Source of the DNA: a virus
Length of the DNA stretch: 64,000 bases
Strand: one strand, 5' to 3'
Virus record (IMG/VR): IMGVR_UViG_3300028840_005911
Coordinates: 64,001-128,000 of that record
The notes beneath the pieces are model-generated. The model worked only from the letters and a program-made list of their open reading frames with translations. It was not told the DNA's origin and made no database searches. A program made the position numbers and the translations under genes. Shown in pieces: positions 1-64,000 of this stretch; positions within the stretch are counted from its first letter, which is position 1; every line of letters begins with the position of its first letter.

Positions 1-1
1 G

Positions 2-361
2 CCCAAGTACTGCGGTAAGCTCAAACCGACCCTCGAGGCGGATTTCATCGCCATGTGGGACCCCGACAACGATATCGGGACCTGGGGCAAGGGTAAGAAG
101 TCCGGCGGTGTTGGCGCGCTGTTCCTCTATCTCCTAGACGAGGAGACCGGAGAGAACGTCTACATCTCCAAGTGCGGCGGAGGTCTGACAGACGAGGACG
201 TCTTCAAGCTCGCCGATCCTTCTCTGTACCCGCTCGTGGTCGAGGTGGAGTTTGCTGCCTGGACACCCAAGGGCTCCATCCAGTTCCCGGAACTCAAGAG
301 GGTTCGTCACGATAAGGATCCTGAGGATTGCACTCTGTCCCAGAGACCGGAGGTGGAATGA
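2..361 (+). CDS. lig: ATP-dependent DNA ligase, C-terminal OB domain (5' end outside window)
   Basis: Open frame from base 2: KLKPTLEADFIA...KCGGGLTDED...VVEVEFAAWTPKGSIQFPELKRVRHDKDPEDC, the typical ligase OB-fold tail. Confidence 0.85.
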   Translation, partial: PKYCGKLKPTLEADFIAMWDPDNDIGTWGKGKKSGGVGALFLYLLDEETGENVYISKCGGGLTDEDVFKLADPSLYPLVVEVEFAAWTPKGSIQFPELKRVRHDKDPEDCTLSQRPEVE

Positions 362-600
362 TGGCAAAGATAGGTGATATAGCCGTTGTCCCGGAAGGGA
401 CCAAAAACCCATACAAATCTGAACAGATTATCGGCAAACTTCGGGAGGAACTTCTACGAAAATTCCTGACCGGGGAAGAGACTGCTGGATACGAATTCTG
501 GGATGCCCCTATATGTGGTGGGGCCAAGAAGCTGAGGGATAAAGAAGAAGCCAGAGTCGACCAAGAATTCATCGACTATCTAGTTGGGAGATCAAAATGA
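358..600 (+). CDS. hypothetical phage protein
   Basis: ATGA overlap with ligase stop; GGAGG SD. Confidence 0.6.
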   Translation: MMAKIGDIAVVPEGTKNPYKSEQIIGKLREELLRKFLTGEETAGYEFWDAPICGGAKKLRDKEEARVDQEFIDYLVGRSK

Positions 601-902
601 AGTGGCTATCTGCCCTGAAGACAGGTCAATATTCCGATACCTATATCTTCATTGTCGGGGCCTACGACACTAAGGATCAGGCTACCCATGCTGCAGAAGA
701 TGTTCTCTCGAAGGCCAGAGAACTGCGGAAGAGATACGAAGAGGTACAGAGCCACGATGATCCATTCGAAGAGGAACTGACGATAGATAGAGAACATGAG
801 AAGCTCTTCAACCAGGAAGGGGATTGGTTCCCGACTAGAGACCCAGAGGATTGGGATATTATCGTAGAGCAGGTAGGCGATAAACTGGTAAGGATATTCT
901 AA
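597..902 (+). CDS. hypothetical phage protein
   Basis: ORF track; ATGA coupling. Confidence 0.65.
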   Translation: MKWLSALKTGQYSDTYIFIVGAYDTKDQATHAAEDVLSKARELRKRYEEVQSHDDPFEEELTIDREHEKLFNQEGDWFPTRDPEDWDIIVEQVGDKLVRIF

Positions 903-935
903 TGAAATACAGAACATTCATCCCGTGGAGGAAAC

Positions 936-1178
936 ATGAACGGTAAACTGTATGTACTGATTGGGGAGTACAAGGGAGATTATGACGATTTCTACGAACG
1001 CCCAACCGAGTCTATCGCCGCCTCCAAGAATCTTAAAAAAGTAGAGAAACAAAAAGAGATACTCAACTCGGAAGGACACGACTTCGTTGACTTCCGAGTT
1101 GAAGAAGTCGAAGACCTAGACTACGACATCACCCAAAAGGCCAGGGCCCACTACGGATGGCCTACGGAGCAAAAATGA
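936..1178 (+). CDS. hypothetical phage protein
   Basis: GGAGG SD; acidic small ORF. Confidence 0.65.
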   Translation: MNGKLYVLIGEYKGDYDDFYERPTESIAASKNLKKVEKQKEILNSEGHDFVDFRVEEVEDLDYDITQKARAHYGWPTEQK

Positions 1179-1393
1179 GCACAGCCGGAGAACGTGTAGA
1201 TATTGTCTCCAGGGCCGTCCTTGACGAGACATCTGGAGAGGTGCATCTCACAGTCAGAGCATATGAAGATAATGGGACCACATTTCGTGGAATCGTCTTC
1301 AAGTTCAGTCTTGAGGATCTTCCCCAATATCCGAATGGCGGTCATCTCATTCATAGAAAACTCAGCAAGAAGGACATCAGGGACACGAGGTAG
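1175..1393 (+). CDS. hypothetical phage protein
   Basis: ATGA overlap; in operon. Confidence 0.6.
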   Translation: MSTAGERVDIVSRAVLDETSGEVHLTVRAYEDNGTTFRGIVFKFSLEDLPQYPNGGHLIHRKLSKKDIRDTR

Positions 1394-1394
1394 A

Positions 1395-1679
1395 ATGATG
1401 GACATACGACCTGAAGGCTGGCTGTTTAACATCCTAGACATAGAACATCATCCCATAGTCCGCCGTTGGCTTGACAGAGGAGATGGTGTAGCCGTATATC
1501 GTAATGTGGCTCTGGATTCTGGTAATCTAGGCCATCGAAAGTTCGTGAGCTTCGGATCCGAAGCGGCTCAGCTCGAGACTGATGATCCTCCAAAGAAACT
1601 TCCCGATATCGGAGGACAGATCAATTGGAGATACCAACTCGAAGCTGTAGTTAGGAGAGCTTTCGTGGAGGGAGAATAA
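1395..1679 (+). CDS. hypothetical phage protein
   Basis: GAGG SD before ATG at 1395. Confidence 0.6.
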   Translation: MMDIRPEGWLFNILDIEHHPIVRRWLDRGDGVAVYRNVALDSGNLGHRKFVSFGSEAAQLETDDPPKKLPDIGGQINWRYQLEAVVRRAFVEGE

Positions 1680-1873
1680 TGTCCTACACAAAGCGTGTTG
1701 ATATCTGGTGCGATGGTCCGGAATGCGGAGACTGGATATCCCCAGAGGATCCTACCCAATACGTGAACAGGGCCAGGGAAAGGGTAGCTCCGTATGGGTG
1801 GATATACTACGGCGGTAAGGATTACTGCCCTTACTGTGCAGAGAAAATTAAGGGAGTACAAGATGAAGATTAA
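1679..1873 (+). CDS. small Zn-finger protein (paralog of 36007-36189)
   Basis: IWCDxxxC...GW...DYCPYC. Confidence 0.6.
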   Translation: MSYTKRVDIWCDGPECGDWISPEDPTQYVNRARERVAPYGWIYYGGKDYCPYCAEKIKGVQDED

Positions 1874-2075
1874 CACAAGTCTATCTTTGGCCGAAGACGA
1901 ATGGCGCGAGATGTGCGACCTCTCCTACGGACTGTGTATCTCCTGCGGATCGGAGAGGGAATGCACGGAGCCGGATGCCGAAGGGTATGATTGTCCGGGG
2001 TGCGGGGAAAACTCAGTGGTCGGGGCAGAGCAACTTCTGTTTGTGGCGCCGGACATCATACAATTTGGTGACTGA
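1863..2075 (+). CDS. small Zn-ribbon protein
   Basis: CISCG...EPDAEGYDCPGCGE. Confidence 0.6.
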   Translation: MKINTSLSLAEDEWREMCDLSYGLCISCGSERECTEPDAEGYDCPGCGENSVVGAEQLLFVAPDIIQFGD

Positions 2076-2279
2076 ATGACTACGGTATATGATCTCGGCT
2101 CCGGGAAAGAGGCGGCAGTATACTCTCTGCCTCCAAAAGAAGCTTTGATAGCTTGCTGGGAACAGCATCACAAGAACCACAGTACCTGGGAGTACGCCAA
2201 GAAACTCGAAGAAGAGTTCTATCCTCTTGAGGAAGGAGAGTACGGTTACACCCTCGGGAAGCTCTGGGTAAGGAAATGA
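2076..2279 (+). CDS. hypothetical phage protein
   Basis: ORF track; in operon. Confidence 0.55.
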   Translation: MTTVYDLGSGKEAAVYSLPPKEALIACWEQHHKNHSTWEYAKKLEEEFYPLEEGEYGYTLGKLWVRK

Positions 2280-2731
2280 GGCATGTAACTGTAGGAGGAG
2301 ACGGGTTTAGTAGGCGGTGTAACGTCACCGCCAAGAAGGTCTATTGCCCAAATTCTTCCTCCATTGGATATAGCAAAGTGCATGCTGATCCGGGAGACTG
2401 GATTGTTTGGAGAACACTTCTGGACGATGACAATTACCTGTTAGAGAGCGGGAGGGTTCTAGGCCATATATCATCTTGCGACTCTGACGGAGAAGACTGC
2501 ACAGGTTGGCTGTTCGTCCTATGGGTGTTCAGATGGGGAGGATGTGGAATACGGTGGATAAATCCGAAGGATGTCGTTGAATGTTGCCCTCCCTTTCCGG
2601 AGCTCATGCACTTCATAATGTCGTTTGACGTGAGCGCTGAAAACATCAAAGAAGTTTGTAGAGCGGTCCACAGGGGTGAGCTGTCTGAACCCTACATCGA
2701 ACAGGTGAAGAGCCGCCTAAAGGAGTATTAG
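2276..2731 (+). CDS. hypothetical phage protein
   Basis: ATGA overlap, 151 aa. Confidence 0.6.
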   Translation: MRHVTVGGDGFSRRCNVTAKKVYCPNSSSIGYSKVHADPGDWIVWRTLLDDDNYLLESGRVLGHISSCDSDGEDCTGWLFVLWVFRWGGCGIRWINPKDVVECCPPFPELMHFIMSFDVSAENIKEVCRAVHRGELSEPYIEQVKSRLKEY

Positions 2732-2977
2732 ATGGAACCTGGAGATTGGACAATAGATGATATACTTCAAGTTCTCGACCGTGCAGATATCGATGCTGAA
2801 CAGCTGGACGATCTGGTGCTTGATATGCATATCAAAGATGCCTCCCTGGTCAGCGCCTCGGGACTTCGCGGACAGGTAGAGTATCTATCCGAGCTAACCG
2901 GGGACCCAAGGGAGACTCTGAGGATGATAGCGAGGCACACCAAGAATCCGGTCATTACGGCCCCCGAGGATATATGA
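2732..2977 (+). CDS. hypothetical phage protein
   Basis: abuts upstream stop. Confidence 0.6.
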   Translation: MEPGDWTIDDILQVLDRADIDAEQLDDLVLDMHIKDASLVSASGLRGQVEYLSELTGDPRETLRMIARHTKNPVITAPEDI

Positions 2978-3168
2978 GCGACAACTACGAGCTCGCCCGA
3001 TCCGATACCAAACTGGACGGCGTGACCGGGCATATGGAGATCACAGTCCGCATCATAGACCACAAGAACGAGGTCGTCAGGGCGACGGTCTTTCTACTAG
3101 ACGCCGGCGACCTAGAGATACAACACCAAGGCTTCAAGCCTCACGTGGCAAATCTGAGGAGGGAATAG
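2974..3168 (+). CDS. hypothetical phage protein
   Basis: ATGA overlap. Confidence 0.6.
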   Translation: MSDNYELARSDTKLDGVTGHMEITVRIIDHKNEVVRATVFLLDAGDLEIQHQGFKPHVANLRRE

Positions 3169-3172
3169 AAAA

Positions 3173-3487
3173 ATGGGAATGTGGACCGACATAAAAGCGT
3201 ACAAGAAGTCAGATGAGCACGACAAGCACGTCAGGATTTGGAGGATGTGCCAAGAAGAGGGTGTAGGCCTACCACCAGAAACTGCAGCATACTTCTCAAA
3301 ATTGGGGGACTACATAAAGGACAACCCAGATAATCTATGTGATGATGAAGTAAGGGACCTTCTCGAGACGGACCTCCAAGATAGTGTGCGGAAGATCGAG
3401 GGCGAGGAGATGGTCGACGGCTACGAGATAGACGTCGCCAAGCTCCCAAAGGATGTGGCGATCATCAGATTCGCGAACCACTACTAA
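3173..3487 (+). CDS. hypothetical phage protein
   Basis: ORF track, GAGGAGG-like SD. Confidence 0.65.
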   Translation: MGMWTDIKAYKKSDEHDKHVRIWRMCQEEGVGLPPETAAYFSKLGDYIKDNPDNLCDDEVRDLLETDLQDSVRKIEGEEMVDGYEIDVAKLPKDVAIIRFANHY

Positions 3488-3498
3488 GGTGCATACAG

Positions 3499-4053
3499 AT
3501 GGTATATAGCGATAAAATCGGAAAGGTGAAAGAGACCAGGCTGGGAGAGTTCGAAGTCACCTCTGGAGCCTTGAGGGTCACCGACCCTTGCTACGACGAG
3601 GTGGTATGGTGCTCAGGTACCGTGGACAACGTCAAGAACGGTACCTGGGAAGCTTTCATCATGACCAGCGACTTCTCCTCCTGGGGGAACAGGGTCATCA
3701 AGCTTCTCGCGAACCACAAAGACTATGAAGGGATCAGCAAATTCGAGCACGAGGACGTGGGATTCGAAGTCGGTGTCGACTCCGGCCAGGCTGGCATCTT
3801 CGATCTCGAGGAATGGAGGAAGATGCGGCATGACTTCAAGGATGAGTGGTACGGTGATATCTGCGGGGTAACCAACCCTGCCGGAGTCATCCCCTGGGGA
3901 GTGGCTACCAGGTCAGGATTCGGAGACGGAGGATACTTCGCAGAGAAGTACCTCAAGGATGGCAAGGTAGTAGGTATCGAGGTTGTCTTCATCGTCAACG
4001 AAGACGCAGAAAAGTGCGAGTACGGAGAGGAAGACTGCGGGTGTGTGGGATGA
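3499..4053 (+). CDS. DUF4241-like protein
   Basis: LRVTDPCY, VGVDSGQAGIFD and SGFGDGGY motifs. Confidence 0.7.
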   Translation: MVYSDKIGKVKETRLGEFEVTSGALRVTDPCYDEVVWCSGTVDNVKNGTWEAFIMTSDFSSWGNRVIKLLANHKDYEGISKFEHEDVGFEVGVDSGQAGIFDLEEWRKMRHDFKDEWYGDICGVTNPAGVIPWGVATRSGFGDGGYFAEKYLKDGKVVGIEVVFIVNEDAEKCEYGEEDCGCVG

Positions 4054-4146
4054 AGCTCGTACTGCTGGCCACGCTGGTGGCGATAATAATCTTGTCCGGC
4101 CTGATCATCCGTGGAATAACCAAGGCCCTGAACGAGGAGCTCAGAG

Positions 4147-5304
4147 ATGGAACTGATAAAGACGAACTTCCGTGACAAGGAGTGCAAGATCTCCATCGAC
4201 AAGGACATGGAGGTCGAGAGGGTATCCGGTGACTGCGACCTCATGGAATGGACGGAGCTGGATTCCTATCGCGACTACTCCGGATACCACGTCTCAAAGA
4301 CCTTCTCCACTCCTGACGGCCTTCGGTACAGGCTGGTCATCGAAGACGAGGACCTCAGCCAGTTTGACGCTGAATGGGAGAAGGAGGAAGGCGATAAGGA
4401 ACTGCACAAGTTCGTCGTGACTCTATACGTCGTCCCCGTCTCAGTCACCGAAGAGGTCGCCGCTGAGTGCCTCGGTGACAGCATAGAGATGGTCGAAGAG
4501 ATCGTGGGGAAAGACCCTGAGGACTACAGTGAGTTGGTCCTTGATATCGCCAGCCACGGACATAGGGTGCGGATCTGGGCAGAGACGGTCTGGGCCACGA
4601 TGCCGGAACAGCCAGAGGTCAAGGATCTCATCGAGGAGGCAAAGAAGCAAGCCGAACCAGTTCCGGACCTGATCAAGCTCTACATGAATAGACCTATCAA
4701 CCGTGCAGGGTGGACAGGATGGTGGGTCATGAGAAACGCGAAGGCATACCCCGGTCAGCACATCAACACCAACGATGCAGAAGAGGAGATCACCGACTGC
4801 GGGGACTGCGGGGAGGAAAGACGCTGTCAGAGGTTCGATACCACCGAGGGGGACAGGTGGCTCTGTGAGCGCTGCCTGAGCTTCTGGACCGACTGCAAGA
4901 AGTGCGGCATCCTCATGCTGCATTCTCCCAAAGGATATGAGGGGGCAGAGTGGGTCAAGATCGATGGCAAGAAGTACTGCGACGACTGCGCTCTGAAGAT
5001 CATGGAGACCGATCCCCCACGGATCATGAAGGGCGGGACCCATTACTCAGATGAGGAGCTCGCAGAGAACATCCTCGACCTGGCCGCTCTAGGCCGGGAT
5101 AACATCTACGGGGATTTCAAGGTCGACAAAATCTGGAGGCTGAGGTTCGACGAAGACCCGAAGAAGATGTACGAACACTTCGCCCGGCACATCATCAGCA
5201 AACCTGGTGACGAGTTCTTCCTGGCCATTGTATCCAAAGGCCAGTTCGACATGGATCTCAGCTTGTACGTGAACGTCAAAAAGAGGAATGATAGTAGTAC
5301 TTGA
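4147..5304 (+). CDS. hypothetical protein with internal CxxC Zn-finger cluster
   Basis: 385 aa ORF with CGDC, CERC, CKKC, CDDC. Confidence 0.7.
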   Translation: MELIKTNFRDKECKISIDKDMEVERVSGDCDLMEWTELDSYRDYSGYHVSKTFSTPDGLRYRLVIEDEDLSQFDAEWEKEEGDKELHKFVVTLYVVPVSVTEEVAAECLGDSIEMVEEIVGKDPEDYSELVLDIASHGHRVRIWAETVWATMPEQPEVKDLIEEAKKQAEPVPDLIKLYMNRPINRAGWTGWWVMRNAKAYPGQHINTNDAEEEITDCGDCGEERRCQRFDTTEGDRWLCERCLSFWTDCKKCGILMLHSPKGYEGAEWVKIDGKKYCDDCALKIMETDPPRIMKGGTHYSDEELAENILDLAALGRDNIYGDFKVDKIWRLRFDEDPKKMYEHFARHIISKPGDEFFLAIVSKGQFDMDLSLYVNVKKRNDSST

Positions 5305-5312
5305 GGCAACGC

Positions 5313-5909
5313 CTACAGTACTCCCCCTTCTTGCCGGTCTTCGGGTTCACCTTCGTCGTCGTCACCAACTTGCATTTCGGGCAGCGCATCTTCCGTCCCT
5401 TCCCGGACGTCTCTATCGCTCTGCTTCCCAGACTTCTCACCATAGTCGCCTCCAAAGATCACGGCTCCCTCGGGGTACTCTTCCTCGGGGGAGCCGTGCT
5501 CCTCTTGTTTCTCTTCTTTAGGTAGCTCCGGGAGCTCTGACAGGTCCTTCCCGAGATACCAATGATGATAGTGTTGTGCCGAGTCCGGCCGCTGCCTGAA
5601 CTCGTCGAACTGGTTGAAGAGGTCGTTGATGGTCTCCACCGTGACCTCCGGGATGGCAGTACCGAAGTTCTCGTTGTGGTACTCCGTCAAGGTGTTGAGC
5701 CTCGAGACCGTCATCCTTACCAAGACCGCCAGCTGAGCGTTAATGCCCTGCTCGTTCTCCTGGAGCTTGGACTGGTTGTTCCACAGGATCTTCAGATCCT
5801 GCTCAAGCTGCTGAACCCTTTGAACGAGCCCCTCTACGAATTTGGCGAGACGCTTTACCGTTGGTCTTGACCTTGGCAGCTTTACCACTTTCTTTCTTGG
5901 CTGCGCCAT
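5313..5909 (-). CDS. hypothetical coiled-coil protein with acidic tail
   Basis: ORF track; GGAGGG SD. Confidence 0.65.
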   Translation of the reverse strand: MAQPRKKVVKLPRSRPTVKRLAKFVEGLVQRVQQLEQDLKILWNNQSKLQENEQGINAQLAVLVRMTVSRLNTLTEYHNENFGTAIPEVTVETINDLFNQFDEFRQRPDSAQHYHHWYLGKDLSELPELPKEEKQEEHGSPEEEYPEGAVIFGGDYGEKSGKQSDRDVREGTEDALPEMQVGDDDEGEPEDRQEGGVL

Positions 5910-6183
5910 TCTTGCCCTCCTTGATCTCCACTGTGCTGTCCATGATGGTCGATATCTGGTCCGACAACGGGGCGATGTGATCAGATACCACCTGGTCCCG
6001 GATGGTCACTACCGTATCTGATCCGACCTTGCCGACATTATCGGTCCAGATCTCCTTACCTTCCAGCTCGATTCCCTCATCGGGGATGAACGTATTCAGG
6101 AAGTTTACCACCTCCTGCCAGACTGCCCGCTCTTCTTGAGCGAACCTCAAATCTGTCAGGGCCTGCGAGAGTTTCTGCTTCAT
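5803..6183 (-). CDS. hypothetical phage protein
   Basis: ORF track; overlaps next gene by about 100 nt. Confidence 0.6.
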   Translation of the reverse strand: MKQKLSQALTDLRFAQEERAVWQEVVNFLNTFIPDEGIELEGKEIWTDNVGKVGSDTVVTIRDQVVSDHIAPLSDQISTIMDSTVEIKEGKNGAAKKESGKAAKVKTNGKASRQIRRGARSKGSAA

Positions 6184-6326
6184 GGTAAAATTTCTCCCGT
6201 CTTTCGGTACAAGGACTTTGTCGGACCTTCGATGGTGAGTGACGGCCAGCTCACCAGGGATGTCCTGGAGACAACCCGGCCAGGGTCAGTAGCCGAATCC
6301 TCATCTTGGTCGAGGCGACCATCCTG

Positions 6327-7067
6327 TTACGCCGTCACCAGGGCAAAGAACCTCTTGTTCAGAGAGGCACCCGCTGAGGTGTCCTTGATGATATTTTTTA
6401 GCGGGTAGATGGTCGGAGTCCTCCGCTCCTCCCGCGCCTTGTTCAAGAGGTCGATGGTCTTCGTCGACTCGTGCTTCATGTCGTACCGGATGTCAGTGGG
6501 ATGGTACTTCAAGTAGATGTCAGCCGATCCGCCGAGCTCCCACCAGAGCTTCTCCAGGAGGTCCGCGATCTTCTGCGGAGGGAGCTTGAACAGCCTCTCC
6601 CCAACGATGCACGGCATCATGGACATTTCCTTGGTCGGCCTGTTCTCCTTCTGGAGGTAGTCGATGTGCTTCTTCTTGGACCCTGGGTCCAGGAACTGTT
6701 CTCTCGAGCATGACGGGCAGACCGTGTGGAAGTGGGCGAAGTTGCTCTCCATGATCGGCTTCTTGCAGTCATCGTACCCACACCAGTACATCTTCTGGTC
6801 CCCACCGCCATGAAACCGCCTGCCGGACTCCCAGATGGTGATGATCCCTGTCGAGGGCTTCAGTGCCGATATGGATCTATCCTTGCCGAACATGATCTCG
6901 ATCTTGTACTTTGCCCGGATCTCTTGTGACTGGATGATGTCGAGCTGGCGCTTCTTGTCCTCCTCGGCCATCTTGTTGACCTGGTCCAGGAGAACCCTGC
7001 GCTTCTGGGGGGAATCCCCATACCTCTCCAGGATGTCCTCTTCTACATTTACCGGGTTGACTGGCAT
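6327..7067 (-). CDS. hypothetical phage protein with Zn-ribbon
   Basis: 246 aa; YWCGYDDC...CPSC. Confidence 0.7.
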   Translation of the reverse strand: MPVNPVNVEEDILERYGDSPQKRRVLLDQVNKMAEEDKKRQLDIIQSQEIRAKYKIEIMFGKDRSISALKPSTGIITIWESGRRFHGGGDQKMYWCGYDDCKKPIMESNFAHFHTVCPSCSREQFLDPGSKKKHIDYLQKENRPTKEMSMMPCIVGERLFKLPPQKIADLLEKLWWELGGSADIYLKYHPTDIRYDMKHESTKTIDLLNKAREERRTPTIYPLKNIIKDTSAGASLNKRFFALVTA

Positions 7068-7068
7068 A

Positions 7069-7557
7069 TCAACCCCTCACCAGGGAGGCGCCCTTGCCAA
7101 CGTTCACACCGCCCGAGGGAGTCCCAGGACCGAGCAGGGGAGCCTCCAAGACCTCCATCCGGGGTGATACCTCATCTATGGCTCCGCAAATGGCGTGAGC
7201 GGCATTCTTGAGGTCATTGGACCCGAAGCTGAAGGCCCACCCGTAGACCATCTTGTTGCCCTTGAGGAAATAGTTCTTCCCGATATGGCTATCACAGATG
7301 TCTCGGGTCCGGACGAGGATGGTCTTGGCCAGTTGGTGAACCACGGCCCGCTCGTTCTCCTTCTTCACCCTGGCGAGGATGTGTACCTGCCCGGCCACAG
7401 CCCTGACCTCGGCCACCTCTACGAGGCTCGTCTTCTCCAAGGCCCCGGCGATGAGCTGCGCTATGTGCTCGGCTTCGCCCTGGGGGGAGATATCCGGGGC
7501 ATCGAAGTCGCTGATGTCCTGGCCTACTTCGTTCTTCCCGGTCGATGTGAAATCCAT
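7069..7557 (-). CDS. hypothetical phage protein
   Basis: ORF track; GGA SD. Confidence 0.65.
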   Translation of the reverse strand: MDFTSTGKNEVGQDISDFDAPDISPQGEAEHIAQLIAGALEKTSLVEVAEVRAVAGQVHILARVKKENERAVVHQLAKTILVRTRDICDSHIGKNYFLKGNKMVYGWAFSFGSNDLKNAAHAICGAIDEVSPRMEVLEAPLLGPGTPSGGVNVGKGASLVRG

Positions 7558-7567
7558 TCCTTAGCTC

Positions 7568-7816
7568 CTAGTTCATGTTGAGTTTCTCGAGCTCCGCCTC
7601 GTAGTCCTCGATGAGGCCTTCACACCTTACCCGGCACAGAACGAGAATGTTCATCAGAGCCTGAGTCGCGGCCCAGTACAGGAACTTGTCCCGCCGGGTG
7701 GGATTGTTATCCAGCTCCTGGAGACGTTCCTGTATGGCATCCTGGGCCTTGTTGAAGGTCCTGAGGTCTCTCCGCACATGCCAGAGTTCCTCGGTGATCT
7801 CTTTCCTACTGGCCAA
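7568..7816 (-). CDS. hypothetical helical protein
   Basis: Likely TTG start after GAGGAAG. Confidence 0.5.
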   Translation of the reverse strand: MASRKEITEELWHVRRDLRTFNKAQDAIQERLQELDNNPTRRDKFLYWAATQALMNILVLCRVRCEGLIEDYEAELEKLNMN

Positions 7817-8135
7817 TGACTTCCTCGAGAGCTTTGGCTCCTCTATCGGTGTCCATAGAGGGCCTTGATTCCGCCGTCTTCTCTTGTTCATCCTCCACCC
7901 AAGTGAGGTATTTGCACGGCTCTCCGCCGCCAACGTGTGGCATTGGCGCCCCTCCGGGCTCTCCCCCTACCCGAGGGATGGCACAGCACGCTCCTACTCC
8001 ACAGTTGCATTCACCTTTGCGCTCTCCGCCGGCGAAGTAGTAGGTACACTCGTCGGGGAGGTAGTGCCCAATTGTAGGGTAGTCCCGACACACCTTCGGC
8101 CGGGTCTCGTAGATACTGCACCTGGCGATGAGCAT
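7806..8135 (-). CDS. YkgJ/CxxCxxCC-like Cys-cluster protein (C-terminal half of motif)
   Basis: CSIYETRPKVCRDYP signature plus further Cys cluster. Confidence 0.55.
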   Translation of the reverse strand: MLIARCSIYETRPKVCRDYPTIGHYLPDECTYYFAGGERKGECNCGVGACCAIPRVGGEPGGAPMPHVGGGEPCKYLTWVEDEQEKTAESRPSMDTDRGAKALEEVIGQ

Positions 8136-8143
8136 GACTTCCC

Positions 8144-8329
8144 TCAGATGACCCTATCCAGCTCGGCGTAGGCCTTTTTGACGTCTCCCCACGAGACGTC
8201 GATGTTGAGGACGATGTCCTCGTTCTTGAGCTCCCCCTTCACGCCCTCCTTGTCCACTGAGACGAAGGACCTGTCATTTCCCAGTTTGGCGTGAGGGTTC
8301 TTCGTGTCCAGATTGACGTCGATCTTCAT
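8144..8329 (-). CDS. hypothetical phage protein
   Basis: GGAGG SD before ATG 8329. Confidence 0.55.
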   Translation of the reverse strand: MKIDVNLDTKNPHAKLGNDRSFVSVDKEGVKGELKNEDIVLNIDVSWGDVKKAYAELDRVI

Positions 8330-8814
8330 AGCTTTCCTCCTTCTTTTTCCATGTAGCAGACCCAAGCAGATACTTCTTGTCCCGTGTACCTGGGTTCTAC
8401 CCTGTGAACTTTCGTGATTGCCTTGACTCCCAGTTTGCCGGCAAGTATCACGTGTGTAGCCTTCGAGAATTTGTCGTCGGGCGGAAGGATGACCCTACCC
8501 ATGACATCGATGCTCGCCTCGACCGGAAACTCGGTGTCCATTCCCTTTACTTTGACCCACATCTCGATGGGGGCGCTGGGGCGGTTGAGGTCTGTCTCCT
8601 TCACAGATCCCATCTCATCGGCGATGGCCAGGCCGAGGTCCTTGATGAACTTGTTGATCTCGTCAAGGCCGCTGTCCAACGAGACCTTGCGGGACCCAAC
8701 CAGATCCGACGCCTCCTCCGGGAGCTGCTTCCACCCGATCATCTGGTTGACTGCGTCCTTCGGGATCAGACCCGATTCCAGCATCAGCTTCACTGTCGGC
8801 TTGATTTCTTCCAT
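8326..8814 (-). CDS. hypothetical phage protein
   Basis: ORF track. Confidence 0.65.
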   Translation of the reverse strand: MEEIKPTVKLMLESGLIPKDAVNQMIGWKQLPEEASDLVGSRKVSLDSGLDEINKFIKDLGLAIADEMGSVKETDLNRPSAPIEMWVKVKGMDTEFPVEASIDVMGRVILPPDDKFSKATHVILAGKLGVKAITKVHRVEPRYTGQEVSAWVCYMEKEGGKL

Positions 8815-9358
8815 CGCCTATCTCCATTGTGGCCTTTACCACGTAACTGATATCCCTGTATTCTGCCTCGACGTAGGGAGCCCCACACAGAAGAAGTGTC
8901 TCTGGGGGAAGGAACCCCACGATCTCGACCGGTACCCCGAAGATGGTCTCAACCCCTTCAGATGCCGGTAGCCCTTTACCCTCTAGATCCAGCCACATGT
9001 CCAATACGGGGGTCGAGGTCGTATAACCGGTGACAAAGCATAGAGGTAGTAGCTTCTTCGCGTGGACGAGCTGCATCATGTCGAACAGAACCTCCGGCGG
9101 GCTCGGCTCGCTGTTCAGGTACTCATCCACGTAGGCATTGTTCATGGCCGCTTCGAGGTCCAGATCGCCTTCCTCGCAGTACGTCAGAGGGGCCATCCGG
9201 TACGCAAAGACCGGCTTCCCGAGCTCGATGACGATCTTGTGGATAGCTCCGCCGTCGATGATGTTCCTGACGAGCTCGACTATCCCGTCCTTCGTGGAAG
9301 GAAGATTGTAGTCCTCCCTGACCAGCTTGACCCGGTCCTCATCAAATCTGTTCGACAT
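8663..9358 (-). CDS. hypothetical phage protein
   Basis: ORF track; AGGGAG SD; C-terminus overlaps next gene. Confidence 0.65.
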   Translation of the reverse strand: MSNRFDEDRVKLVREDYNLPSTKDGIVELVRNIIDGGAIHKIVIELGKPVFAYRMAPLTYCEEGDLDLEAAMNNAYVDEYLNSEPSPPEVLFDMMQLVHAKKLLPLCFVTGYTTSTPVLDMWLDLEGKGLPASEGVETIFGVPVEIVGFLPPETLLLCGAPYVEAEYRDISYVVKATMEIGDGRNQADSEADAGIGSDPEGRSQPDDRVEAAPGGGVGSGWVPQGLVGQRP

Positions 9359-9536
9359 CGACTCCCTTTTCCCTTTCTCTCAAGTCAACGAAGTGACTCA
9401 CGATGATGTTCGTGATGGTAGTGCAGTGCCGGTCCGCATAGTCACGCGCCCACACCTTGAGATCCCCGGGGATCAGGAGATTGAGCCTGGCCTTGCCTTC
9501 GGGCTCAGGAGCCTCTTTTGTCTTTCCCTTCTTCAT
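9342..9536 (-). CDS. ribbon-helix-helix DNA-binding protein
   Basis: ARLNLLIPGDLKVWARDYADRHCTTITNIIVSHF fits the RHH pattern; ATGA overlap with amidase stop. Confidence 0.55.
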   Translation of the reverse strand: MKKGKTKEAPEPEGKARLNLLIPGDLKVWARDYADRHCTTITNIIVSHFVDLREREKGVDVEQI

Positions 9537-10231
9537 GCCGGGTGAGTCCGCCTGTTTTTGTCCGCACCGTCTTGTGCTCCCATCTTGGCGTGGAACTCGT
9601 TCCAGTCCCACAGAGGTCCTGGGTCGGACTTCCTACCCTGAGGGATAGCGATGTCCTCGTGCCCAACGATCCTATCGATGGGAATCTTGAGAAGATCGGA
9701 TAGGTACGCGCACAGGGTTACGCATGCCCCCATCTGCCTCTCGGAGTACGGCTCCCAGTAACCTTCGATGGCATACCCGGAGTCATATACCAAGGTAGCC
9801 GGGACAGGTTCCCCGTATTGCTCTCTTTTGTACCGCTTGACGTATCTTCCTCGACCAAGATAGTACTCATCCCCGGACTTGTGTAAGAGTCCGAAGTTGG
9901 CCATCTCGATTCCGATTGAGAATTCTCCGACATCTGATGTCATCTCCCCTTTATGCATCATCTCGGAGATCCCGGCGTGCCACGCCTTATGCTCGAGATC
10001 GACACATTGAACTATCTCCCCACCCCTGCCGATGATGAAATGCGCAGAGGCCCTGGACTCTTCCATGTTGAACCAGGTCCAGGTGCTTCTCAGGAAATGC
10101 CCTCCGGCGGTGTAGTGCAGGACGATAGCATCCGCGTGTGGGAATGCTTCCAGCTCACTTCCCCGCCGGAGACTGTAGTTGAACTCGACAGGCCTGTGGC
10201 TAAGCCAGTACTGTTCTATCCAGCAGCTCAT
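9533..10231 (-). CDS. N-acetylmuramoyl-L-alanine amidase (Amidase_2/AmpD-like)
   Basis: IVLHYTAG, ASAHFII, AWHAG, SIGIEM, IVGHEDIA...RKSDPGP motifs. Confidence 0.92.
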   Translation of the reverse strand: MSCWIEQYWLSHRPVEFNYSLRRGSELEAFPHADAIVLHYTAGGHFLRSTWTWFNMEESRASAHFIIGRGGEIVQCVDLEHKAWHAGISEMMHKGEMTSDVGEFSIGIEMANFGLLHKSGDEYYLGRGRYVKRYKREQYGEPVPATLVYDSGYAIEGYWEPYSERQMGACVTLCAYLSDLLKIPIDRIVGHEDIAIPQGRKSDPGPLWDWNEFHAKMGAQDGADKNRRTHPA

Positions 10232-10485
10232 AGCTTCACCTTCGTCACCCCTGCGAGGTAGTCCCTGAGTCCTTCGAACTTGTACTTCTCGCAGATGAGG
10301 TCGAGGACCATCTCGTGCATCTTGTCCTCAATGTCCGGGGTAGGATTCTTCCCGCTGAACTCCTCAGCGAGCTTCTTGTCCACCTCGGCGATGAGGTCCG
10401 CGTTGGCCGCAATGATGAACGGCATCCAAGCCCAGTCCACTTCGTAGGCCCCTGGCTTGTCCTTTATCGGCATTACGAGCTTCAT
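10228..10485 (-). CDS. hypothetical phage protein
   Basis: ATGA overlaps on both sides. Confidence 0.6.
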   Translation of the reverse strand: MKLVMPIKDKPGAYEVDWAWMPFIIAANADLIAEVDKKLAEEFSGKNPTPDIEDKMHEMVLDLICEKYKFEGLRDYLAGVTKVKL

Positions 10486-10811
10486 TCCTGGACCCCTATG
10501 ATGTCGTCCATGTGGATGAGGGCATGGTCCTTGTCCATCGGGCCCGGGCGGTTGGCCTCCTGCAGGAAGCCTCGGAAGACGACCCGGTCACCCTCTTTGA
10601 TCCCGGAGTGGGTGTACTTGGCCCTGATGGCTTTCTTGCCCTCGTTGAGCTTCCCTTCTCCCACCGAGAGGGCAATGCCCGTGGCATTACCGAACCGCTC
10701 CTCAGCGTTCCCGGCGGGCATGTAGATCCCGCCTTCCGTCTTCTCCGGTGGCTTGTCCACCTTGATCAAAATCCATGGGCCCTTGGCCTTGATCTTCGAG
10801 ATGTCGGTCAT
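10482..10811 (-). CDS. groES: co-chaperonin GroES
   Basis: WILIK..PPEKTEGGIYMP mobile loop, GIALSVGEG, GIKEGDRVVF, DDIIGV. Confidence 0.88.
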   Translation of the reverse strand: MTDISKIKAKGPWILIKVDKPPEKTEGGIYMPAGNAEERFGNATGIALSVGEGKLNEGKKAIRAKYTHSGIKEGDRVVFRGFLQEANRPGPMDKDHALIHMDDIIGVQE

Positions 10812-11143
10812 ACCTGCGCCACTCCCTCTTCGTCGATCTCGACACCCTCTTCGAACTGGACGATGCCGACATTCTCCAGGTGATCGCCCAGGGACTTGGT
10901 GAACCAGTCGCTGGGGTTCGAGCAGACGTTCAGTCCGGTGATCTTCTCCCGGAGGATGAAGAACTGCGAGAGACCCGGGATACGGAACACGACCTGGACC
11001 TTGGTCTTGCCCTCATGGTCGATGTATTCCACCAGAAGGGGTTCGAGACCTGCCACCCTCTTCACTTCTCGGACTCGGCCGGCATCCTTGTCGGCGGTCG
11101 CCATGACGAACTGAGGGGACACTGTCTGTGCTGATTCTGCCAT
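10808..11143 (-). CDS. hypothetical phage protein
   Basis: AAGGAG SD; ATGA overlap. Confidence 0.6.
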   Translation of the reverse strand: MAESAQTVSPQFVMATADKDAGRVREVKRVAGLEPLLVEYIDHEGKTKVQVVFRIPGLSQFFILREKITGLNVCSNPSDWFTKSLGDHLENVGIVQFEEGVEIDEEGVAQV

Positions 11144-11153
11144 CTTGTACTCC

Positions 11154-11402
11154 TTACGTTGGCGGTCTTTGTGTGAGCTCTTGCGTCACTGGGACGCACC
11201 CGCATGTCCGAACGATGGTGCTTACGGCACCGTCAGACACCGGGGTGTACTTGACTGGTTGGTTACACAGTGGGCAAATCTGCCCGCTATAGTTCAGAGG
11301 CTGCATAGGGGGGTCGGTATCCGACCGTCTCTTCAGCAGCTCGTCGAGCTTCTTCTCAATCCTGAGCGCGGACTTCAGGATTTCCATCAGGATCCAGTGC
11401 AT
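11154..11402 (-). CDS. small Zn-finger protein
   Basis: CPLC...CGC. Confidence 0.5.
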   Translation of the reverse strand: MHWILMEILKSALRIEKKLDELLKRRSDTDPPMQPLNYSGQICPLCNQPVKYTPVSDGAVSTIVRTCGCVPVTQELTQRPPT

Positions 11403-11817
11403 CTGGTCCCTCCACGTAGTACAGGCACGCTCCCTTACTCGAGGCGGCGAAGTGCATCTTCGTCCCGTCCTCGAGGGTCAGATTCTCCAGGATCACCCTC
11501 TTCGGGTCACCTGTCTCCTCCGCCTTCACCTCGACGACGTTCTTCGTCAGGAAGTTCCTCATGACGTTCTCGAGAGTTGCCGTGTCTTTGTCTGACGGGT
11601 GCCCGAAGCCCATCAATGAGCGGTAAAAAACAGAAAGGGGGATGTCTTCTGCCCCGGATTCCGGGGGTTTTCTATGTCTAACCATCCTGCCATTACACAG
11701 AGGAGTTATACATGGGAAGTTGATCCTCCACTCGTCCCTGTCCAGGATCTGGAACTCCTCCTTCTTCAAAGAGGTCATCCTGTAGGCTTTCCCACATGTC
11801 TGGCAGGACACGATCAT
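11356..11817 (-). CDS. hypothetical Zn-ribbon protein
   Basis: CQTCG...CITPLC. Confidence 0.6.
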   Translation of the reverse strand: MIVSCQTCGKAYRMTSLKKEEFQILDRDEWRINFPCITPLCNGRMVRHRKPPESGAEDIPLSVFYRSLMGFGHPSDKDTATLENVMRNFLTKNVVEVKAEETGDPKRVILENLTLEDGTKMHFAASSKGACLYYVEGPDALDPDGNPEVRAQD

Positions 11818-12110
11818 ATCGAGTCCACCTCGAGCTCGTCCGTGTACTCATCGTTGATCGGCAGGGAGCTGTAGTCGTCTATGTCGTCATCCTCCCCATT
11901 CTGCTCGGGCTCTTCGTAGGTCGGTTCTTGGGTATCCGCCTTGGCAGGGAGGGACTCCGACCACAGATAGATGGCCGCCTGGGTGAAATCCTCAGAGACC
12001 TCCACCATGAGCTCTTCCTTGCCGTTGGTGAGGATCACAGCCCTGGGGATCTCCGCCCCGGAATCCAGATCGAAGGTGTCTCCGATGATTCTTGATACGA
12101 TGACGCTCAT
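11814..12110 (-). CDS. hypothetical acidic protein
   Basis: ATGA overlaps. Confidence 0.6.
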   Translation of the reverse strand: MSVIVSRIIGDTFDLDSGAEIPRAVILTNGKEELMVEVSEDFTQAAIYLWSESLPAKADTQEPTYEEPEQNGEDDDIDDYSSLPINDEYTDELEVDSI

Positions 12111-12298
12111 TGTCTGATCTCCGGCGGCTCTGCGCTCTCAGGGAACAGGATCGTGGAGCGCTTCGAGCAGATGTCGTCGCGGATGTCCTTTATGGACTCG
12201 ATTCCTTCCACGATCTTGCATCCGTTGGTCTTGTTGTTGAAGGCCTGGCAGGTCTCTACACATCGAGCCCCTACCAGTATGCACGTCTTGTCTGTCAC
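12107..12298 (-). CDS. small Cys-rich protein
   Basis: ATGA overlaps; GGAG SD. Confidence 0.55.
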   Translation of the reverse strand: MTDKTCILVGARCVETCQAFNNKTNGCKIVEGIESIKDIRDDICSKRSTILFPESAEPPEIRQ

Positions 12299-12735
12299 CC
12301 GATTCTCCTATGCTTGTGGATTCTCCTGGACATCTCGGCTTCCTTGATCTTCTGAGCACCCTTTTTGAGCCTCGAATAGATGCTCTTGTGCTCGTTTGCC
12401 CTCCACAACGGCTTCACGTTAAATGCAACCTGGGAAGTCCACCGTTCCAGAGCCTGTTTGACGTCCTGCTCCTCTCTCGTCGTCATCTTCTGCATGTAGG
12501 GGAAGACCGAATCCGAATAGTCTTGGAATGCCTCTTGGAGGTTGCTCTTCTCCACATGCGGGGCTTGTATGGCCTCTATCAAGGCCCTGGTTTTCAGAAA
12601 TTCCGCTTCTTGCCTCCGCTTCGTGATGACCATGAAGACGGACTCCAGCAGGCTTCCGGGCGGTGGAGGGCCGTCCGATAAGTCGTATAAGGTGTTGGCG
12701 CGCAGCCATCCTACTGGAGTCTCTAGCCATTTTTT
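12295..12735 (-). CDS. -1 frameshift extension of 12723-13793 (lambda gpGT-like tail assembly chaperone, long form)
   Basis: No SD-bearing start of its own; entered by slippage on A-AAA-AAT at 12735-12729 giving ...VKKWLETPVGWLRAN. Confidence 0.65.
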   Translation of the reverse strand, partial: KKWLETPVGWLRANTLYDLSDGPPPPGSLLESVFMVITKRRQEAEFLKTRALIEAIQAPHVEKSNLQEAFQDYSDSVFPYMQKMTTREEQDVKQALERWTSQVAFNVKPLWRANEHKSIYSRLKKGAQKIKEAEMSRRIHKHRRIG

Positions 12736-13793
12736 ACGTTCTCGAAGGTCAGGAGTTTGTTGACACGCTCGTTGAACCAGTTGCACTGGATTCCGAGATC
12801 GGCAACGATCTGGACCGGCAGGCTGGTCAGTACCCGCATCTTGTTCTCGAAGCTGTCCCTGGTGATACTCTCGTCCTTCTGCCCGACCTTCTCCCTGTGC
12901 TCGGGCAGAGGGGCGCCGTTGATGGCCACCGTCGAGCAGACCAACTTGCAGGTGTTGAGGAGCTCTTCCACATACGCCTGGGAGCCCTGCTCCTCAAAGA
13001 CGTACTGCAGACAGAACAGATGCTCTCTCTGTCCGAAGGTCCGGAAGGTGGCTGTGAACTTTCCGGGGATGATCTCCACCATCTGCTGGATCTCCCGGCT
13101 AACGATGAGATCGGCAAGGTCCAGCTCCTCGAGGTTGTCCTCGATCTTCTTTCGGCGCTCGGGGCTGTAGAGCTGCTGCTGGACCCTTGACATGGTCCCG
13201 AAGTTGATGGGCAGATCGGATTCCGGCTCCATCACCGCACGCTCTACCTCCTCGAGGTCGTGCTTCTGGAACTCTGTCTCCTCGGAGACCTCTACCTTCT
13301 CCATGAGCTCGAGCGTCTCTTTGGAAAGTCCCTTCTCTTTCTCGCCCTGCTCAGCGCCCAGCTTCTTGGCCTGTGCCATGGTGATGGGCTTCTCGAGCTC
13401 TCCCCGGGCCATGGCCTGGTTCACTTCGTAGGCCGAGCCGATGCCCGGGATATTGGGCTGTTCGACCATGTCAGGGTGATTCGGAGGGGAAACCATCGGG
13501 AGCTCACTCGGAGGGAGCTCTTCGGGGGGACTGTCATCGAACTGCGGTCTGGGGACGAGCTTGTCCATCTTACCCGGCTCGATTGGATCGGCACCGCCCA
13601 AGGGGCCCTCCTTGCCCTTGATCTTGGATGCTTGCCTCTTCTTCTCCTTCACACGCTCCGCGTAGGACTCTGCCGTCTTCATCGGCCTGTCGGCCGGCTT
13701 CTCATTGGTCTCCATGATACCCAAGTTCTCCTTGATCTCCTCGGTGGTAGGACCAAACATGGTCGCACCCTGTTTACTGTCCTCCATATCCAT
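12723..13793 (-). CDS. probable tail assembly chaperone (gpG-like), long low-complexity N-terminus
   Basis: 356 aa acidic/Pro-rich N-terminus; ends in a canonical slippery heptamer two codons before its stop; function inferred from that architecture. Confidence 0.55.
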   Translation of the reverse strand: MDMEDSKQGATMFGPTTEEIKENLGIMETNEKPADRPMKTAESYAERVKEKKRQASKIKGKEGPLGGADPIEPGKMDKLVPRPQFDDSPPEELPPSELPMVSPPNHPDMVEQPNIPGIGSAYEVNQAMARGELEKPITMAQAKKLGAEQGEKEKGLSKETLELMEKVEVSEETEFQKHDLEEVERAVMEPESDLPINFGTMSRVQQQLYSPERRKKIEDNLEELDLADLIVSREIQQMVEIIPGKFTATFRTFGQREHLFCLQYVFEEQGSQAYVEELLNTCKLVCSTVAINGAPLPEHREKVGQKDESITRDSFENKMRVLTSLPVQIVADLGIQCNWFNERVNKLLTFENVKNG

Positions 13794-14070
13794 CCTCGTC
13801 GTCGGTGTCGTACAGTGGGCTCAGATCCAGAGGGATGAGAGATTTCTTGGACACTCCTCTCCCTGGCGTGGGGGGTACTATAGGGGAGACAGGACCGCTA
13901 ATCGGCCAGTCCTTCTTGCAACCGGCGCAGACGGCCCTCCGACCAGAGTGATTGGATATGATCCTTGCTTCCTTCCCGCACTCGCTGCAGTAGAACGCAG
14001 AGACCGGTATCCTCTCCTGGGCCTTTGCAGGTGCCGGTCCTGGAAGACCGTCTGGATCTTTGTCAGTCAT
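13774..14070 (-). CDS. small Zn-ribbon protein
   Basis: FYCSECG...VCAGCKK. Confidence 0.6.
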   Translation of the reverse strand: MTDKDPDGLPGPAPAKAQERIPVSAFYCSECGKEARIISNHSGRRAVCAGCKKDWPISGPVSPIVPPTPGRGVSKKSLIPLDLSPLYDTDDEDGYGGQ

Positions 14071-14542
14071 CTTCCCCCACGATGTACCTATGCTTGAGGG
14101 TCACGGTCACGATGCCTTCGGCAATCAGCTTGACCTTGATGATGAGACCGTCGATCAGGGAGAGGGGCCTCCCTTTGGTGGTGTGCAGGATGAGTCCGAC
14201 CAAACCCTCTACAGCCCATCCAAGATCTTCGGCGATGCACTCTATGGCGGGATCGCCCTTGATGAACCGGTCGATTGCTACTGAGTAGTTGGCTATCCTG
14301 ATGGACATCCGGTTCTTGAGTAAAAAAATGTTGGCTTCTTCGTCGTCGGAATTGATGCGCTTGAAGTCGGTACCCTTGATACTCTCTGCAAACTTCCTCT
14401 TGAGGTGGCCCGTCAGGAGGTCCTCTCCAAGCTGAGGATTCTCCAAGGTCAGCCTGAGTACTTCCGTGAAGTCAGGTATATTGACAGGGTCTGCGGCTTT
14501 CGGCTTTTCGCTTGAGAACTGCATGCTTGGAAGTCTATACAT
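14063..14542 (-). CDS. hypothetical phage protein
   Basis: ORF track. Confidence 0.6.
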   Translation of the reverse strand: MYRLPSMQFSSEKPKAADPVNIPDFTEVLRLTLENPQLGEDLLTGHLKRKFAESIKGTDFKRINSDDEEANIFLLKNRMSIRIANYSVAIDRFIKGDPAIECIAEDLGWAVEGLVGLILHTTKGRPLSLIDGLIIKVKLIAEGIVTVTLKHRYIVGEDD

Positions 14543-14556
14543 ACGTCATATGTATG

Positions 14557-14814
14557 TCAAATCTTTTGTGGCTGTTCTTTAATAACCTGCCGTAGTAACT
14601 GACCTTTCTTGTCGTAGACGGAACCACAGACCTGGCACTCGTACTCGTCACCGAGCTCGATCTCGTGGTCCACCATCCCACAGGCAGGGCACCTGACCAC
14701 GTGGCCCTTGTTCCCGCAGTGCCAGCACCCTACTCCCTGACACTTGGGGCAGGACTGGTAGCCGTCCTTCTGTCTCATCACCGACAACATCTCTCGCTCC
14801 AACGTCGGCACCAC
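14557..14814 (-). CDS. multi-CxxC Zn-finger protein
   Basis: CPKCQG.GCWHCG...CPACG...CQVCG. Confidence 0.6.
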   Translation of the reverse strand: MVPTLEREMLSVMRQKDGYQSCPKCQGVGCWHCGNKGHVVRCPACGMVDHEIELGDEYECQVCGSVYDKKGQLLRQVIKEQPQKI

Positions 14815-14866
14815 GACCCGGGTTGCCCCAGGCCGTGGTGCCGCTCAGAGGGGGAAAGGAAGATCG

Positions 14867-15829
14867 CTAGCTATTGTCTACAGATTCGACCAACCTGTCA
14901 ATGATTTCATCTCGAAGACTGGGGTTTCTCTCAAGGGTCTCGATAGACTGCTTCGTGCCGGTCCCGATCCACCTGCCGTCGAAGTATATCTTGCCCCGGT
15001 CGTTTTCGAGCACTCCATAGGACACGGCCACGGAGACTATGTCATCCTGGAGCTCGATGCCCTTCCCCTTCACTACCCGGACATCCACCCAGCACGACGG
15101 CTTACCCACCAGAGACTTCATCACCTCAATGGACAGGGTGTAGCCTTTGACCCCGATGGGGCTCCTATCGGCCTTGGTGAGCCTCAGAATGGCGCTCATG
15201 AGACTATCGAACCTCTTCAAGTCACTGCGTATCTCCTTGGTGTACGTTTCGTCCTTGTAGGCCGATCTGAGCTGTCTGACCTGTGATGTGAGGACAAGGG
15301 AGCACCCCTTTTTGGCGGACCCCATGTCACTCACTATCTCCTCTACCAAGTCGGCCCAGTCCCAGTAATCGGTCCTATCGATGTGGAGGGCGGATATCGA
15401 ATCGATGACCGCTACGGAGTTCTCCTCTGAGAAGAAGTCCCTCAGGAACTCGAGGAGCTCCTTCTTGGTCTTCCACGGGACCAGTGGCAGGGCATCTAGA
15501 TCCACACCTATCTCTTTGAGGTACCACCCATCCCAGTACTCGGCAGCCACCATGGCTGTCCGATACCCGGTCTTTTGGGCTGTGGTCAGGATATGGCCGG
15601 CCATGAGGGTCTTGCCGGCCGCTGGCCCTCCGTAGATACACGTTGCCCCGGCGGGTAGAGCTCCGCCAAGTAGGATATCCAGACTGAGGATGCCTGTCCT
15701 CGATGACAGGTCGCTGACTATCTGTCTTTCCTCTGTCAATTTGTCAATTTGTCTACCTGACAGGCGCCCAAGGGCTTCTGAAGCCGCCGGGAACTCATCC
15801 AAAAATTGGTCTTCTAGCTTGGAACCCAT
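14867..15829 (-). CDS. recA: RecA/UvsX-like recombinase
   Basis: TGILSLDILLGG, Walker A GGPAAGKT, Walker B VAVIDSISAL, LTSQVR; SD AAGGAGGTG before ATG 15829. Confidence 0.85.
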   Translation of the reverse strand: MGSKLEDQFLDEFPAASEALGRLSGRQIDKLTEERQIVSDLSSRTGILSLDILLGGALPAGATCIYGGPAAGKTLMAGHILTTAQKTGYRTAMVAAEYWDGWYLKEIGVDLDALPLVPWKTKKELLEFLRDFFSEENSVAVIDSISALHIDRTDYWDWADLVEEIVSDMGSAKKGCSLVLTSQVRQLRSAYKDETYTKEIRSDLKRFDSLMSAILRLTKADRSPIGVKGYTLSIEVMKSLVGKPSCWVDVRVVKGKGIELQDDIVSVAVSYGVLENDRGKIYFDGRWIGTGTKQSIETLERNPSLRDEIIDRLVESVDNS

Positions 15830-15857
15830 AGTAATCACCTCCTTTTGTTTCATATTC

Positions 15858-15885
15858 CTTATAGCAAAAACCCGGTCCGTTTTCG
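15858..15885 (-). promoter_or_regulatory. phage promoter motif upstream of recA
   Basis: Minus strand GAAAAC-N15-TATAAGGAATATGA. Confidence 0.55.
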
Positions 15886-15936
15886 TCATAAGTAAATTGT
15901 GGAGAGAAACCTTTACACCCATAGGAGGGAAGACGC

Positions 15937-16782
15937 ATGGAAATGGCAGAACAAGCTCGGAGGGTAATTTCATGTGACGAGGGGGACCTCGAGTCAGTTG
16001 CAGAAGAGCTGGGTATCGATTTCGAGGTGGCCCAAAACACCAGAGAGTACTGGCGTGCGCGAATGGAGGGACGCTGTGTACTGTGTGGGACGGTATCCAA
16101 GACGGAGATGTGCAAGAAGTGTGCGCCAGATGGGGTAGAGCCCCTCGCAGAGTTCCCTGACATCCTCAAGGACATGAACGGGAACAGGACACTGATCTCC
16201 AAGACGTGCTCGGGGTGCAAGAAGACCAGGAATCTACGTGTGCGGTACGTCCTGGACATGCACGAAAAGTACGGATCCAAGTTCTTCAGGAACCCGAAGT
16301 GGCTATGCAAGGAGTGCTTCAGGAAGAAAGCGAAGGAACGGAACCTCAACCTCAAACACCAACCTTTCAAGTGTCTCGAAGGCAAAATAGCCGCGAAAAT
16401 GGAAAAAATCGAGGGCAATACTGGTATAAGAAAAGTGGAAGGAAAGTGCACCCTTAACACCCCCTCTGAGGAGGGGAAGGAGGAAGTCATGGCAGCAACC
16501 GCAACGAAAGCAAGTCCAGTGTCAGAACACTTCGAGGCCGCCCTCGAGAACCTCAAGTCGGACAACGACGAGGTCCGCAAGATGGCACGCGCCGAGTGCC
16601 GTCAGAGCCTGAACTACGTCGAGCAGGGCATGTCCCTGGCTCCGCGCCTCTGCCACAAGGCCGAGTTCAGCACCCCCATCGTGTCCGACATCATCTCGGT
16701 CGGCAAGCCCCTCGCCTACGCCGGCGGCATCTACGCGGGTGTCAAGGGCATCATGACCGTCGTCGAGTGGCTCCGCGCCTGA
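15937..16782 (+). CDS. Zn-finger protein in frame with a nested downstream gene
   Basis: Three CxxC pairs; no stop before internal promoter, SD and ATG at 16489. Confidence 0.55.
   Translation: MEMAEQARRVISCDEGDLESVAEELGIDFEVAQNTREYWRARMEGRCVLCGTVSKTEMCKKCAPDGVEPLAEFPDILKDMNGNRTLISKTCSGCKKTRNLRVRYVLDMHEKYGSKFFRNPKWLCKECFRKKAKERNLNLKHQPFKCLEGKIAAKMEKIEGNTGIRKVEGKCTLNTPSEEGKEEVMAATATKASPVSEHFEAALENLKSDNDEVRKMARAECRQSLNYVEQGMSLAPRLCHKAEFSTPIVSDIISVGKPLAYAGGIYAGVKGIMTVVEWLRA
16489..16782 (+). CDS. small, probably highly expressed hypothetical protein (nested start)
   Basis: Promoter motif at 16404-16430, SD GAAGGAGG, strongly C/G-ending codons, terminator 16820-16848. Confidence 0.6.
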   Translation: MAATATKASPVSEHFEAALENLKSDNDEVRKMARAECRQSLNYVEQGMSLAPRLCHKAEFSTPIVSDIISVGKPLAYAGGIYAGVKGIMTVVEWLRA

Positions 16783-16851
16783 CCCCCTCCTTCCCGGACA
16801 TCTCCGGAAAATCCCACTAAAGAGAGCCCACCAGCTCTCTTTTTAGCCTTC

Positions 16852-16879
16852 GAAAATACGAGCACCTTTCTGGTATAAG
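16852..16879 (+). promoter_or_regulatory. phage promoter motif
   Basis: GAAAAT-N16-TATAAG. Confidence 0.7.
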
Positions 16880-16974
16880 AACTATGGAGAGGTGACTTTC
16901 TCCTATGGGTGGGCGAGGAGCGGATCCACAACGGACCGCTCCTTTGCCTTACTATTCATCTTCCGGAGGGTACT

Positions 16975-17469
16975 ATGCGAGAATCTTGGGACCGATACTT
17001 CATGAACATCGCCGAGCTCGTATCTACGAGGGCGACCTGCGTGCGCAGGAAGGTCGGCGCGGTCATCGTAAGGGACAAGAACATTTTGGCGACAGGGTAT
17101 AATGGAGCTCCTCGAAGAGTGGAACACTGCACAGACGAGACCTGTCTTAGGCAGAAGCTCAACATCCCATCCGGTGAGAGGCATGAGATTTGCCGGGCCG
17201 TCCATGCCGAACAGAATGCCATCATCCAGGCCGCCCGCCATGGTGTAGCAGTCAATGGCGCGTCTTTGTACATCACAGTCTTCCCGTGCTCCATTTGCGC
17301 AAAGATGATCATCAACTCTGGGATCTCGAAGATCTACTTCGAAGGCGACTATGGAGATGCCAGGTCTACGAGCCAATCGTACGAATATCTCTGGCAGTAC
17401 AGCTCTTGTGAGCTTTACCGGGTTAAAGAGGACGGTACTACCGTACTGACGTTCCCGAAACCCAAGTAA
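16975..17469 (+). CDS. dCMP deaminase (ComEB-like)
   Basis: [52 protein letters not shown]. Confidence 0.93.
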
Positions 17470-17495
17470 AATCCGGCGTGGTCTTCCGATATAAG
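17467..17495 (+). promoter_or_regulatory. phage promoter motif
   Basis: TAAAAT-N17-TATAAG. Confidence 0.75.
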
Positions 17496-17574
17496 AACTA
17501 TGAACAGAAGGGCAGTGCAGCAAAACCGGGAAGGTAGGGCGCTGCAAAAGGTTACGCACCCAAAGGAGGATCAA

Positions 17575-18393
17575 ATGAAAGACTTCAGAGTGAAGGTGAG
17601 AGCCTACAATAATAGGTTGCTCGAGAGGCGGGAAAAGTTAGGACTATCTCAAAAGGCCTTGGCAGCGCAGGCTGGGATACCTGCCGGAGAGTACAACAAG
17701 TACGAGAATATGCGGAAGACGGCGTGGAACCCAAAAAAGAATAACTGGAGGCCGGATGCGGTTAAACTGGCTGCATTCCATGATGTATCCGAGTTCGATC
17801 TATTTCCCGAATCTCTCAAGATGATCGAAGCGCGTCCTGTGGAGATGGAGGTAGATGCCTGCGAGGTAGAGGCCTTGATGGGAGCCTCCATACCAACCCC
17901 ACATAAAGCTCTCGAATCTTCCGACCTGAACACAAAGGTCAGAGAAGTCATCTCTACACTCACCCCAAGAGAAGAAAAGGTAATCAGGGCACATTTCGGG
18001 ATAGGAGAGGATGAGCGGACATTTGAGGAGATCGGTGAAGAATTCGGTGTTGGCAGAAACAGAATACGTCAGATAGAGTGCAAAGCCCTTCGTAAACTAC
18101 GTCACCCACACCGGGCTAAACGTCTGATAGATTACTGTGAAGAAGGACCAGCGCCAAAGCCCAAAGAACCAAAACCTAGACCTCCTACTCCAAAAGAGCT
18201 GGCTCTAGAAAAGTTTCACGCATACGGACACAAAGAACGTAGTATGGGGTGGGCCTATCACTTCCGCTTCAGAAACTTCTATTTTCTGAAGTGCCGAACG
18301 TGCGGACGCAGGGCTTATGCAAAACGGAGAAATGGAAGGATGATGATCTTTGGGGAAGCCCTCAACGTCAAATGTGGTAAGTACCTTCCGTAA
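17575..18393 (+). CDS. XRE-HTH plus sigma70 region-4 HTH protein
   Basis: RREKLGLSQKALAAQAGI (XRE); LTPREEKVIRAHFGIG..RTFEEIGEEFGVGRNRIRQIECKALRKLRHP (sigma r4). Confidence 0.82.
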   Translation: MKDFRVKVRAYNNRLLERREKLGLSQKALAAQAGIPAGEYNKYENMRKTAWNPKKNNWRPDAVKLAAFHDVSEFDLFPESLKMIEARPVEMEVDACEVEALMGASIPTPHKALESSDLNTKVREVISTLTPREEKVIRAHFGIGEDERTFEEIGEEFGVGRNRIRQIECKALRKLRHPHRAKRLIDYCEEGPAPKPKEPKPRPPTPKELALEKFHAYGHKERSMGWAYHFRFRNFYFLKCRTCGRRAYAKRRNGRMMIFGEALNVKCGKYLP

Positions 18394-18395
18394 TC

Positions 18396-18490
18396 GGTGG
18401 ATAGCTTGAGAGTTTGTTGGTGGGTCGATTGGACTAGCGAACGGTTAGATGCTGGTTCGCTGGGAAGAGAGCCTTGTGCTCTCTTTTACC
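18396..18490 (+). ncRNA. (GNNN)n array A plus terminator hairpin
   Basis: G at 8/8 positions 18396-18424, then 11/13 at 18419-18467 after a 1-nt phase slip; hairpin GAAGAGAGC/GCTCTCTT. Confidence 0.65.
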
Positions 18491-18766
18491 TCAGAGCTGC
18501 GCCTTGAGGGTCGGTGAGGGCCGGAAGCCGACGGTCTTGGAGGCCTTGACCTTGATGATCTCGCCGGTCTGCGGATTGCGGCCCTTGCGGGCCTTGCGCT
18601 TGCGCAGATTGAAGACACCGAAGCCGGCGTAGCTGAAGCGGCCTTCCTTCTTCACCGTCTTGGTGATGGTGCTGAAGACGCTGTCCACGATATCGGTCGC
18701 GGCCTTGGTCGTCATCTCGTACCCCGCCGTCTTCTTGATCTGCTCGATGAATTCCTTCTTGGTCAT
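18491..18766 (-). CDS. hup: HU family DNA-binding protein
   Basis: MTKKEFIEQI..., GFGVFNLRKRKARKGRNPQTGEIIKVKASKTVGFRPS. Confidence 0.95.
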   Translation of the reverse strand: MTKKEFIEQIKKTAGYEMTTKAATDIVDSVFSTITKTVKKEGRFSYAGFGVFNLRKRKARKGRNPQTGEIIKVKASKTVGFRPSPTLKAQL

Positions 18767-18942
18767 GTCTGAACTCCTACAAAAGGGTTAAAGAAAACAC
18801 AGGCAGAATAAGCATAGTAGAGACAATAGTCAACAACTTTCGCCAAAATACGGCCATTATTGGAAATTCTGGGTGACAGTTTCGGTACAAGAATACTGAG
18901 GAGGAAATCCGCATTTTAACCAGCCGGGACTGGGAGAAAACC

Positions 18943-19326
18943 ATGAAGAAAGGAGTAGTCAAGATCGTAGAGGCTAAGGAGAAGTTTCCTGGAAAGGTTC
19001 CCGCAGTCGTGTACGCCGCACTGCTGGAACACAAAACAATGGCGGAGAATTTTGACTGGGCCGCTTGGCTCTACAATCCTATTCTTGGCTCGAGGTTCTT
19101 GCTGGACTCTGACGTAAACCGGCAGAACATCCTAAGAAGAACTGAGTACAACCCGTCATTCCACAAGTGGGGATATGTAGACGGGTCATGCGTCATAGTA
19201 CTAGGCGACTCAGAAGACTACGTTCTCACGACACTCGATTCTCTGCTTCCGCATGTAACGGTGCAAACACTGGACATCTGCGAGGAGAGGATGCTCATGA
19301 AACATCTGATGCGGCCGGGAGGCTAG
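18943..19326 (+). CDS. hypothetical phage protein
   Basis: Promoter variant GAAATT-N17-TACAAG at 18863-18891; terminator 19329-19358. Confidence 0.65.
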   Translation: MKKGVVKIVEAKEKFPGKVPAVVYAALLEHKTMAENFDWAAWLYNPILGSRFLLDSDVNRQNILRRTEYNPSFHKWGYVDGSCVIVLGDSEDYVLTTLDSLLPHVTVQTLDICEERMLMKHLMRPGG

Positions 19327-19360
19327 GAATAAAGGAGGCTCCGGCCTCCTTTATTACCTG

Positions 19361-19388
19361 TAAAATACTGGACTTTCTCAGGTATAAG
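19361..19388 (+). promoter_or_regulatory. phage promoter motif for RAMP-like gene
   Basis: TAAAAT-N16-TATAAG followed by SD AAGGAGGAGG. Confidence 0.78.
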
Positions 19389-19435
19389 AAAAATGTGAAG
19401 AGATCATCTTAACCACCACAAGGAGGAGGAATCAC

Positions 19436-20692
19436 ATGAACATCGATCTCAACATGTTCGAGAAGGACGAGAAGACGGGACTCTACATCATCGAGGACCA
19501 GGTAGTCCTCGGTATCATCCTGGTCTACGTCATCCAGAAGCTCGGACAGTGCAACGACAACCTGCTGCGGGATACCCTCCGTGACAAACTGGGCATCTAC
19601 GTACGCAAGTGGAAGACCGTCTTCCGCAACGCCCTCAACGCTCTCAAGAAGCTGGACCTCATCGCCATCAACCAGCTCCCCGGAGAGGGGGACGTACAGG
19701 AAGAGCACTACTCCCTGAAGAACGTGGAGTTCGCCTCCCCGCCGCATCTGGCCCACTTCAAGGACGTTCTTCCCAAACTGCTTGCAGACGGGACGTCCGC
19801 AGCTATCAAGGTGGCTTTCGACTCCGGGGAAGAAGCGGAGCCAGGGGAGACCACCAAGCCCAAGAGGGGAGCAAACATCAAAGAGAGCCACGTCTACTCA
19901 GTCCGGTTCGAGAGTGAGGAGAAGTTCCTTGCTGGTAGGTCAATCTGTCCGACCATGAGGGACGGCCTGGAGAAATCTCCGTACCAACCGAACATCGATG
20001 GCTATATCAAGCAGGAAGAAGAAGAGCCCAGGAAGACCAAGAAAAAGAAGGCGGCCGATAGGGCAGACGCTAAGATCGACCGCTTCTTCGAGCGAGCCAC
20101 TGACGGCGGGATCCTGATCCACGGTGGTATCACCAAGGGCATGTTCTGCTCTGCCATACCGCGCTTGTACGGCCTCGCCCCGGCAACCGCGAGGGACAAC
20201 GGCGGGTACCCGTCGATCATCGTCTACCCGAACAATCACGGTATCCAACTGACCACACTTCCGGTCCAGGCCTCCAACGGCAAGTCAGCCGCACCGCAAA
20301 CCTACGAGACAATCATGCCTGGAGAGGAGATCCTGCTCAGGTTCTGGGCCCCGACCAAAGGGTTCCTGGACGCGGACATCATCGTTGAGTATCTCGAGTT
20401 CATCGGCCTCTTCCCAAAACGCACCCTTTCGCCCGGTCGTGGCACCGAGACTGGGAAGATGAGGATGACTCACTTCGTTGACCATGGCCTTGTTCCGGAG
20501 ATATTCGAGAAGCGCAAGAAGAACAGGAAGAAGCTTCCCATAGATGCATACCTCGACTGGGAGTTCGAAAAGGAGACCGGGGTAACGCTCCAAAAAGTCG
20601 GCGGTGCCCCGAAGACTAAGAAGGCCCGCATGCGGGTCGACGGCAACAAGATGCTCCTCTTCAAGACGAAGGGAGACCAGGCTCAGGCGTAG
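19436..20692 (+). CDS. stand-alone Cas7/RAMP-superfamily protein with N-terminal winged-helix domain
   Basis: RAMP-order motifs: VYSVRFESEEKFLAG; FFERATDGGILIHGGITKGMFCSA; TLPVQASNGKSAAPQTYETIMPGEEILLRF; Gly loop LSPGRGTETGKMRM; residues about 20-95 wHTH-like. Confidence 0.72.
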   Translation: MNIDLNMFEKDEKTGLYIIEDQVVLGIILVYVIQKLGQCNDNLLRDTLRDKLGIYVRKWKTVFRNALNALKKLDLIAINQLPGEGDVQEEHYSLKNVEFASPPHLAHFKDVLPKLLADGTSAAIKVAFDSGEEAEPGETTKPKRGANIKESHVYSVRFESEEKFLAGRSICPTMRDGLEKSPYQPNIDGYIKQEEEEPRKTKKKKAADRADAKIDRFFERATDGGILIHGGITKGMFCSAIPRLYGLAPATARDNGGYPSIIVYPNNHGIQLTTLPVQASNGKSAAPQTYETIMPGEEILLRFWAPTKGFLDADIIVEYLEFIGLFPKRTLSPGRGTETGKMRMTHFVDHGLVPEIFEKRKKNRKKLPIDAYLDWEFEKETGVTLQKVGGAPKTKKARMRVDGNKMLLFKTKGDQAQA

Positions 20693-20757
20693 TTCCTCCC
20701 CCTGGGTGCGCCTGGAGAGAGGGTGGGTCGCGCATCACCCCACCCTCTCTTTAGCCG

Positions 20758-20786
20758 TAAATTTGACGACCCCTTTTGGGTATAAG
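20758..20786 (+). promoter_or_regulatory. phage promoter motif, preceded by terminator 20715-20753
   Basis: TAAATT-N17-TATAAG. Confidence 0.75.
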
Positions 20787-20830
20787 AATACTGGAGAAGG
20801 ACAACCTTATATCCATAGGAGGGGAAAGCC

Positions 20831-21193
20831 ATGGATCACGTCAGCAAGCACACCAAAGGAGTCATGAACTCAATCGCCAGGTTCGCTCTCAAGCACCAGG
20901 AGAGAAACGGAATCGAAACGAAGTGGGTCTCCAAGAGCAGGATCCACGTCGTGTTCGGGAAGGAGTTCGGGGTCGACCTGAACACCATCAACTGGACCGG
21001 TGAGATCTATAAGCTCAAGCGCCGCTACGGAAAGTCAATTCGAGAACGTCTCGAGTACATTGTCCCCGGGGCCGATCTCAAGTACGACTTCTACTACCAG
21101 CTGGCAAAGATGATCTGGAGAGATCGCTACAAGAGGAAATTGACGAAGACACCAGGGTCCTGTATCATCGACGATACGTCACACACTTCTTGA
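20831..21193 (+). CDS. hypothetical basic protein
   Basis: GGAGGGG SD. Confidence 0.7.
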   Translation: MDHVSKHTKGVMNSIARFALKHQERNGIETKWVSKSRIHVVFGKEFGVDLNTINWTGEIYKLKRRYGKSIRERLEYIVPGADLKYDFYYQLAKMIWRDRYKRKLTKTPGSCIIDDTSHTS

Positions 21194-21318
21194 CCGGTTT
21201 ACAGCATCCCTGTACCGGTCTACCAAAAATGACAGGTTCCTCCCGAGGGCTTCGCTGGGAGGGTCATTGAACGTGGTGAATGGGGGTCGCCCTCGCCCCC
21301 TAGTAACCGGAGGTCCTC

Positions 21319-21570
21319 ATGTACCAGCTGAAGAAGCACGTGAACCAGACCGTCCGCAAATTTCTTATATCCAAAGGGGCCTATATGCACCCGGAGGCGA
21401 TAAAGAAGCTGAAGAAGTTATCTGCAGACAGGCCGTACAACTACATCTACCAGATCAAGAGAAGATACCGGAAGATAGTGAGGAAGGCTCGCAAGAAATA
21501 CCCGAACATCGTCCACGACTGGATGGCAATCTATTACGCCTACAGGCTAGGGAGAGGAAGATGGACATAG
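21319..21570 (+). CDS. hypothetical basic protein
   Basis: GGAGG SD. Confidence 0.6.
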   Translation: MYQLKKHVNQTVRKFLISKGAYMHPEAIKKLKKLSADRPYNYIYQIKRRYRKIVRKARKKYPNIVHDWMAIYYAYRLGRGRWT

Positions 21571-22076
21571 AGAAGAAATTCTATCTGACACAGAGGATAG
21601 AGAAGCAGTGGAATGCTCCTCGGGACGATAAGGAAGGCGTCGACGCTTATTTCGCCTTCGACTACATGGGATCTTCAGAGTTCGAGTGGGGAGCGCTCCC
21701 TAAGGCTCTGCGAGACATGCGCAAGGGCTGGAAGGAAGAAGAGCCAGTCATTGTGAGGATCAACGCATACATCCCCCTGGATGATATTGAAGAAAAAGAT
21801 AATGGGGTCACCTGTCATGTCTGGTTTGTAGGCAATAGAGAAGACCTCGAGGACGCTACTGATTTCTTCAACGACCAACTCACTGATAGGAAGATCCGAA
21901 TCCATGAGAGGACCTGCATGTCACAGGCCTACGGTATCCCTGAGGGGCCATATGACAAGGCATCAAGCTTCTACGACAGGCTGATAGGGTGGTGGGCTCT
22001 GAATGGTCTGATATGTCTCTTCCGGGACGAGGAGGACGCAAAAATCTGGAAAAGGGAGGTTCTCAATGGACAATAA
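21561..22076 (+). CDS. hypothetical phage protein
   Basis: FDYMGSSEFEWGALPKAL motif; ATG at 21561. Confidence 0.65.
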   Translation: MDIEKKFYLTQRIEKQWNAPRDDKEGVDAYFAFDYMGSSEFEWGALPKALRDMRKGWKEEEPVIVRINAYIPLDDIEEKDNGVTCHVWFVGNREDLEDATDFFNDQLTDRKIRIHERTCMSQAYGIPEGPYDKASSFYDRLIGWWALNGLICLFRDEEDAKIWKREVLNGQ

Positions 22077-22105
22077 GAAACGTACTGCAAGAGCTGGAGC
22101 TTGCA

Positions 22106-22133
22106 TAAAATCTAGCTGTGAATACGGTATAAG
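22106..22133 (+). promoter_or_regulatory. phage promoter motif
   Basis: TAAAAT-N16-TATAAG. Confidence 0.75.
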
Positions 22134-22196
22134 GATACTGTAGGAGATCGTTAGGTCTCCATGTTACAATCTCAGCTTCACAAGGAGGGAAATCCC

Positions 22197-22952
22197 ATGG
22201 GTAAGATGCACGAACTGCTGGCAGTCGAGTCAGACCGCGAGGCGGTCTTCAAGAAGGTCGTCACCGAGGCCGGCGATACGTTCCGTAAACGCTCCGACCA
22301 CTTCCTCGGGCACCACAAGACGCTCGAGATGAAGGAAGAGGGCAAGGAGATGGCAGAGGCCGCTGCCGAAGACCACAAGGCCATGGTCACGACTGTCGGC
22401 AAGAAGCTCGACTACGTCTCCAACCCGGTCGTCACATACCTGGACGCGGTCCTGCAGAAGGAATGCACCAACCAGGTGGCGAAAGCCGATCTCGTTCTTC
22501 CGGACGGCACCGTGCTCGGCAAAGACCTGCCGGCCACCTTCTTGCTAGGGCTCGAGTCCAAGCTCAAGTTCCTCCGTCAGATGTACGAGAACATCCCGAC
22601 CTTGTCCCCTGGGACAGAGTGGGTCGCAGATGATCAGATGGGCGAAGGGGTCTACAAGTCCAAGCATCTCGAGACCAAGGCCAAGACGGAGACGACTGTC
22701 GAACACAAGGTCATCGTCGAAGCCACCGAGCACCACCCGGCCCAGATCGGCGAGGCATCCATCACCGAGGTCGTCGGTGTCTTCAAGACCAAGCACTGGA
22801 GCGGGATGATCTCTCCTGCCCGGAAGTCGGAGCTCCTGGGACGGTTGGACGTACTCATGCAGGCCGCCAAGCAAGCAAGGATGAGGGCCAACTCAGCGGA
22901 CACCATCGACAGGAAGATCGGCAAGGAGCTGGTGGACTACATCAACGCATAG
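22197..22952 (+). CDS. uncharacterised helical/coiled-coil protein (LLAVE...PATFLLGLE...EATEHHPAQ...WSGMIS family)
   Basis: AAGGAGG SD, strong codon bias; lies directly upstream of the tRNA-like RNA. Confidence 0.75.
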   Translation: MGKMHELLAVESDREAVFKKVVTEAGDTFRKRSDHFLGHHKTLEMKEEGKEMAEAAAEDHKAMVTTVGKKLDYVSNPVVTYLDAVLQKECTNQVAKADLVLPDGTVLGKDLPATFLLGLESKLKFLRQMYENIPTLSPGTEWVADDQMGEGVYKSKHLETKAKTETTVEHKVIVEATEHHPAQIGEASITEVVGVFKTKHWSGMISPARKSELLGRLDVLMQAAKQARMRANSADTIDRKIGKELVDYINA

Positions 22953-23125
22953 GAGAACAGAGGTTTGACAAGTGGGTCAGCATTGGTGTTCCTGAAGCGG
23001 AGTCCCGGTTTGACACCCGGAACAAGGCCCGCAGACAGGGGTACTGAGCTTCAGAGTGAGCGTCAGCTTATCGAACCCACAGCGTCAATAGCCGTAATAC
23101 AACCCTGATGAGGATCTTCTGGCAT

Positions 23126-23228
23126 GAACCACAATCACCGTGGTCGCAGGTTCAAGTCCTGCCATCCCCTCCAACCTATGGGGATGTAGCTCAGTGGTAA
23201 GAGCGACGGGTCGTTGTTGTAACGGTTC
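23126..23228 (+). ncRNA. circularly permuted tRNA-like RNA (YrlA/Y-RNA-like tRNA mimic)
   Basis: T arm GCAGG-TTCAAGT-CCTGC (23146-62), then CATCCCC-TCCA, a loop, GGGGATG (23180-86), then D arm GCTC-AGTGGTAA-GAGC; ACGG pairs with upstream CCGT; no anticodon loop. Confidence 0.78.
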
Positions 23229-23329
23229 TTGGGTAGATGATTCCAAGGGTGGCGGCGCTGGGTGACTGGGAGACGATGTGTATCTATGGAGATTTGGCAC
23301 GTCAATGTCTTCCAGTCACTCCATCATTA

Positions 23330-23373
23330 GGGCCGGGAGGCCGCAAATAGCCGGCCTCCCGGCCCTCTCTTTT
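23330..23373 (+). terminator. intrinsic terminator
   Basis: AGGGCCGGGAGGCCG/CCGGCCTCCCGGCCCT stem followed by CTCTTTT. Confidence 0.75.
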
Positions 23374-23482
23374 GAGGAGATTTAATGGGCGATCCAATGT
23401 TCGGGTACATGGTAGGCTCACTGATCGTTATCGTGCTCGTGGTTGTGATCTTCTCCTGTACTCCAGATAGGAGGAGGAAACG

Positions 23483-23776
23483 ATGAGAGAACCAATAGAC
23501 TACGACGGATACATGTGGGATCGAGACCCAGAGGCCGTAGAGGAACACAAAGAGCTCGAGCCCGCACTGGAGGTACTCGACGCCTTCATCTCGGACTGGG
23601 TCGAGCCGTGCTACAATTTCCTGGACTTCCAACGAGAGGCTCTGGTAACAATCGAAGCCTACATCAAATTCCTCGAGGGCCCAAACATGGCAGAAGGCGA
23701 TCTGAAGGCACTCAGGGAGAGGTTCCGAAATGAGCGAGAAAGAAGCCAAGAAGAGAGAGCTCCTGAACAGGGCTGA
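23483..23776 (+). CDS. hypothetical phage protein
   Basis: GGAGGAGG SD. Confidence 0.6.
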   Translation: MREPIDYDGYMWDRDPEAVEEHKELEPALEVLDAFISDWVEPCYNFLDFQREALVTIEAYIKFLEGPNMAEGDLKALRERFRNERERSQEERAPEQG

Positions 23777-23930
23777 GAATACCCTAACGGAGCTCATGGA
23801 TGTTGTCGAGAAGGACAGCAAGAAGATCCTCACGATGGATACCATCAACGGGGTCCGCAAGCTCCGGACATATCTCGTCGGCGGACATTACACGCCGTTT
23901 CTTGGCATAAAAGATCGAACAGGCCAGTAG
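23730..23930 (+). CDS. hypothetical phage protein
   Basis: ORF track. Confidence 0.55.
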   Translation: MSEKEAKKRELLNRAENTLTELMDVVEKDSKKILTMDTINGVRKLRTYLVGGHYTPFLGIKDRTGQ

Positions 23931-24001
23931 CTCAATTGGTAGAGCACCCGCAATCTGAAACATGCGGGAGGTTTGGGGTTCAAGTCCTTGCTGGCCTACC
24001 A
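23921..24001 (+). tRNA. atypical tRNA-Phe(GAA)-like gene with extended anticodon arm
   Basis: AGGCCAG/CTGGCCT-A-CCA acceptor, canonical D arm, CCCGCAAT-CTGAAAC-ATGCGGG anticodon arm (22 nt instead of 17), G-U-rich T stem with TTCAAGT. Confidence 0.68.
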
Positions 24002-24133
24002 GTTCCGGGCCATAGTGGTCCGGTGAAGCTTCTAGGATGGCCCCTGGAGCTTCAAGGCCCTGGGCGCGGGGAAGGAAAAGGATTCCTCCTTTTGGGTGCT
24101 CCCCGCGCCCGGGCAATCTCTCAAGGAGCGCCG

Positions 24134-24394
24134 ATGCACAAATTTAAGTGTCCCCACTGTGGAGACGATTCCTATATCTGCCGCAACGAGACGGTGTACC
24201 TACAGACGCCGGTGAAACCAACAGACACCTCATGGACATACGACGAGGACAGGATGGCATTTGACGGGGCGATCCTGTGGGATACCTGCGGACGGTACGA
24301 TCTCGATGACCAGGAATTCAAGTGTGTGAACTGCCTGACCGACTTCGACTGGTCCATCATCGACGGGCCAACGAACGTCGTTCTACCTGACTAG
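24134..24394 (+). CDS. small Zn-ribbon protein
   Basis: FKCPHCG...FKCVNC; AAGGAG SD. Confidence 0.6.
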   Translation: MHKFKCPHCGDDSYICRNETVYLQTPVKPTDTSWTYDEDRMAFDGAILWDTCGRYDLDDQEFKCVNCLTDFDWSIIDGPTNVVLPD

Positions 24395-24402
24395 GAACAA
24401 CA

Positions 24403-24642
24403 ATGAAATGCCAAAGATGTGAAAGCGAGAGGATCCTGAAATTCTCCGGGAAGACCTCTGACCTCTTTTCCTGCTACTACATGGGCAAAGAGCACCAAGG
24501 GTATGTGCCGAAAGGCATCGGTATCAACGATAAGTACAGGGACTATCTACAAGGACGTCTGTGCATGGAGTGCGGACAAGTCCAAGGAGAATTCCCCGTA
24601 CCCGGGCCAGACATCGAAGACGATGAAGAAGAGGAGTTGTAA
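24403..24642 (+). CDS. small Zn-finger protein
   Basis: MKCQRCES...LCMECGQVQG. Confidence 0.65.
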   Translation: MKCQRCESERILKFSGKTSDLFSCYYMGKEHQGYVPKGIGINDKYRDYLQGRLCMECGQVQGEFPVPGPDIEDDEEEEL

Positions 24643-24643
24643 C

Positions 24644-25027
24644 ATGTTCGAAGAGCTGACCTTCAAGAAAGAGGAAGTCCTCAATAGGCTGAAGATCAAT
24701 CGCGAGGAGCATCTGAAGATCGTACGCGAAGCCCAGGAGGGTTACCGGGAGCAGTACGAGAAGCTCCTGGTCAAGACCCTCGATGATCTCCGGTCCGGGA
24801 AAGAGGTTCCTAACCACGTAGGTCTGACAGTCCCGTCGAACCACGTGGATGATTATGACCGTGCTATCGAGATGCTCGAGATGTGCACCGAGAAAGAGAT
24901 CATCCTCGACGAGAACCAGTTCCAGGAGCTCATGCGTAACAAGTGGAACTGGATGAGCGGGTTCCTGGTCAGCAACGCTGGTTACAGCGCCACTGCCCAC
25001 AACATCACCACGACAGCCGACGTGTAA
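24644..25027 (+). CDS. hypothetical helical phage protein
   Basis: GAGGAG SD; HVDDYDRAIEMLEM motif. Confidence 0.7.
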   Translation: MFEELTFKKEEVLNRLKINREEHLKIVREAQEGYREQYEKLLVKTLDDLRSGKEVPNHVGLTVPSNHVDDYDRAIEMLEMCTEKEIILDENQFQELMRNKWNWMSGFLVSNAGYSATAHNITTTADV

Positions 25028-25052
25028 AATACTGAAATCATTCGGTTATAAG
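25025..25052 (+). promoter_or_regulatory. phage promoter motif driving an ncRNA
   Basis: TAAAAT-N16-TATAAG with no ORF before the next terminator. Confidence 0.75.
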
Positions 25053-25059
25053 AACTTCG

Positions 25060-25268
25060 AGGAGAAGTTTACACACCTGGTCCCCTCACTCCCCTCCGAG
25101 GGGACCAAACTCCTACACCTTGGGCCTGCCGGCAGGTATCCCTCCCCCTCCTGCCGGCAGGCCCCTTCAAAAACTGGATGTTAGGTGGAACTGCCGTGCG
25201 CATGTCCGGGAGTCCGTAGGAATGGGTAGGTGAGGTAAGAAGGGGAGCCCTGTTCCTCTTCTTTTAGC
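25060..25268 (+). ncRNA. ncRNA: two hairpins with C-rich loops, (GNNN)n array I, terminator
   Basis: TGGTCCCCTC/GAGGGGACCA and GGGCCTGCCGGCAG/CTGCCGGCAGGCCC stems; G at 13/15 in-phase positions 25176-25232. Confidence 0.72.
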
Positions 25269-25338
25269 CCATGAATTCTAAGGTCTTCTTGCGGTATAAG
25301 GATACTGAGGAAGAACCTTAGCACCACAGGAGGAAGCC

Positions 25339-25683
25339 ATGAAATATCTTGAGAGAGCGGCGATAAGCCTGCAATCTGTTCTACACAAAGGGAGCACCGA
25401 TCTCGAGAAGATCGGCATCTTGCTGGCCAACATCCATACCATCATCGATCTGTGGATCCCCATCGGCCGGGCTGTTCAGATCATGGGTCGGGAGCGTTCG
25501 GCCCCGGTTCTGCGCTCGAGGGCCGAGAAGCTCATCAGGGATATCCGTAGAGAGGACGAGGATGCCGTCAGAGAGGATATCTCGGTCATAGAGGACATAG
25601 TATACCAGTACACCGGAAAACGTCCCGTAGGGGGCAAGGAGTACGCTAGCAGGGAGACTATCCAGTTTGTCGACGCCCCCTGA
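25339..25683 (+). CDS. hypothetical phage protein
   Basis: Promoter TGAATT-N17-TATAAG at 25272-25300; GGAGG SD. Confidence 0.65.
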   Translation: MKYLERAAISLQSVLHKGSTDLEKIGILLANIHTIIDLWIPIGRAVQIMGRERSAPVLRSRAEKLIRDIRREDEDAVREDISVIEDIVYQYTGKRPVGGKEYASRETIQFVDAP

Positions 25684-25813
25684 GTCTGATACACTGGCCT
25701 CGGCCCTGCCGGATAGTTCATCCATGTGAGCTCCTACCAAGTCCAGCAGGGTCATTTATTTTGGAGAAGGAAATGGACAGACCAACATACAGGAGCAGAA
25801 GAAGAGTGGACTG

Positions 25814-26032
25814 GTGGCTATCACCACCGGTCTGTTCATCGACAGGGCATCTTCACGAAAACAGATAGAGGAGGCATGGCCCAGCCTCTGCAAGGATCTC
25901 GGGCTGGTTGATGACAAAACCGGGACGAACACGTACACCATTCAGGGGTTCGATCTCTACAAGTGGGTTGAGGAGAAGCACCAAGAGAAGTTCAACTCTG
26001 AGCCGGACCCTGTACCAAAACCCCATTCTTGA
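25814..26032 (+). CDS. hypothetical phage protein
   Basis: ORF track. Confidence 0.5.
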   Translation: MAITTGLFIDRASSRKQIEEAWPSLCKDLGLVDDKTGTNTYTIQGFDLYKWVEEKHQEKFNSEPDPVPKPHS

Positions 26033-26160
26033 CATGCGCGATCACCTCTTTGCAGTGATCACAGACAATGCACACATATCCGTCAATGACCTGAACGGAG
26101 AGGATATGGAACATGTGTTTCTCGAGATCCATTTCTAGATTGTAGCACAGGAGCAAAGTT

Positions 26161-26409
26161 ATGGGAGATTTGTCAGACGACCTCCGCGAGATGGGTATAG
26201 CCGAGGAAGGTATACCCCAGACGGAGATGATCTGTGAAATATTCGCACCGGTGATTGACGAGCTCATCGAACATCGCCTCGACGCGGCTACTACTGAAAA
26301 AGAGAAGAGGAATGCTCCCTACGATGTGAGGGACTACCTGTTCCGTCTGATAACCGCGATAGCCACTCAGAAAAAATACATCAGGAGGGCAAACGAATGG
26401 AAAGAGTAA
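26161..26409 (+). CDS. hypothetical phage protein
   Basis: AGGAG SD. Confidence 0.6.
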   Translation: MGDLSDDLREMGIAEEGIPQTEMICEIFAPVIDELIEHRLDAATTEKEKRNAPYDVRDYLFRLITAIATQKKYIRRANEWKE

Positions 26410-26639
26410 GCGCGTGGGTCATCGTCTGCGGGACTGGCGCCTTATACCCTATAGGGTCAGGTGGAGGGAAGGCCGCCTACATCCACAAAGAGGTCGCCGA
26501 GGATGTAATGATGGCCATCGCTGATCACGATAAGGCCTACGTCAAAGGTCGCGGAGGTCTTCACCTCGAAGAAATAACTGCAGAGGCCGGCCTGTTCAAG
26601 CAGCTAGGCCTCAATCTTGTCACGCAGGAGAAAGAGTAA
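26397..26639 (+). CDS. hypothetical phage protein
   Basis: GGAGGG SD. Confidence 0.55.
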   Translation: MERVSAWVIVCGTGALYPIGSGGGKAAYIHKEVAEDVMMAIADHDKAYVKGRGGLHLEEITAEAGLFKQLGLNLVTQEKE

Positions 26640-26881
26640 TGGCCTACGTAGTCGGACTTCTCACAGATGAGGAGATGGAGATTCTCGAAGAGCGCGGATG
26701 GGATTTCGAGGAACCTCCCGCAGAGCTCAAGCTGGGGAGGTGTCCCCCGGGAAAGGTCCAGAAGATGGTCTGGGTCGACAGTGATATGTTCGAGATCATC
26801 GGCCCCTGGGAAGACAGGTCGTTCAGTGACGGTCCTCCCTACGATGCCGCAACTGCTACGGGGATGTACGACCGGTACTAA
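26639..26881 (+). CDS. hypothetical acidic phage protein
   Basis: TAATG overlap. Confidence 0.6.
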   Translation: MAYVVGLLTDEEMEILEERGWDFEEPPAELKLGRCPPGKVQKMVWVDSDMFEIIGPWEDRSFSDGPPYDAATATGMYDRY

Positions 26882-26900
26882 ACACGGCCGGTTGAATGGC

Positions 26901-27068
26901 GATAGATTGAATGAGTTACTGATAGTTTGCGAGGGAGTTGGGAAGGACGGAGTCTGGAAAGCAGTGAGGAAAGGGCGGAAGGTTGTTCGATCTCACGAGG
27001 GATAGGCAGCCAGTGGGCCTGTGGGGAGGAGCGAACGGAAAAGAGACTGATCTGGTCTCTTTTCTTAC
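26901..27068 (+). ncRNA. (GNNN)n array B plus terminator hairpin
   Basis: G at 31/35 in-phase positions 26901-27037; off-phase G 28/105; hairpin GAAAAGAGAC/GTCTCTTTTC-TTAC. Confidence 0.8.
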
Positions 27069-34361: not shown

Positions 34362-34547
34362 TCACTCCTCCCTCGCCGCGCGTTCTATACGCAGGCAGAT
34401 ATCGCAACACTCGTTTTCGGGCGGCCTGTCTCCATCAATCATTGCAGTTTTGGGAGCATGGATGAATCGACCACATACTGTGCGACTATTGCACATGCCT
34501 TTTAGGTGCCATTTTGTTCTGCGTCCATTTGCTTTGGTCCATTCCAT
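34362..34547 (-). CDS. small Cys-rich cassette gene
   Basis: Ends RAAREE in the repeat. Confidence 0.55.
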   Translation of the reverse strand: MEWTKANGRRTKWHLKGMCNSRTVCGRFIHAPKTAMIDGDRPPENECCDICLRIERAAREE

Positions 34548-34775
34548 TTAACTCCCCTCCCTCGCCGCTCGATACTTGTTGCGGCACTCGGTGCATCCAT
34601 TTTTCTGCAGATGCCACTCGGTAATCGGGACATCAATATCCCATGAGACGATCTTGTTGCACAATGACATGGTGTCTGCGCCACCACCAAGCCTACGGCC
34701 ACGATCCGTTAGCGGTCTGATATGCCACACGCCGCCAGGCATTGCTACTGATGTCTCGCAGAAAGAATATTCCAT
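34548..34775 (-). CDS. small Cys-rich cassette gene
   Basis: Ends RAAREGS in the repeat. Confidence 0.6.
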   Translation of the reverse strand: MEYSFCETSVAMPGGVWHIRPLTDRGRRLGGGADTMSLCNKIVSWDIDVPITEWHLQKNGCTECRNKYRAAREGS

Positions 34776-34776
34776 C

Positions 34777-34974
34777 TCACTCCTCCCTCGCCGCGCGTTT
34801 GGCTACCATGTTCCAGGCGTCAACAGCTACGGTTTTTCTGTCATCAGATGGGCCGCGAGCACCACAATCAATCGGGTTGCCACACACCACATACCATTCA
34901 TAGTCAAAGCTGTTCTGGTCAACGTCGGCCGGGTTTCCACAGTATGGACACGGTGCTGGTTTCTGGTCGCTCAC
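34777..34974 (-). CDS. Lar-like restriction-alleviation Zn-ribbon protein
   Basis: KPAPCPYCG...VVCG..CGARGP...AVDAWN; GTG start. Confidence 0.6.
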   Translation of the reverse strand: MSDQKPAPCPYCGNPADVDQNSFDYEWYVVCGNPIDCGARGPSDDRKTVAVDAWNMVAKRAAREE

Positions 34975-35150
34975 TTCCCTACCTCCCTCGCCGCGTCTGG
35001 ACCGTCGAGTACTTTGCATAGATAAACTTCAGTCCAGTGCTGCCGAATGCTCTCGTGTAAAGCCTTCGCCATATCGTAATCATCATGCGGGTACACCTGT
35101 GGCTGACAGGTGCTGTCTCCGATGAATACAATCAGGTACTTGATGTTCAT
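34971..35150 (-). CDS. small cassette gene (59 aa, below ORF-track cutoff)
   Basis: MNIKYLIVFIGD...DAAREVGK read by hand. Confidence 0.55.
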   Translation of the reverse strand: MNIKYLIVFIGDSTCQPQVYPHDDYDMAKALHESIRQHWTEVYLCKVLDGPDAAREVGK

Positions 35151-35353
35151 GTTGTCTTCCCCTCCCTCGCCGCGCGTTTGGCAAAAGACAGCGCTTCATC
35201 GAGTGTTCTTATCCCGGCATCATGCATCTCGCGTAACTGCGGAGCAGCCGAACCAAACGGAAAGCATGTGGCGCTCCACAGCAAATCGTTCTTCTCTTGT
35301 TGGGTCAAGTGCGGAAAATATTTGTCCAGAGAATCTTGGCACTCTTTACACAT
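35147..35353 (-). CDS. small cassette gene
   Basis: Ends RAAREGKTT. Confidence 0.55.
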   Translation of the reverse strand: MCKECQDSLDKYFPHLTQQEKNDLLWSATCFPFGSAAPQLREMHDAGIRTLDEALSFAKRAAREGKTT

Positions 35354-35924
35354 TACTGCCCTCCCTCGCCGCGTGGACGGCGGCCTCGATCTCGGCCCAC
35401 GTGAAATGCTTGCGCACGATCCGCGCGTGCTCGATGTGTGCTGCCTCGGCTGCCCTGACCACCCTGGCAGCCTGGGCTACCTCGGCCTCCCCGGCCGCCA
35501 AGGCTGCCCTGACCGCTGCCTTGGCTGTCTCGGCTGTCCCGACTGCCTTGGCGGCCCAGTACGCTGCCTCGGCCGCCAAGGCTGCCCTGACCGCTGCCCT
35601 GGCTCTCCTGGCTACCTCGGCTCGCTTGTCGTCGCTCGCATCACCGCGCGCCCATGCCTCGATGAACACGAGCGCGTCACGTGACTCACGCGGCATCCAC
35701 TCCCACGCGGTGCGCGCGAGTTCGCACGCCAGTGCCGTGCGCCTGCGCTCGTCTGTGATTACGATGTCCACCAGCCAGGCCGACCACTCACCACGCGGGC
35801 ACGCGCGCCAGAGTTTAGACGGGCTCAGCGTTGGATTCTCGCGGATCCATGTCATGGCAGAGTCTGGGCCGTGATCACATGCCCTGTGCTCGACCAAGAA
35901 TCGTATCAGGTCATCTCGTCTCAT
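35346..35924 (-). CDS. Ala-rich repeat protein
   Basis: Internal 28-bp direct repeat GGCCGCCAAGGCTGCCCTGACCGCTGCC; ends HAAREGSNV. Confidence 0.65.
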   Translation of the reverse strand: MRRDDLIRFLVEHRACDHGPDSAMTWIRENPTLSPSKLWRACPRGEWSAWLVDIVITDERRRTALACELARTAWEWMPRESRDALVFIEAWARGDASDDKRAEVARRARAAVRAALAAEAAYWAAKAVGTAETAKAAVRAALAAGEAEVAQAARVVRAAEAAHIEHARIVRKHFTWAEIEAAVHAAREGSNV

Positions 35925-36006
35925 CTATCTTCCCGCACATGAACACTGGTCCATCTGTCGAATCCTTTCCGCATCAACCCACATCCTGTAGGATAGCGCC
36001 ATTTCG

Positions 36007-36189
36007 CTATTCCCCCTCATCGCTTCTCCTCTCGATATCGTCGCATTCTGCGCAAAGGTCTCTGCCCTTCTTGAAAAACCATCCTTCCTTGCGCGCTTCC
36101 TTACGAGCTTTTTGGACGGTGCTGACGCTGTACTGAACCCACCGCTCGCATCTGTCACACCATATCGTTATCTGTTTGGAGCAGCTCAT
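36007..36189 (-). CDS. small Zn-finger protein
   Basis: IWCDRC...GW...DLCAEC. Confidence 0.6.
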   Translation of the reverse strand: MSCSKQITIWCDRCERWVQYSVSTVQKARKEARKEGWFFKKGRDLCAECDDIERRSDEGE

Positions 36190-36248
36190 GGCTTACCCTC
36201 CAGGGCGGCTATCTTACCGAGCAGGCCTGTCTCATGGTAGTTCATGCT

Positions 36249-36578
36249 TCACCCCTGCATAGCCAAGGACAAGGATTTGATAGCTTCCCCCAAGGCCTTG
36301 CGCTTCTTAGGTCCGTATTCTTCCAAGATCTCCGGCCTCCCATCGGCCAGCGCCCTATCCCAATCATCGATAGCCCCCACTAGACCCAGCAGCTTCTCGT
36401 ACAGATCTGGGGCCGCAGTTATCAGTCTGGCATCCTCCAGACGTTCCACAGATGCAATCACCCTCGGGCGGGAGGACGGGGTATTGCCAGTGGTTAGATA
36501 GGCGTAGTCCCCGCCAAGTACGTAGTACTTACCGTCCCCTTCTTTTATAGTCCAGGGTCCATCCTCGTATCCGCTCAT
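36249..36578 (-). CDS. phage protein of the GPW...ARLIxAAPDL type
   Basis: GPWTI...DARLITAAPDLYE. Confidence 0.65.
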   Translation of the reverse strand: MSGYEDGPWTIKEGDGKYYVLGGDYAYLTTGNTPSSRPRVIASVERLEDARLITAAPDLYEKLLGLVGAIDDWDRALADGRPEILEEYGPKKRKALGEAIKSLSLAMQG

Positions 36579-37024
36579 AACGAGGTACCATCGGTTCTAA
36601 CGGTCTCGATGTAGGGACTCGGCGGTCTACAGAATCCGCACCTGTCTGACCATGGCGCATTACCGCATTTGCAGACAGGGCACATCCACCCTTGAGCCGG
36701 CTTCTCCCCGTAGAGTTTCTCCCCCAGACTGTCGAGTTTCTTAACCAGAGGGTTTTCAGGGCAATTCCAGTCATGGCTTTCGTCGGTATTACTGCACCTG
36801 CATGTACTCATCCTGGTCTCCAATTCCTCGATCTTCTTGTCTCTGCTCGAGAGGGCTCTCTCGCGGTCGTAGACGCTGTTATCGCGCATCTCCTCAAACT
36901 CCTCGACTCTCTTTCTTAGAGCCCTGTTCTCGTCCTCGAGCTTGTATATCTTCTTACGCTGTGCTGCCAGCTCGTCCTGAGCAAGTCTAAGGTCTTGAGT
37001 TACCATCGCACAGGCTTCCTGCAC
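36575..37024 (-). CDS. coiled-coil protein with Zn ribbons
   Basis: Heptad region followed by GWMCPVCK. Confidence 0.6.
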   Translation of the reverse strand: MQEACAMVTQDLRLAQDELAAQRKKIYKLEDENRALRKRVEEFEEMRDNSVYDRERALSSRDKKIEELETRMSTCRCSNTDESHDWNCPENPLVKKLDSLGEKLYGEKPAQGWMCPVCKCGNAPWSDRCGFCRPPSPYIETVRTDGTSL

Positions 37025-37165
37025 GCACGGATGGCATCCTCAACCTCGTATAGGTATAGGACCATCTCTTTATCCTCAAACTCGATGCGTATCAGCGTAT
37101 TCGGGGCTTCAGGGTCTCTTTTGAACACCATACGTGGTCCTGTCACATCGTCAACTTCCTCCCCA

Positions 37166-37357
37166 TTAATGGACAGGATGCTGACCCCGGATTTCACTTC
37201 TATCATATCCTCTTTCCCTCCATATCTCTTTGATGAGGTCCTCAAGGGGCGTTGTTTCATCGAGAACGTAAGCTTCTCCTTCACACCAGTCGCAGGTCAG
37301 GGCCTCCTTATCGCCCTCCCACTCATGGTGGCACTCTTTGCAGTGGTATAGCGGCAT
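37166..37357 (-). CDS. small Zn-ribbon protein
   Basis: MPLYHCKECHH...CDWC. Confidence 0.55.
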   Translation of the reverse strand: MPLYHCKECHHEWEGDKEALTCDWCEGEAYVLDETTPLEDLIKEIWRERGYDRSEIRGQHPVH

Positions 37358-37369
37358 GTTTGCCCCCTC

Positions 37370-37897
37370 CTAAAAGCGCTTGTCGCCCGGCATGGGCTGA
37401 CCCTTTCTCTTCTCCTTCAGAATCTTCAAAATCTCCGAATCCTCCTCTTCCTTGATTTCTTTGACCCTCAAGTCATGGATGTCATCGTAGACGTCTGGGC
37501 TATGGTGAGGCCCTTCAGTATCCTTATGACGGATTTTCAGCGCAGATTCACCGTAGGGCCCTCCCTTCTTGTGCGGATGGACATAGCCCAGGTCCTTCTT
37601 CTTGCCGCTCCCGTCTACAAGGAACCCGGCACGGGGATCTACCTTCTCAAGGGTCTTGCCCTCGTCGTTCATGAGGTAACCCATCGTATTGAACTGTGCG
37701 ACGACCAGGTCCTTGCCGGAAGGGGTGTACCTGATAGCACTGACCTGAGCGAATTTCTGCTCCCTGTCAAGATCATTGATGTCAAGATTGAGATGTGGAG
37801 GGTCCTCCACCAGATCCTTGTCCGTCAGCACCGTGACCTTGGAAAGGTTGTCGAGGTAATGCCACGAGCCATTGGGGTTCTGCACCTTCAGAATCAT
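37370..37897 (-). CDS. hypothetical phage protein
   Basis: GGAGG SD. Confidence 0.6.
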   Translation of the reverse strand: MILKVQNPNGSWHYLDNLSKVTVLTDKDLVEDPPHLNLDINDLDREQKFAQVSAIRYTPSGKDLVVAQFNTMGYLMNDEGKTLEKVDPRAGFLVDGSGKKKDLGYVHPHKKGGPYGESALKIRHKDTEGPHHSPDVYDDIHDLRVKEIKEEEDSEILKILKEKRKGQPMPGDKRF

Positions 37898-38029
37898 GTC
37901 TGCCTCCTGTGTCTAGTTGTCTATCTACCTAACTGCCTGGCAGAGATGGTACCATCGACGCTGGCCATTTTCAAAAGATTTACGATATAAGAATTGTGTA
38001 GGAAAGTCTTACTCAAGGAGGGATCTATC

Positions 38030-38308
38030 ATGGGTATGTACGATACGGTTTACTACCACTGCGGGGCCTGTCACAGCAGCATAGAGGTACAGTCGAAGGC
38101 AGGGGAGTGCGGACTCAGGAAGTACAAGAGCAACGACGTGCCCGTGGAAATCGCGGCATCCATCAACGGGAAAGCGGTGGAGTGCGAGGAGTGCGGCGCG
38201 GAGTGGGAAGTGAGGGCCCTCGTATCCACAATGGTGCCAACGATGTTGGTACCCCACGAGCCCGATCTCTACAACGAGTACGACTACGAGATCGAGGAGG
38301 ACTTCTAA
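38030..38308 (+). CDS. Zn-finger phage protein (MGMYD type)
   Basis: TATAAG box at 37986; AAGGAGG SD; CGAC...CEEC. Confidence 0.65.
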   Translation: MGMYDTVYYHCGACHSSIEVQSKAGECGLRKYKSNDVPVEIAASINGKAVECEECGAEWEVRALVSTMVPTMLVPHEPDLYNEYDYEIEEDF

Positions 38309-38481
38309 TGAACCAGTACAACCCACCAAGCACAAAGTGCCCGTACTGTGGGCGCACCGACTGCGGCGTAAGCTCACCGCCATATAGCCACGACCCCTAC
38401 TGGACCTTCTACTGTACCTGCAACGGCAGCCGTAAGGAGTTCAAGACGGACTCAAGCGGTAACGTGGTATGGGACCACTGA
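38308..38481 (+). CDS. small Zn-ribbon protein
   Basis: CPYCG...YCTC. Confidence 0.55.
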   Translation: MNQYNPPSTKCPYCGRTDCGVSSPPYSHDPYWTFYCTCNGSRKEFKTDSSGNVVWDH

Positions 38482-38606
38482 GGTGTCGGAACACGGATGG
38501 TACTGCCCTGATTGCGGAGCGTGGTGCCACTGGATGGAACCTAGATGCTGGGGGTGCGGGTTCGTGAACGACTACACCCCGCAACCACTGCCCAGGAGAT
38601 ATTACG

Positions 38607-39086
38607 ATGATGAACGACCAAGACGAGATTCTTCTCGAGAAGATCGACAAGCTGGAAAAAGAGAACGCTGAGCTGAAGAGGAAGCTCAAAAAGAAGACGC
38701 GGCCCCTGCTCAACTTCAAGGCCTTCGGCAAGTCCGTGAGTGACAGTGAGTGGTGGCTTTTTCCAGGTCTCCCACTCGCGATGATAGTGGTAGCTGCACT
38801 GGTGGTCATCGCTTCAGACGTGCAGAACGCGAAAAGTGTGTCCGCAACCTGCGGGTCAGCTGGTGACTTCTACGTAGTAGGGTGTCGTTACCACGAGGGG
38901 GAATTCAGGGTAATGAGGAAAGTGGCCGGGGGAGACGACGCGAAATACACCAAGTGCGTGAGTTACGTAGAGGCACACGCACTGTTGAAAGGGATTGACC
39001 AGATTCACGAGGAGGAACGCCGTGAAGGAAGCGAGAGAGCTCGACAAGATGCTCGAGGTCAAGGAGAAGTCGCAGACAATAGGTGA
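38607..39086 (+). CDS. membrane-anchored hypothetical protein
   Basis: Coiled coil followed by TM segment WWLFPGLPLAMIVVAALVVIA. Confidence 0.55.
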   Translation: MMNDQDEILLEKIDKLEKENAELKRKLKKKTRPLLNFKAFGKSVSDSEWWLFPGLPLAMIVVAALVVIASDVQNAKSVSATCGSAGDFYVVGCRYHEGEFRVMRKVAGGDDAKYTKCVSYVEAHALLKGIDQIHEEERREGSERARQDARGQGEVADNR

Positions 39087-39187
39087 GTTCCTCGAGTGGC
39101 TCAGGGACACAAGGGGTCTGGCCCCGAAGATGAAGAGAAACTGCCCCGAGTGCTGGAAAGAGTACTACCTGGGATTGGGAGAGTGAC

Positions 39188-39538
39188 ATGGTAGATCAAG
39201 AATGGGAGCCGCCTTCAACCAAAGAGCAGATCGAGAAGGTGCTGAAGGATTACGACATCGAGTTCCTGGACAGTCTCACAGAGTTCAGCGATAGGCTCTA
39301 CGATGAGGTCTGTGGACTGGAGTCATTCGACCTGAGTGAGCTGGCAAACATCATTACCGACTACAAGCTGACCAGGAAGCAGGTCTACGACAAGACGGAT
39401 GTTGCCGTCAACGAGATCCCGCAGCTACCTCAGGTTCAGTACGACACAGCTTCTCAGCTCCGCCAGGCGGCCGATGCCGCCAACAAGCTGGGACTCTACG
39501 ACGCGGCAGACGTCATAAAGGACTGCATAAAGAGATGA
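39188..39538 (+). CDS. hypothetical phage protein
   Basis: GGGAGAG SD. Confidence 0.6.
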   Translation: MVDQEWEPPSTKEQIEKVLKDYDIEFLDSLTEFSDRLYDEVCGLESFDLSELANIITDYKLTRKQVYDKTDVAVNEIPQLPQVQYDTASQLRQAADAANKLGLYDAADVIKDCIKR

Positions 39539-39767
39539 GCTCATCCAAAGTACTGCGCCTAGACTACCCGGGGGTATCCTCCGATTGACATCTCGCTGAT
39601 GATGTCCCACAAAGGGTACGTCGTACTTGGTATCGAGCGTGGCAAGAATGGATACGCCTTTGAAATCACCCCGGCCGGCAGGAAGGCCTATCTCCAGGAG
39701 TTCGAGCCCTATAACGAGGACGAGCCGATCGTGGTAGCAAGGATGCCAGAAAAGGAAGGTACCGAGA

Positions 39768-40220
39768 ATGGTGTGTAAAGACCCGAACCACATGGAAGAG
39801 CCCGTCCTCTGTACTGGATGCGGTGAATGGGCGGAACTCACAGAGTGCCGTAGATGCGATTATTGCGAACAGATGTACTGCAAAGAATGCTTCGTCATCG
39901 AGCCTTGTCTCTGTAAGGAGTGCGAGGAAATAAGAATAGAGGAAGGTGAGGAGATGGAAGACGACATCGCGATCATCTGCCCACACTGTAAACACAACCA
40001 CCATGTTACAGCCGTCGACCTTCCCTTGTACGTGGATGAATATGCACAATTCGATTGCGAGGGGTGCAAGAGGGTCTTCGAAGTCGCCGCTGAGCTCAGC
40101 GTCATATGGTACACAAGACCGATGCAGGAGAAAACCATGGGCGAGCTCAAGAAGGTCGAGCAGCAGATCGAGGAATCCAAGAAGCTGCGTGGCAGGCTCA
40201 AAGAGAAGTACGGACTGTAG
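39768..40220 (+). CDS. Zn-finger protein(s); possible internal start at about 39954
   Basis: Multiple CxxC pairs. Confidence 0.5.
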   Translation: MVCKDPNHMEEPVLCTGCGEWAELTECRRCDYCEQMYCKECFVIEPCLCKECEEIRIEEGEEMEDDIAIICPHCKHNHHVTAVDLPLYVDEYAQFDCEGCKRVFEVAAELSVIWYTRPMQEKTMGELKKVEQQIEESKKLRGRLKEKYGL

Positions 40221-40412
40221 CATGGCTGAAAAATGTCCACACTGTAACGGTACCGGGTACACAGACGGTGTGAAGAGGTACAGTAGCATCTGGGAGTTCT
40301 ACGCTGAGATGCGGCCCAACTACCTGAAGAAGCTCATAGAAGATGGGCAGAAGAAGTTTCTTCAGGTGATTGGGATCAAGCCGGTTAAAGAGCCCAGGAA
40401 AGGAGAACGGCA

Positions 40413-40730
40413 GTGAGCATTGAATGTACGTGCATAAACGTCTACCCTGACCTCGAGTCTCCTGGGTTTCAGACCATCACCGAACGAACGGCGCGCAAAG
40501 AGCACGTATGCTGTGAGTGTGAAGGAGATATCAAGCCGGGAGACAAGTACGAGGAAGTCAGGGGAAAGTGGGATGGGGAGATCCGCGTCTTCAAGACCTG
40601 CATGCCTTGCGTCATCATGTGTGATGACATCTTCTGCGGCTCCCGCCCGCTGGGTGACGCCCACGAGTACATATGGGAAGCGATCGGTGTGGACATCATC
40701 ACCGGGGAAGTGCAGGATGACGACGAATAG
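40413..40730 (+). CDS. Zn-finger phage protein
   Basis: TARKEHVCCECEGDIKPGDKY...FKTCMPC. Confidence 0.65.
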   Translation: MSIECTCINVYPDLESPGFQTITERTARKEHVCCECEGDIKPGDKYEEVRGKWDGEIRVFKTCMPCVIMCDDIFCGSRPLGDAHEYIWEAIGVDIITGEVQDDDE

Positions 40731-40759
40731 TTGAACACCCGACCGGGGTTCGCTACAAT
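40731..40759 (+). promoter_or_regulatory. sigma70-type promoter for tRNA-Asn
   Basis: TTGAAC-N17-TACAAT, six nt upstream of the tRNA. Confidence 0.65.
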
Positions 40760-40765
40760 CGACGC

Positions 40766-40841
40766 GGATCGGTAGTTCAGCTGGTAGAACGCTGGTCTGT
40801 TAAACCAGAAGTCCGAGGTTCAAGTCCTCGCCGATCCGCCA
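40766..40841 (+). tRNA. trnN: tRNA-Asn(GTT)
   Basis: 76-nt cloverleaf: GGATCGG/CCGATCC-G-CCA, CTGGT-CTGTTAA-ACCAG, CGAGG-TTCAAGT-CCTCG. Confidence 0.95.
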
Positions 40842-40887
40842 ATCACTGCTACGCAACAATTCAATCTATAACGTTTGGAGAATACAA

Positions 40888-42888
40888 ATGTTCAAGGATT
40901 TCCAAAAGGCACTCAAGGAGCACTTCCAGGAGATGGACCAGAGGTCACTCTTCCGGGTAGACATCGAGCCGGACAAGCTATGGGAGAAGTACCTGGCCAG
41001 CTTCCCGCCCGGCACCAACGAGGTGTTTCGAGAAAGGACCGAGCACGACTGCTCATGCTGTCGTGCGTTCATCAAGAAGGTAGGCGGGCTGGTCTCCATA
41101 GAGGACAACCAGCTGGTCTCCATTTGGGATGTGGAGGTCGAGGGGTTCTACCAAGAGGTAGCCGACAAGATGGGCAGGATGGTGAGGCGGGCAAAGGTGA
41201 ACGACCTGTTCCTCCACTACGAGAAGGGCGTCGGCACCCTCTCGAATAGGGAGCTGATCGGTGACGAGGTTCACACCTGGAGCCATTTCCACCTGGACCT
41301 GCCGCCCCGGTGCGTGGTCACCAATCAGATTGATCTCAATGCGAAGGTCGGCGAGTACAGGGAGTCCAGGAACGTGTTCAAGAGGGGGCTGGAGGAGCTC
41401 ACGTCCGAGGCTCTGAACATCGTCCTCGACCTTATCGACCAGGACTCTCTGTACCGTGGAGCGGAGTTCAAAACGTCGATCAGCAAGTTCCTGCAGGTCA
41501 AGACTGCTTACGAGAAGCTGCCAAAGAAGAAAAGGGACAACTTCTGCTGGGCCAACGCAGCGCTCCCCTGCTCTCGTCTGAGGAACACGGCCATCGGCCA
41601 GCTGCTCATCAACCTGTCCGATGACATGGACCTGGACACCGCAGTCAAGAAGTACGAGTCCATCGTGGCTCCGGCCAACTACAAGCGTCCCAAGGCCTTG
41701 ATAACGCCCCGCATGATCAAGGACGCCAAGAAGAAGATCGAGGAGCTCGGCATCGAAGAGGCCTTGTACCGTAGGCATGCAACCCTGGATGACGTGAACA
41801 TCAACGACATCCTCTACACGGACAAGTCACTGAAGAAAGAAAAGGACCTGTTCGAGCAGCTGATCGATGACACCCCGGTCAACCTGAAGAAGCTGAGCAA
41901 GGTGGAGGAGATCAGCATCGACGACTTCATCGAGAAGGTCGTCCCGAAGGCGGAGAAGATAGAGCTGCTCGTGGAGAACAGGCACAACAATAACTTCATG
42001 AGCATCTTGGCACCCAAGAACGGGTCTGATGCGAAGATCTTCAAGTGGGACAACCTGTTCAGCTGGTCGTACAACAACAATACCGCCGACTCGATGAAGG
42101 AGCGGGTCAAGAGCATGGGCGGCAACGTTGAGGGCATCCTCCGGTTCAGCCTCCAGTGGAACGAGGACGGTCAGGACCAGAACGACCTGGACGCCCATTG
42201 CAGGGAGCCGGATAGGAACCTGATCTTCTACCAGAACAAAGGGCGAGTCCACAGGTCATCGGGGATGCTGGACGTGGACATCATCACCCCCGGCAAGGAC
42301 GTCGCGGTGGAGAACATCGCTTACACACATCCTGGGAGGATGAAGACCGGTGTGTACACGTTCTTGGTCCACTGCTACAGCTACCATGGAGGCACAGGAG
42401 GCTTCCGGGCAGAGGTAGAGTTCGACGGGGTGATCCACTCGTTCAACTACCCGAAGCCCCTGCGGCAAGACGAGAAGGTCACGGTTGCCCAAGTCAAGAT
42501 GAGCAAGCACGGATTCGAAATGGTCAAGTCCCTGGACTCAATCCAGGAGAACAAGGAGGTATGGGGAGTCACCACGAATCGTTTCCACGAGGTCTCGATG
42601 ATCATGAACTCGCCGAACTTCTGGGACGGGAGCTCCATCGGAAACAAGCACTTCTTCTTCATCCTGAACAAGTGCAGGACTGAGGACAAGATGCGTGGGT
42701 TCTACAACGAGTTCTTGCTCGATGAGCACCTCAAGCATAGGAAGGTTTTCGAAGTGCTTGGCAACGCCCTCAAGGTGGAGCCGAGCGAGCAGCAGCTGAG
42801 TGGTCTGGGGTTCTCCATCACTCAGCGGAATTCAGTCATCTGTCGGGTCTCGGGAAGTTTCTCGAGGACCGTGAAAATCAACTTCTAG
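40888..42888 (+). CDS. large phage protein with YfaP/DUF2135-like C-terminal domain
   Basis: 666 aa; LRFSLQWN...NDLDAHCREP...GMLDVD...VENI motif. Confidence 0.6.
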   Translation: MFKDFQKALKEHFQEMDQRSLFRVDIEPDKLWEKYLASFPPGTNEVFRERTEHDCSCCRAFIKKVGGLVSIEDNQLVSIWDVEVEGFYQEVADKMGRMVRRAKVNDLFLHYEKGVGTLSNRELIGDEVHTWSHFHLDLPPRCVVTNQIDLNAKVGEYRESRNVFKRGLEELTSEALNIVLDLIDQDSLYRGAEFKTSISKFLQVKTAYEKLPKKKRDNFCWANAALPCSRLRNTAIGQLLINLSDDMDLDTAVKKYESIVAPANYKRPKALITPRMIKDAKKKIEELGIEEALYRRHATLDDVNINDILYTDKSLKKEKDLFEQLIDDTPVNLKKLSKVEEISIDDFIEKVVPKAEKIELLVENRHNNNFMSILAPKNGSDAKIFKWDNLFSWSYNNNTADSMKERVKSMGGNVEGILRFSLQWNEDGQDQNDLDAHCREPDRNLIFYQNKGRVHRSSGMLDVDIITPGKDVAVENIAYTHPGRMKTGVYTFLVHCYSYHGGTGGFRAEVEFDGVIHSFNYPKPLRQDEKVTVAQVKMSKHGFEMVKSLDSIQENKEVWGVTTNRFHEVSMIMNSPNFWDGSSIGNKHFFFILNKCRTEDKMRGFYNEFLLDEHLKHRKVFEVLGNALKVEPSEQQLSGLGFSITQRNSVICRVSGSFSRTVKINF

Positions 42889-42903
42889 TTGAAGGAGGGT
42901 AAG

Positions 42904-43278
42904 ATGTTCGAGAAAGCAAGTCGGAAGAAGCTGCGGTTCAAGCACACCAAGGGTATGATCAGTGTCGAGGAGCTGTGGGACCTGCCCCTGAAGCCGGACC
43001 TGGACAACCTGGCGAAGGCCAGCTACCAGAAGCTGCAGAGCTCGGTCAAGAGCTTCGTGGACAAGAGGAAGCCCCGAGAGAACGCCGATGAGCAGCTCAG
43101 GCTGGACCTGCTGAAGCACGTGATCGGGGTCAAGATCGATGAGATCGAGAACGCAGAGAAGCTCGCAGCCAAGAAGGCACAGAAGGAGCGCATCCTGGAC
43201 ATCATCGAGGAGAAGGAGGACGAGAAGCTGGCGTCCAAGAGCGTCAGCGAGCTCAAGAAGATGATCAAGAAGCTGTAG
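42904..43278 (+). CDS. coiled-coil phage protein
   Basis: MFEKASRKKLRF..GMISVEELWDLPL; AAGGAGG SD. Confidence 0.7.
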   Translation: MFEKASRKKLRFKHTKGMISVEELWDLPLKPDLDNLAKASYQKLQSSVKSFVDKRKPRENADEQLRLDLLKHVIGVKIDEIENAEKLAAKKAQKERILDIIEEKEDEKLASKSVSELKKMIKKL

Positions 43279-43283
43279 CTACG

Positions 43284-43314
43284 TAAAAGAAAGGGGTTGA
43301 GCCCCTTTCTTTTA
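43284..43314. terminator. bidirectional terminator
   Basis: TAAAAGAAAGGGG-TTGAG-CCCCTTTCTTTAG between convergent genes. Confidence 0.75.
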
Positions 43315-43318
43315 GCCC

Positions 43319-44770
43319 TCAGTGGATGGTGGCTCCAAGTTTTGTCAGGTGACGCCTTGGGGGCCAGACCACTCCGTGGCGAGGGACTTCGAGACGATTG
43401 AGAAGCTCAACCCACCCTTTCCGAGACCGTTCGACTCTGTTCTCAAGTATGATAGGGCTCCATTCCTGGCTCATCACGCCCTTACTAACGCAGTACAGTT
43501 TTGGCCACGGTACCGTGGCGTATGCCCTGGCCCTCTCATTTGGAGTTGACTCGTCCGTGAGAATCACGACCCCTGTGAGGTCCGGGAGGCCTTCCTTGAA
43601 GTCCTCCGCAGTCTTGATGCCGTGCCCCCTGAGATATTCAACGGTGTCGTCGTAGTTGTAGCCTGTATACGGGAGACCGACACTCCTGGTGAGTGCTGCC
43701 AGGGCCTCCGTCCAGGTACGGAAACTCTCCGAGAAATTATTTCCCCTCCGCATGACCACCTTGTACCTGCCGCCCTCCAGGTTATTTTGGAAGAGGTGGT
43801 AGACCGTGTAATCTTGCGACCTTGCCATATCGATCCCTTTAAGAGAATCCTTCTCGAAGAACACTGCAACTTTCGAAAGGTCCGAGGCGTTGGGCTTAGT
43901 CGCTTCCTGGAAATCGACCTCCAGCTTAGCCCCTCTGTTCCTGAGCCTGAAGAGGAACTCAGAGGTGTTGCTTTCCGGGTCATCGTACTCCACCTGAGTG
44001 AAAACCAGAGGAGTGTGAAGGAGGCTGAACAGGGTCTCCCAAGCTATCCTCCAGTTTGGTACAGTCGTGCAGCATCCGGCTCCTCCTTCTGTCCCGTCGA
44101 CCACTATCACGTGCTTCGCCCAATGCCATATTACATCTACTCGTGCGTTGTCGGAGAGGATGTAGATACTGTAACCTTCCTTGTGTGCCCGAGCTATTGC
44201 CGAGGTGTCGTATCTCCTTTTGCCGAATTGCTCCACGAACACAGCAACCTTGCTGAGGTCTGGTTTGTTACCGCCCCAGAACGTCCCCTCTGGCCTCTCC
44301 GGAGTTGACAACACACCCTGTATCTCACGCTTGAAAGAGTTCTTGGTGAGGTCCCATGTCGCCTGGTACATAGCAGTGTCATCCCTCTCTGAGCTGTCTT
44401 GCTCTGGGAACTCGGCGCGGACCTTCTCTGCAGCCATCTCGTCGTTGAAGATGGCAATCTTGTTCCTAGTATTTTTGTCCCTCACGACGACCCAAGGCCA
44501 CTTGCCGTGGAGGGCGAGAACGACTGGGACGATATCACTGTTGATGTGGAACCAGCGCCCCTCTGACCCGGGAGGGAACTCATACCCGACGAGCTCGAAG
44601 AAGTACAGATCCTTTGACCACCTGAGGTGCTTGAGAACTATAGTCTTCATACACTCGAACCGTTCCCTGTCGTCGTACCTCCACTTGTCTATCTTGATGC
44701 CGCCGCCGAGCATCAAGATGTTGCCGAGCTCAGAGCTCTTGATCTTGCGGACCTTTCTCATAATCTTCAT
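43319..44770 (-). CDS. hypothetical protein; paralogous N-terminal domain plus three internal repeats
   Basis: IKSSEL...LRWSKDLY; DLSKVAVF twice and DLTGVVIL. Confidence 0.7.
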   Translation of the reverse strand: MKIMRKVRKIKSSELGNILMLGGGIKIDKWRYDDRERFECMKTIVLKHLRWSKDLYFFELVGYEFPPGSEGRWFHINSDIVPVVLALHGKWPWVVVRDKNTRNKIAIFNDEMAAEKVRAEFPEQDSSERDDTAMYQATWDLTKNSFKREIQGVLSTPERPEGTFWGGNKPDLSKVAVFVEQFGKRRYDTSAIARAHKEGYSIYILSDNARVDVIWHWAKHVIVVDGTEGGAGCCTTVPNWRIAWETLFSLLHTPLVFTQVEYDDPESNTSEFLFRLRNRGAKLEVDFQEATKPNASDLSKVAVFFEKDSLKGIDMARSQDYTVYHLFQNNLEGGRYKVVMRRGNNFSESFRTWTEALAALTRSVGLPYTGYNYDDTVEYLRGHGIKTAEDFKEGLPDLTGVVILTDESTPNERARAYATVPWPKLYCVSKGVMSQEWSPIILENRVERSRKGWVELLNRLEVPRHGVVWPPRRHLTKLGATIH

Positions 44771-45086
44771 CGCTTCCCTCCTTTATTGGTTCGTACCTGT
44801 GGACTTGCTCAAGATACCTGATGGCATCCTTCAGGACCAAAACCGAGTCCCGTAGTTCAAGAAGTTGGACCCTCATTATGCAGATATCTTGGTGGAGATG
44901 CTCGGCCACCCTCCTTTCAGGAGTGTTGTCGCTCCCGTCCGATAGAAGATCGTAGGTCTTCCTGATAGCATTGGCGGCATTGAGCATGTCATCTCCAGCA
45001 CTCAGGAGGTGAGAGTCAGCCTCACGTGTCCGCGCTGTCGCCTTACCGAGATTCTTCCAGTTCATCTTCATTCTTGCCATATCCAT
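44730..45086 (-). CDS. hypothetical helical protein
   Basis: ORF track; start at 45086 inferred. Confidence 0.5.
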   Translation of the reverse strand: MDMARMKMNWKNLGKATARTREADSHLLSAGDDMLNAANAIRKTYDLLSDGSDNTPERRVAEHLHQDICIMRVQLLELRDSVLVLKDAIRYLEQVHRYEPIKEGSDEDYEKGPQDQEL

Positions 45087-45484
45087 ATCCCTTGTTGCCC
45101 CTTGGCGGGTATTGGTTCGTCGAACTTCTTGATGTCCTCGAGGAACAGACCGTAGATCTTGTACCCGAGGAAAGCAGGTGGAGTAGCGCAGCTGCACAGA
45201 GCTCGAGACGAGTCTCCGTCATTCAACTCACGGTGGGCCACTACCTCTGCGGTAGCCAGCACACATCCGAATGGGAGACGCTCCGGTATATATTTGAACA
45301 GCGTCACCGTATCGACGTAATTCCCAAGCGCCATAAGGTAGTGCTGTGAGTACGACTTAGCCGCGTGTATTGCTATCTGCTGTCCTAAGAGGGATTTGAA
45401 CCTGTCATGCTTCCTCGTCTCTATCGTCTTCAGCCCGTCTGCTATCAACGACGCCCAGGGTTGCCAGATCGTGATTGCTCTCAT
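45068..45484 (-). CDS. ASCH domain protein
   Basis: MRAITIWQPWASLIADGLKTIETR...IAIHAAK...PIPAKGQQGIW. Confidence 0.9.
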   Translation of the reverse strand: MRAITIWQPWASLIADGLKTIETRKHDRFKSLLGQQIAIHAAKSYSQHYLMALGNYVDTVTLFKYIPERLPFGCVLATAEVVAHRELNDGDSSRALCSCATPPAFLGYKIYGLFLEDIKKFDEPIPAKGQQGIWIWQE

Positions 45485-45522
45485 CGCGTGTCTCCTTCTG
45501 GGTAAGCTTTTCCTTCACTGTT

Positions 45523-45549
45523 CTTATACCAGAAGATGAGAGGATTCTT
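45523..45549 (-). promoter_or_regulatory. phage promoter motif
   Basis: Minus strand AAGAAT-N15-TATAAGAA. Confidence 0.6.
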
Positions 45550-45559
45550 CGAAGGAGTA

Positions 45560-45762
45560 AAAAAGAGTGGTGGGGTAGGATCACCACTCTATGTGACTCA
45601 GCAGGGATAATCCCCTGCTGGAAACATGTCCGGCTTTCACCCCGGCACTTCCCTACCCAGTAGAGTTGCGAGTCACCAGCATCTCTACCCCAGGTGAGTT
45701 ATCCATGCTCACCCGGAAAAGTGGTCGTTGGCGAGTGACGTCCGGGCAGGACGTATTCCTCG
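45560..45762 (-). ncRNA. multi-hairpin non-coding 3' region plus terminator
   Basis: Stems ACGTCC/GGACGT, GGTGAG/CTCACC, GTAGAG/CTCTAC, CAGCAGGG/CCCTGCTG; terminator AGAGTGGTG/CACCACTCT-TTTTT. Confidence 0.5.
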
Positions 45763-45764
45763 CC

Positions 45765-46052
45765 TCACTGTTCTTGTACCACATCCACGGTCGGATTTTC
45801 CACCTTCATGATGGGCCGGTCACCTTCCTTCCAGACCGGGATGGGGATGTCCTCTTTGACGGCGCACTTGTAACAGATGCGCTCTTCCTTGACGACCTCA
45901 GTCCCAACTCCGCCACGGTCTATTCTGCGGCTCTTTCCCCATCCGTCGGGAGTGAACCTCTCGGGGTATTCTTTCTCCCGGGTCTCGGAAACGATCTTGA
46001 TTTCCCGCTGCCCGAGCTCCGAATGCTTGCCGCACCTATCACACTTGTACAT
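45765..46052 (-). CDS. small Zn-finger protein
   Basis: MYKCDRCG...ICYKC; GGAGGTG SD. Confidence 0.65.
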   Translation of the reverse strand: MYKCDRCGKHSELGQREIKIVSETREKEYPERFTPDGWGKSRRIDRGGVGTEVVKEERICYKCAVKEDIPIPVWKEGDRPIMKVENPTVDVVQEQ

Positions 46053-46065
46053 CTCACCTCCTAGA

Positions 46066-48345
46066 CTAGGTATTGCCCTTTTCGATGACCACCTTCTTCA
46101 ACCTCACCGAGAACATCAGCCTCTTCAGCTTGTCCAACTCGACATCTACCTGGTGACCGGTCATGGTGCCAAAGCGCTTGAAGGGGTATCTGGAACTCCT
46201 GAACTTGAAGGCCGCTCCGTCGCGGCAGAACGTGAACTTGAGCCTCAGTTCTTGCTCATCAAGGACTGGCTCTATGTGCACCTCGTCGTACTCCGTACCC
46301 ACGCGATCCTCGATGTGATCGAAGACGTTCCTTGAGAGGGATGGGTACTGGGTATCTTCTTGGGTCTCCTTGATGATCCTCCTCAGTTCCATTTCCGCAT
46401 CGACGGTGAGAACGTATTCTCCCTCTACCATGGACAGCTCTTCAGGGAGAAGCCTCCCAGATACGCTGCCAATGAGATCGTCATTGCGGTAGAGGCGCAG
46501 ATTGGCGAAAGCCTTTCCGTGTCTGGTGCCCTTGGTGATGAACTCCGGCCTGATGGAGCCGTAGGACTTGTCCAAGTTGTTTTCCCACGTCACGCTGACA
46601 TCTGACCAGATATGATCTTTCTCAGGAAGCGGGAAGTACTTCTCTCCTCTCATCCACACCGGCACAGATAACCTTTTGGCGACATCCATCATCGCTTTGT
46701 AGATGACCGAGGAGTCGTGGAACTTTGACCAGTACTCATCGACATCCTGGAAGGAAACATCGAAGTCCCTGCGGCAAACCAGCTTGTTGTCCTTGTGAAG
46801 GCCAATTGTCACGCGCGCCGTCACACCAACGAAGTCAACGGAGTTCCCGCTGACCGACGCTCCATCAAATTCGAGGCTCCGGCTAGACGCCCACTCGACC
46901 ACCTCGTTGGCAAGGTCCTCTGCGAAACTGTTCGTACCGCCCCTCTTCCTACCCAGCCACACCTTCTGAGCTGCGGCGCAGGCCATCTTCTGTATCTGCT
47001 CGTAAACGTCCCCGGCACCGAGAAGGTGCCTGTTGTCGAATTCCAACCTCATGGTTCCGCAGGGTCTGGCGTTCGACAACAGCCTGACATCGACTATCGT
47101 GGTGCCGTTCACAGGGGAGTTCAAACAGGTTTCCGCGTAGAAGGAATCGAAGTCGTCCCCTTCTGAGAAATCGAGCTCTGGATCTTCCGGGTACTCTGGT
47201 AGATCGGTCATGCTCATGACCTCTCTACTGGTGAATATCTTGGTCAGCTTACGATCCTTGACGGCGCAATCGGACATCTCCAGTGGCCCTCCACCTTGCT
47301 TCTTCCAGTACCTCTCCGCAGCTGCGCACATCATCTTGAAAGCGAAGTCCACCAGATCGTTGAAATCCTCCACGGACTCCGGTATCTCGCTGTTGTGGAT
47401 GGGGAGTCTGACCTCCCCTACCCTATTGTCCTTGTTGGCATGCGCGGGTGAACCGTACAGATAAGCCGCAGCGAATATACCACCTTTGCCCGGAACTAGA
47501 CGGGTCATCATGAATGAGGAGAACTCGTCCCCAGGACTTTTGTCCCAGTAATCGACACTGAGGTCACAGATGGGGTCCTCCTCGAATGACTCGTCCCCTC
47601 TCCAATGGGATTTCCACTGGGATTTGCGCAGCGTCTTTACGTGACCGTGCTCCTTGAACAGCTCCGCCACACCTTCATCGGTGAAGAACGTGGGCAGCTT
47701 GGCAGGGGGCGCTTCTACCCGCCTATCGACGACAGGTTTACCGAGCTTATTGACCTCCTTCCTGAGCTTCTTGAGATTGGAATCGAGGTTGTCTTTCCGT
47801 ACAACAGGCTCCGGATGTCTGTAGGTGTACTCAAGAGGTTTGATTCCAGCCGGGAGGTGCTTCAGATCCTTGAGGGAGTTTTGGACAATAGACTTGGTGG
47901 TTTCGTCAAATTGTCCAACGACTCCTTTGGTTCCTTCTTCGATGCCGGCGGTTACAGTAGCGTACATGCAGTACATCTCCGCGAGCTCGGCATCGTTCAT
48001 CACCGAAACCCTCTTGTCATGGCGGAAGGAGAAGACTTCGACAATGGGGTACTTGCTTGGCGTAATGTACCCATACCCATGGCCCAATCTTGGAACGGTC
48101 AGGAGTCTTTTTTCATCCCCATCCCGGTCCCGGGGGTACGAGACATCCTCGAATCTATCATCCCACTCCATGACGTACAGCTTCTTTTGCCACCTGAGGA
48201 AGCTCAGTATGGCCGTCACACCCCTTTCCACCCGTTTCCAGCCGTGACGTGTGAAATCCTCCTTTGGGTAGGTTCCCGGGTCAATATTGAGCTTGCAGAT
48301 CAGGAAATCTTTGAGCTCGGAGCTCTTTATCTCACGAACCTTCAT
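46066..48345 (-). CDS. large hypothetical protein with paralogous N-terminal domain
   Basis: 759 aa; IKSSEL...FLRWQKKLY. Confidence 0.7.
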   Translation of the reverse strand: MKVREIKSSELKDFLICKLNIDPGTYPKEDFTRHGWKRVERGVTAILSFLRWQKKLYVMEWDDRFEDVSYPRDRDGDEKRLLTVPRLGHGYGYITPSKYPIVEVFSFRHDKRVSVMNDAELAEMYCMYATVTAGIEEGTKGVVGQFDETTKSIVQNSLKDLKHLPAGIKPLEYTYRHPEPVVRKDNLDSNLKKLRKEVNKLGKPVVDRRVEAPPAKLPTFFTDEGVAELFKEHGHVKTLRKSQWKSHWRGDESFEEDPICDLSVDYWDKSPGDEFSSFMMTRLVPGKGGIFAAAYLYGSPAHANKDNRVGEVRLPIHNSEIPESVEDFNDLVDFAFKMMCAAAERYWKKQGGGPLEMSDCAVKDRKLTKIFTSREVMSMTDLPEYPEDPELDFSEGDDFDSFYAETCLNSPVNGTTIVDVRLLSNARPCGTMRLEFDNRHLLGAGDVYEQIQKMACAAAQKVWLGRKRGGTNSFAEDLANEVVEWASSRSLEFDGASVSGNSVDFVGVTARVTIGLHKDNKLVCRRDFDVSFQDVDEYWSKFHDSSVIYKAMMDVAKRLSVPVWMRGEKYFPLPEKDHIWSDVSVTWENNLDKSYGSIRPEFITKGTRHGKAFANLRLYRNDDLIGSVSGRLLPEELSMVEGEYVLTVDAEMELRRIIKETQEDTQYPSLSRNVFDHIEDRVGTEYDEVHIEPVLDEQELRLKFTFCRDGAAFKFRSSRYPFKRFGTMTGHQVDVELDKLKRLMFSVRLKKVVIEKGNT

Positions 48346-48358
48346 GGCTGGCCCTCCT

Positions 48359-49300
48359 TCACATGCTGTTGAACTTCTTCATGTCGTCGGGGTTGAACTT
48401 CACTTCTACGCCAGGCTGCGGAAAATTCTGCAAGGCGGGTCCGTCGGACCGGTCCCGTCCGAAGAACTTTGAAGGTAGCGCGTACGTCTCGAGGGCCAGC
48501 TTATTGAGGAGGTCCTGGAATTCCTGAAAAGTCTCAGGCTTCTCTTCCATTTCGATACACCCTATGTCCTTACTGTACCGGATGTCGGAGATGCGCCCAC
48601 TTTCGGGTTCAACTATCTCGAACGTGAAGGCTCCCTCACGTATCTCAGACCTCTTGGTGACGTACAGCCTTATTTCGGAGTTGCGAGCCACAACGTAGGT
48701 TTGGCCGGCTCCAGCCCCTCCAGTTATCTTCACGAGCTTGCCAACGTGCTCGTCCCCCTTCCACTCACCCTTGTCCCTCACGATATTCCCGACCGAGTCG
48801 TAGATCCCGGACTGTTCCTTCTCAATGACGCGCACTCCTCCGCTGAGGGTGAACTGCGGCTCTGCCTTGTCGTCCTCCTTGAAATGGCTATTGATGCTCT
48901 CGATCACATCAGAATTAGCCCTCATGACCGTGTCGATTGGCTCCCGGTCGTTGAAGATTGTGAACCCGCCGCCCGGGGAAAGAACCTCAACAAGCGGCCA
49001 ATCCCCGATGAGGTGGCCCTGTACCAGGACTGAGTTGTGGGCGAAGCCCTGGCCCCAAACCCAGCAGTTCTCCTCGCCTTTGAGAAGACGGAGGGGCGAC
49101 ACCAGATACAGCTCCTTCTGCCACTTGAGGAACTTCTTGATCTCCAAGACGAGGCGCTTGACGCACTTGTCTTCCTTGCCGAGCCGGCTCTTCGGGACCT
49201 TGAGGCTCTCCTCGTAGGTTCTCGCGAAGATCTTACCTTTACCACGAAGCACGCTCTCGAGCTCAGAGATCTTGATCTTCCTAATCCTTACGTCACTCAT
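48359..49300 (-). CDS. hypothetical protein with paralogous N-terminal domain
   Basis: IKISEL...FLKWQKELY; start at 49300 by ATGA overlap. Confidence 0.7.
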   Translation of the reverse strand: MSDVRIRKIKISELESVLRGKGKIFARTYEESLKVPKSRLGKEDKCVKRLVLEIKKFLKWQKELYLVSPLRLLKGEENCWVWGQGFAHNSVLVQGHLIGDWPLVEVLSPGGGFTIFNDREPIDTVMRANSDVIESINSHFKEDDKAEPQFTLSGGVRVIEKEQSGIYDSVGNIVRDKGEWKGDEHVGKLVKITGGAGAGQTYVVARNSEIRLYVTKRSEIREGAFTFEIVEPESGRISDIRYSKDIGCIEMEEKPETFQEFQDLLNKLALETYALPSKFFGRDRSDGPALQNFPQPGVEVKFNPDDMKKFNSM

Positions 49301-49596
49301 GGTTTCATTCCCTCCTTGTCCGGCAGCTTGTCGAACTTCTCGTGGTATTCTACAAACAAATCGGACAGGATTGCCATCTTTCTTATACAGCTCCATTGCT
49401 CGTCGGTGAAAAGCCGTCTGAAGTGTTCAGCATCCTCTACGGTGCCGACCATCTCATCGACCTGGTCCTCGAGCTCCACGAAAGCGTAGTAGAATACGTT
49501 CTTGATGTGCTCGTGGCTCGCCCTGTCCGATAGCAGCTCCAGTTCCTTCTTCTTGTACTCCTCATACTCTTCCGGTGAGTATACCTTAATCGCCAT
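49297..49596 (-). CDS. hypothetical phage protein
   Basis: ORF track. Confidence 0.6.
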   Translation of the reverse strand: MAIKVYSPEEYEEYKKKELELLSDRASHEHIKNVFYYAFVELEDQVDEMVGTVEDAEHFRRLFTDEQWSCIRKMAILSDLFVEYHEKFDKLPDKEGMKP

Positions 49597-50014
49597 GGCC
49601 CTTCTCCTTGCACCTCTTCTCGAGCTTCTCTATGCCGTGAAGGAGCTCGTCCACCACCCCTTTACAGGGCGGCTTCTTGCACGGGCCCGCCAGTCTTCCA
49701 GAGCACTCGTCTATTCCCCAGTCTATTTTGCGGCAGATTTTCGTGCCACCGTAATTGGCGGAGTCGAGGTAGTATTCGCACGTTGCGGACGAGGGTACTA
49801 TCGCGGCCCCCAAGGCGTAGAGCATCCAGAAGCAGCAGAAGACCACGAACAGGTAGGCCACGAAGTGGTAGTCTCCCACGGCCCACTCCACGAATCTCTT
49901 GAACTTGCTCTCGAACTTCCTTTCCTGCTCGAGCCTGTCCGCAGCCTTCCTGAGGTCTTCTTCTAGGACCTCGATCCTTCTCTCGTAGTATTCTTTGCTA
50001 TCAGCCACTGGCAT
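49586..50014 (-). CDS. membrane protein
   Basis: TM segment FVAYLFVVFCCFWMLYALGAAIV. Confidence 0.55.
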   Translation of the reverse strand: MPVADSKEYYERRIEVLEEDLRKAADRLEQERKFESKFKRFVEWAVGDYHFVAYLFVVFCCFWMLYALGAAIVPSSATCEYYLDSANYGGTKICRKIDWGIDECSGRLAGPCKKPPCKGVVDELLHGIEKLEKRCKEKGHGD

Positions 50015-50681
50015 CGTCTCTTCCTTTCAGCGCCGGGGTATATCCCGACTTCAGCGCGTCCAGACCGGTCTGGTGTACCATCATCGTCACGAAGGCGTCC
50101 ATCTCGGCCTTGGCCGACACGACCACCTTGTCCATGGCCTCTTCGAAGAGCTCGAGCATGAACGGCAGGTGGTTGGTCAGCTCACTGTGTACCGCCTGGA
50201 ACTTGGCCACGAGGTTCTTGCGCTCCTCTTTGTTGAGAGGTCTCTTCTCCTTAAACCTCTCCCTGGTCTCGATGACAGCTTCTTTCAAGTAGGTCACGGC
50301 CTCCCTGATATTCTTCCCGACCACCTTCCTGGACCTCTCGTGTACGTGCTCTTCGGCCGGCGGAGGGGGAACGCCCACCATCTCACCTTCACGGACCCTC
50401 TCCAGGGTACACGGAACCCCGCCAGCCCCCATGTTCACGGTCGTCAGCATGGTAGCGAACTGAGCAGCCGACATCCTGAGCCGCAGGATGGGCTTGTCAG
50501 GCATGTATAGGTCTTCGGTCGGCATCTCTCGGTCACGCTCTACTCTGCCTTCGTACACTTCGATTGACATGTACGAGCCGTAGGAAGGCAGGGAAGAAGC
50601 GAAGAACCTCACGTCTCCCTGCGTCCTTCTCAGGGCTATCATCCCATAGCTGGGGTGCCGGTCTGTGTATCTGTCCTTCAT
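50001..50681 (-). CDS. hypothetical phage protein
   Basis: HPSYGMIALRR motif; GGAGGG SD; promoter at 50719. Confidence 0.7.
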   Translation of the reverse strand: MKDRYTDRHPSYGMIALRRTQGDVRFFASSLPSYGSYMSIEVYEGRVERDREMPTEDLYMPDKPILRLRMSAAQFATMLTTVNMGAGGVPCTLERVREGEMVGVPPPPAEEHVHERSRKVVGKNIREAVTYLKEAVIETRERFKEKRPLNKEERKNLVAKFQAVHSELTNHLPFMLELFEEAMDKVVVSAKAEMDAFVTMMVHQTGLDALKSGYTPALKGRDDASG

Positions 50682-50718
50682 GAATCCCTCCTTGGGTTAA
50701 TGTGTTTCCTTCATGATT

Positions 50719-50755
50719 CTTATACCTGAAAAGATGCCGGCTTTTGGGGTATAAG
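50719..50755. promoter_or_regulatory. overlapping divergent pair of phage promoters
   Basis: CTTATA (50719-24) and TATAAG (50750-55), with GAAAAG and CTTTTG upstream boxes nested in each other's spacer. Confidence 0.7.
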
Positions 50756-50817
50756 AAACGTGAGATGAAAGTTACCGTCAAGTACCCATCAAGTACCCAT
50801 CAAGTTAGGAGACCACC

Positions 50818-51270
50818 ATGGGAATACAACCTTCTGACAACATAATAGACGAGCTCGTCCGAGACATCGAGTACCCTATCACGGTCCACACCTTGCCGAA
50901 AGAAGATGGAGGAGGGTTCTTTGCCTATCTCCCAGACATCGGTCACTCGGCATGTAGTGCTGCCGGAGACACCCTCGAGGAGGCCATCTATATACTCAAA
51001 GACGTTCTTGAAGGAGTCACCGAGGTCTACGAAGAAAGAGGTTACAAGATTCCTCGACCCTCTGGAGATCCAGTCAACGACGACTTCCCCACGGCCAGAG
51101 TCCTACTAAGGCAGGCTGTTTTCAAGCTCGAGTCCGACGATCCGGCAGATGGATCCTGGACCAGCTGGATAGAGAATGCCAAGAAGCGGGTGCAGTGGGA
51201 CCCGGAAGTGGACGGCAAACCACTATCTGACGAAGATCGAGAGCTGCTGAAGAAGCTGGAGGGAAGATGA
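50818..51270 (+). CDS. hicB: HicB-like antitoxin domain protein (orphan)
   Basis: YPITVHTLPKEDGGGFFAYLPDI..CSAAGDTLEEAI..LKDVL...YEERGYKIPRP. Confidence 0.8.
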   Translation: MGIQPSDNIIDELVRDIEYPITVHTLPKEDGGGFFAYLPDIGHSACSAAGDTLEEAIYILKDVLEGVTEVYEERGYKIPRPSGDPVNDDFPTARVLLRQAVFKLESDDPADGSWTSWIENAKKRVQWDPEVDGKPLSDEDRELLKKLEGR

Positions 51271-51527
51271 GTTCATTCGAATGTCCCGTATGCGGGAAAG
51301 AGTTCTGGGGGTCTACTTGCTCGCACTGCCTGAAGAGTATGACCACTCTGGAGTTCGATACGCGCCTGAGAGAGATCCTCAAAGACATGACCGGAGAGGA
51401 ACTCCTGGATATTCCCGGGGTGTACGAGGCAGTTTCTGAGTATTTCAACAACGAGGTGCTGGACAACTGGTATAACGATAAAGTGATGGAGGTTGGATAT
51501 GGACAACGAGAGCCGCTACAGGACTGA
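51267..51527 (+). CDS. hypothetical phage protein
   Basis: ATGA overlap. Confidence 0.55.
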   Translation: MSSFECPVCGKEFWGSTCSHCLKSMTTLEFDTRLREILKDMTGEELLDIPGVYEAVSEYFNNEVLDNWYNDKVMEVGYGQREPLQD

Positions 51528-51774
51528 CCCGACCTTCAAGGCATACGCCGATATGGTGACGCGCATCATAGAAGATGGGCAGATAACTGCAGAGGAACTG
51601 CTTTCAGCAACCAAGGTCGGTATCACCAACTACCAGGTCAGGAACGTGGAGCTCCGCTATTACCCTGTCATCTGCGGGCATACTCTGAAGTGCATCACAA
51701 CCCCTGACAGAGTGTGTCGTAGGCCTAAGGGTCACGGCGGGGCCCACGGCGATGGGGACGGGTACATGTGGTAA
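51493..51774 (+). CDS. hypothetical phage protein
   Basis: ORF track; bidirectional terminator 51778-51807 follows. Confidence 0.55.
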   Translation: MDMDNESRYRTDPTFKAYADMVTRIIEDGQITAEELLSATKVGITNYQVRNVELRYYPVICGHTLKCITTPDRVCRRPKGHGGAHGDGDGYMW

Positions 51775-51810
51775 AGGTAAAAGAGAGGATTCAACCCTCT
51801 CTTTTAGCTC

Positions 51811-52200
51811 TCATTCGAGAACCCACATCGCACCATTGTGGTTGTATTTCTTACCGCACTGGCACTCGAAGAAACTTGAGGCATCACTGATATAGCCGGA
51901 CCACCCGCATTCGCACCGGTAGTGATGATCTTCCCCCACTGCTGTCAGCTTCTCTCCTACTGGAGGCCAGTACTCTTCAGCCATAGTCATGATCCTGAGA
52001 TCGAGGCCAATCTTACGGGCGTCCTCGAGCATATCCTGAAGGACCTTCCGCACGACGACCACCTTCTCCAGCATTGGGGTGGGATCAGTGCCCTTACTGG
52101 CTATCAGTATCCTGTCCAAAGACCCAAGGCACCCTCTGATCCTGTCGTCGGCCTTCTGCAGGTCTTCTTCGGCTGCTTCTAGAGCATCCATCCTGGTCAT
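51811..52200 (-). CDS. hypothetical protein with C-terminal Zn ribbon
   Basis: CECGW...CQCG. Confidence 0.6.
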   Translation of the reverse strand: MTRMDALEAAEEDLQKADDRIRGCLGSLDRILIASKGTDPTPMLEKVVVVRKVLQDMLEDARKIGLDLRIMTMAEEYWPPVGEKLTAVGEDHHYRCECGWSGYISDASSFFECQCGKKYNHNGAMWVLE

Positions 52201-52400
52201 TCTTTCTTCCTCTCACGGACAGCCCTGGCAACAGCGCAGGCCGTGCAGTCACAATCGTCTCTCTTGGCTCTCCTGGACTCTCGGCAGACACGTGATACTA
52301 GGACAGCGTTCTTTACGTTGTCCGGATCCCAGTGCCATCGGTTGTCTACTACAGCGCTTCCATCTGCTTTGAGCTCTACCGAGACCACGGCCTCCTCCAT

Positions 52401-52871
52401 TTAGTTGGGTTCTACGATTGGTATGGTGTTTCCGCCGACGTTGATGAGAATGGGTTTGTCCCTCCTGATGGGCATAGCCTTCAATATGTCTTCGATTGAT
52501 GTTCCCTCCTCGAAGGTCCAGATCTCCCTGTCATCGAGCTTCTCGATGTTCTCGACATGGTCGGGGAGCTTGGACAGCTTGACAGCCGTCAAGTGGTCAT
52601 AGAGACATTCTACGCTGCAGAACGTGAGCATCGTGTTCTTACTTGTAGGCCCGCCCTCTCCTTCGGAGAGAAAGAACATCTGTGCGCTGTGCGACCCGCA
52701 CTGCAGGCAAACCTGCTCGTTGATGTGCGTGTCCCATAGGTGGTCAACCAGTTCAGTTGCGGTGAGGTTACGCAAGATGTTCGAAGGGTCGTAGTTGCCG
52801 TCTTTGAAGAACAGATCCTGCATATTGAAGGAGACGACCAGGTCGCCGTCCTCTACACGTACTTTTGCCAT
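52401..52871 (-). CDS. hypothetical protein with Zn finger
   Basis: CLQCG...FCSVEC. Confidence 0.6.
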   Translation of the reverse strand: MAKVRVEDGDLVVSFNMQDLFFKDGNYDPSNILRNLTATELVDHLWDTHINEQVCLQCGSHSAQMFFLSEGEGGPTSKNTMLTFCSVECLYDHLTAVKLSKLPDHVENIEKLDDREIWTFEEGTSIEDILKAMPIRRDKPILINVGGNTIPIVEPN

Positions 52872-52874
52872 TTA

Positions 52875-53264
52875 TCACCTTTTGTTCCAAGGCTTGAACT
52901 TCAAGAGGGTGTGAACGTTGGGGAACTCACCCTCGAAGCAGAACGCCCTGTTATCGATTGATATGAACGCGGCGGGCTTGTGGGTAGGGTACTCAAGGTT
53001 GTTGATGAGGACCGTCGCCTCATCCGCACCGAGCTCCTCGGTAGCCCACTGCTCGATTGCTTTCTTCATCGCAGCGATACCCTGAGGATATCTGGACCTG
53101 CTGCTGAAGATACTCACGTTGAAATGATCGATGGCCTGCCTGAGCCACTGCATCGCACCGGGGACCGGGCCGTCCGGTATCTTGTCCGGGCCTTTCCACC
53201 CACTTGAATAGAGATGGAGTACCCCATCGAAGTCACAGCTCAAGGTAGGCTTTCGGTCAATCAT
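52875..53264 (-). CDS. HAD-superfamily phosphatase-like protein
   Basis: CDFDGVLH, IFSSR, KPAAFISIDNRA. Confidence 0.8.
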   Translation of the reverse strand: MIDRKPTLSCDFDGVLHLYSSGWKGPDKIPDGPVPGAMQWLRQAIDHFNVSIFSSRSRYPQGIAAMKKAIEQWATEELGADEATVLINNLEYPTHKPAAFISIDNRAFCFEGEFPNVHTLLKFKPWNKR

Positions 53265-53265
53265 T

Positions 53266-53517
53266 TCATTCTCCTGTTTCGACTTTAATCCCGACGCTGG
53301 CCTTTAGGAAGTAGATGGCCCACCAGCACAGAAAGATGTCCCAGAACTCGAGCATCGGGGCATCTTTCCAGAAGTTGGGGACCATATTCTGCCAAGCGGC
53401 CTGGAACAGGAACGAAGTCACCAGGCTGAGGGCGAATGTGTAGCACAAGGCGACTACGATCATAAACAGCGTCAGCAGGGCTATCGTGAGCCACTTGCCT
53501 ATTACTTCGCCCATCAT
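53266..53517 (-). CDS. membrane protein
   Basis: Two hydrophobic segments; AAGGAG SD. Confidence 0.55.
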   Translation of the reverse strand: MMGEVIGKWLTIALLTLFMIVVALCYTFALSLVTSFLFQAAWQNMVPNFWKDAPMLEFWDIFLCWWAIYFLKASVGIKVETGE

Positions 53518-53647
53518 CGTCTCCTTATTGCGTCGACCAGGTCCAAAGCCATGCCGGCCGGGGCCTTGATAATCCAGGCGGTCAGCTCTTCTAAGAGGAC
53601 CCTCGCCATGGCAGTAAGCATGGCGATGAGGTCGGTGTGTTCGTCGT

Positions 53648-54094
53648 TCATTCTATCATCTCTGGGAGCTCAAAGTGCTTTTTGCAGTGCGGGCACTGGA
53701 TATTCTTCCCCGGCATGGGGACCCCTACGTGGCGTGCACCATCCGCATCACAGGACAGAATCCAGATGTCCCCGGGGTCGTCCCCGCTACACTTGAAGGT
53801 GCCGTTCAGAGTGAAGTCCGGCCATTTCTCTCGCATCTTGTCGATGACGAAGTTGACCTGGCCGACCATGTCGTAGCTTTTCTCCGCCCCGTTCCACTTG
53901 ATACCGAGCATGTCCTCGGTCAGCTTGAGATCGATGCCGTACCACTCCGGTTTCCACCCTACGAAGCCCTCAGACCACTCCGGATGCTTACGCCTGTCTT
54001 CTCCAAGGTACTTTTTGAGCTCGACTATCTGGTTGACGGTCGGATCTCCGCTCCCTATGTTCAGGACTCCTGAGAAATTAGTGTTGTATCCCAC
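53648..54094 (-). CDS. hypothetical phage protein
   Basis: MGYNTNFSG...WNGAEKSYD; GTG start. Confidence 0.65.
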   Translation of the reverse strand: MGYNTNFSGVLNIGSGDPTVNQIVELKKYLGEDRRKHPEWSEGFVGWKPEWYGIDLKLTEDMLGIKWNGAEKSYDMVGQVNFVIDKMREKWPDFTLNGTFKCSGDDPGDIWILSCDADGARHVGVPMPGKNIQCPHCKKHFELPEMIE

Positions 54095-54886
54095 TTCTAT
54101 ACCTCGTAGGACTCGGCCTTCCTCTCAACTGCCCGGAGGTCTCCAGCGAGCTCCTTCAGGAGCTCTATCCTGTGTTCGTCGGTGTTGAGCCTGATGAAGG
54201 CGGATTTTCTGTTTTCTGCTTTTGTATCGAGTATCGTGGCTAGGGAACCTAGCACTTCCGTCAGGCCGAATCTGCCGGCCAAAGCGTTGAGTTCATGCTC
54301 GAGGACTGTCCACTCCATGTTGTTCTCCTTCTACCTTCAGCTCGAATCTCCCCGTCTCGTGATTAAAGTTGCGGTCCTTCCCCCACGCTGTACATTCTGG
54401 GCACATCTTCCACTTTCCAAAAGAGATGACCGTGGGGCTATCTACGAACGGCTCTCCACACTGCCTGCATAGGAACCTACCGGGTTCTTTCAGAGCCGGT
54501 GGCTCAGAGTCAATGACACCATCATCGGTGATGGGTTTGATCATGAGGCCGGGGGAGAACCCGATCTGTGGGTCGAAAACCAACCTGTAGTCACTATCCC
54601 TGCCTCTCAGAATGACGTCTAAGACACGAACGTGGTCTTTGGCATCACTCAGCACCTCTTCGCTGCTCAAATCCTCTGTGAGCTCAATCTCGAGCCTCAG
54701 GGGCACGGTTACGACTGGATTCTTCATGCTTCTTCCTCCCTGGGGGGACCGTTGAGGAGGTAGAAAGCCTTCTCGATGCAATCCTGCCTGTCGGGGCAGT
54801 TTGCGCAGTCCCCCTCGTCGAAGTTGGGCTGGACCATCTTGAATGGTCCCATCCTCTCGTCGTTGACCTCGAGATCCTCGTCCGGG

Positions 54887-55108
54887 TCAAATCTCAGCTG
54901 AATCTCTGGCATCATTGCTCCCTGTCTTGCTGTATCCGTCCTTGGCCCATCCACCTCCAGCGAGCTTGAAGCTGGATAGCGAGATGACCCTGTTCAAGGA
55001 GCCCCCACAGTGGTTGCAGGACAGGCCCTCGTAGGGGTCGTCGGTGATCCTCTGCTCTATCTCCTTGATCTTGGCGCAAGTCAAGCACTGATATTCATAA
55101 GTAGGCAT
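54887..55108 (-). CDS. FmdB family Zn-ribbon protein
   Basis: MPTYEYQCLTC...CNHCGG.LNRVIS.SSFKLAGGGW. Confidence 0.88.
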   Translation of the reverse strand: MPTYEYQCLTCAKIKEIEQRITDDPYEGLSCNHCGGSLNRVISLSSFKLAGGGWAKDGYSKTGSNDARDSAEI

Positions 55109-55430
55109 GGCTACCTCCAGGTTACATAGTACTTATCCCAGAATACCGCTCAAAATTCAAGGTTTTCTGATGAGCTGATAGCAGGATGGTCTCCCAACCC
55201 ACCGTATGAGAACCCAGGTATCGCTCTCCATGTCTTCCGCCAACTTGTCCAGCTTCCGGCCCAGGACCGGGTATTGGACCACCTCGAACCTCTTGATGTT
55301 GAAGACATGGTGCCGGAACATCTGGTTGTTGAACACCCCGGCCTTTACGAGATCTGAGATGGTGACATGCCTAGCCCCGAACTTCTTCCACCACTTTCTG
55401 AAGGTGTCGGTAAATCCGGGAGGAGCACCC

Positions 55431-56036
55431 TCAAGAGCAGCCACTGGTGCCGCCACAGTTCTGGCACCTATAGCACGTCCCGTTACGGACCATAATGCTT
55501 CCACAGGTAACGCAGGTAGGCGCATCCGACTGGACCACGAAGGTAGGTTTCACACCGTTGGACAAGCTTGGAGGAGCCTTGATGTCACTGGGCTTATCCC
55601 CCAAGAACTTGATGCCAAGCCACTTGGCGATGTAGTCGGTCACCGACTTGGCAAAGGCGATATCCTTGTTGTCGGTGTAGCCGCAGGGCTCGAAGCGGGT
55701 ATGCATCATCTTGTCCACGATGCACCGAAGGGGGACACCATGCTGAAGGGAGATAGACACGAGGGTGGCTATGGTATCCATGAGCCCCCGGACCGTGCTG
55801 CCCTCCTTGGACATAGTGATAAAGAGCTCACCGGGGGTGCCGTCTTCGTAGACTCCCACAGTGATATAGACCTTGTGTCCTCCGATAACCACCTTGTGAG
55901 TGACGGCCTTCCGCTCGTCAGGCAGTTTAGATCTAGTTGCTGGAGAAGCCCCTACCTTCTTGGAGGCCTTCTTTGGCTCTGGCTTCTTGGTCTTCTTTTT
56001 TGGCTCTGAAGGCACGGATTGACTGACAGTTTCCAT
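55431..56036 (-). CDS. nrdJb: stand-alone C-terminal TSCPD/Zn-ribbon module of class II ribonucleotide reductase (NrdJb-like)
   Basis: LPDERKAVTHK...GELFITMSKEGST...RFEPCG...SVTDYIAKWL...CVTCGSIMVRNGTCYRCQNCGGTSGCS. Confidence 0.88.
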   Translation of the reverse strand: METVSQSVPSEPKKKTKKPEPKKASKKVGASPATRSKLPDERKAVTHKVVIGGHKVYITVGVYEDGTPGELFITMSKEGSTVRGLMDTIATLVSISLQHGVPLRCIVDKMMHTRFEPCGYTDNKDIAFAKSVTDYIAKWLGIKFLGDKPSDIKAPPSLSNGVKPTFVVQSDAPTCVTCGSIMVRNGTCYRCQNCGGTSGCS

Positions 56037-56147
56037 CTGTTGGTCTCCGGAAAAGGTTTATGGCACTATTTTTCCCACCAGGACAGGTTACACCAGCTAG
56101 GGATGGCCATGCAATCAGAATGATCTTTCCTCCAATGAAATCGGGGA

Positions 56148-56951
56148 TCATGTATCGCCCGCAGCATCCTCGATGACGACATCGTATGTATAGACGCCAA
56201 ACCTATCCATGACCTCTTTGACAGGGTCCGAGAAGTCCATGTCCGTGGTCAACGCTTTGACCGCCGGGAAGAGAAATGGGTAGGTGGAAAACAAGCTACT
56301 GACGATGGCCGGGGTAGCGCCAGTCAGGAACGTGTTCCTAATGTGTTTTGACCAGTCCGTGTAATCTACCGTTGAACTGATACACAGACGGCCAGCGCTA
56401 CCCAGCAGGCTCTTGACCATCTCCCTGTCCGATGAGGTGAGTGAGTCAAGATCGAGCAACAGATTGAACCCGCAGTAGTACCTCGTAGAGAAGTCTACGA
56501 GGTCGTCCACGACCCGCAGCTTCCCCTTCTCAGGAGACTCCTTGAACTCCTCCCTCTCCTCCTCGGTGATATTCAGTATCTTGCTGATCTTCTCGGCGTT
56601 CCTGACCTTGAAGCAGTGACCTGTCACCGACTCTAGATAGTACAGAGCGTGGTAATAGTTACCCAAGATATGTCCGTAGGCTCTGCCGAGCGCGAGGGAC
56701 AATTTATTGACCAGAGCCAGGTCCCTGTCAGAACACCTGTGGACCATTCTTGGTTTGTCCCACAGGTCGGCGCTCACGTCATGCAGATAGTCGGTTTCCG
56801 ACGAGTGTGGAGTCTCTATCTGGATGAGCACGTAGTCCCCGTGGTGTCGTACAGCACGGTACTCCTTCCCCTCCGGGCTGACCAACACATCACCCGGCCT
56901 AATCTCCTTGAACTCCCTTTTCTTCATTTTCCTTCTCCCTGATACGCTCAT
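56148..56951 (-). CDS. hypothetical phage protein
   Basis: ORF track, 267 aa. Confidence 0.6.
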   Translation of the reverse strand: MSVSGRRKMKKREFKEIRPGDVLVSPEGKEYRAVRHHGDYVLIQIETPHSSETDYLHDVSADLWDKPRMVHRCSDRDLALVNKLSLALGRAYGHILGNYYHALYYLESVTGHCFKVRNAEKISKILNITEEEREEFKESPEKGKLRVVDDLVDFSTRYYCGFNLLLDLDSLTSSDREMVKSLLGSAGRLCISSTVDYTDWSKHIRNTFLTGATPAIVSSLFSTYPFLFPAVKALTTDMDFSDPVKEVMDRFGVYTYDVVIEDAAGDT

Positions 56952-57297
56952 CCAGGAGGTCGTTGATAGTCTCCTCTCGTATGAACTGATCGATGAACGC
57001 CACTTCTCCCATGTCGTTGATCATCTCCCCAACCGCTTCGTTTAGGACTTCCTGATTGATCATGGCCAGGATCTCCTTACCATCGTACTCCTCAAGAACG
57101 ACATCAGCTAGATCGCTGAGCATATCCTGCCTTGAATACTCCCCAACGGTTTCCCACGGGTCTAGCGCCATATTCAGGTGCCAGCTGTCCACCACCTCCT
57201 GTAGGTTGTCCTCCTTGATGAAGTACAGGCGCACCTCGACGCCGTTCACATAGGGACCTATCTCCACCTTTTCGCACTGCACCTTTGCTTCGTACAT
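56899..57297 (-). CDS. hypothetical acidic protein
   Basis: GGAG SD. Confidence 0.6.
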   Translation of the reverse strand: MYEAKVQCEKVEIGPYVNGVEVRLYFIKEDNLQEVVDSWHLNMALDPWETVGEYSRQDMLSDLADVVLEEYDGKEILAMINQEVLNEAVGEMINDMGEVAFIDQFIREETINDLLDERIREKENEEKGVQGD

Positions 57298-57351
57298 ATC
57301 TTCTCCTAGCTAAAAGGAAGGCGACAGATAATCTGCCGTCTTCCTTTCTGC

Positions 57352-58062
57352 TCAGTCGTCCAGGCTACCCACGATGACCTTATTGACACCCTTGAAACGC
57401 CCGATAATCTCCGAGAGCTCGCTGGCCTCGTCCGGGTCATCCAAGAGAACAGCCAGGAAAGTAGAAGCACCTGCCTCACTTGACTCCTTCTTTTCCTTCT
57501 TCGGCTGGCCGAGCACCGCACAGTCTTCGCACCACATGGGGCCTGTCATCAGCTTGTTGGCACCCAACTTCTTGAGACCTTTTCTCGGCACGAGCCTGTG
57601 ACACCTGGCGCATATTATCTTGGCTCCGTCCCCCTCGTTGAACTCTCTGATATACTCCTCGGTCACTTCCCTGATTTTGGGCTTCTTGCTCTTTCTGGGC
57701 GTTCTCTTTTGCGGGGGAGCAGAAGAGAGAGTCTGGGCAACGGTTAGACCTCTCCTGAGCCTGTTGATGATGGTGGTCTTGTGAACACCGACCTCCTCCG
57801 CCCACGCCTCTACCGGGAGAGTGGACCCCCTGTAGGTCAAACAGAGTCGGCCATCCTCATCTGCCGTGGTGTGCGGCACTGACTTACCATATCCAGGCTT
57901 TACCTTCTTCACCGGAGCGGTGAAGGCCTCCTCAACTGACTTGCCCCTCCTGAGTCTGCTGATCAGTGTGGGCATCCCGATGTTCAGGATCTTCGACCAT
58001 TCCTCGATGGTGTTCTTTTGACCGTCGTGCTTGATTACCGTTTCTTTGTTGAACGTAGACAT
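57352..58062 (-). CDS. tandem HTH DNA-binding protein with Zn finger and ACT-like tail
   Basis: Two TIEEWS..LNI..TLISRLRRG.SVEEAF-type repeats; CARC...CEDC; promoter GAAAAT-N17-TATAAG at 58130-58102. Confidence 0.7.
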   Translation of the reverse strand: MSTFNKETVIKHDGQKNTIEEWSKILNIGMPTLISRLRRGKSVEEAFTAPVKKVKPGYGKSVPHTTADEDGRLCLTYRGSTLPVEAWAEEVGVHKTTIINRLRRGLTVAQTLSSAPPQKRTPRKSKKPKIREVTEEYIREFNEGDGAKIICARCHRLVPRKGLKKLGANKLMTGPMWCEDCAVLGQPKKEKKESSEAGASTFLAVLLDDPDEASELSEIIGRFKGVNKVIVGSLDD

Positions 58063-58221
58063 ACCTATCCTCCTTTGGATGTAAGTTCTTCTCTCAATGT
58101 TCTTATACCGGAAGAAGCTAGGCGATTTTCTTGAGCTGGTAGGGCTTGAAGTTGTCTCGTTCCCAAGGCGGGATCTTGGTTCCCCACATCCGATAGCGGA
58201 GGAACAGGTACAGCTTGCGTA

Positions 58222-58884
58222 TCATTGGTCTCCTCGTTCTCTCTCGTGCTCGACGTAGAGCTGATTCAATATCGGCTCGAGTCTCCACAACTCTTCGTTC
58301 TCGTGTTTATAGTCAGGTCTCCACTTGCCAGGATCCTTCATCCTGAACCGGAGGGCATTCTCGTCTATGAGGTGGAGGATCTCATGGTAGAAGGCAGACT
58401 TCTCAATGGATCCTTTCCAGTGAACGATGATGGACTTTCTCTTCTGTATGCCGGCCTTCCCTTCGACTGCCCATCCGAGTCCCATGAGGGATATGGGCTC
58501 CTGTCTGAACTCTATGGTACATCCCGACAGGGCGCGCATGATCTCTTCGAAATTGGCTATGTTGGTTCTCCTCGGGAAGTTCTTGAGCAGGAGGAACAGG
58601 GCGTTCTTTATCATCGGCCTCTTGATGACATCTATCCCGTTGGTCCAGACGTAGGCCGGGTAGTCCTCCAGCATGAAGTCCCACCCTCTGGAGTACTGGA
58701 CCAGTACACCGGCGATGCTGATTCCGATCAGGGCCGATAGCACGAATAGCATAATCAGGATCTCGGCTATCTTCCACTCCTGCGGGGTCAAGACAGCGGC
58801 TACGGTTGCAGCCACGGCTATGAGGATTGTGGCACCGAACCACCAGATGTCTCTCCACGGGATGTATCGTTTCTTCTTAGTCAT
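58222..58884 (-). CDS. membrane protein with HEXXH-like motif
   Basis: Two N-terminal TM segments; FYHEILHLID. Confidence 0.6.
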   Translation of the reverse strand: MTKKKRYIPWRDIWWFGATILIAVAATVAAVLTPQEWKIAEILIMLFVLSALIGISIAGVLVQYSRGWDFMLEDYPAYVWTNGIDVIKRPMIKNALFLLLKNFPRRTNIANFEEIMRALSGCTIEFRQEPISLMGLGWAVEGKAGIQKRKSIIVHWKGSIEKSAFYHEILHLIDENALRFRMKDPGKWRPDYKHENEELWRLEPILNQLYVEHERERGDQ

Positions 58885-59024
58885 CTCTTTGGCCTCTTCT
58901 TCGCGCTGATCCTATCCATGTACTCCTGGTAGCATTTGTCGCATAGAATGATACCAAAAGGGAAGAGCTTGGTGGCAACTGCCCTCTTGCAACTATGGCA
59001 TATGTGAACTACCTCTCCCAAACG

Positions 59025-59708
59025 TCAGTCTACCTCCAGCGATAGAAGCTCGTGGTAGGTGCTGAGGACCTTGTCCACGTAGCCATTACGGCCAGGGTCC
59101 CTGTCCTTGACGAGATCCCAGTCCACCTTGCTAGGCCCGCGATTGTACGCTGCGAGGGCGGTGTCGAGATCCCCGTACCACTCCTCGTAGAACCCGAGAA
59201 CCGTGAGACCGCACTTGATGTTGGTCTCCATGTCGAACAGCGACTTCTCTACCTTCAGGATCTCCGCCCAGCTCGGCATGAGCTGCATAAGGCCTTTCGC
59301 CCCGACCTTCGATACCGCCTTGGGGTTGAAGTGTGACTCCCTGTACATGATGGCCATGATGAGCTCGGGGTCTCGGCTGTACTCCTTGGAGTACTTGACG
59401 ATTGACCTGGACAGCCGCTTGCCGAAGCTGAGGTCTATCTTCTTCAGGTACATGATCTTGAGCAGGACAACCGTCTCCTCGTGATTGTTGGACACACTGT
59501 TCCGGATCACAGATAGTGTGGAGATCACCTGCTTATTCTGTGCAGCGGTTTTGCTACCTTGATGCACGCTGAACAGCACCAGCATACCGAGGGTCAACAG
59601 CACTGGTATCGATACCAGCATTATCAGTGCCGGTTTGCCGATAGAGATGATCTTGACCGGCTCAGGCAGTGGGTTCTCCACCGGTTGTAATTTCTTCGCA
59701 GCAGTCAT
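59025..59708 (-). CDS. membrane-anchored lytic transglycosylase (SLT domain)
   Basis: AIMYRESHFNPKAVS.VGAKGLMQLMP...ALAAYNRG; N-terminal TM. Confidence 0.93.
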   Translation of the reverse strand: MTAAKKLQPVENPLPEPVKIISIGKPALIMLVSIPVLLTLGMLVLFSVHQGSKTAAQNKQVISTLSVIRNSVSNNHEETVVLLKIMYLKKIDLSFGKRLSRSIVKYSKEYSRDPELIMAIMYRESHFNPKAVSKVGAKGLMQLMPSWAEILKVEKSLFDMETNIKCGLTVLGFYEEWYGDLDTALAAYNRGPSKVDWDLVKDRDPGRNGYVDKVLSTYHELLSLEVD

Positions 59709-59827
59709 CGGTTATTTCCTCCGTATAATTTTGCACGAACAATCGGGCGTCTGCCACATCTTTGATCTCCTGGGAGGTCCATTCCTCACGCTCTATGCCG
59801 ACCAGGCATAGGAGATTCCTGATGTGC

Positions 59828-61834
59828 TTAACCGCTGATTTGATCTCCTTCATCGCTTCCCTCGAATCCTTTGAGGAAGTGGAAGACGTCCCCGATGTCT
59901 GGAGACTCGTAACAATCCCTTGGGAAAGCGCTCATGAACTGTTGGCCGTAGCCTTTCGTGTTGATTCTGACGTCCAAGACGACTGCTGCTCCATAATCGG
60001 TTTCAGACCTTATGAGTCTTCCAACTCCCTGTTTCATAGAGATTAGCGCTCTGGGTATAGAATACTCGAAGAACGACCTTGAGCCCAGGTGCTTGTTCAT
60101 GTGGTGCAACACAGGATCGTCTGGCGGTATGAAGGGGAGCTTGTCGATAACCAGGCAGCTAAGCGCCTTTCCGGGGATGTCCACACCCTGCCAGAAGGAT
60201 GCTGTGGCCAAGATGACGGCGTTCTGTCCATCCGCCTTCTTGAACCTGTCTATGATCTTGCTCTTGGGCAGTTCACCTTGCATGAGGATATCGAACCCCG
60301 GGAGCCGGAGCTTGGACCTGACCTCCCTCATGTTGCGGTAGGACGTGCAAAGGAGCATGGTCCGGCCGCCGATCTTGTGAGCTATCTCCTGGACGACGTT
60401 AGCCACCTCATCGGACCACCCTCTGTCCCTGGGGTCAGGGAACGGATGATCAGGGACCACCGCAAGAACCCTCGAGGAGTCGAATGGTGTCGGGGTGATC
60501 ATCGAAGAGTACTCCGAAGGTTCGAGACCAAACTGGTCAGCCACGAAGTCGAAGTTGTTGTTTGTGGCCAGGGTTGCGGAGGTGGCTACGAGGGTTTTGC
60601 TGTCCAGAATCTCTTCCCTGAAGAACCCCTGAACGTCTATCATCTTCCCGCACAGGGAGGAATCACCTGCCGCGCCTTTCTCGGTGTAGTACACGAGCCC
60701 GCCGGGCAGTTCCCCATCGAGGCCGAGACAAGCCACTTCGATGGTGGCTGCATGTTCCCGACACTTCTTGGATCGGGCTGTCCACTTCTTCTGTTGGACC
60801 CTCATCGCCCCTGCCGTCTTACCGGAAGTCCCGGAGATATTCTTCTCGAGATTCCTGGCGGCCTTCATATACACCCCAGCGGCATCCTTGAGAGCCTGAA
60901 TCAGGCCGAAGTCGGGACCCAGAGGACGGTCGATGATCTTCTCCCTTCGGGCACCTATCTCGGCGAAGAACAGGTCGGCTGCCTCACCGGCCCTGATTTT
61001 GACGCTCACTCCTCCGATGTTGCTCAGAGACGAGAGGTTAGCCAATGCCCATCCAACGCTTCTGCGATTGACCTGGAACCCCATGAAGTCTCTGGCGATG
61101 TCTACGGCTTCATGGGCTTCGTCCATCACCAAGACCTCATGGTCCGGGAGCAGCTTGACGAACTCCTCGGTACCGGACCGCACCACGAAGTCACTGTACA
61201 GGTAGTGGTAGTTGGTCACGATGATGTGGGGCGGATTATCCTCCTTCCTGGCATTGTAGAGGAAGCACTTGCCCGCCCTCTTGTACTCGCAACTCTCCTT
61301 GATGCACTCATCTGTCTTGCAGCACACCTCTGACCATTGAGATTGGGGGTACTCGACATCCATATCGCTCTTGTCCCCAGTCTCCGTCTTCTGAGACCAG
61401 GCCAGTATGTCTGCCAACCACCTAGGGTAGTTCTCGTAGCTTTCCAGCATAGAGTCCAGCTTGGACTGGCACAGGTAGTTCCCCACACCTTTCATGAGGG
61501 AGAACTCGAGCTCGGGGAGCGGCTTGTCTTTGTACATGCGTCCTTTCAGGATCTCCCTGACGGACGGCAAATCTTTATTGATGAGCTGCTCCTGCAGGGT
61601 GATGTTGGCAGTGACTACCACCACCGGTCCGAACCCCTCCATCGCGTAGAGCGCAGAAGGGATCAGGTAGGCCTGTCCTTTCCCTGTTCCAGTGACCCCC
61701 TCAACTAGAAGGTGCTTGCCGCTGGCTATGGAAGCAGCCACGTTCTCAGACATAGCTATCTGCCCGGGCCTCGGACGGTAGCCTTCAAGCTTCTCTGCTA
61801 CCCACGTGTCGAATATTTCGGCTATCGAAATCAT
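59828..61834 (-). CDS. dinG: DinG/YoaA family ATP-dependent helicase
   Basis: RPGQIAM, VEGVTGTGK, IIVTNYHYL, VMDEAH, ATSAT, FWQGVDIPG..LSCLVIDKLPF, KQGVGRLIRSETDYG. Confidence 0.93.
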   Translation of the reverse strand: MISIAEIFDTWVAEKLEGYRPRPGQIAMSENVAASIASGKHLLVEGVTGTGKGQAYLIPSALYAMEGFGPVVVVTANITLQEQLINKDLPSVREILKGRMYKDKPLPELEFSLMKGVGNYLCQSKLDSMLESYENYPRWLADILAWSQKTETGDKSDMDVEYPQSQWSEVCCKTDECIKESCEYKRAGKCFLYNARKEDNPPHIIVTNYHYLYSDFVVRSGTEEFVKLLPDHEVLVMDEAHEAVDIARDFMGFQVNRRSVGWALANLSSLSNIGGVSVKIRAGEAADLFFAEIGARREKIIDRPLGPDFGLIQALKDAAGVYMKAARNLEKNISGTSGKTAGAMRVQQKKWTARSKKCREHAATIEVACLGLDGELPGGLVYYTEKGAAGDSSLCGKMIDVQGFFREEILDSKTLVATSATLATNNNFDFVADQFGLEPSEYSSMITPTPFDSSRVLAVVPDHPFPDPRDRGWSDEVANVVQEIAHKIGGRTMLLCTSYRNMREVRSKLRLPGFDILMQGELPKSKIIDRFKKADGQNAVILATASFWQGVDIPGKALSCLVIDKLPFIPPDDPVLHHMNKHLGSRSFFEYSIPRALISMKQGVGRLIRSETDYGAAVVLDVRINTKGYGQQFMSAFPRDCYESPDIGDVFHFLKGFEGSDEGDQISG

Positions 61835-61835
61835 A

Positions 61836-62036
61836 TCAGTACTCTTTCCCCCAAATGTCTGCATCCATCTTCCCGCCCTCAACGAAGTGGACGACATTTT
61901 TTATCCGGAAGTGTCTTCCGTCCTCCAAAGCCACAGCTTCACCTATTTTTGGTATTTCTCGAACCTTGTATGTCCCAACAAGGTGAGGATCTTTATCGCA
62001 ATCCTTCCACAGCCGTATTTCGATAGCCTGGTTCAT
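61836..62036 (-). CDS. small hypothetical protein
   Basis: ATGA overlap. Confidence 0.55.
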   Translation of the reverse strand: MNQAIEIRLWKDCDKDPHLVGTYKVREIPKIGEAVALEDGRHFRIKNVVHFVEGGKMDADIWGKEY

Positions 62037-62458
62037 CTCGTGTCCTCTATTTCTGGGTAAAGTATCTCGTAGGCCTTCTCGTACCTTTTGGACAAGCTCT
62101 CTGGTATATTCTCTTTTCTATTTAGGTGATCGACGACGTCGTAGTACTTTACCAACCTACCAAGCTTGTTCTTGGCTGCGCGGTCTATGAAGTCCATGTA
62201 CTCCTCTCCCTTTCTCCTGGTTACCGCGTCGACCGCTTCCACAATCTCCTCTGTGAATCCGAACTCACGGAGCTCTTCTAGAGTGACCGGGGTGTCCTCC
62301 ACGATGTCGTGCAGCGCGGCCACGATCTTCATCTCGATTGTGTGACAACCCTCCATGACGCTGAGGACATGGAGAATGTAGGGGTGACCAGCCTTATCGA
62401 CCTGGCCCCTGTGAGACTCAGCCGCAAGAATGATAGCGGCGGTCAAATGTTCGTGCAT
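62033..62458 (-). CDS. HD-domain (p)ppGpp hydrolase-like protein (small alarmone hydrolase/Mesh1 type)
   Basis: HRGQVDKAGHPYILH, AALHDIVEDT, VKYYD; AGGAGG SD before ATG 62458. Confidence 0.82.
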   Translation of the reverse strand: MHEHLTAAIILAAESHRGQVDKAGHPYILHVLSVMEGCHTIEMKIVAALHDIVEDTPVTLEELREFGFTEEIVEAVDAVTRRKGEEYMDFIDRAAKNKLGRLVKYYDVVDHLNRKENIPESLSKRYEKAYEILYPEIEDTR

Positions 62459-62530
62459 ATTTCCCTCCTTGTAACCTGCCCATCGCTGCCGCCCGCCCTG
62501 AGGAGAGCGGCAGAGTGGAGAGGCCACTTG

Positions 62531-62881
62531 TCAAACTATCTTTGTGCGCAGCACAGTGACATTTTCACCAGATAACTCGTCCACTATTCTGGTGCGGTAG
62601 GCCTCCGGTTTGTACAACCTGGGTATAGTGAATTTGAAGATGACGTCCGTTTTCCTGCAGGTGAATGACCCTTCCTCGTTAGAGAACAGCTCAGTTCCCC
62701 AACCCTGCATGCTAACGTTCTCAAATCCCCCCAAGGCTATAGAAGCTTCACACTCTTGGTAGGCAGGTACCTCAACGAAAACGTACCTGTGCACTAGTCT
62801 GGGAAACAGAGAGATTACGGTTACCGAGATAATGCTACCAAGTAAGAGGCCGGCTGCGAACCACATCACGGTCATCTCCAT
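62531..62881 (-). CDS. membrane-anchored hypothetical protein
   Basis: N-terminal TM. Confidence 0.55.
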   Translation of the reverse strand: MEMTVMWFAAGLLLGSIISVTVISLFPRLVHRYVFVEVPAYQECEASIALGGFENVSMQGWGTELFSNEEGSFTCRKTDVIFKFTIPRLYKPEAYRTRIVDELSGENVTVLRTKIV

Positions 62882-63952
62882 TCAGTTGAGTCCGGCGACC
62901 TCGCCCGCCAGAGACTCGAGCTCGAGACGACGGTGGTCATCCACGTCATCGCTCTTGGCGAACCAGGAGATGGCATTGGAGAAGCGCCACTTGGTGTTGC
63001 CCGGAGGGAGCTCCTCGACGCCGCCCATGTTGAAGACCTCGACGATCTTGTCCATCTCGCTCTTGTTGATCTTGCTGTTCTTCCGGAGCTCCTCGAGGGC
63101 CTCCTTGAGGTTGACCTTCTCCTCGCTGCAGGCCTTCAGCCTGTCCAGGTTCTCCTTCACCTTCTCGGGCTTGAACTGGGCCTCGACCACGTCCCTGGTC
63201 AGGGAGGCCAGGGCCTCGTTGTCCAGCCTGTGGGTCTCGTCGCTGGCCTCTACATCGTCAGGGATGCGGCTGCCGAGATGCACCTTCCTGAGGGCCTCGG
63301 TGCCTGTCATACCGTTCAGGCACGTCAGGCGGATGAACACCTGCCTGAGGCTGAACGCGCCGTCTCCGAAGTCGGAGTTTGACATGGCCATACCGACGAT
63401 CATCGGCTCGCCGGGGAAGGGCTCCACGATATCTGTGAGGCCAACCTGGATGGCAAACTTGGTGTCCATGCATCTAGACCACGTCGGCACGGCGTTGAAC
63501 TTCTGGACCGACTCGATGAAGGCCTCGACGCACAGCGGGGTGTCCAGCCGGCGGTACTTGTCGCTCAGGAACCCCCTGACTTCTCCTCCGACCGTGCGGA
63601 TGAGGTGCCTGGAGGCGTCTCGATGCCCGTAGAGGGTGTTCAGGTTGTGGACCAACAGGTCACGTCCCCAGTTGGTGCTGGAGAGGGTATCCACGAACTT
63701 CCTCTGGAGGCCGACCTTCTCCGTACACTGCTGCATGGCGTGCCGGTGGAGGTTGAATCCCACCTGATCCCCCTTGAAGGGGAACCCCATCTGCACCCTC
63801 TCGGCCACAGGAGCGTGGCTGTAGACGATTTCTGTGGTCGGTGCGAGGTAATCCTTGGGTTGGGACTCTTGGACCCTCTGTAGGGCCTCCTGGGCGTTCT
63901 CACGGCCATTGTTGATGAGTTCCTGGAGCTTATTTCTTGCTGTCTGACTCAT
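62882..63952 (-). CDS. DUF932 domain protein
   Basis: RGFLSDKYRRLD, NSDFGDGAF, RLTCLNGM. Confidence 0.75.
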   Translation of the reverse strand: MSQTARNKLQELINNGRENAQEALQRVQESQPKDYLAPTTEIVYSHAPVAERVQMGFPFKGDQVGFNLHRHAMQQCTEKVGLQRKFVDTLSSTNWGRDLLVHNLNTLYGHRDASRHLIRTVGGEVRGFLSDKYRRLDTPLCVEAFIESVQKFNAVPTWSRCMDTKFAIQVGLTDIVEPFPGEPMIVGMAMSNSDFGDGAFSLRQVFIRLTCLNGMTGTEALRKVHLGSRIPDDVEASDETHRLDNEALASLTRDVVEAQFKPEKVKENLDRLKACSEEKVNLKEALEELRKNSKINKSEMDKIVEVFNMGGVEELPPGNTKWRFSNAISWFAKSDDVDDHRRLELESLAGEVAGLN

Positions 63953-64000
63953 GGCGATCTTCCTTCCTAGAATTGTTCGATGTCTAACTTTCCCTTGGGG

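What the first reader, a model, noticed from the sequence alone, without database searches (positions are those of the whole stretch)
19436..20692. Stand-alone winged-helix plus Cas7-like RAMP gene with its own strong expression unit
Residues about 150-350 show RAMP motifs in the right order: beta1 VYSVRFESEEKFLAG, FFERATDGGILIHGGITKGMFCSA (compare R..G.P.IPGSSLKG), thumb TLPVQASNGKSAAPQTYETIMPGEEILLRF, and Gly loop LSPGRGTETGKMRM. An N-terminal wHTH-like region (LLRDTLRDKLG..WKTVFRNALNALKKLDLI) is not typical of CRISPR Cas7. The gene has its own promoter, SD AAGGAGGAGG, a terminator and highly biased codons, consistent with a high-copy filament subunit. The wHTH could bind the displaced strand or contact RNA polymerase (inference).
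Basis: partly seen in the sequence, partly recalled or inferred. Interest (0 to 1): 0.88.

Follow-up and report, generated by a model that had tools for sequence, protein, structure and literature searches.

The report
Phage RAMP protein with GNNN RNAs
A large phage encodes a protein that joins a DNA-binding winged helix to a CRISPR Cas7-like RNA-binding domain. It sits among non-coding tracts with G at every fourth base, so it is most likely a new four-base version of the recently described phage VIPR RNA-guided silencing systems, which use five-base repeats.

Summary

Seven intergenic (GNNN)n tracts lie on the same strand at 18.4-32.2 kb. G fills 89% of in-phase positions and the other three positions are nearly random. 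Five tracts score 14 or more, against none in 30 random genomes. Similar tracts flank distant homologues, strongly in two loci and moderately in two; the rest show little or none.

The closest known system is VIPR (2026 preprints): a phage RAMP filament on guide RNAs built from five-base repeats. No period-4 form or winged-helix fusion appears in the papers I searched, nor among eight earlier VIPR findings of this scan.

Stop triplets are depleted in the NNN positions, which hints that each unit reads one codon. No target was found, and RNA expression and binding are untested.

Verdict: a new variant of a known kind.

The parts
19360..19388 (+). Phage-specific promoter-like motif GTAAAATAC-N12-GGTATAAG upstream of the gene
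   Evidence: The full motif matches 2 times in the window, 0 in 100 shuffles. GKTATAAG occurs 17 times against 1.3 expected. Function as a promoter is inferred.
19420..19429 (+). Shine-Dalgarno sequence AAGGAGGAGG, 6 nt before the ATG
   Evidence: Read directly in the sequence.
19436..20692 (+). CDS of the 418-aa winged-helix plus Cas7-like RAMP protein (P0001)
   Evidence: 88 representative homologues at E<=1e-3, mostly 340-450 aa, match over the full length.
19469..19744 (+). PadR-type winged helix-turn-helix domain (residues 12-103), followed by two helices up to residue 132
19880..20521 (+). Cas7-like RAMP domain (residues 149-362)
20243..20314 (+). Beta-hairpin 'thumb' (residues 270-293)
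   Evidence: Model strands 270-278 and 284-293. P276 is nearly invariant and E291 invariant. The hairpin lies in the predicted subunit-subunit interface. Calling it the thumb is an inference from its position in the fold.
20426..20458 (+). Glycine-rich loop (residues 331-341, SPxRG...G)
   Evidence: S332, P333, R335 and G336 are nearly invariant and G340 is invariant. It is a loop between helix 313-325 and strand 342-352.
20712..20754 (+). Hairpin after the stop codon (terminator-like, purine arm and pyrimidine arm)
   Evidence: -28.3 kcal/mol, z -5.3. The simple terminator scan does not call it, because no U-run follows.
18396..18471 (+). (GNNN)n tract A, about 20 units with one phase slip, then a 3' hairpin
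25176..25227 (+). (GNNN)n tract B, 13 units (12 of 13 G), with its own promoter-like motif at 25045-25052 and a 3' hairpin
26901..27040 (+). (GNNN)n tract C, 35 units (31 G), with a 3' hairpin
   Evidence: Score 21 against a shuffled maximum of 12. Hairpin z -4.4.
29610..29701 (+). (GNNN)n tract D, 23 units (21 G), with a 3' hairpin
30563..30678 (+). (GNNN)n tract E, 29 units (25 G)
30909..31160 (+). (GNNN)n tract F, 63 units (54 G), the longest
   Evidence: Score 31.5 against a shuffled maximum of 13. Autocorrelation peaks at lags 4, 8 and 12.
31997..32190 (+). (GNNN)n tract G: 10 units, a 2-nt slip, then 39 units (36 G), with a 3' hairpin
   Evidence: Hairpin z -3.4.

Best explanation
The gene encodes the protein part of a VIPR-like, phage-borne RNA-guided system that uses a four-base rather than a five-base repeat code. 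Shown: the protein has an N-terminal PadR-type winged helix and a C-terminal Cas7-like RAMP domain. It is encoded alone, without cas genes. Its genome carries seven same-strand intergenic tracts with G at every fourth base and nearly random bases in between, six of them followed by a predicted stable 3' hairpin. Similar tracts flank some distant homologues. Inferred, by analogy with the cryo-EM work on Vipr: RAMP domains polymerise head to tail along a (GNNN)n transcript, one protomer per four-base unit. The glycine loop and thumb would sequester the G and display the three variable bases for pairing with a target, most likely the DNA of a competing phage or other mobile element, whose transcription would then be blocked. 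The fused winged helix would supply double-stranded DNA contact or dimerisation, the job done by separate WH-like Vap proteins in some VIPR types. A hint only: stop triplets are depleted in the variable positions in both orientations. This suggests each NNN matches an in-frame codon of a coding target, that is, four RNA bases read three DNA bases.
Against: There is no evidence here that the tracts are expressed as discrete RNAs or that the protein binds them. No target was found: the own genome under skip rules 0-3 scores no better than shuffled guides. Six exact pattern scans of viral, metagenome and genome collections gave nothing. Co-occurrence is partial: L002/L003, L011, L013 and L015 show no period-4 tract above chance, and L012 looks mixed between periods 4 and 5. 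No tract directly adjoins the gene in this window; the nearest are about 1 kb upstream and 4.5 kb downstream. Several tracts start just after a stop codon, so they could be 3' UTR elements. The 3' hairpins are the same type as those after ordinary genes, so they may be plain terminators rather than guide 'tails'. Tract lengths of 13-63 units exceed the 9-16 repeats reported for vrRNAs. There is no detectable sequence similarity to the two SUSP1 VIPR-locus proteins. The stop-triplet depletion is not significant in the homologue tracts (7 against 9.2 and 7 against 9.1).
Confidence: 0.6

Rival explanations
1. The protein binds the (GNNN)n tracts, but these are not guides. They would be 3' UTR or stand-alone RNA elements that the RAMP filament coats to stabilise, terminate, sequester or time the expression of the neighbouring early or accessory genes. 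The winged helix would tie this to DNA or to self-association.
For: Several tracts begin right after the stop codon of an upstream gene and end in the ordinary terminator-type hairpin. Tract lengths vary widely, from 13 to 63 units. No target was found.
Against: A purely structural binding site would not need near-random, non-repeating NNN using 59 of 64 triplets. The specific depletion of stop triplets in both orientations is hard to explain without a coding-sequence partner. The closest known systems with this anatomy are guides.
Confidence: 0.17
2. The protein is a PadR-type transcription factor whose C-terminal RAMP-like domain is a sensor or oligomerisation module. The GNNN tracts are unrelated to it and belong to another partner or to DNA-level function.
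For: The winged helix is conserved family-wide and PadR proteins are DNA-binding repressors. Some homologue loci show no clear tracts.
Against: The RAMP domain keeps the RNA-binding landmarks, a conserved glycine loop and a thumb hairpin. Period-4 tracts are enriched on the gene's strand in several distant homologue loci, 5 against 0.35 expected at a score of 11 or more. In this 192-kb genome all strong tracts lie within 1 to 12 kb of the gene.
Confidence: 0.1
3. The protein is an anti-CRISPR decoy: a phage copy of a type III Cas7 subunit that poisons host Csm or Cmr complexes or soaks up crRNA.
For: The best solved-structure matches are type III Csm3 and Cmr4. Phages are known to carry Cas-derived inhibitors (my own knowledge, not tested here).
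Against: Identity to Csm3 is only 10-15%, too low for a recently captured subunit. The nearest predicted-structure neighbours are viral stand-alone RAMPs, not cellular Cas7. This reading does not explain the family-wide winged-helix fusion or the GNNN tracts.
Confidence: 0.05

Closest known systems
VIPR systems (Vipr protein plus vrRNA plus vap), e.g. type II of Escherichia phage SUSP1; bioRxiv 10.64898/2026.04.26.720920, 10.64898/2026.04.26.720927, 10.64898/2026.10.15.759431
   Same: Both are phage-encoded. Both have a single RAMP-fold protein with an RRM core, thumb and glycine loop, and no cas operon or CRISPR array. Both have intergenic same-strand tracts of very short tandem units, in which a fixed G-containing position alternates with hypervariable bases and a structured 3' end follows. 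A head-to-tail oligomer is predicted here. WH-like DNA-binding partners are known in some VIPR types.
   Different: The repeat period is 4 (G/NNN), not 5 (GGY/NN, NNNGG, YNNNG, NNNNG). That leaves three variable bases per unit instead of two. The protein has 418 aa with a fused N-terminal PadR-type winged helix, against about 20 kDa for Vipr with a separate vap gene. The tracts are longer (13-63 units against 9-16) and are spread over 14 kb among accessory genes rather than flanking the gene. There is no detectable sequence similarity to the two proteins of the SUSP1 VIPR locus.
CRISPR type III backbone subunits Csm3 / Cmr4 (Cas7 family), also type VII Cas7 and Cas7-11 domains
   Different: There are no Cas10, Csm2/4/5, Cas6 or CRISPR array nearby. 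Identity is 10-15%. The position after beta1, where Csm3 carries its catalytic aspartate, shows no conserved acidic residue among close homologues (I did not compute structural equivalence). Cas7 filaments bind 6-nt units, not 4-nt units.
PadR family winged-helix regulators (Pex, LmrR)
   Different: No Pfam PadR hit reaches threshold. The domain is fused to a RAMP domain, which is not described for PadR proteins in anything I searched.

Membership tests
VIPR (Vipr plus vrRNA) | A single small RAMP-fold protein with RRM core, thumb and glycine loop | tested here: met
VIPR (Vipr plus vrRNA) | Viral or proviral minimal locus without cas genes or a CRISPR array | tested here: met
   The window holds phage genes such as a UvsX-like recombinase, dCMP deaminase, a sigma-like factor and HU. 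No cas-type Pfam family appears among the neighbours in 10 homologue loci.
VIPR (Vipr plus vrRNA) | Guide RNAs built from tandem pentanucleotide units (GGY/NN or a related 5-mer) | tested here: not met
   The period is 4, not 5. G at period 4 gives 62 window positions with at least 11 of 12, and G at period 5 gives 0. The genome has no period-5 tract above noise. The same detector finds the period-5 vrRNAs of SUSP1.
VIPR (Vipr plus vrRNA) | A fixed motif alternating with hypervariable bases, on the gene's strand, in intergenic DNA near the gene | tested here: met
   G is 89% in phase, the other positions are near-uniform, and 59 of 64 triplets are used. All strong tracts are on the + strand within 1-12 kb of the gene. 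The same holds in L001, L007, L005 and L014.
VIPR (Vipr plus vrRNA) | A conserved structured 3' tail on each guide | tested here: inconclusive
   Six of the seven tracts fold into a stable purine-arm/pyrimidine-arm hairpin at the 3' end; the stretch folded after tract E gave no clear hairpin (z 0.59). The same hairpin type follows ordinary genes, so it may be only a terminator. L010 shows a dedicated hairpin with a conserved loop.
VIPR (Vipr plus vrRNA) | The RNAs are expressed and co-purify with the protein, and they direct DNA binding through the variable bases | not testable with these tools
No target was found.
VIPR (Vipr plus vrRNA) | Placement in the Vipr clade rather than among the CRISPR RAMPs | tested here: inconclusive
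   hhalign of the family profile against the two SUSP1 VIPR-locus proteins gave nothing. The published Vipr sets were not available. The nearest predicted-structure clusters are viral.
CRISPR type III Cas7 (Csm3/Cmr4) | Encoded in a cas operon with Cas10 and the other Csm/Cmr subunits, next to a CRISPR array | tested here: not met
   None of these is present in the window or in any homologue locus.
CRISPR type III Cas7 (Csm3/Cmr4) | Matches the curated RAMP sequence family (Pfam PF03787) | tested here: not met
   No Pfam hit for P0001 or for any of 62 family members. The only sequence-level signal is a weak profile match to Csm5 at E 0.013.
PadR family | Winged helix-turn-helix with a following helix, and a match to the PadR Pfam model | tested here: inconclusive

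The most novel reading that the evidence does not exclude
This is a second, distinct punctuated code for RNA-guided recognition. A winged-helix-RAMP fusion protein polymerises on (GNNN)n RNA, hides one G per protomer and presents three bases, so that four RNA bases read one full codon of a contiguous, in-frame DNA target on either strand. The family would then be a separate branch of VIPR-like systems, with the DNA-binding accessory domain built into the effector.
Probability: 0.3. Interest if true: 0.9.

Novelty: new variant of a known kind. Interest (0 to 1): 0.78.

Why it matters
VIPR was described only in 2026, as an RNA-guided DNA recognition system older than CRISPR that uses a gapped five-base code. 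Every published type, a language-model survey of 376 million intergenic regions, and eight earlier VIPR findings of this scan report a 5-nt period. A family that pairs a Cas7-like protein with a 4-nt code of three programmable bases per protomer would show that the repeat code itself evolves. It would give a denser and possibly gapless guide for engineering. It would also supply a natural effector with a fused DNA-binding domain. The predictions can be tested directly: RNA pull-down, reporter repression with targets of 0-3 skipped bases, and cryo-EM.

Tried and rejected
- Single-sequence searches of P0001 against Pfam, PHROGs and PDB gave nothing. tblastn against 50,697 phage records gave no match.
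- The single-sequence AlphaFold2 model was unusable (pLDDT 40).
- The word-index homologue search, with the single protein and with the profile, returned only 2-3 proteins.
- The search for related loci failed or found no relatives in viral contigs and metagenomes.
- hhalign of the family profile against the two proteins of the SUSP1 VIPR locus gave no similarity.
- Target search in the phage's own genome: NNN triplets joined with 0, 1, 2 or 3 skipped bases scored no better than shuffled guides.
- Target search in public collections: exact pattern scans of 8-9 units under the 0-skip and 1-skip rules gave 0 matches in viral contigs, metagenome contigs and genome contigs. These scans need perfect matches and tested only two guide segments, so they say little.
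- I did not run BLAST with the joined NNN strings against the phage or plasmid collections, because those strings have no reference.
- Rfam has no family on any tract.
- The paper's supplementary lists of Vipr proteins are not held, so I could not check whether this family is already in the published set.
- A canonical period-5 VIPR elsewhere in the genome is rejected: there is no period-5 tract above noise.
- The claim of highly biased codons holds only moderately.

Full report
**The observation**

The ORF at 19436-20692 (+) encodes 418 aa. A Shine-Dalgarno sequence, AAGGAGGAGG, lies at 19420-19429. Upstream, at 19360-19388, is the motif GTAAAATAC-N12-GGTATAAG. The full motif matches twice in the window and never in 100 shuffles. 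Its GKTATAAG part occurs 17 times against 1.3 expected, and 13 of these are on the + strand between 16.4 and 31.2 kb. It therefore looks like this phage's own promoter type. A strong hairpin follows the stop codon at 20712-20754 (-28.3 kcal/mol, z -5.3). Codon bias is moderate, not extreme (ENC 43.9 against a median of 49.0).

The window belongs to a 192-kb virus record. Nearby genes include a UvsX/RecA-like gene, a dCMP deaminase, an HTH plus sigma-70 region 4 protein, HU and a DUF7873 protein.

**What the protein is**

Single-sequence searches were blank. An exhaustive HMMER search of 1.84 billion representatives found 88 relatives at E<=1e-3. Most are 340-450 aa and match over the full length. 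In an alignment of 62 of them, both halves are conserved: Q34, G37 and E104 in the N-terminal half, and P276, E291, G296, P306, S332, P333, R335, G336 and G340 in the C-terminal half.

A profile of this alignment weakly matches PadR/LmrR (E 0.002) and Csm5 (E 0.013) in the PDB. With the alignment, AlphaFold2 gave a confident model (pLDDT 85.4).

- Foldseek against the PDB lists type III Csm3/Cmr4, type VII Cas7 and Cas7-11 chains (E down to 9.5e-7, probability 1.0).
- In BFVD and the ESM Atlas, the nearest neighbours of the RAMP domain are viral stand-alone proteins of about 190-300 aa. One is named a RAMP superfamily protein. A cellular PF03787 cluster comes after them.

A prediction with three copies of residues 143-385 gave a head-to-tail interface that involves the thumb, the glycine loop and beta1. 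The score was 0.62 against a best control of 0.00. 20 of 30 solved pairs and 1 of 23 single chains reached that mark. The runs agreed in at least 81% of contacts, and the partner's pLDDT was at least 77. This pass may reflect the model's memory of solved Csm3 filaments. It shows likeness, not binding.

**Surroundings**

I tested the claim.

- G at period 4 gives 62 window positions with at least 11 of 12 in-phase G. Other bases at period 4 give 0-1, and G at periods 3 and 5 gives 0.
- In the whole genome, every strong tract lies at window 18.4-32.2 kb on the + strand.
- Five tracts score 14 or more, against none in 30 Markov-1 random genomes. Each long tract far exceeds shuffles of itself.
- G fills 89% of in-phase positions. 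The other three positions are near-uniform, and 59 of 64 triplets occur.
- Six of the seven tracts are followed by a stable hairpin with a purine arm and a pyrimidine arm; the stretch folded after tract E gave none (z 0.59). The same hairpin type follows ordinary genes.
- Rfam matches none of the tracts.

**Related loci**

All look like large phages, and none has a cas-type family nearby. The gene is typically followed or preceded by a non-coding gap of 0.25-1.5 kb.

In 137 kb of non-redundant loci, 16 period-4 G tracts score 9 or more against 4.05 expected, and 5 score 11 or more against 0.35. The opposite strand has 2. The tracts have 9-58 units and lie in intergenic gaps on the gene's strand. 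In L001 and L007 they sit directly beside the gene, and they also occur in L005/L006 and L014.

The link is not universal. L002/L003, L011, L013 and L015 show nothing above chance. L012 looks mixed between periods 4 and 5. L010 has a different array: at least 8 units of about 150 nt, each ending in a hairpin with a conserved 13-nt loop and covarying stems.

**Comparison with what is known**

A paper search led to the VIPR preprints. Vipr is a phage RAMP of about 20 kDa. It polymerises one protomer per five-base repeat of a vrRNA (GGY/NN, 9-16 repeats, structured 3' tail). It hides GGY and presents NN to double-stranded DNA, skipping one target base that usually falls on the codon wobble position. 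This silences competing phages and satellites. Some types have WH-like Vap accessory proteins.

All seven published types use pentanucleotide units. A language-model survey of intergenic DNA found periodic clusters at 60-79, 18 and 5 nt, with a few at 10, 8 and 7, and none at 4. The term GNNN occurs in none of the listed papers from 2024 onward that hold the companion search terms. The eight earlier VIPR findings of this scan that were listed are all described as five-base-period systems. My tract detector recovers the four published SUSP1 vrRNAs at period 5 and finds no period-4 tract there. This genome has no period-5 array.

The present locus therefore shares the anatomy of VIPR but fails one of its defining features, the five-base unit. 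It also adds a fused winged helix.

**Mechanism**

Shown:
- the two folds;
- the stand-alone phage context;
- the reality, strand and clustering of the tracts;
- their partial co-occurrence with the family.

Inferred by analogy:
- filament assembly with one protomer per four bases;
- sequestration of the G by the conserved SPxRG loop and the thumb;
- display of NNN for target pairing;
- transcriptional interference with a competitor;
- DNA contact or dimerisation through the winged helix.

There is one new hint about the code. In the window's 208 in-phase units, TAA/TAG/TGA occur 5 times against 13.1 expected (P 0.002). Their reverse complements occur 2 times against 7.6 expected (P 0.01). Control triplets that share the same dinucleotides are not depleted. 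This is what in-frame codons of coding targets on either strand would give. It points to a DNA period of 3 (or 6). The effect is weaker and not significant in the homologue tracts, so it remains a hint.

**What is missing**

Nothing here shows that the tracts are expressed as RNA or that the protein binds them. No target was found in the phage's own genome or in six exact scans of public collections. I could not place the family relative to published Vipr proteins.

**Verdict**

The best explanation is a VIPR-like system with a tetranucleotide guide code and a built-in winged helix (confidence about 0.6). It is a new variant of a kind first described in 2026.

Noticed in passing
L010:2695-4211: Downstream of a 30%-identical homologue (P0008) lies a 1.5-kb non-coding array of at least 8 units, spaced about 118-323 nt (about 150 nt in the regular part). 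Each unit ends in a hairpin with a conserved loop (GGCCGTGATGGTG) and stems that differ but stay complementary. Period-4 G signal in it is only weak (P 0.015). It may be a different guide architecture of the same family.
   Followed up: partly
L012:4160-4450: After another homologue (P0013), a G-rich non-coding stretch begins with about 12 units of period 4. It then shows G at every fifth base (15 of 18 and 16 of 19 units). The repeat period may vary within the family, or this may be noise in 47%-G sequence.
   Followed up: partly
window 23921-23998 (+): Rfam tRNA model match at 50.8 bits (gathering score 29) that ARAGORN did not report. ARAGORN found only tRNA-Asn at 40766-40841.
   Followed up: no
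window 23122-23235 (+): YrlA (Y RNA-like) match at 37.2 bits, below the gathering score of 69 (E 3.7e-5). A weak Twister-sister match overlaps it.
   Followed up: no
window 16400-31250 (+): Thirteen + strand copies of GKTATAAG (against 1.3 expected on both strands), often preceded by GTAAAATAC and a hairpin with a purine arm and a pyrimidine arm ending in TTAC or TTAG. This is a modular terminator-promoter cassette that separates small accessory genes and the GNNN tracts.
   Followed up: partly
window 25060-25170 (+): Between a promoter-like motif and tract B lie two GC-rich hairpins whose loops are C-rich (CTCCCCTCC-like). I saw them by eye in the sequence and did not analyse them.
   Followed up: no
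window 17500-18393 (+): A 297-aa protein joins an XRE-type HTH (HTH_3) to sigma-70 region 4. It may be the phage factor that reads the GGTATAAG promoters. GNNN tract A starts 3 nt after its stop codon.
   Followed up: no
window 20831-21193 and 21319-21570 (+): Two small basic ORFs just downstream of the gene share a K-R-R-Y-rich stretch by eye. They could be paralogous nucleic-acid-binding proteins and are candidate accessory genes.
   Followed up: no
window 22161-22952 (+): A 263-aa protein matches Pfam DUF7873 at E 8e-68. Its function is unknown.
   Followed up: no

Follow-up and report, generated by a model that had tools for sequence, protein, structure and literature searches.

The question raised by this locus is whether the gap at positions 25028-25338, between two genes of an uncultured phage, encodes an RNA of its own, and if so which kind. 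A sequence-only reading had proposed a dedicated transcription unit in the gap, in which two GC-rich hairpins with C-rich loops are followed by an array of four-base units beginning with G (GNNN). The window analysed is a stretch of 64,000 nt, corresponding to bases 64001-128000 of a complete virus record of 192,446 bp with direct terminal repeats. The phage contig originates from sediment and seawater metagenomes. The contigs in the two DNA data sets that carry the phage were identical, leaving 0 variants for covariation analysis.

The candidate unit (25060-25268) is non-coding, is about 205-210 nt long and is flanked by ORFs on the + strand. Searches for relatives of the flanking proteins in IMG/VR and among cultured phages gave just 26-39% identical matches, or none. 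The DNA of the region had no match when compared with phages, and hairpin 1, used as an exact pattern, had no match elsewhere. Further upstream lies a tRNA-like gene (23921-23998, +) that scored 50.8 bits against the Rfam tRNA model, was not called by ARAGORN and has an anticodon loop of 12 nt instead of 7. A weak promoter-like site is located just 5' of this gene, at 23905, and the gene was matched in other contigs of the same metagenomes with small loop deletions.

The features considered below are as follows (window coordinates, strand, description).

19436-20692, +, winged-helix (wHTH)-Cas7-like (RAMP) protein that presumably partners the GNNN RNAs
24503-25027, +, upstream ORF; its stop codon, 25025-25027, is overlapped by the GTAAAAT element of P1
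25024-25052, +, promoter P1: GTAAAAT at 25024-25030 and TATAAG at 25047-25052, with a probable start near 25059-25061
25060-25077, +, 5' leader GAGGAGAAG-TTTACACACC, by alignment of the type of the mRNA leaders behind other phage promoters
25078-25107, +, hairpin 1: perfect 10-bp GC stem, 10-nt loop ACUCCCCUCC (25088-25097), = ACTCCCCTCC
25122-25164, +, hairpin 2: perfect 15-bp GC stem, 13-nt loop UAUCCCUCCCCCU (25137-25149), = TATCCCTCCCCCT
25165-25175, +, linker CUUCAAAAACU, single-stranded in the predicted folds
25176-25235, +, GNNN tract: 15 units, 13 with G first, with a 12-unit core at 25176-25223
25237-25269, +, terminator: stem AAGAAGGGGAGC / GTTCCTCTTCTT (25237-25248 / 25252-25263), then TTAGCC
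25273-25302, +, promoter P2: GAATTCT ... GGTATAAGGA, strong (44.7 bits by position weight matrix), the 3' limit of the unit
25339-25683, +, downstream ORF, driven by P2

Boundaries of the unit

A scan for generic sigma-70 promoter and terminator consensus sequences returned nothing in this gap, because the phage uses motifs of its own. Its specific promoter consensus, GTAAAAT-N16/17-GGTATAAGAA followed by a purine-rich start, is present in about 25 copies on both strands, mostly within 16-58 kb of the window. In its fuller form, GTAAAAT-N16/17-GGTATAAGAA-nnGTGARGARGAA, it has a CTTA(A/C)C leader behind it. When scored with a leave-one-out weight matrix, P1 reached 23.0 bits and ranked 26 genome-wide, with a background of 20 bits or less and a range of 27-51 bits for the 21 training promoters. 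P1 is a real but weak copy of the phage promoter, the weakest of its class. Elsewhere in the window, the promoter also occurs as back-to-back pairs, at 15864/15886 and 50725/50749, and a sigma-factor-like phage gene (phrog_351) is located at 17500-18393.

The terminator likewise belongs to a type that recurs in this phage, with a purine-rich 5' arm, a 3' arm of CTCTTCTT and then TAC or TTAGCC, and which is also found behind other arrays. No terminator was found between the stop codon of the upstream gene and the hairpins; both hairpins lack a U run, so that transcripts of this gene would also carry the unit as their 3' UTR. The proposal of a dedicated transcription unit was therefore borne out for the promoter and terminator, both of which match the phage consensus, but no terminator sets the unit apart from the upstream gene, and its promoter is the poorest match of its kind. 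The accompanying statement that no ORF lies between promoter and terminator applies to credible ORFs; a 37-codon frame with a TTG start (25120-25233) is open, but it has no Shine–Dalgarno (SD) sequence and starts inside the 15-bp stem of hairpin 2.

The 5' hairpin domain and its C-rich loops

Both GC-rich hairpins were found where the sequence-only reading had placed them, with a loop of 13 nt, rather than 14 nt, in hairpin 2. The predicted fold of the 5' domain has an energy of -59.3 kcal/mol compared to -36.7 kcal/mol for shuffled sequences (z = -6.3), and 0 of 200 shuffles were as good. For the whole unit, the corresponding z was -4.2 on the + strand versus -1.7 on the - strand. In the fold, AGGAG at 25060-64 pairs with CUCCU at 25110-14, forming a closing helix round hairpin 1. 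In the ensemble, the unpaired probability exceeds 99% for both loops and is 0.999 for that of hairpin 1.

No other long GC hairpin with a comparable C-rich loop was found in the 192 kb, and no consistent 5' boundary hairpin precedes the other tracts of the phage. A structured 5' head is likewise predicted, with z = -4.1, for the only other GNNN unit driven by a promoter (30796-31187). Hairpins with C-rich loops were absent from the related L002/L003 loci described below, indicating that the head is not conserved across the system but particular to the unit at 25060-25268.

The resemblance to known C-rich-loop small RNAs (sRNAs) was assessed using Rfam. The best structured matches were both below threshold, namely Scr3202 (RF02833) at 28.0 versus 52 bits and ar14 (RF02344) at 20.8 versus 58.8 bits, and 6C (RF01066) gave no match at E <= 10. 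The previously suggested likeness accordingly stands at the level of design, with two-hairpin C-rich-loop sRNAs as the nearest models, but does not extend to membership of these families. Stable hairpins with C-rich loops are common to the unit, the actinobacterial 6C RNAs (6C/B11 of M. tuberculosis), Scr3202 and the ar14/'cuckoo' sRNAs, and the architecture of Scr3202 aligns with the unit across both hairpins. The unit differs from all three in being phage-encoded and in carrying a 3' GNNN tract, which those sRNAs lack. The C-rich loops of 6C pair with the G-rich ribosome-binding regions of mRNAs without a chaperone (PMC6486639).

The loops had also been read as complementary to SD sequences. 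Across about 250 crudely defined start regions, loop duplexes with phage translation start regions had energies of -9.8/-10.1 kcal/mol versus -6.9/-7.2 kcal/mol for coding controls, a stronger pairing with start regions. However, any C-rich loop will prefer SD sequences and rank the most G-rich of them first, so this complementarity is trivial in itself. A single perfect 10-mer complement of loop 1, at 34560 (-), was considered as a target and rejected as within chance, about 0.4 such sites being expected per genome. The best predicted targets are five tandem small genes at 34362-35353 (-), with duplexes of -15 to -22 kcal/mol. These genes encode 59-75 aa and have in common just a C-terminal RAARE motif; their conserved junction GCGGCGAGGGAGG(G) encodes RAARE and doubles as the ribosome-binding site for the gene that follows. 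Among the five is a Lar-like gene (restriction alleviation, phrog_599). An anti-SD function of the loops is plausible by analogy alone.

Each arm of hairpin 2 was also found to hold a self-complementary 12-mer, CCTGCCGGCAGG (25125-25136 and 25150-25161), of which there is no other copy in the genome. The arms are thus self-complementary over 12 of their 15 nt, for which the chance is about 4^-6. This property is needless for an RNA hairpin and is not explained by RNA folding; it therefore forms the basis of a minor alternative at the DNA level, considered below.

The GNNN tract and the Cas7-like protein

A genome-wide scan for G at every fourth position detected five very strong arrays, with scores of 17-36, at 26901, 29610, 30563, 30909 and 32035, and weaker stretches, with scores of 8-10, at 18396/18419 and 31997. 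All of these lie on the + strand, cluster at 18.4-32.2 kb and share with the tract at 25176-25235 the same non-coding layout with a phage-type terminator. The arrays at 26901, 29610, 30563 and 31997 begin right after stop codons, making them 3'-UTR arrays. No other base or period behaved in this way anywhere in the genome. The units of this phage have a single conserved G, with near-uniform composition at positions 2-4. A palindrome, CAACAG-N3/4-CTGTTG, occurs in five copies in the same region (30132-30149, 30543-30558, 30748-30763, 31197-31212 and ~32243), several of them between the two promoter elements or right before a GNNN tract, and resembles the operator of a phage repressor.

The tract of the present unit is as had been described, with 13 of 15 units beginning with G. 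In the crude period-4 scan it was detected as 12 of 13 units with a score of 10, a level at which shuffled genomes give 1.8 equally good loci per genome. Using a unit PSSM trained on the other arrays alone, it scored 17.3 bits and was the top locus outside the six to seven known arrays on both strands of the 192 kb; no other such locus reached 15.3 bits and two reached 13.3 bits. Shuffled genomes are expected to contain 0.35 loci at this PSSM score, with ~32% of them holding at least one, and local shuffles of the tract's own 69-nt stretch reached the score in 0.04% of trials. Taken alone, the tract is marginal and not significant genome-wide without its context. Its position in the array cluster, on the right strand, in non-coding DNA and 1 base before a terminator lowers the chance probability to about 0.005-0.015.

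The 1-nt gap between the end of the tract at 25235 and the start of the terminator stem at 25237 is the same as at the 26901 array. An in-phase GAAT-G is present at 25220-25224, at the end of the 12-unit core, with three further units before the terminator. Three or four other arrays have the motif, and GAAY-G closes the arrays at 26901, 29610 and 30563, with GAAY making up only 5-6% of units. This motif resembles the CAGAAC-hairpin handle of the L002 arrays, although the purine-rich terminator arms may inflate it. Position 4 of the tract's units is richer in C than it is in the large arrays, and in the ensemble the tract is just 36% unpaired. When targets of all eight tracts were sought in the phage's own genome under rules skipping 0, 1 or 2 bases, nothing was found above shuffled controls, and two 7-unit 1-skip patterns of the tract at 25176-25235 had no match in IMG/VR.

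The presumed partner of these RNAs is the protein encoded at 19436-20692. Its AF2 model has a mean pLDDT of 83.8, and Foldseek matched the C-terminal 230 residues to Csm3/Cas7 chains with E 1.7e-6 and TM 0.5-0.6 (normalised to target length). As modelled, the protein adopts a Cas7/Csm3 fold. A weak likeness to PadR was seen at its N-terminus, and no sequence match to solved structures was obtained at E < 0.01. A total of 88 homologues were identified. Searches of viral contigs with the RAMP protein alone or as an alignment gave no match, and neither did those of genome contigs.

The neighbourhoods of these homologues were then compared. L002 and L003 are near-identical metagenome contigs with a GC content of 63% and a RAMP homologue of 37% identity, directly 3' of which are six period-4 G tracts (L002:3209-4082, L003:4220-5090). 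At the end of every tract stand (U)CAGAAC, a conserved 10-13-bp hairpin with compensatory changes in its stem, and GAUUCU; the layout of tract and handle is CRISPR-like (repeat/handle). In L005, an AT-rich IMG/VR phage, a distant RAMP homologue is followed at 8841-9201 by two period-5 arrays of 21-24 pentamers of the form U-NNN-G, a relaxed five-base code unlike GGY-NN. The RAMP homologue of L004 (IMGVR_UViG_3300025536_000012) has no periodic array within 8 kb, and the 137-kb record contains no 12-unit GNNN run. The period-4 tracts of L002/L003 and the period-5 arrays of L005 tie the protein family to periodic RNAs and to VIPR.

VIPR systems, which are likewise encoded by phages, combine a RAMP protein, Vipr, with a vrRNA composed of 9-16 GGY-NN pentamers and a structured 3' tail, and the pentanucleotide motif is present in all seven VIPR types (bioRxiv 10.64898/2026.04.26.720920, 10.64898/2026.04.26.720927). 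As in VIPR, this phage encodes a lone Cas7-like RAMP protein together with periodic short-unit non-coding RNAs, in which one or more conserved G positions alternate with hypervariable bases and the 3' end has a structured cap; the length of the present tract, 12-15 units, is similar to that of vrRNAs. Its step, however, is four bases (G + NNN) rather than five (GGY + NN, or YNNGG in tandem), and thus the repeat that defines VIPR is absent here. Further differences are the N-terminal winged-helix domain of the protein, the dispersal of the RNAs over 14 kb as transcript tails where VIPR arrays adjoin the gene, and the large 5' hairpin head, which has not been described for vrRNAs. Compared with the crRNA/Cas7 filaments of Class 1 CRISPR (Csm3/Cmr4), the fold of the protein is the same and periodic protein binding along a single-stranded guide would be a further likeness, but CRISPR repeats, further cas genes and a 6-nt period are all lacking, and unlike a crRNA the unit carries its own promoter and terminator.

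A proposed bipartite RNA and its alternatives

The reading that we favour, with confidence that is about even, is that of a bipartite phage RNA whose 3' half is a short, four-base-step member of a VIPR-like set and whose 5' half resembles the C-rich-loop sRNAs. Because its short tail resembles six longer neighbouring tracts, the unit at 25060-25268 probably serves as a minor RNA partner for the lone Cas7-like protein of this phage. An RNA of ~205-210 nt would be made from a weak promoter of early/middle type, probably also by read-through from the upstream gene, and would end at the phage-type intrinsic terminator. In its 3' half, 12-15 GNNN units would run directly into the terminator hairpin as a short member of the G-every-fourth RNA set. 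We infer that the wHTH-Cas7-like protein, whose gene lies 4.4 kb upstream, would coat this tract as Vipr coats vrRNAs, but with a four-base step. The 5' half would form a rigid head, in which the closing helix and the two very stable hairpins keep CCCUCC-type loops single-stranded. One role considered for this domain is that of a stable 5' cap or boundary of the protein-RNA filament; a structured head is likewise present in the second stand-alone GNNN unit. The head may also act, compatibly with this, as a seed that, like the loops of the 6C-type sRNAs, needs no chaperone to pair with G-rich ribosome-binding sites.

Among the alternatives, the one to which we give some weight, while considering it unlikely, is that there is no independent gene and that the unit is mainly the 3' UTR of 24503-25027, with the hairpins as stability or processing barriers, the tract as a 3'-UTR array and P1 vestigial or minor. 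The absence of a terminator after the stop codon, hairpins without a U run, the four arrays located directly behind stop codons and the mere 23 bits of P1 are all in keeping with this view. Against it, P1 is clearly above background and is accompanied by the usual purine-rich start and leader; moreover, a 3' UTR would alter only the origin of the RNA's 5' end and not its nature. It is also rather unlikely that the unit is a plain C-rich-loop regulatory sRNA, the loops of which recognise G-rich ribosome-binding sites in phage or host mRNAs, with the GNNN pattern being a coincidence in a G-rich spacer. In its favour, 0.35-1.8 tracts as good are expected genome-wide by chance, the hairpins share the design of 6C, Scr3202 and ar14 (PMC6486639), the loops are accessible and the best predicted targets are the five genes with the GCGGCGAGGGAGG(G) junction. 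The rank of the tract as the top non-array locus, its strand, its place within the array cluster and its abutment on the terminator argue against coincidence, at the context-adjusted probability given above.

Two further readings have a much smaller claim. Hairpin 2 could function as DNA, its two 12-bp palindromes, 25 bp apart, being sites for a dimeric DNA-binding protein and forming a roadblock, or else an operator, between P1 and P2. The self-complementarity of the arms, unneeded by an RNA hairpin, favours this. However, CCTGCCGGCAGG is absent from the rest of the genome and therefore defines no regulon, folding of the + strand is far better than that of shuffles, and the C-rich loops and hairpin 1 would be left without explanation, which makes this reading distinctly improbable. 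That the frame at 25120-25233 encodes a small protein is scarcely credible: it is open, but its TTG start lacks a properly spaced SD and is buried in the GC stem, and the frame extends across both the hairpin and the tract.

A bolder extension of the bipartite reading, which we regard as improbable, is that the RNA is a chimeric guide, the GNNN tail of which would load the wHTH-Cas7-like filament while the anti-SD loops anchor the ribonucleoprotein to G-rich ribosome-binding sites, or act as decoys for them. If true, this would couple a VIPR-like four-base-step machine to translation control, an arrangement undescribed for CRISPR, VIPR or sRNAs.

If RNAs with a four-base step truly partner the Cas7-like protein, VIPR (2026) would grow beyond its five-base code into a family of codes, the types seen among the homologues being G-NNN, U-NNN-G and GGY-NN. 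The unit at 25060-25268 would then be the smallest self-contained example, comprising a promoter, structured head, tract of 12-15 units and terminator of its own, and would therefore be the handiest construct for studying loading, unit length and targeting rules. Its C-rich-loop head would in addition represent a rare phage-borne analogue of the 6C-type sRNAs.

Follow-up and report, generated by a model that had tools for sequence, protein, structure and literature searches.

A tract of 35 four-base units in a phage genome (array B, positions 26901-27040, + strand), which carries G at the first base of nearly every unit, is probably an untranslated and unstructured RNA lattice serving as an RNA track for a protein that combines a winged helix with a Cas7-like (RAMP) domain. 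The analysed stretch of DNA, termed here the window, comprises 64,000 nucleotides (positions 64,001 to 128,000 of IMG/VR record IMGVR_UViG_3300028840_005911) of a genome that is 192,446 bp long, complete, and bounded by direct terminal repeats. Seven period-4 tracts, array B included, were found on the + strand within 7 kb of this 192-kb phage, and similar tracts accompany the genes of homologous proteins in other phages.

The recount of array B gave G as the first base in 31 of the 35 units and T in the remaining four, at 26917, 26953, 26965 and 26993, which is identical with the original count. Off-phase G amounts to 28 of 105 bases (0.267) and equals the average of the whole window (0.268); consequently the periodic G alone accounts for the G excess of array B, as had been proposed from the sequence. 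The binomial probability of at least 31 in-phase G in 35 units is 2.5e-14. A comparison with shuffled controls had also been proposed, and a period-4 G excess of such size was absent from them: when the intergenic stretch 26882-27146 was shuffled 300 times with its dinucleotides preserved, the best in-phase G count had a mean of 17.0 and a maximum of 23 out of 35. When the whole 192,446-bp genome was scanned, all 140-nt windows with at least 22 in-phase G fell at window positions 26861-32107, and no 140-nt window anywhere in the genome reached 26 for in-phase C, the equivalent on the opposite strand. A maximal-segment scan of the window revealed five tracts with scores of 17-36, whereas 50 block shuffles gave at most 11.

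Over all 212 units of the arrays the in-phase exceptions comprise about 15 T, 7 A, and 2 C, and the first position is occupied by G, T, A, and C at frequencies of 0.89, 0.07, 0.03, and 0.01, respectively. Among the substitutes for in-phase G in this genome T is mildly favoured and C is avoided (chi-square about 8.9, 2 degrees of freedom), and base composition is nearly even at unit positions 2-4, except for some shortage of C at the second and third (0.15). The suggestion that the T exceptions of array B could be processing or segment boundaries is not borne out, as they occupy units 5, 14, 17, and 24 with irregular spacing, the exceptions of the sister arrays are T, A, or C, and in related phages A is the usual alternative to in-phase G.

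The 140-nt body of array B folds no better than its shuffles (z -0.16), and it leads into a hairpin (27037-27065, + strand) which had been noticed before and is real: a 12-bp stem, in which 27037-27048 pairs with 27054-27065, and a 5-nt loop, followed by UAC at 27066-27068. The array had originally been drawn to 27068; the hairpin and the UAC do end there, but the lattice proper stops at 27040 and overlaps the stem by a single unit. With a folding energy of -15.2 kcal/mol (z -2.7), a 5' arm made of purines only and a 3' arm made of pyrimidines only, which is U/C-rich together with the bases that follow it (UCUCUUUUCUUAC), this 3' cap is terminator-like and probably also terminates transcription; a generic terminator scan called the sister hairpin at 29707-29735 and did not call the hairpin of array B. 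The 5' leader CGGCCGGTT is common to arrays B and E only and is not a general feature.

Array B follows the stop codon of a small ORF (26639-26881) and precedes the gene at 27147-27854. The promoter-like motif GGTATAAG, which looks like the phage group's own promoter -10 element, occurs in 16 copies in the window versus 0.76 expected, and its + strand copies stand just after the hairpin of each array and just before each gene block. The distance to the gene block is nearly always 30-60 nt; the + strand copies span window positions 16423-31219, and further copies were observed at 45523, 50719, 50748, and 58102. The copy at 25293-25300, the putative start of the array B transcript, and the copy at 27095-27102, which would start the following unit with ORF 27147-27854, bracket array B, and no other + strand copy lies between the two; hence array B most likely forms the 3' end of an early transcript of about 1.8 kb, as judged from these motifs only. 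Five or six small ORFs without known family would be carried by this transcript (25339-26881, + strand, including 25339-25683, 26161-26409, 26397-26639, and 26639-26881), with array B as their 3' untranslated tail. In a related contig (L014) the same motif is found 3' of the lattice as well as at its usual place upstream of gene blocks.

The other tracts show the same organization on the + strand. Array A (25176-25227; 13 units) is weak, arrays C (29610-29701) and D (30563-30678) contain 23 and 29 units, respectively, array E (30909-31160; 63 units) stands alone as an RNA gene and is preceded by a promoter-like motif of its own at 30782, and array G (31997-32190) is built from 10 and 39 units with a phase slip of 2 nt between them; each of them has a tail hairpin. 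The seven arrays all run in the direction of the genes beside them, each lies between GGTATAAG motifs, and each is closed by a purine/pyrimidine hairpin whose sequence is different every time (seven tails folded, z from -2.1 to -6.9), which indicates that the design is conserved and not the letters. The co-orientation with genes, the hairpin design, the bracketing by GGTATAAG, and the unstructured body together argue that the arrays are read as RNA rather than as DNA.

Several other elements were observed in the same region. The palindrome CAACAGNNCTGTTG has six copies versus 0.09 expected, all around arrays D, E, and G (30135-30148, 30543-30556, 30747-30760, 31198-31211, 32238-32251, and 32323-32336), and the copies at 30135 and 31198 abut GGTATAAG in an operator-like manner. 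Two ORFs flanking the array region (17500-18393 and 31264-31773) contain a sigma-70 region 4 domain, one of them also HTH_3, pointing to a transcription programme of the phage's own in this early block. A weak tract of about 20 units (18396-18474) with a short AGAGAG/CTCTCT hairpin follows directly on the sigma-like ORF, 1 kb before the RAMP gene; its score of 8 is borderline relative to the shuffle maximum of 11.

Searches for known relatives of array B gave no match. At the gathering threshold Rfam returned tRNAs only, among them a second tRNA at 23921-23998 (50.8 bits) which was not called by ARAGORN, the only tRNA found by the latter being tRNA-Asn at 40766-40841. Neither the array B region nor the RAMP protein had a match in INPHARED by megablast and tblastn, the same was true of array B itself in a blastn search of INPHARED, and an IMG/VR search by means of the neighbouring ORF 27147-27854 found no syntenic relatives. 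The perfect pattern (GNNN)x19 in IMG/VR yielded only tandem repeats among the matches listed. Such false positives of the (GNNN)n pattern include the 12-nt unit GGTGGGAAGAAY, which forms long arrays in many unrelated viral contigs (among the matches listed, L025, L027, L031, L036, L037, L043, L051, L072, L074, L078, and others).

The candidate partner of the arrays is the 418-aa product of ORF 19436-20692 (+ strand; own GGTATAAG at 19381), the only gene of its kind in the genome, which has no Pfam or PHROG match. An exhaustive search yielded 88 representative homologues, and nearly all full-length ones are 340-440 aa long and consist of the same two parts. The AF2 model built with 65 homologues reached a pLDDT of 84.5, compared with 40 for the single-sequence fold, and in this model the C-terminal domain has the RAMP fold: the top Foldseek matches in the PDB are Csm3, Cas7-11, Cmr4, and type VII Cas7 (probability 1.0, E about 2e-6, TM to target 0.55-0.61), and a near-invariant SPxRG...G loop (SPxRGxxxG) is situated where RAMPs carry their glycine-rich loop. 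Among viral structures (BFVD library) the top matches are winged-helix proteins of PadR type and solitary viral RAMPs some 200 aa long, the Atlas structure entries returned for the protein include PF03787 RAMPs, and the sequence profile has weak matches to PadR regulators and Csm5. For the N-terminal domain the match is to a PadR-type winged helix and is weak. The genome contains no reverse transcriptase, and no CRISPR-like direct repeats were seen around the RAMP gene. The arrays do not adjoin the RAMP gene in this genome, being 4.5-11.5 kb away from it; at the 3' end of the gene there is a purine/pyrimidine hairpin of the array-type design (about 20716-20752) with no lattice in front. In most relatives a lattice sits exactly before the gene-end hairpin, at the position that is lattice-free here.

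The DNA around homologues from independent samples was scanned for periods 4, 5, and 6, and lattices were found in 8 of 11 independent phage contexts carrying the protein family. With one fixed set of criteria, 18 non-repetitive period-4 lattices with G or purine in phase were called on the strand of the gene and none on the other (nine loci, 92.7 kb), versus 0.35 expected (Poisson P 5e-25); the expectation comes from 8 calls in 2.1 Mb strand-bases of a control set that is biased towards G-period-4 repeats, and the estimate is therefore conservative. In all relatives the lattices repeat every 4 nt with an in-phase G or purine, and a terminator hairpin closes most of them; the family lattices together comprise more than 1,100 units, and period 5 gave no signal either in the seven arrays described here or in the lattice-bearing contexts.

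Homologues with lattices are only 24-41% identical and originate from different samples. Two long examples lie close to the stop codon of the RAMP gene: 64 units with 60 in-phase purines, from 80 nt past the stop codon and followed by a purine/pyrimidine hairpin and then GGTATAAG, for P0003 (39% identity, L014), and 72 units with 67 G, from 5 nt past the stop codon, for P0030 (L147), which has an additional 20-unit tract upstream. One lattice begins at the gene end in P0004 (L016), five occupy successive intergenic gaps in P0007 (L139), two share a 1.5-kb gene-free gap in P0008 (L141), five accompany P0012 (L142), and in the case of P0062 (24% identity, L148) lattices are present on both sides of the gene. 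In total 6 of the 18 lattices start at most 80 nt from the stop codon. The flanking genes differ among the homologue contexts, which ties the lattice to the RAMP gene and not to one phage lineage; in the strain comparison contig pairs with the same homologue were at least 99.9% identical. Two IMG/VR phages with a homologue (G001 and G002) have no convincing lattice in 172 kb, the P0006 contigs (L017-L020) show weak tracts only, and L146 is too short to be judged. In G002 (IMG/VR 3300005614_001084) three weak period-4 purine tracts were noticed at about 70.5-71.9 kb on both strands, with the RAMP homologue 36 kb off; this cluster may be due to chance in a genome of 63% GC. According to these data the reading implied at the outset, a non-coding, punctuated, and possibly guide-like RNA, gains in weight, since such tracts accompany a Cas7-like protein in many phages, as do the guide RNAs of VIPR, the phage system based on the lone RAMP Vipr.

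The proposed mechanism is as follows. Array B would provide in-phase G (U being tolerated) with three free bases between, at the hairpin-capped 3' end of an early transcript; the RAMP protein would bind this lattice with one protomer per four nucleotides, the in-phase G setting the register as GGY does for Vipr. The resulting filament, which we consider probable with somewhat more assurance than the complete picture, would display NNN triplets together with a row of winged-helix DNA-binding domains. As its function we prefer that the NNN triplets would recognise foreign DNA in a gapped manner, as in VIPR. In the most far-reaching form of this reading, array B would belong to an undescribed four-base-register sister of VIPR, in which a fused protein reads one G or purine per protomer and presents three-base words, and long tracts in the 3' ends of mRNAs use a new gapped code to address DNA of foreign origin or of the host; the guide function is our tentative first choice, held at somewhat below even chance, with a pure scaffold not far behind. 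The lattices of 35-88 units, being far longer than known guides, speak against such guide function.

The gapped target search that had been recommended for array B was performed and found no target. In the own genome, with skips of 0-3 and windows of 8, 12, and 16 units, the best match was 31/48 versus a null maximum of 30, and none stood above the shuffled controls; 14 lattices compared with the RAMP-bearing phage DNA retrieved for this analysis remained within the null; and nine exact seeds (units 6-12, 15-21, and 25-31/32; skip 0 and skip 1) had 0 matches in IMG/VR, JGI metagenomes, and GTDB genomes, which for these large collections is a weak negative since the search covered exact seeds only.

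The strongest rival explanation, less probable than the guide reading, is that the lattice is a scaffold and not a guide: the RAMP would polymerise on lattices whose NNN triplets carry no address. Such a scaffold might shield or label early mRNAs at their 3' ends, titrate the protein, or tether transcripts to DNA via the winged helix, for example as a timing or local-concentration device in the control of early genes. This would agree with the fact that five of the seven arrays, including B, are 3' tails of coding transcripts and not separate RNA genes, that lattice lengths are highly variable (13-88 units) and far above addressing needs, that phase slips are tolerated and the NNN composition is near uniform, and that the searches returned no target. 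In many relatives, moreover, the lattice is the 3' UTR of the RAMP mRNA, which suits autoregulation. However, the only characterised relatives by fold and logic, namely, VIPR and class 1 CRISPR, pair through free bases, the target searches covered exact seeds and small local sets, which makes their silence weak evidence, and none of the lattices is a simple repeat, although a scaffold could do without diverse sequence.

It is improbable that the lattice is independent of the RAMP, either as a 3' UTR element for another factor of host or phage with a four-base register or as a tail rich in G and poor in C that shields early transcripts from Rho or RNases. Such independence could be read from the distance between the arrays and the RAMP gene in this genome, from the depletion of C at unit positions 2 and 3, as expected for a Rho-resistant or unstructured tail, and from the two homologue-bearing phages without clear lattices. 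Against it, composition alone needs no strict phase, and the strand-specific co-occurrence across eight contexts would have to be a coincidence or the result of whole phages sharing an ancestor, although their flanking genes vary from one context to the next.

It is very improbable that array B is due to chance, to a cryptic tandem repeat, to a signal at the DNA level, or to an unusual mode of coding such as a mirrored ORF or quadruplet decoding: the binomial and shuffle values given above disagree with chance, 27 of the 35 NNN triplets of array B are distinct and exclude a tandem repeat, the four-base period fits neither triplet coding nor the DNA helical repeat, the arrays follow the direction of transcription, and the genome has no reverse transcriptase. 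In favour of coding, none of the 35 NNN words of array B is a stop triplet, whichever orientation is read; but this is expected by chance in about 8-20% of cases, and the sister arrays and relatives do contain stops. Candidate readings as a mirrored ORF or quadruplet coding were rejected on the stops present in most lattices (32 seen versus 45 expected), and a reverse-transcriptase template on the lack of the enzyme.

If the reading of array B as a guide of a four-base-register sister of VIPR is true, a third register of 4 nt would be placed beside those of CRISPR (6 nt) and VIPR (5 nt). A second protein family with a different RNA register would mean that the register of RAMP filaments is evolvable, with one fixed and three free bases per four, that RNA tracks may be parts of ordinary mRNAs, and that RNA-templated RAMP filaments of phages are wider than the published seven types. 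Should the triplets address DNA, a new programmable code with three contiguous paired bases per unit would be obtained; should they not, this would be the first Cas7-like protein acting as a sequence-independent RNA coat.

Among known systems, the TRAP-binding sites of Bacillus trp leaders consist of 9-11 (G/U)AG triplets separated by spacers of 2-3 nt. The likeness lies in an oligomer that reads a periodic word beginning with G or U on unstructured RNA, the in-phase bases of array B being only G and U; but TRAP sites have a period of 5-6 nt, a three-base word, and about 11 repeats, in contrast to the period of 4 in array B, and TRAP is a ring of unrelated fold acting in a leader, whereas a filament on a 3' tail is proposed here.

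[quoted passage not shown] Their register of 6 nt is set by a repeat-derived handle, unlike the in-phase base of every unit here, and they need Cas5, Cas6, and Cas10 or Cas11 together with CRISPR arrays, none of which is present; the phage has a single RAMP gene, no repeat-spacer array, and a period of 4 and not 6, so that it does not belong to class 1 CRISPR.

The closest system is VIPR, which has been described in preprints of 2026 only. In the accounts given by two preprints Vipr is a lone phage RAMP that places one protomer on each 5-nt unit of its vrRNAs, which consist of 9-16 YNNGG units with GGY held by Vipr and NN shown for gapped pairing with dsDNA (bioRxiv 10.64898/2026.04.26.720920, 10.64898/2026.04.26.720927), the structural one of them being a further description of the GGY/NN units (bioRxiv 10.64898/2026.04.26.720927). 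The alternative units described are NNNGG, YNNNG, and NNNNG, all pentamers, with no 4-nt unit among those given in bioRxiv 10.64898/2026.04.26.720920 and 10.64898/2026.10.15.759431. Escherichia phage SUSP1 represents VIPR type II, and six other types are described. As a positive control, the scan applied to this genome recovered the four period-5 vrRNAs around the 195-aa Vipr gene of SUSP1 (KT454805). No similarity was detected between SUSP1 Vipr and the family of ORF 19436-20692 by BLASTP or profile-sequence comparison, or between Vap1 of SUSP1 and the N-terminal domain, and hhalign of the family profile with a 27-member Vipr profile gave a probability of 0.5%. RAMPs are known to diverge so far that sequence no longer reveals their kinship.

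Both systems have a phage-encoded lone Cas7-like RAMP, here a stand-alone gene without other cas genes or a CRISPR array, and a non-coding RNA of short head-to-tail units with a fixed G position (G in 89% of the units of this genome), the other bases being hypervariable in VIPR and near uniform in composition here, which ends in a structured 3' cap. Both also include a winged-helix DNA-binding function, encoded by a separate vap gene in VIPR types II, VI, and VII but fused to the RAMP here, in a protein of 340-440 aa. The differences are the VIPR unit of 5 nt with up to three fixed bases versus a lattice unit of 4 nt (G/R + NNN) with one, 9-16 units per vrRNA versus 13-88 per lattice, a conserved pseudoknot tail versus a plain hairpin cap, and the position of many lattices in mRNA 3' UTRs. 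Pentanucleotide units were not seen: each of the seven arrays and each of the eight contexts with lattices has a period of 4. As it departs from VIPR in unit length and tract length and its protein shows no sequence similarity to Vipr, the array B system is not filed as a member of VIPR and is set beside it.
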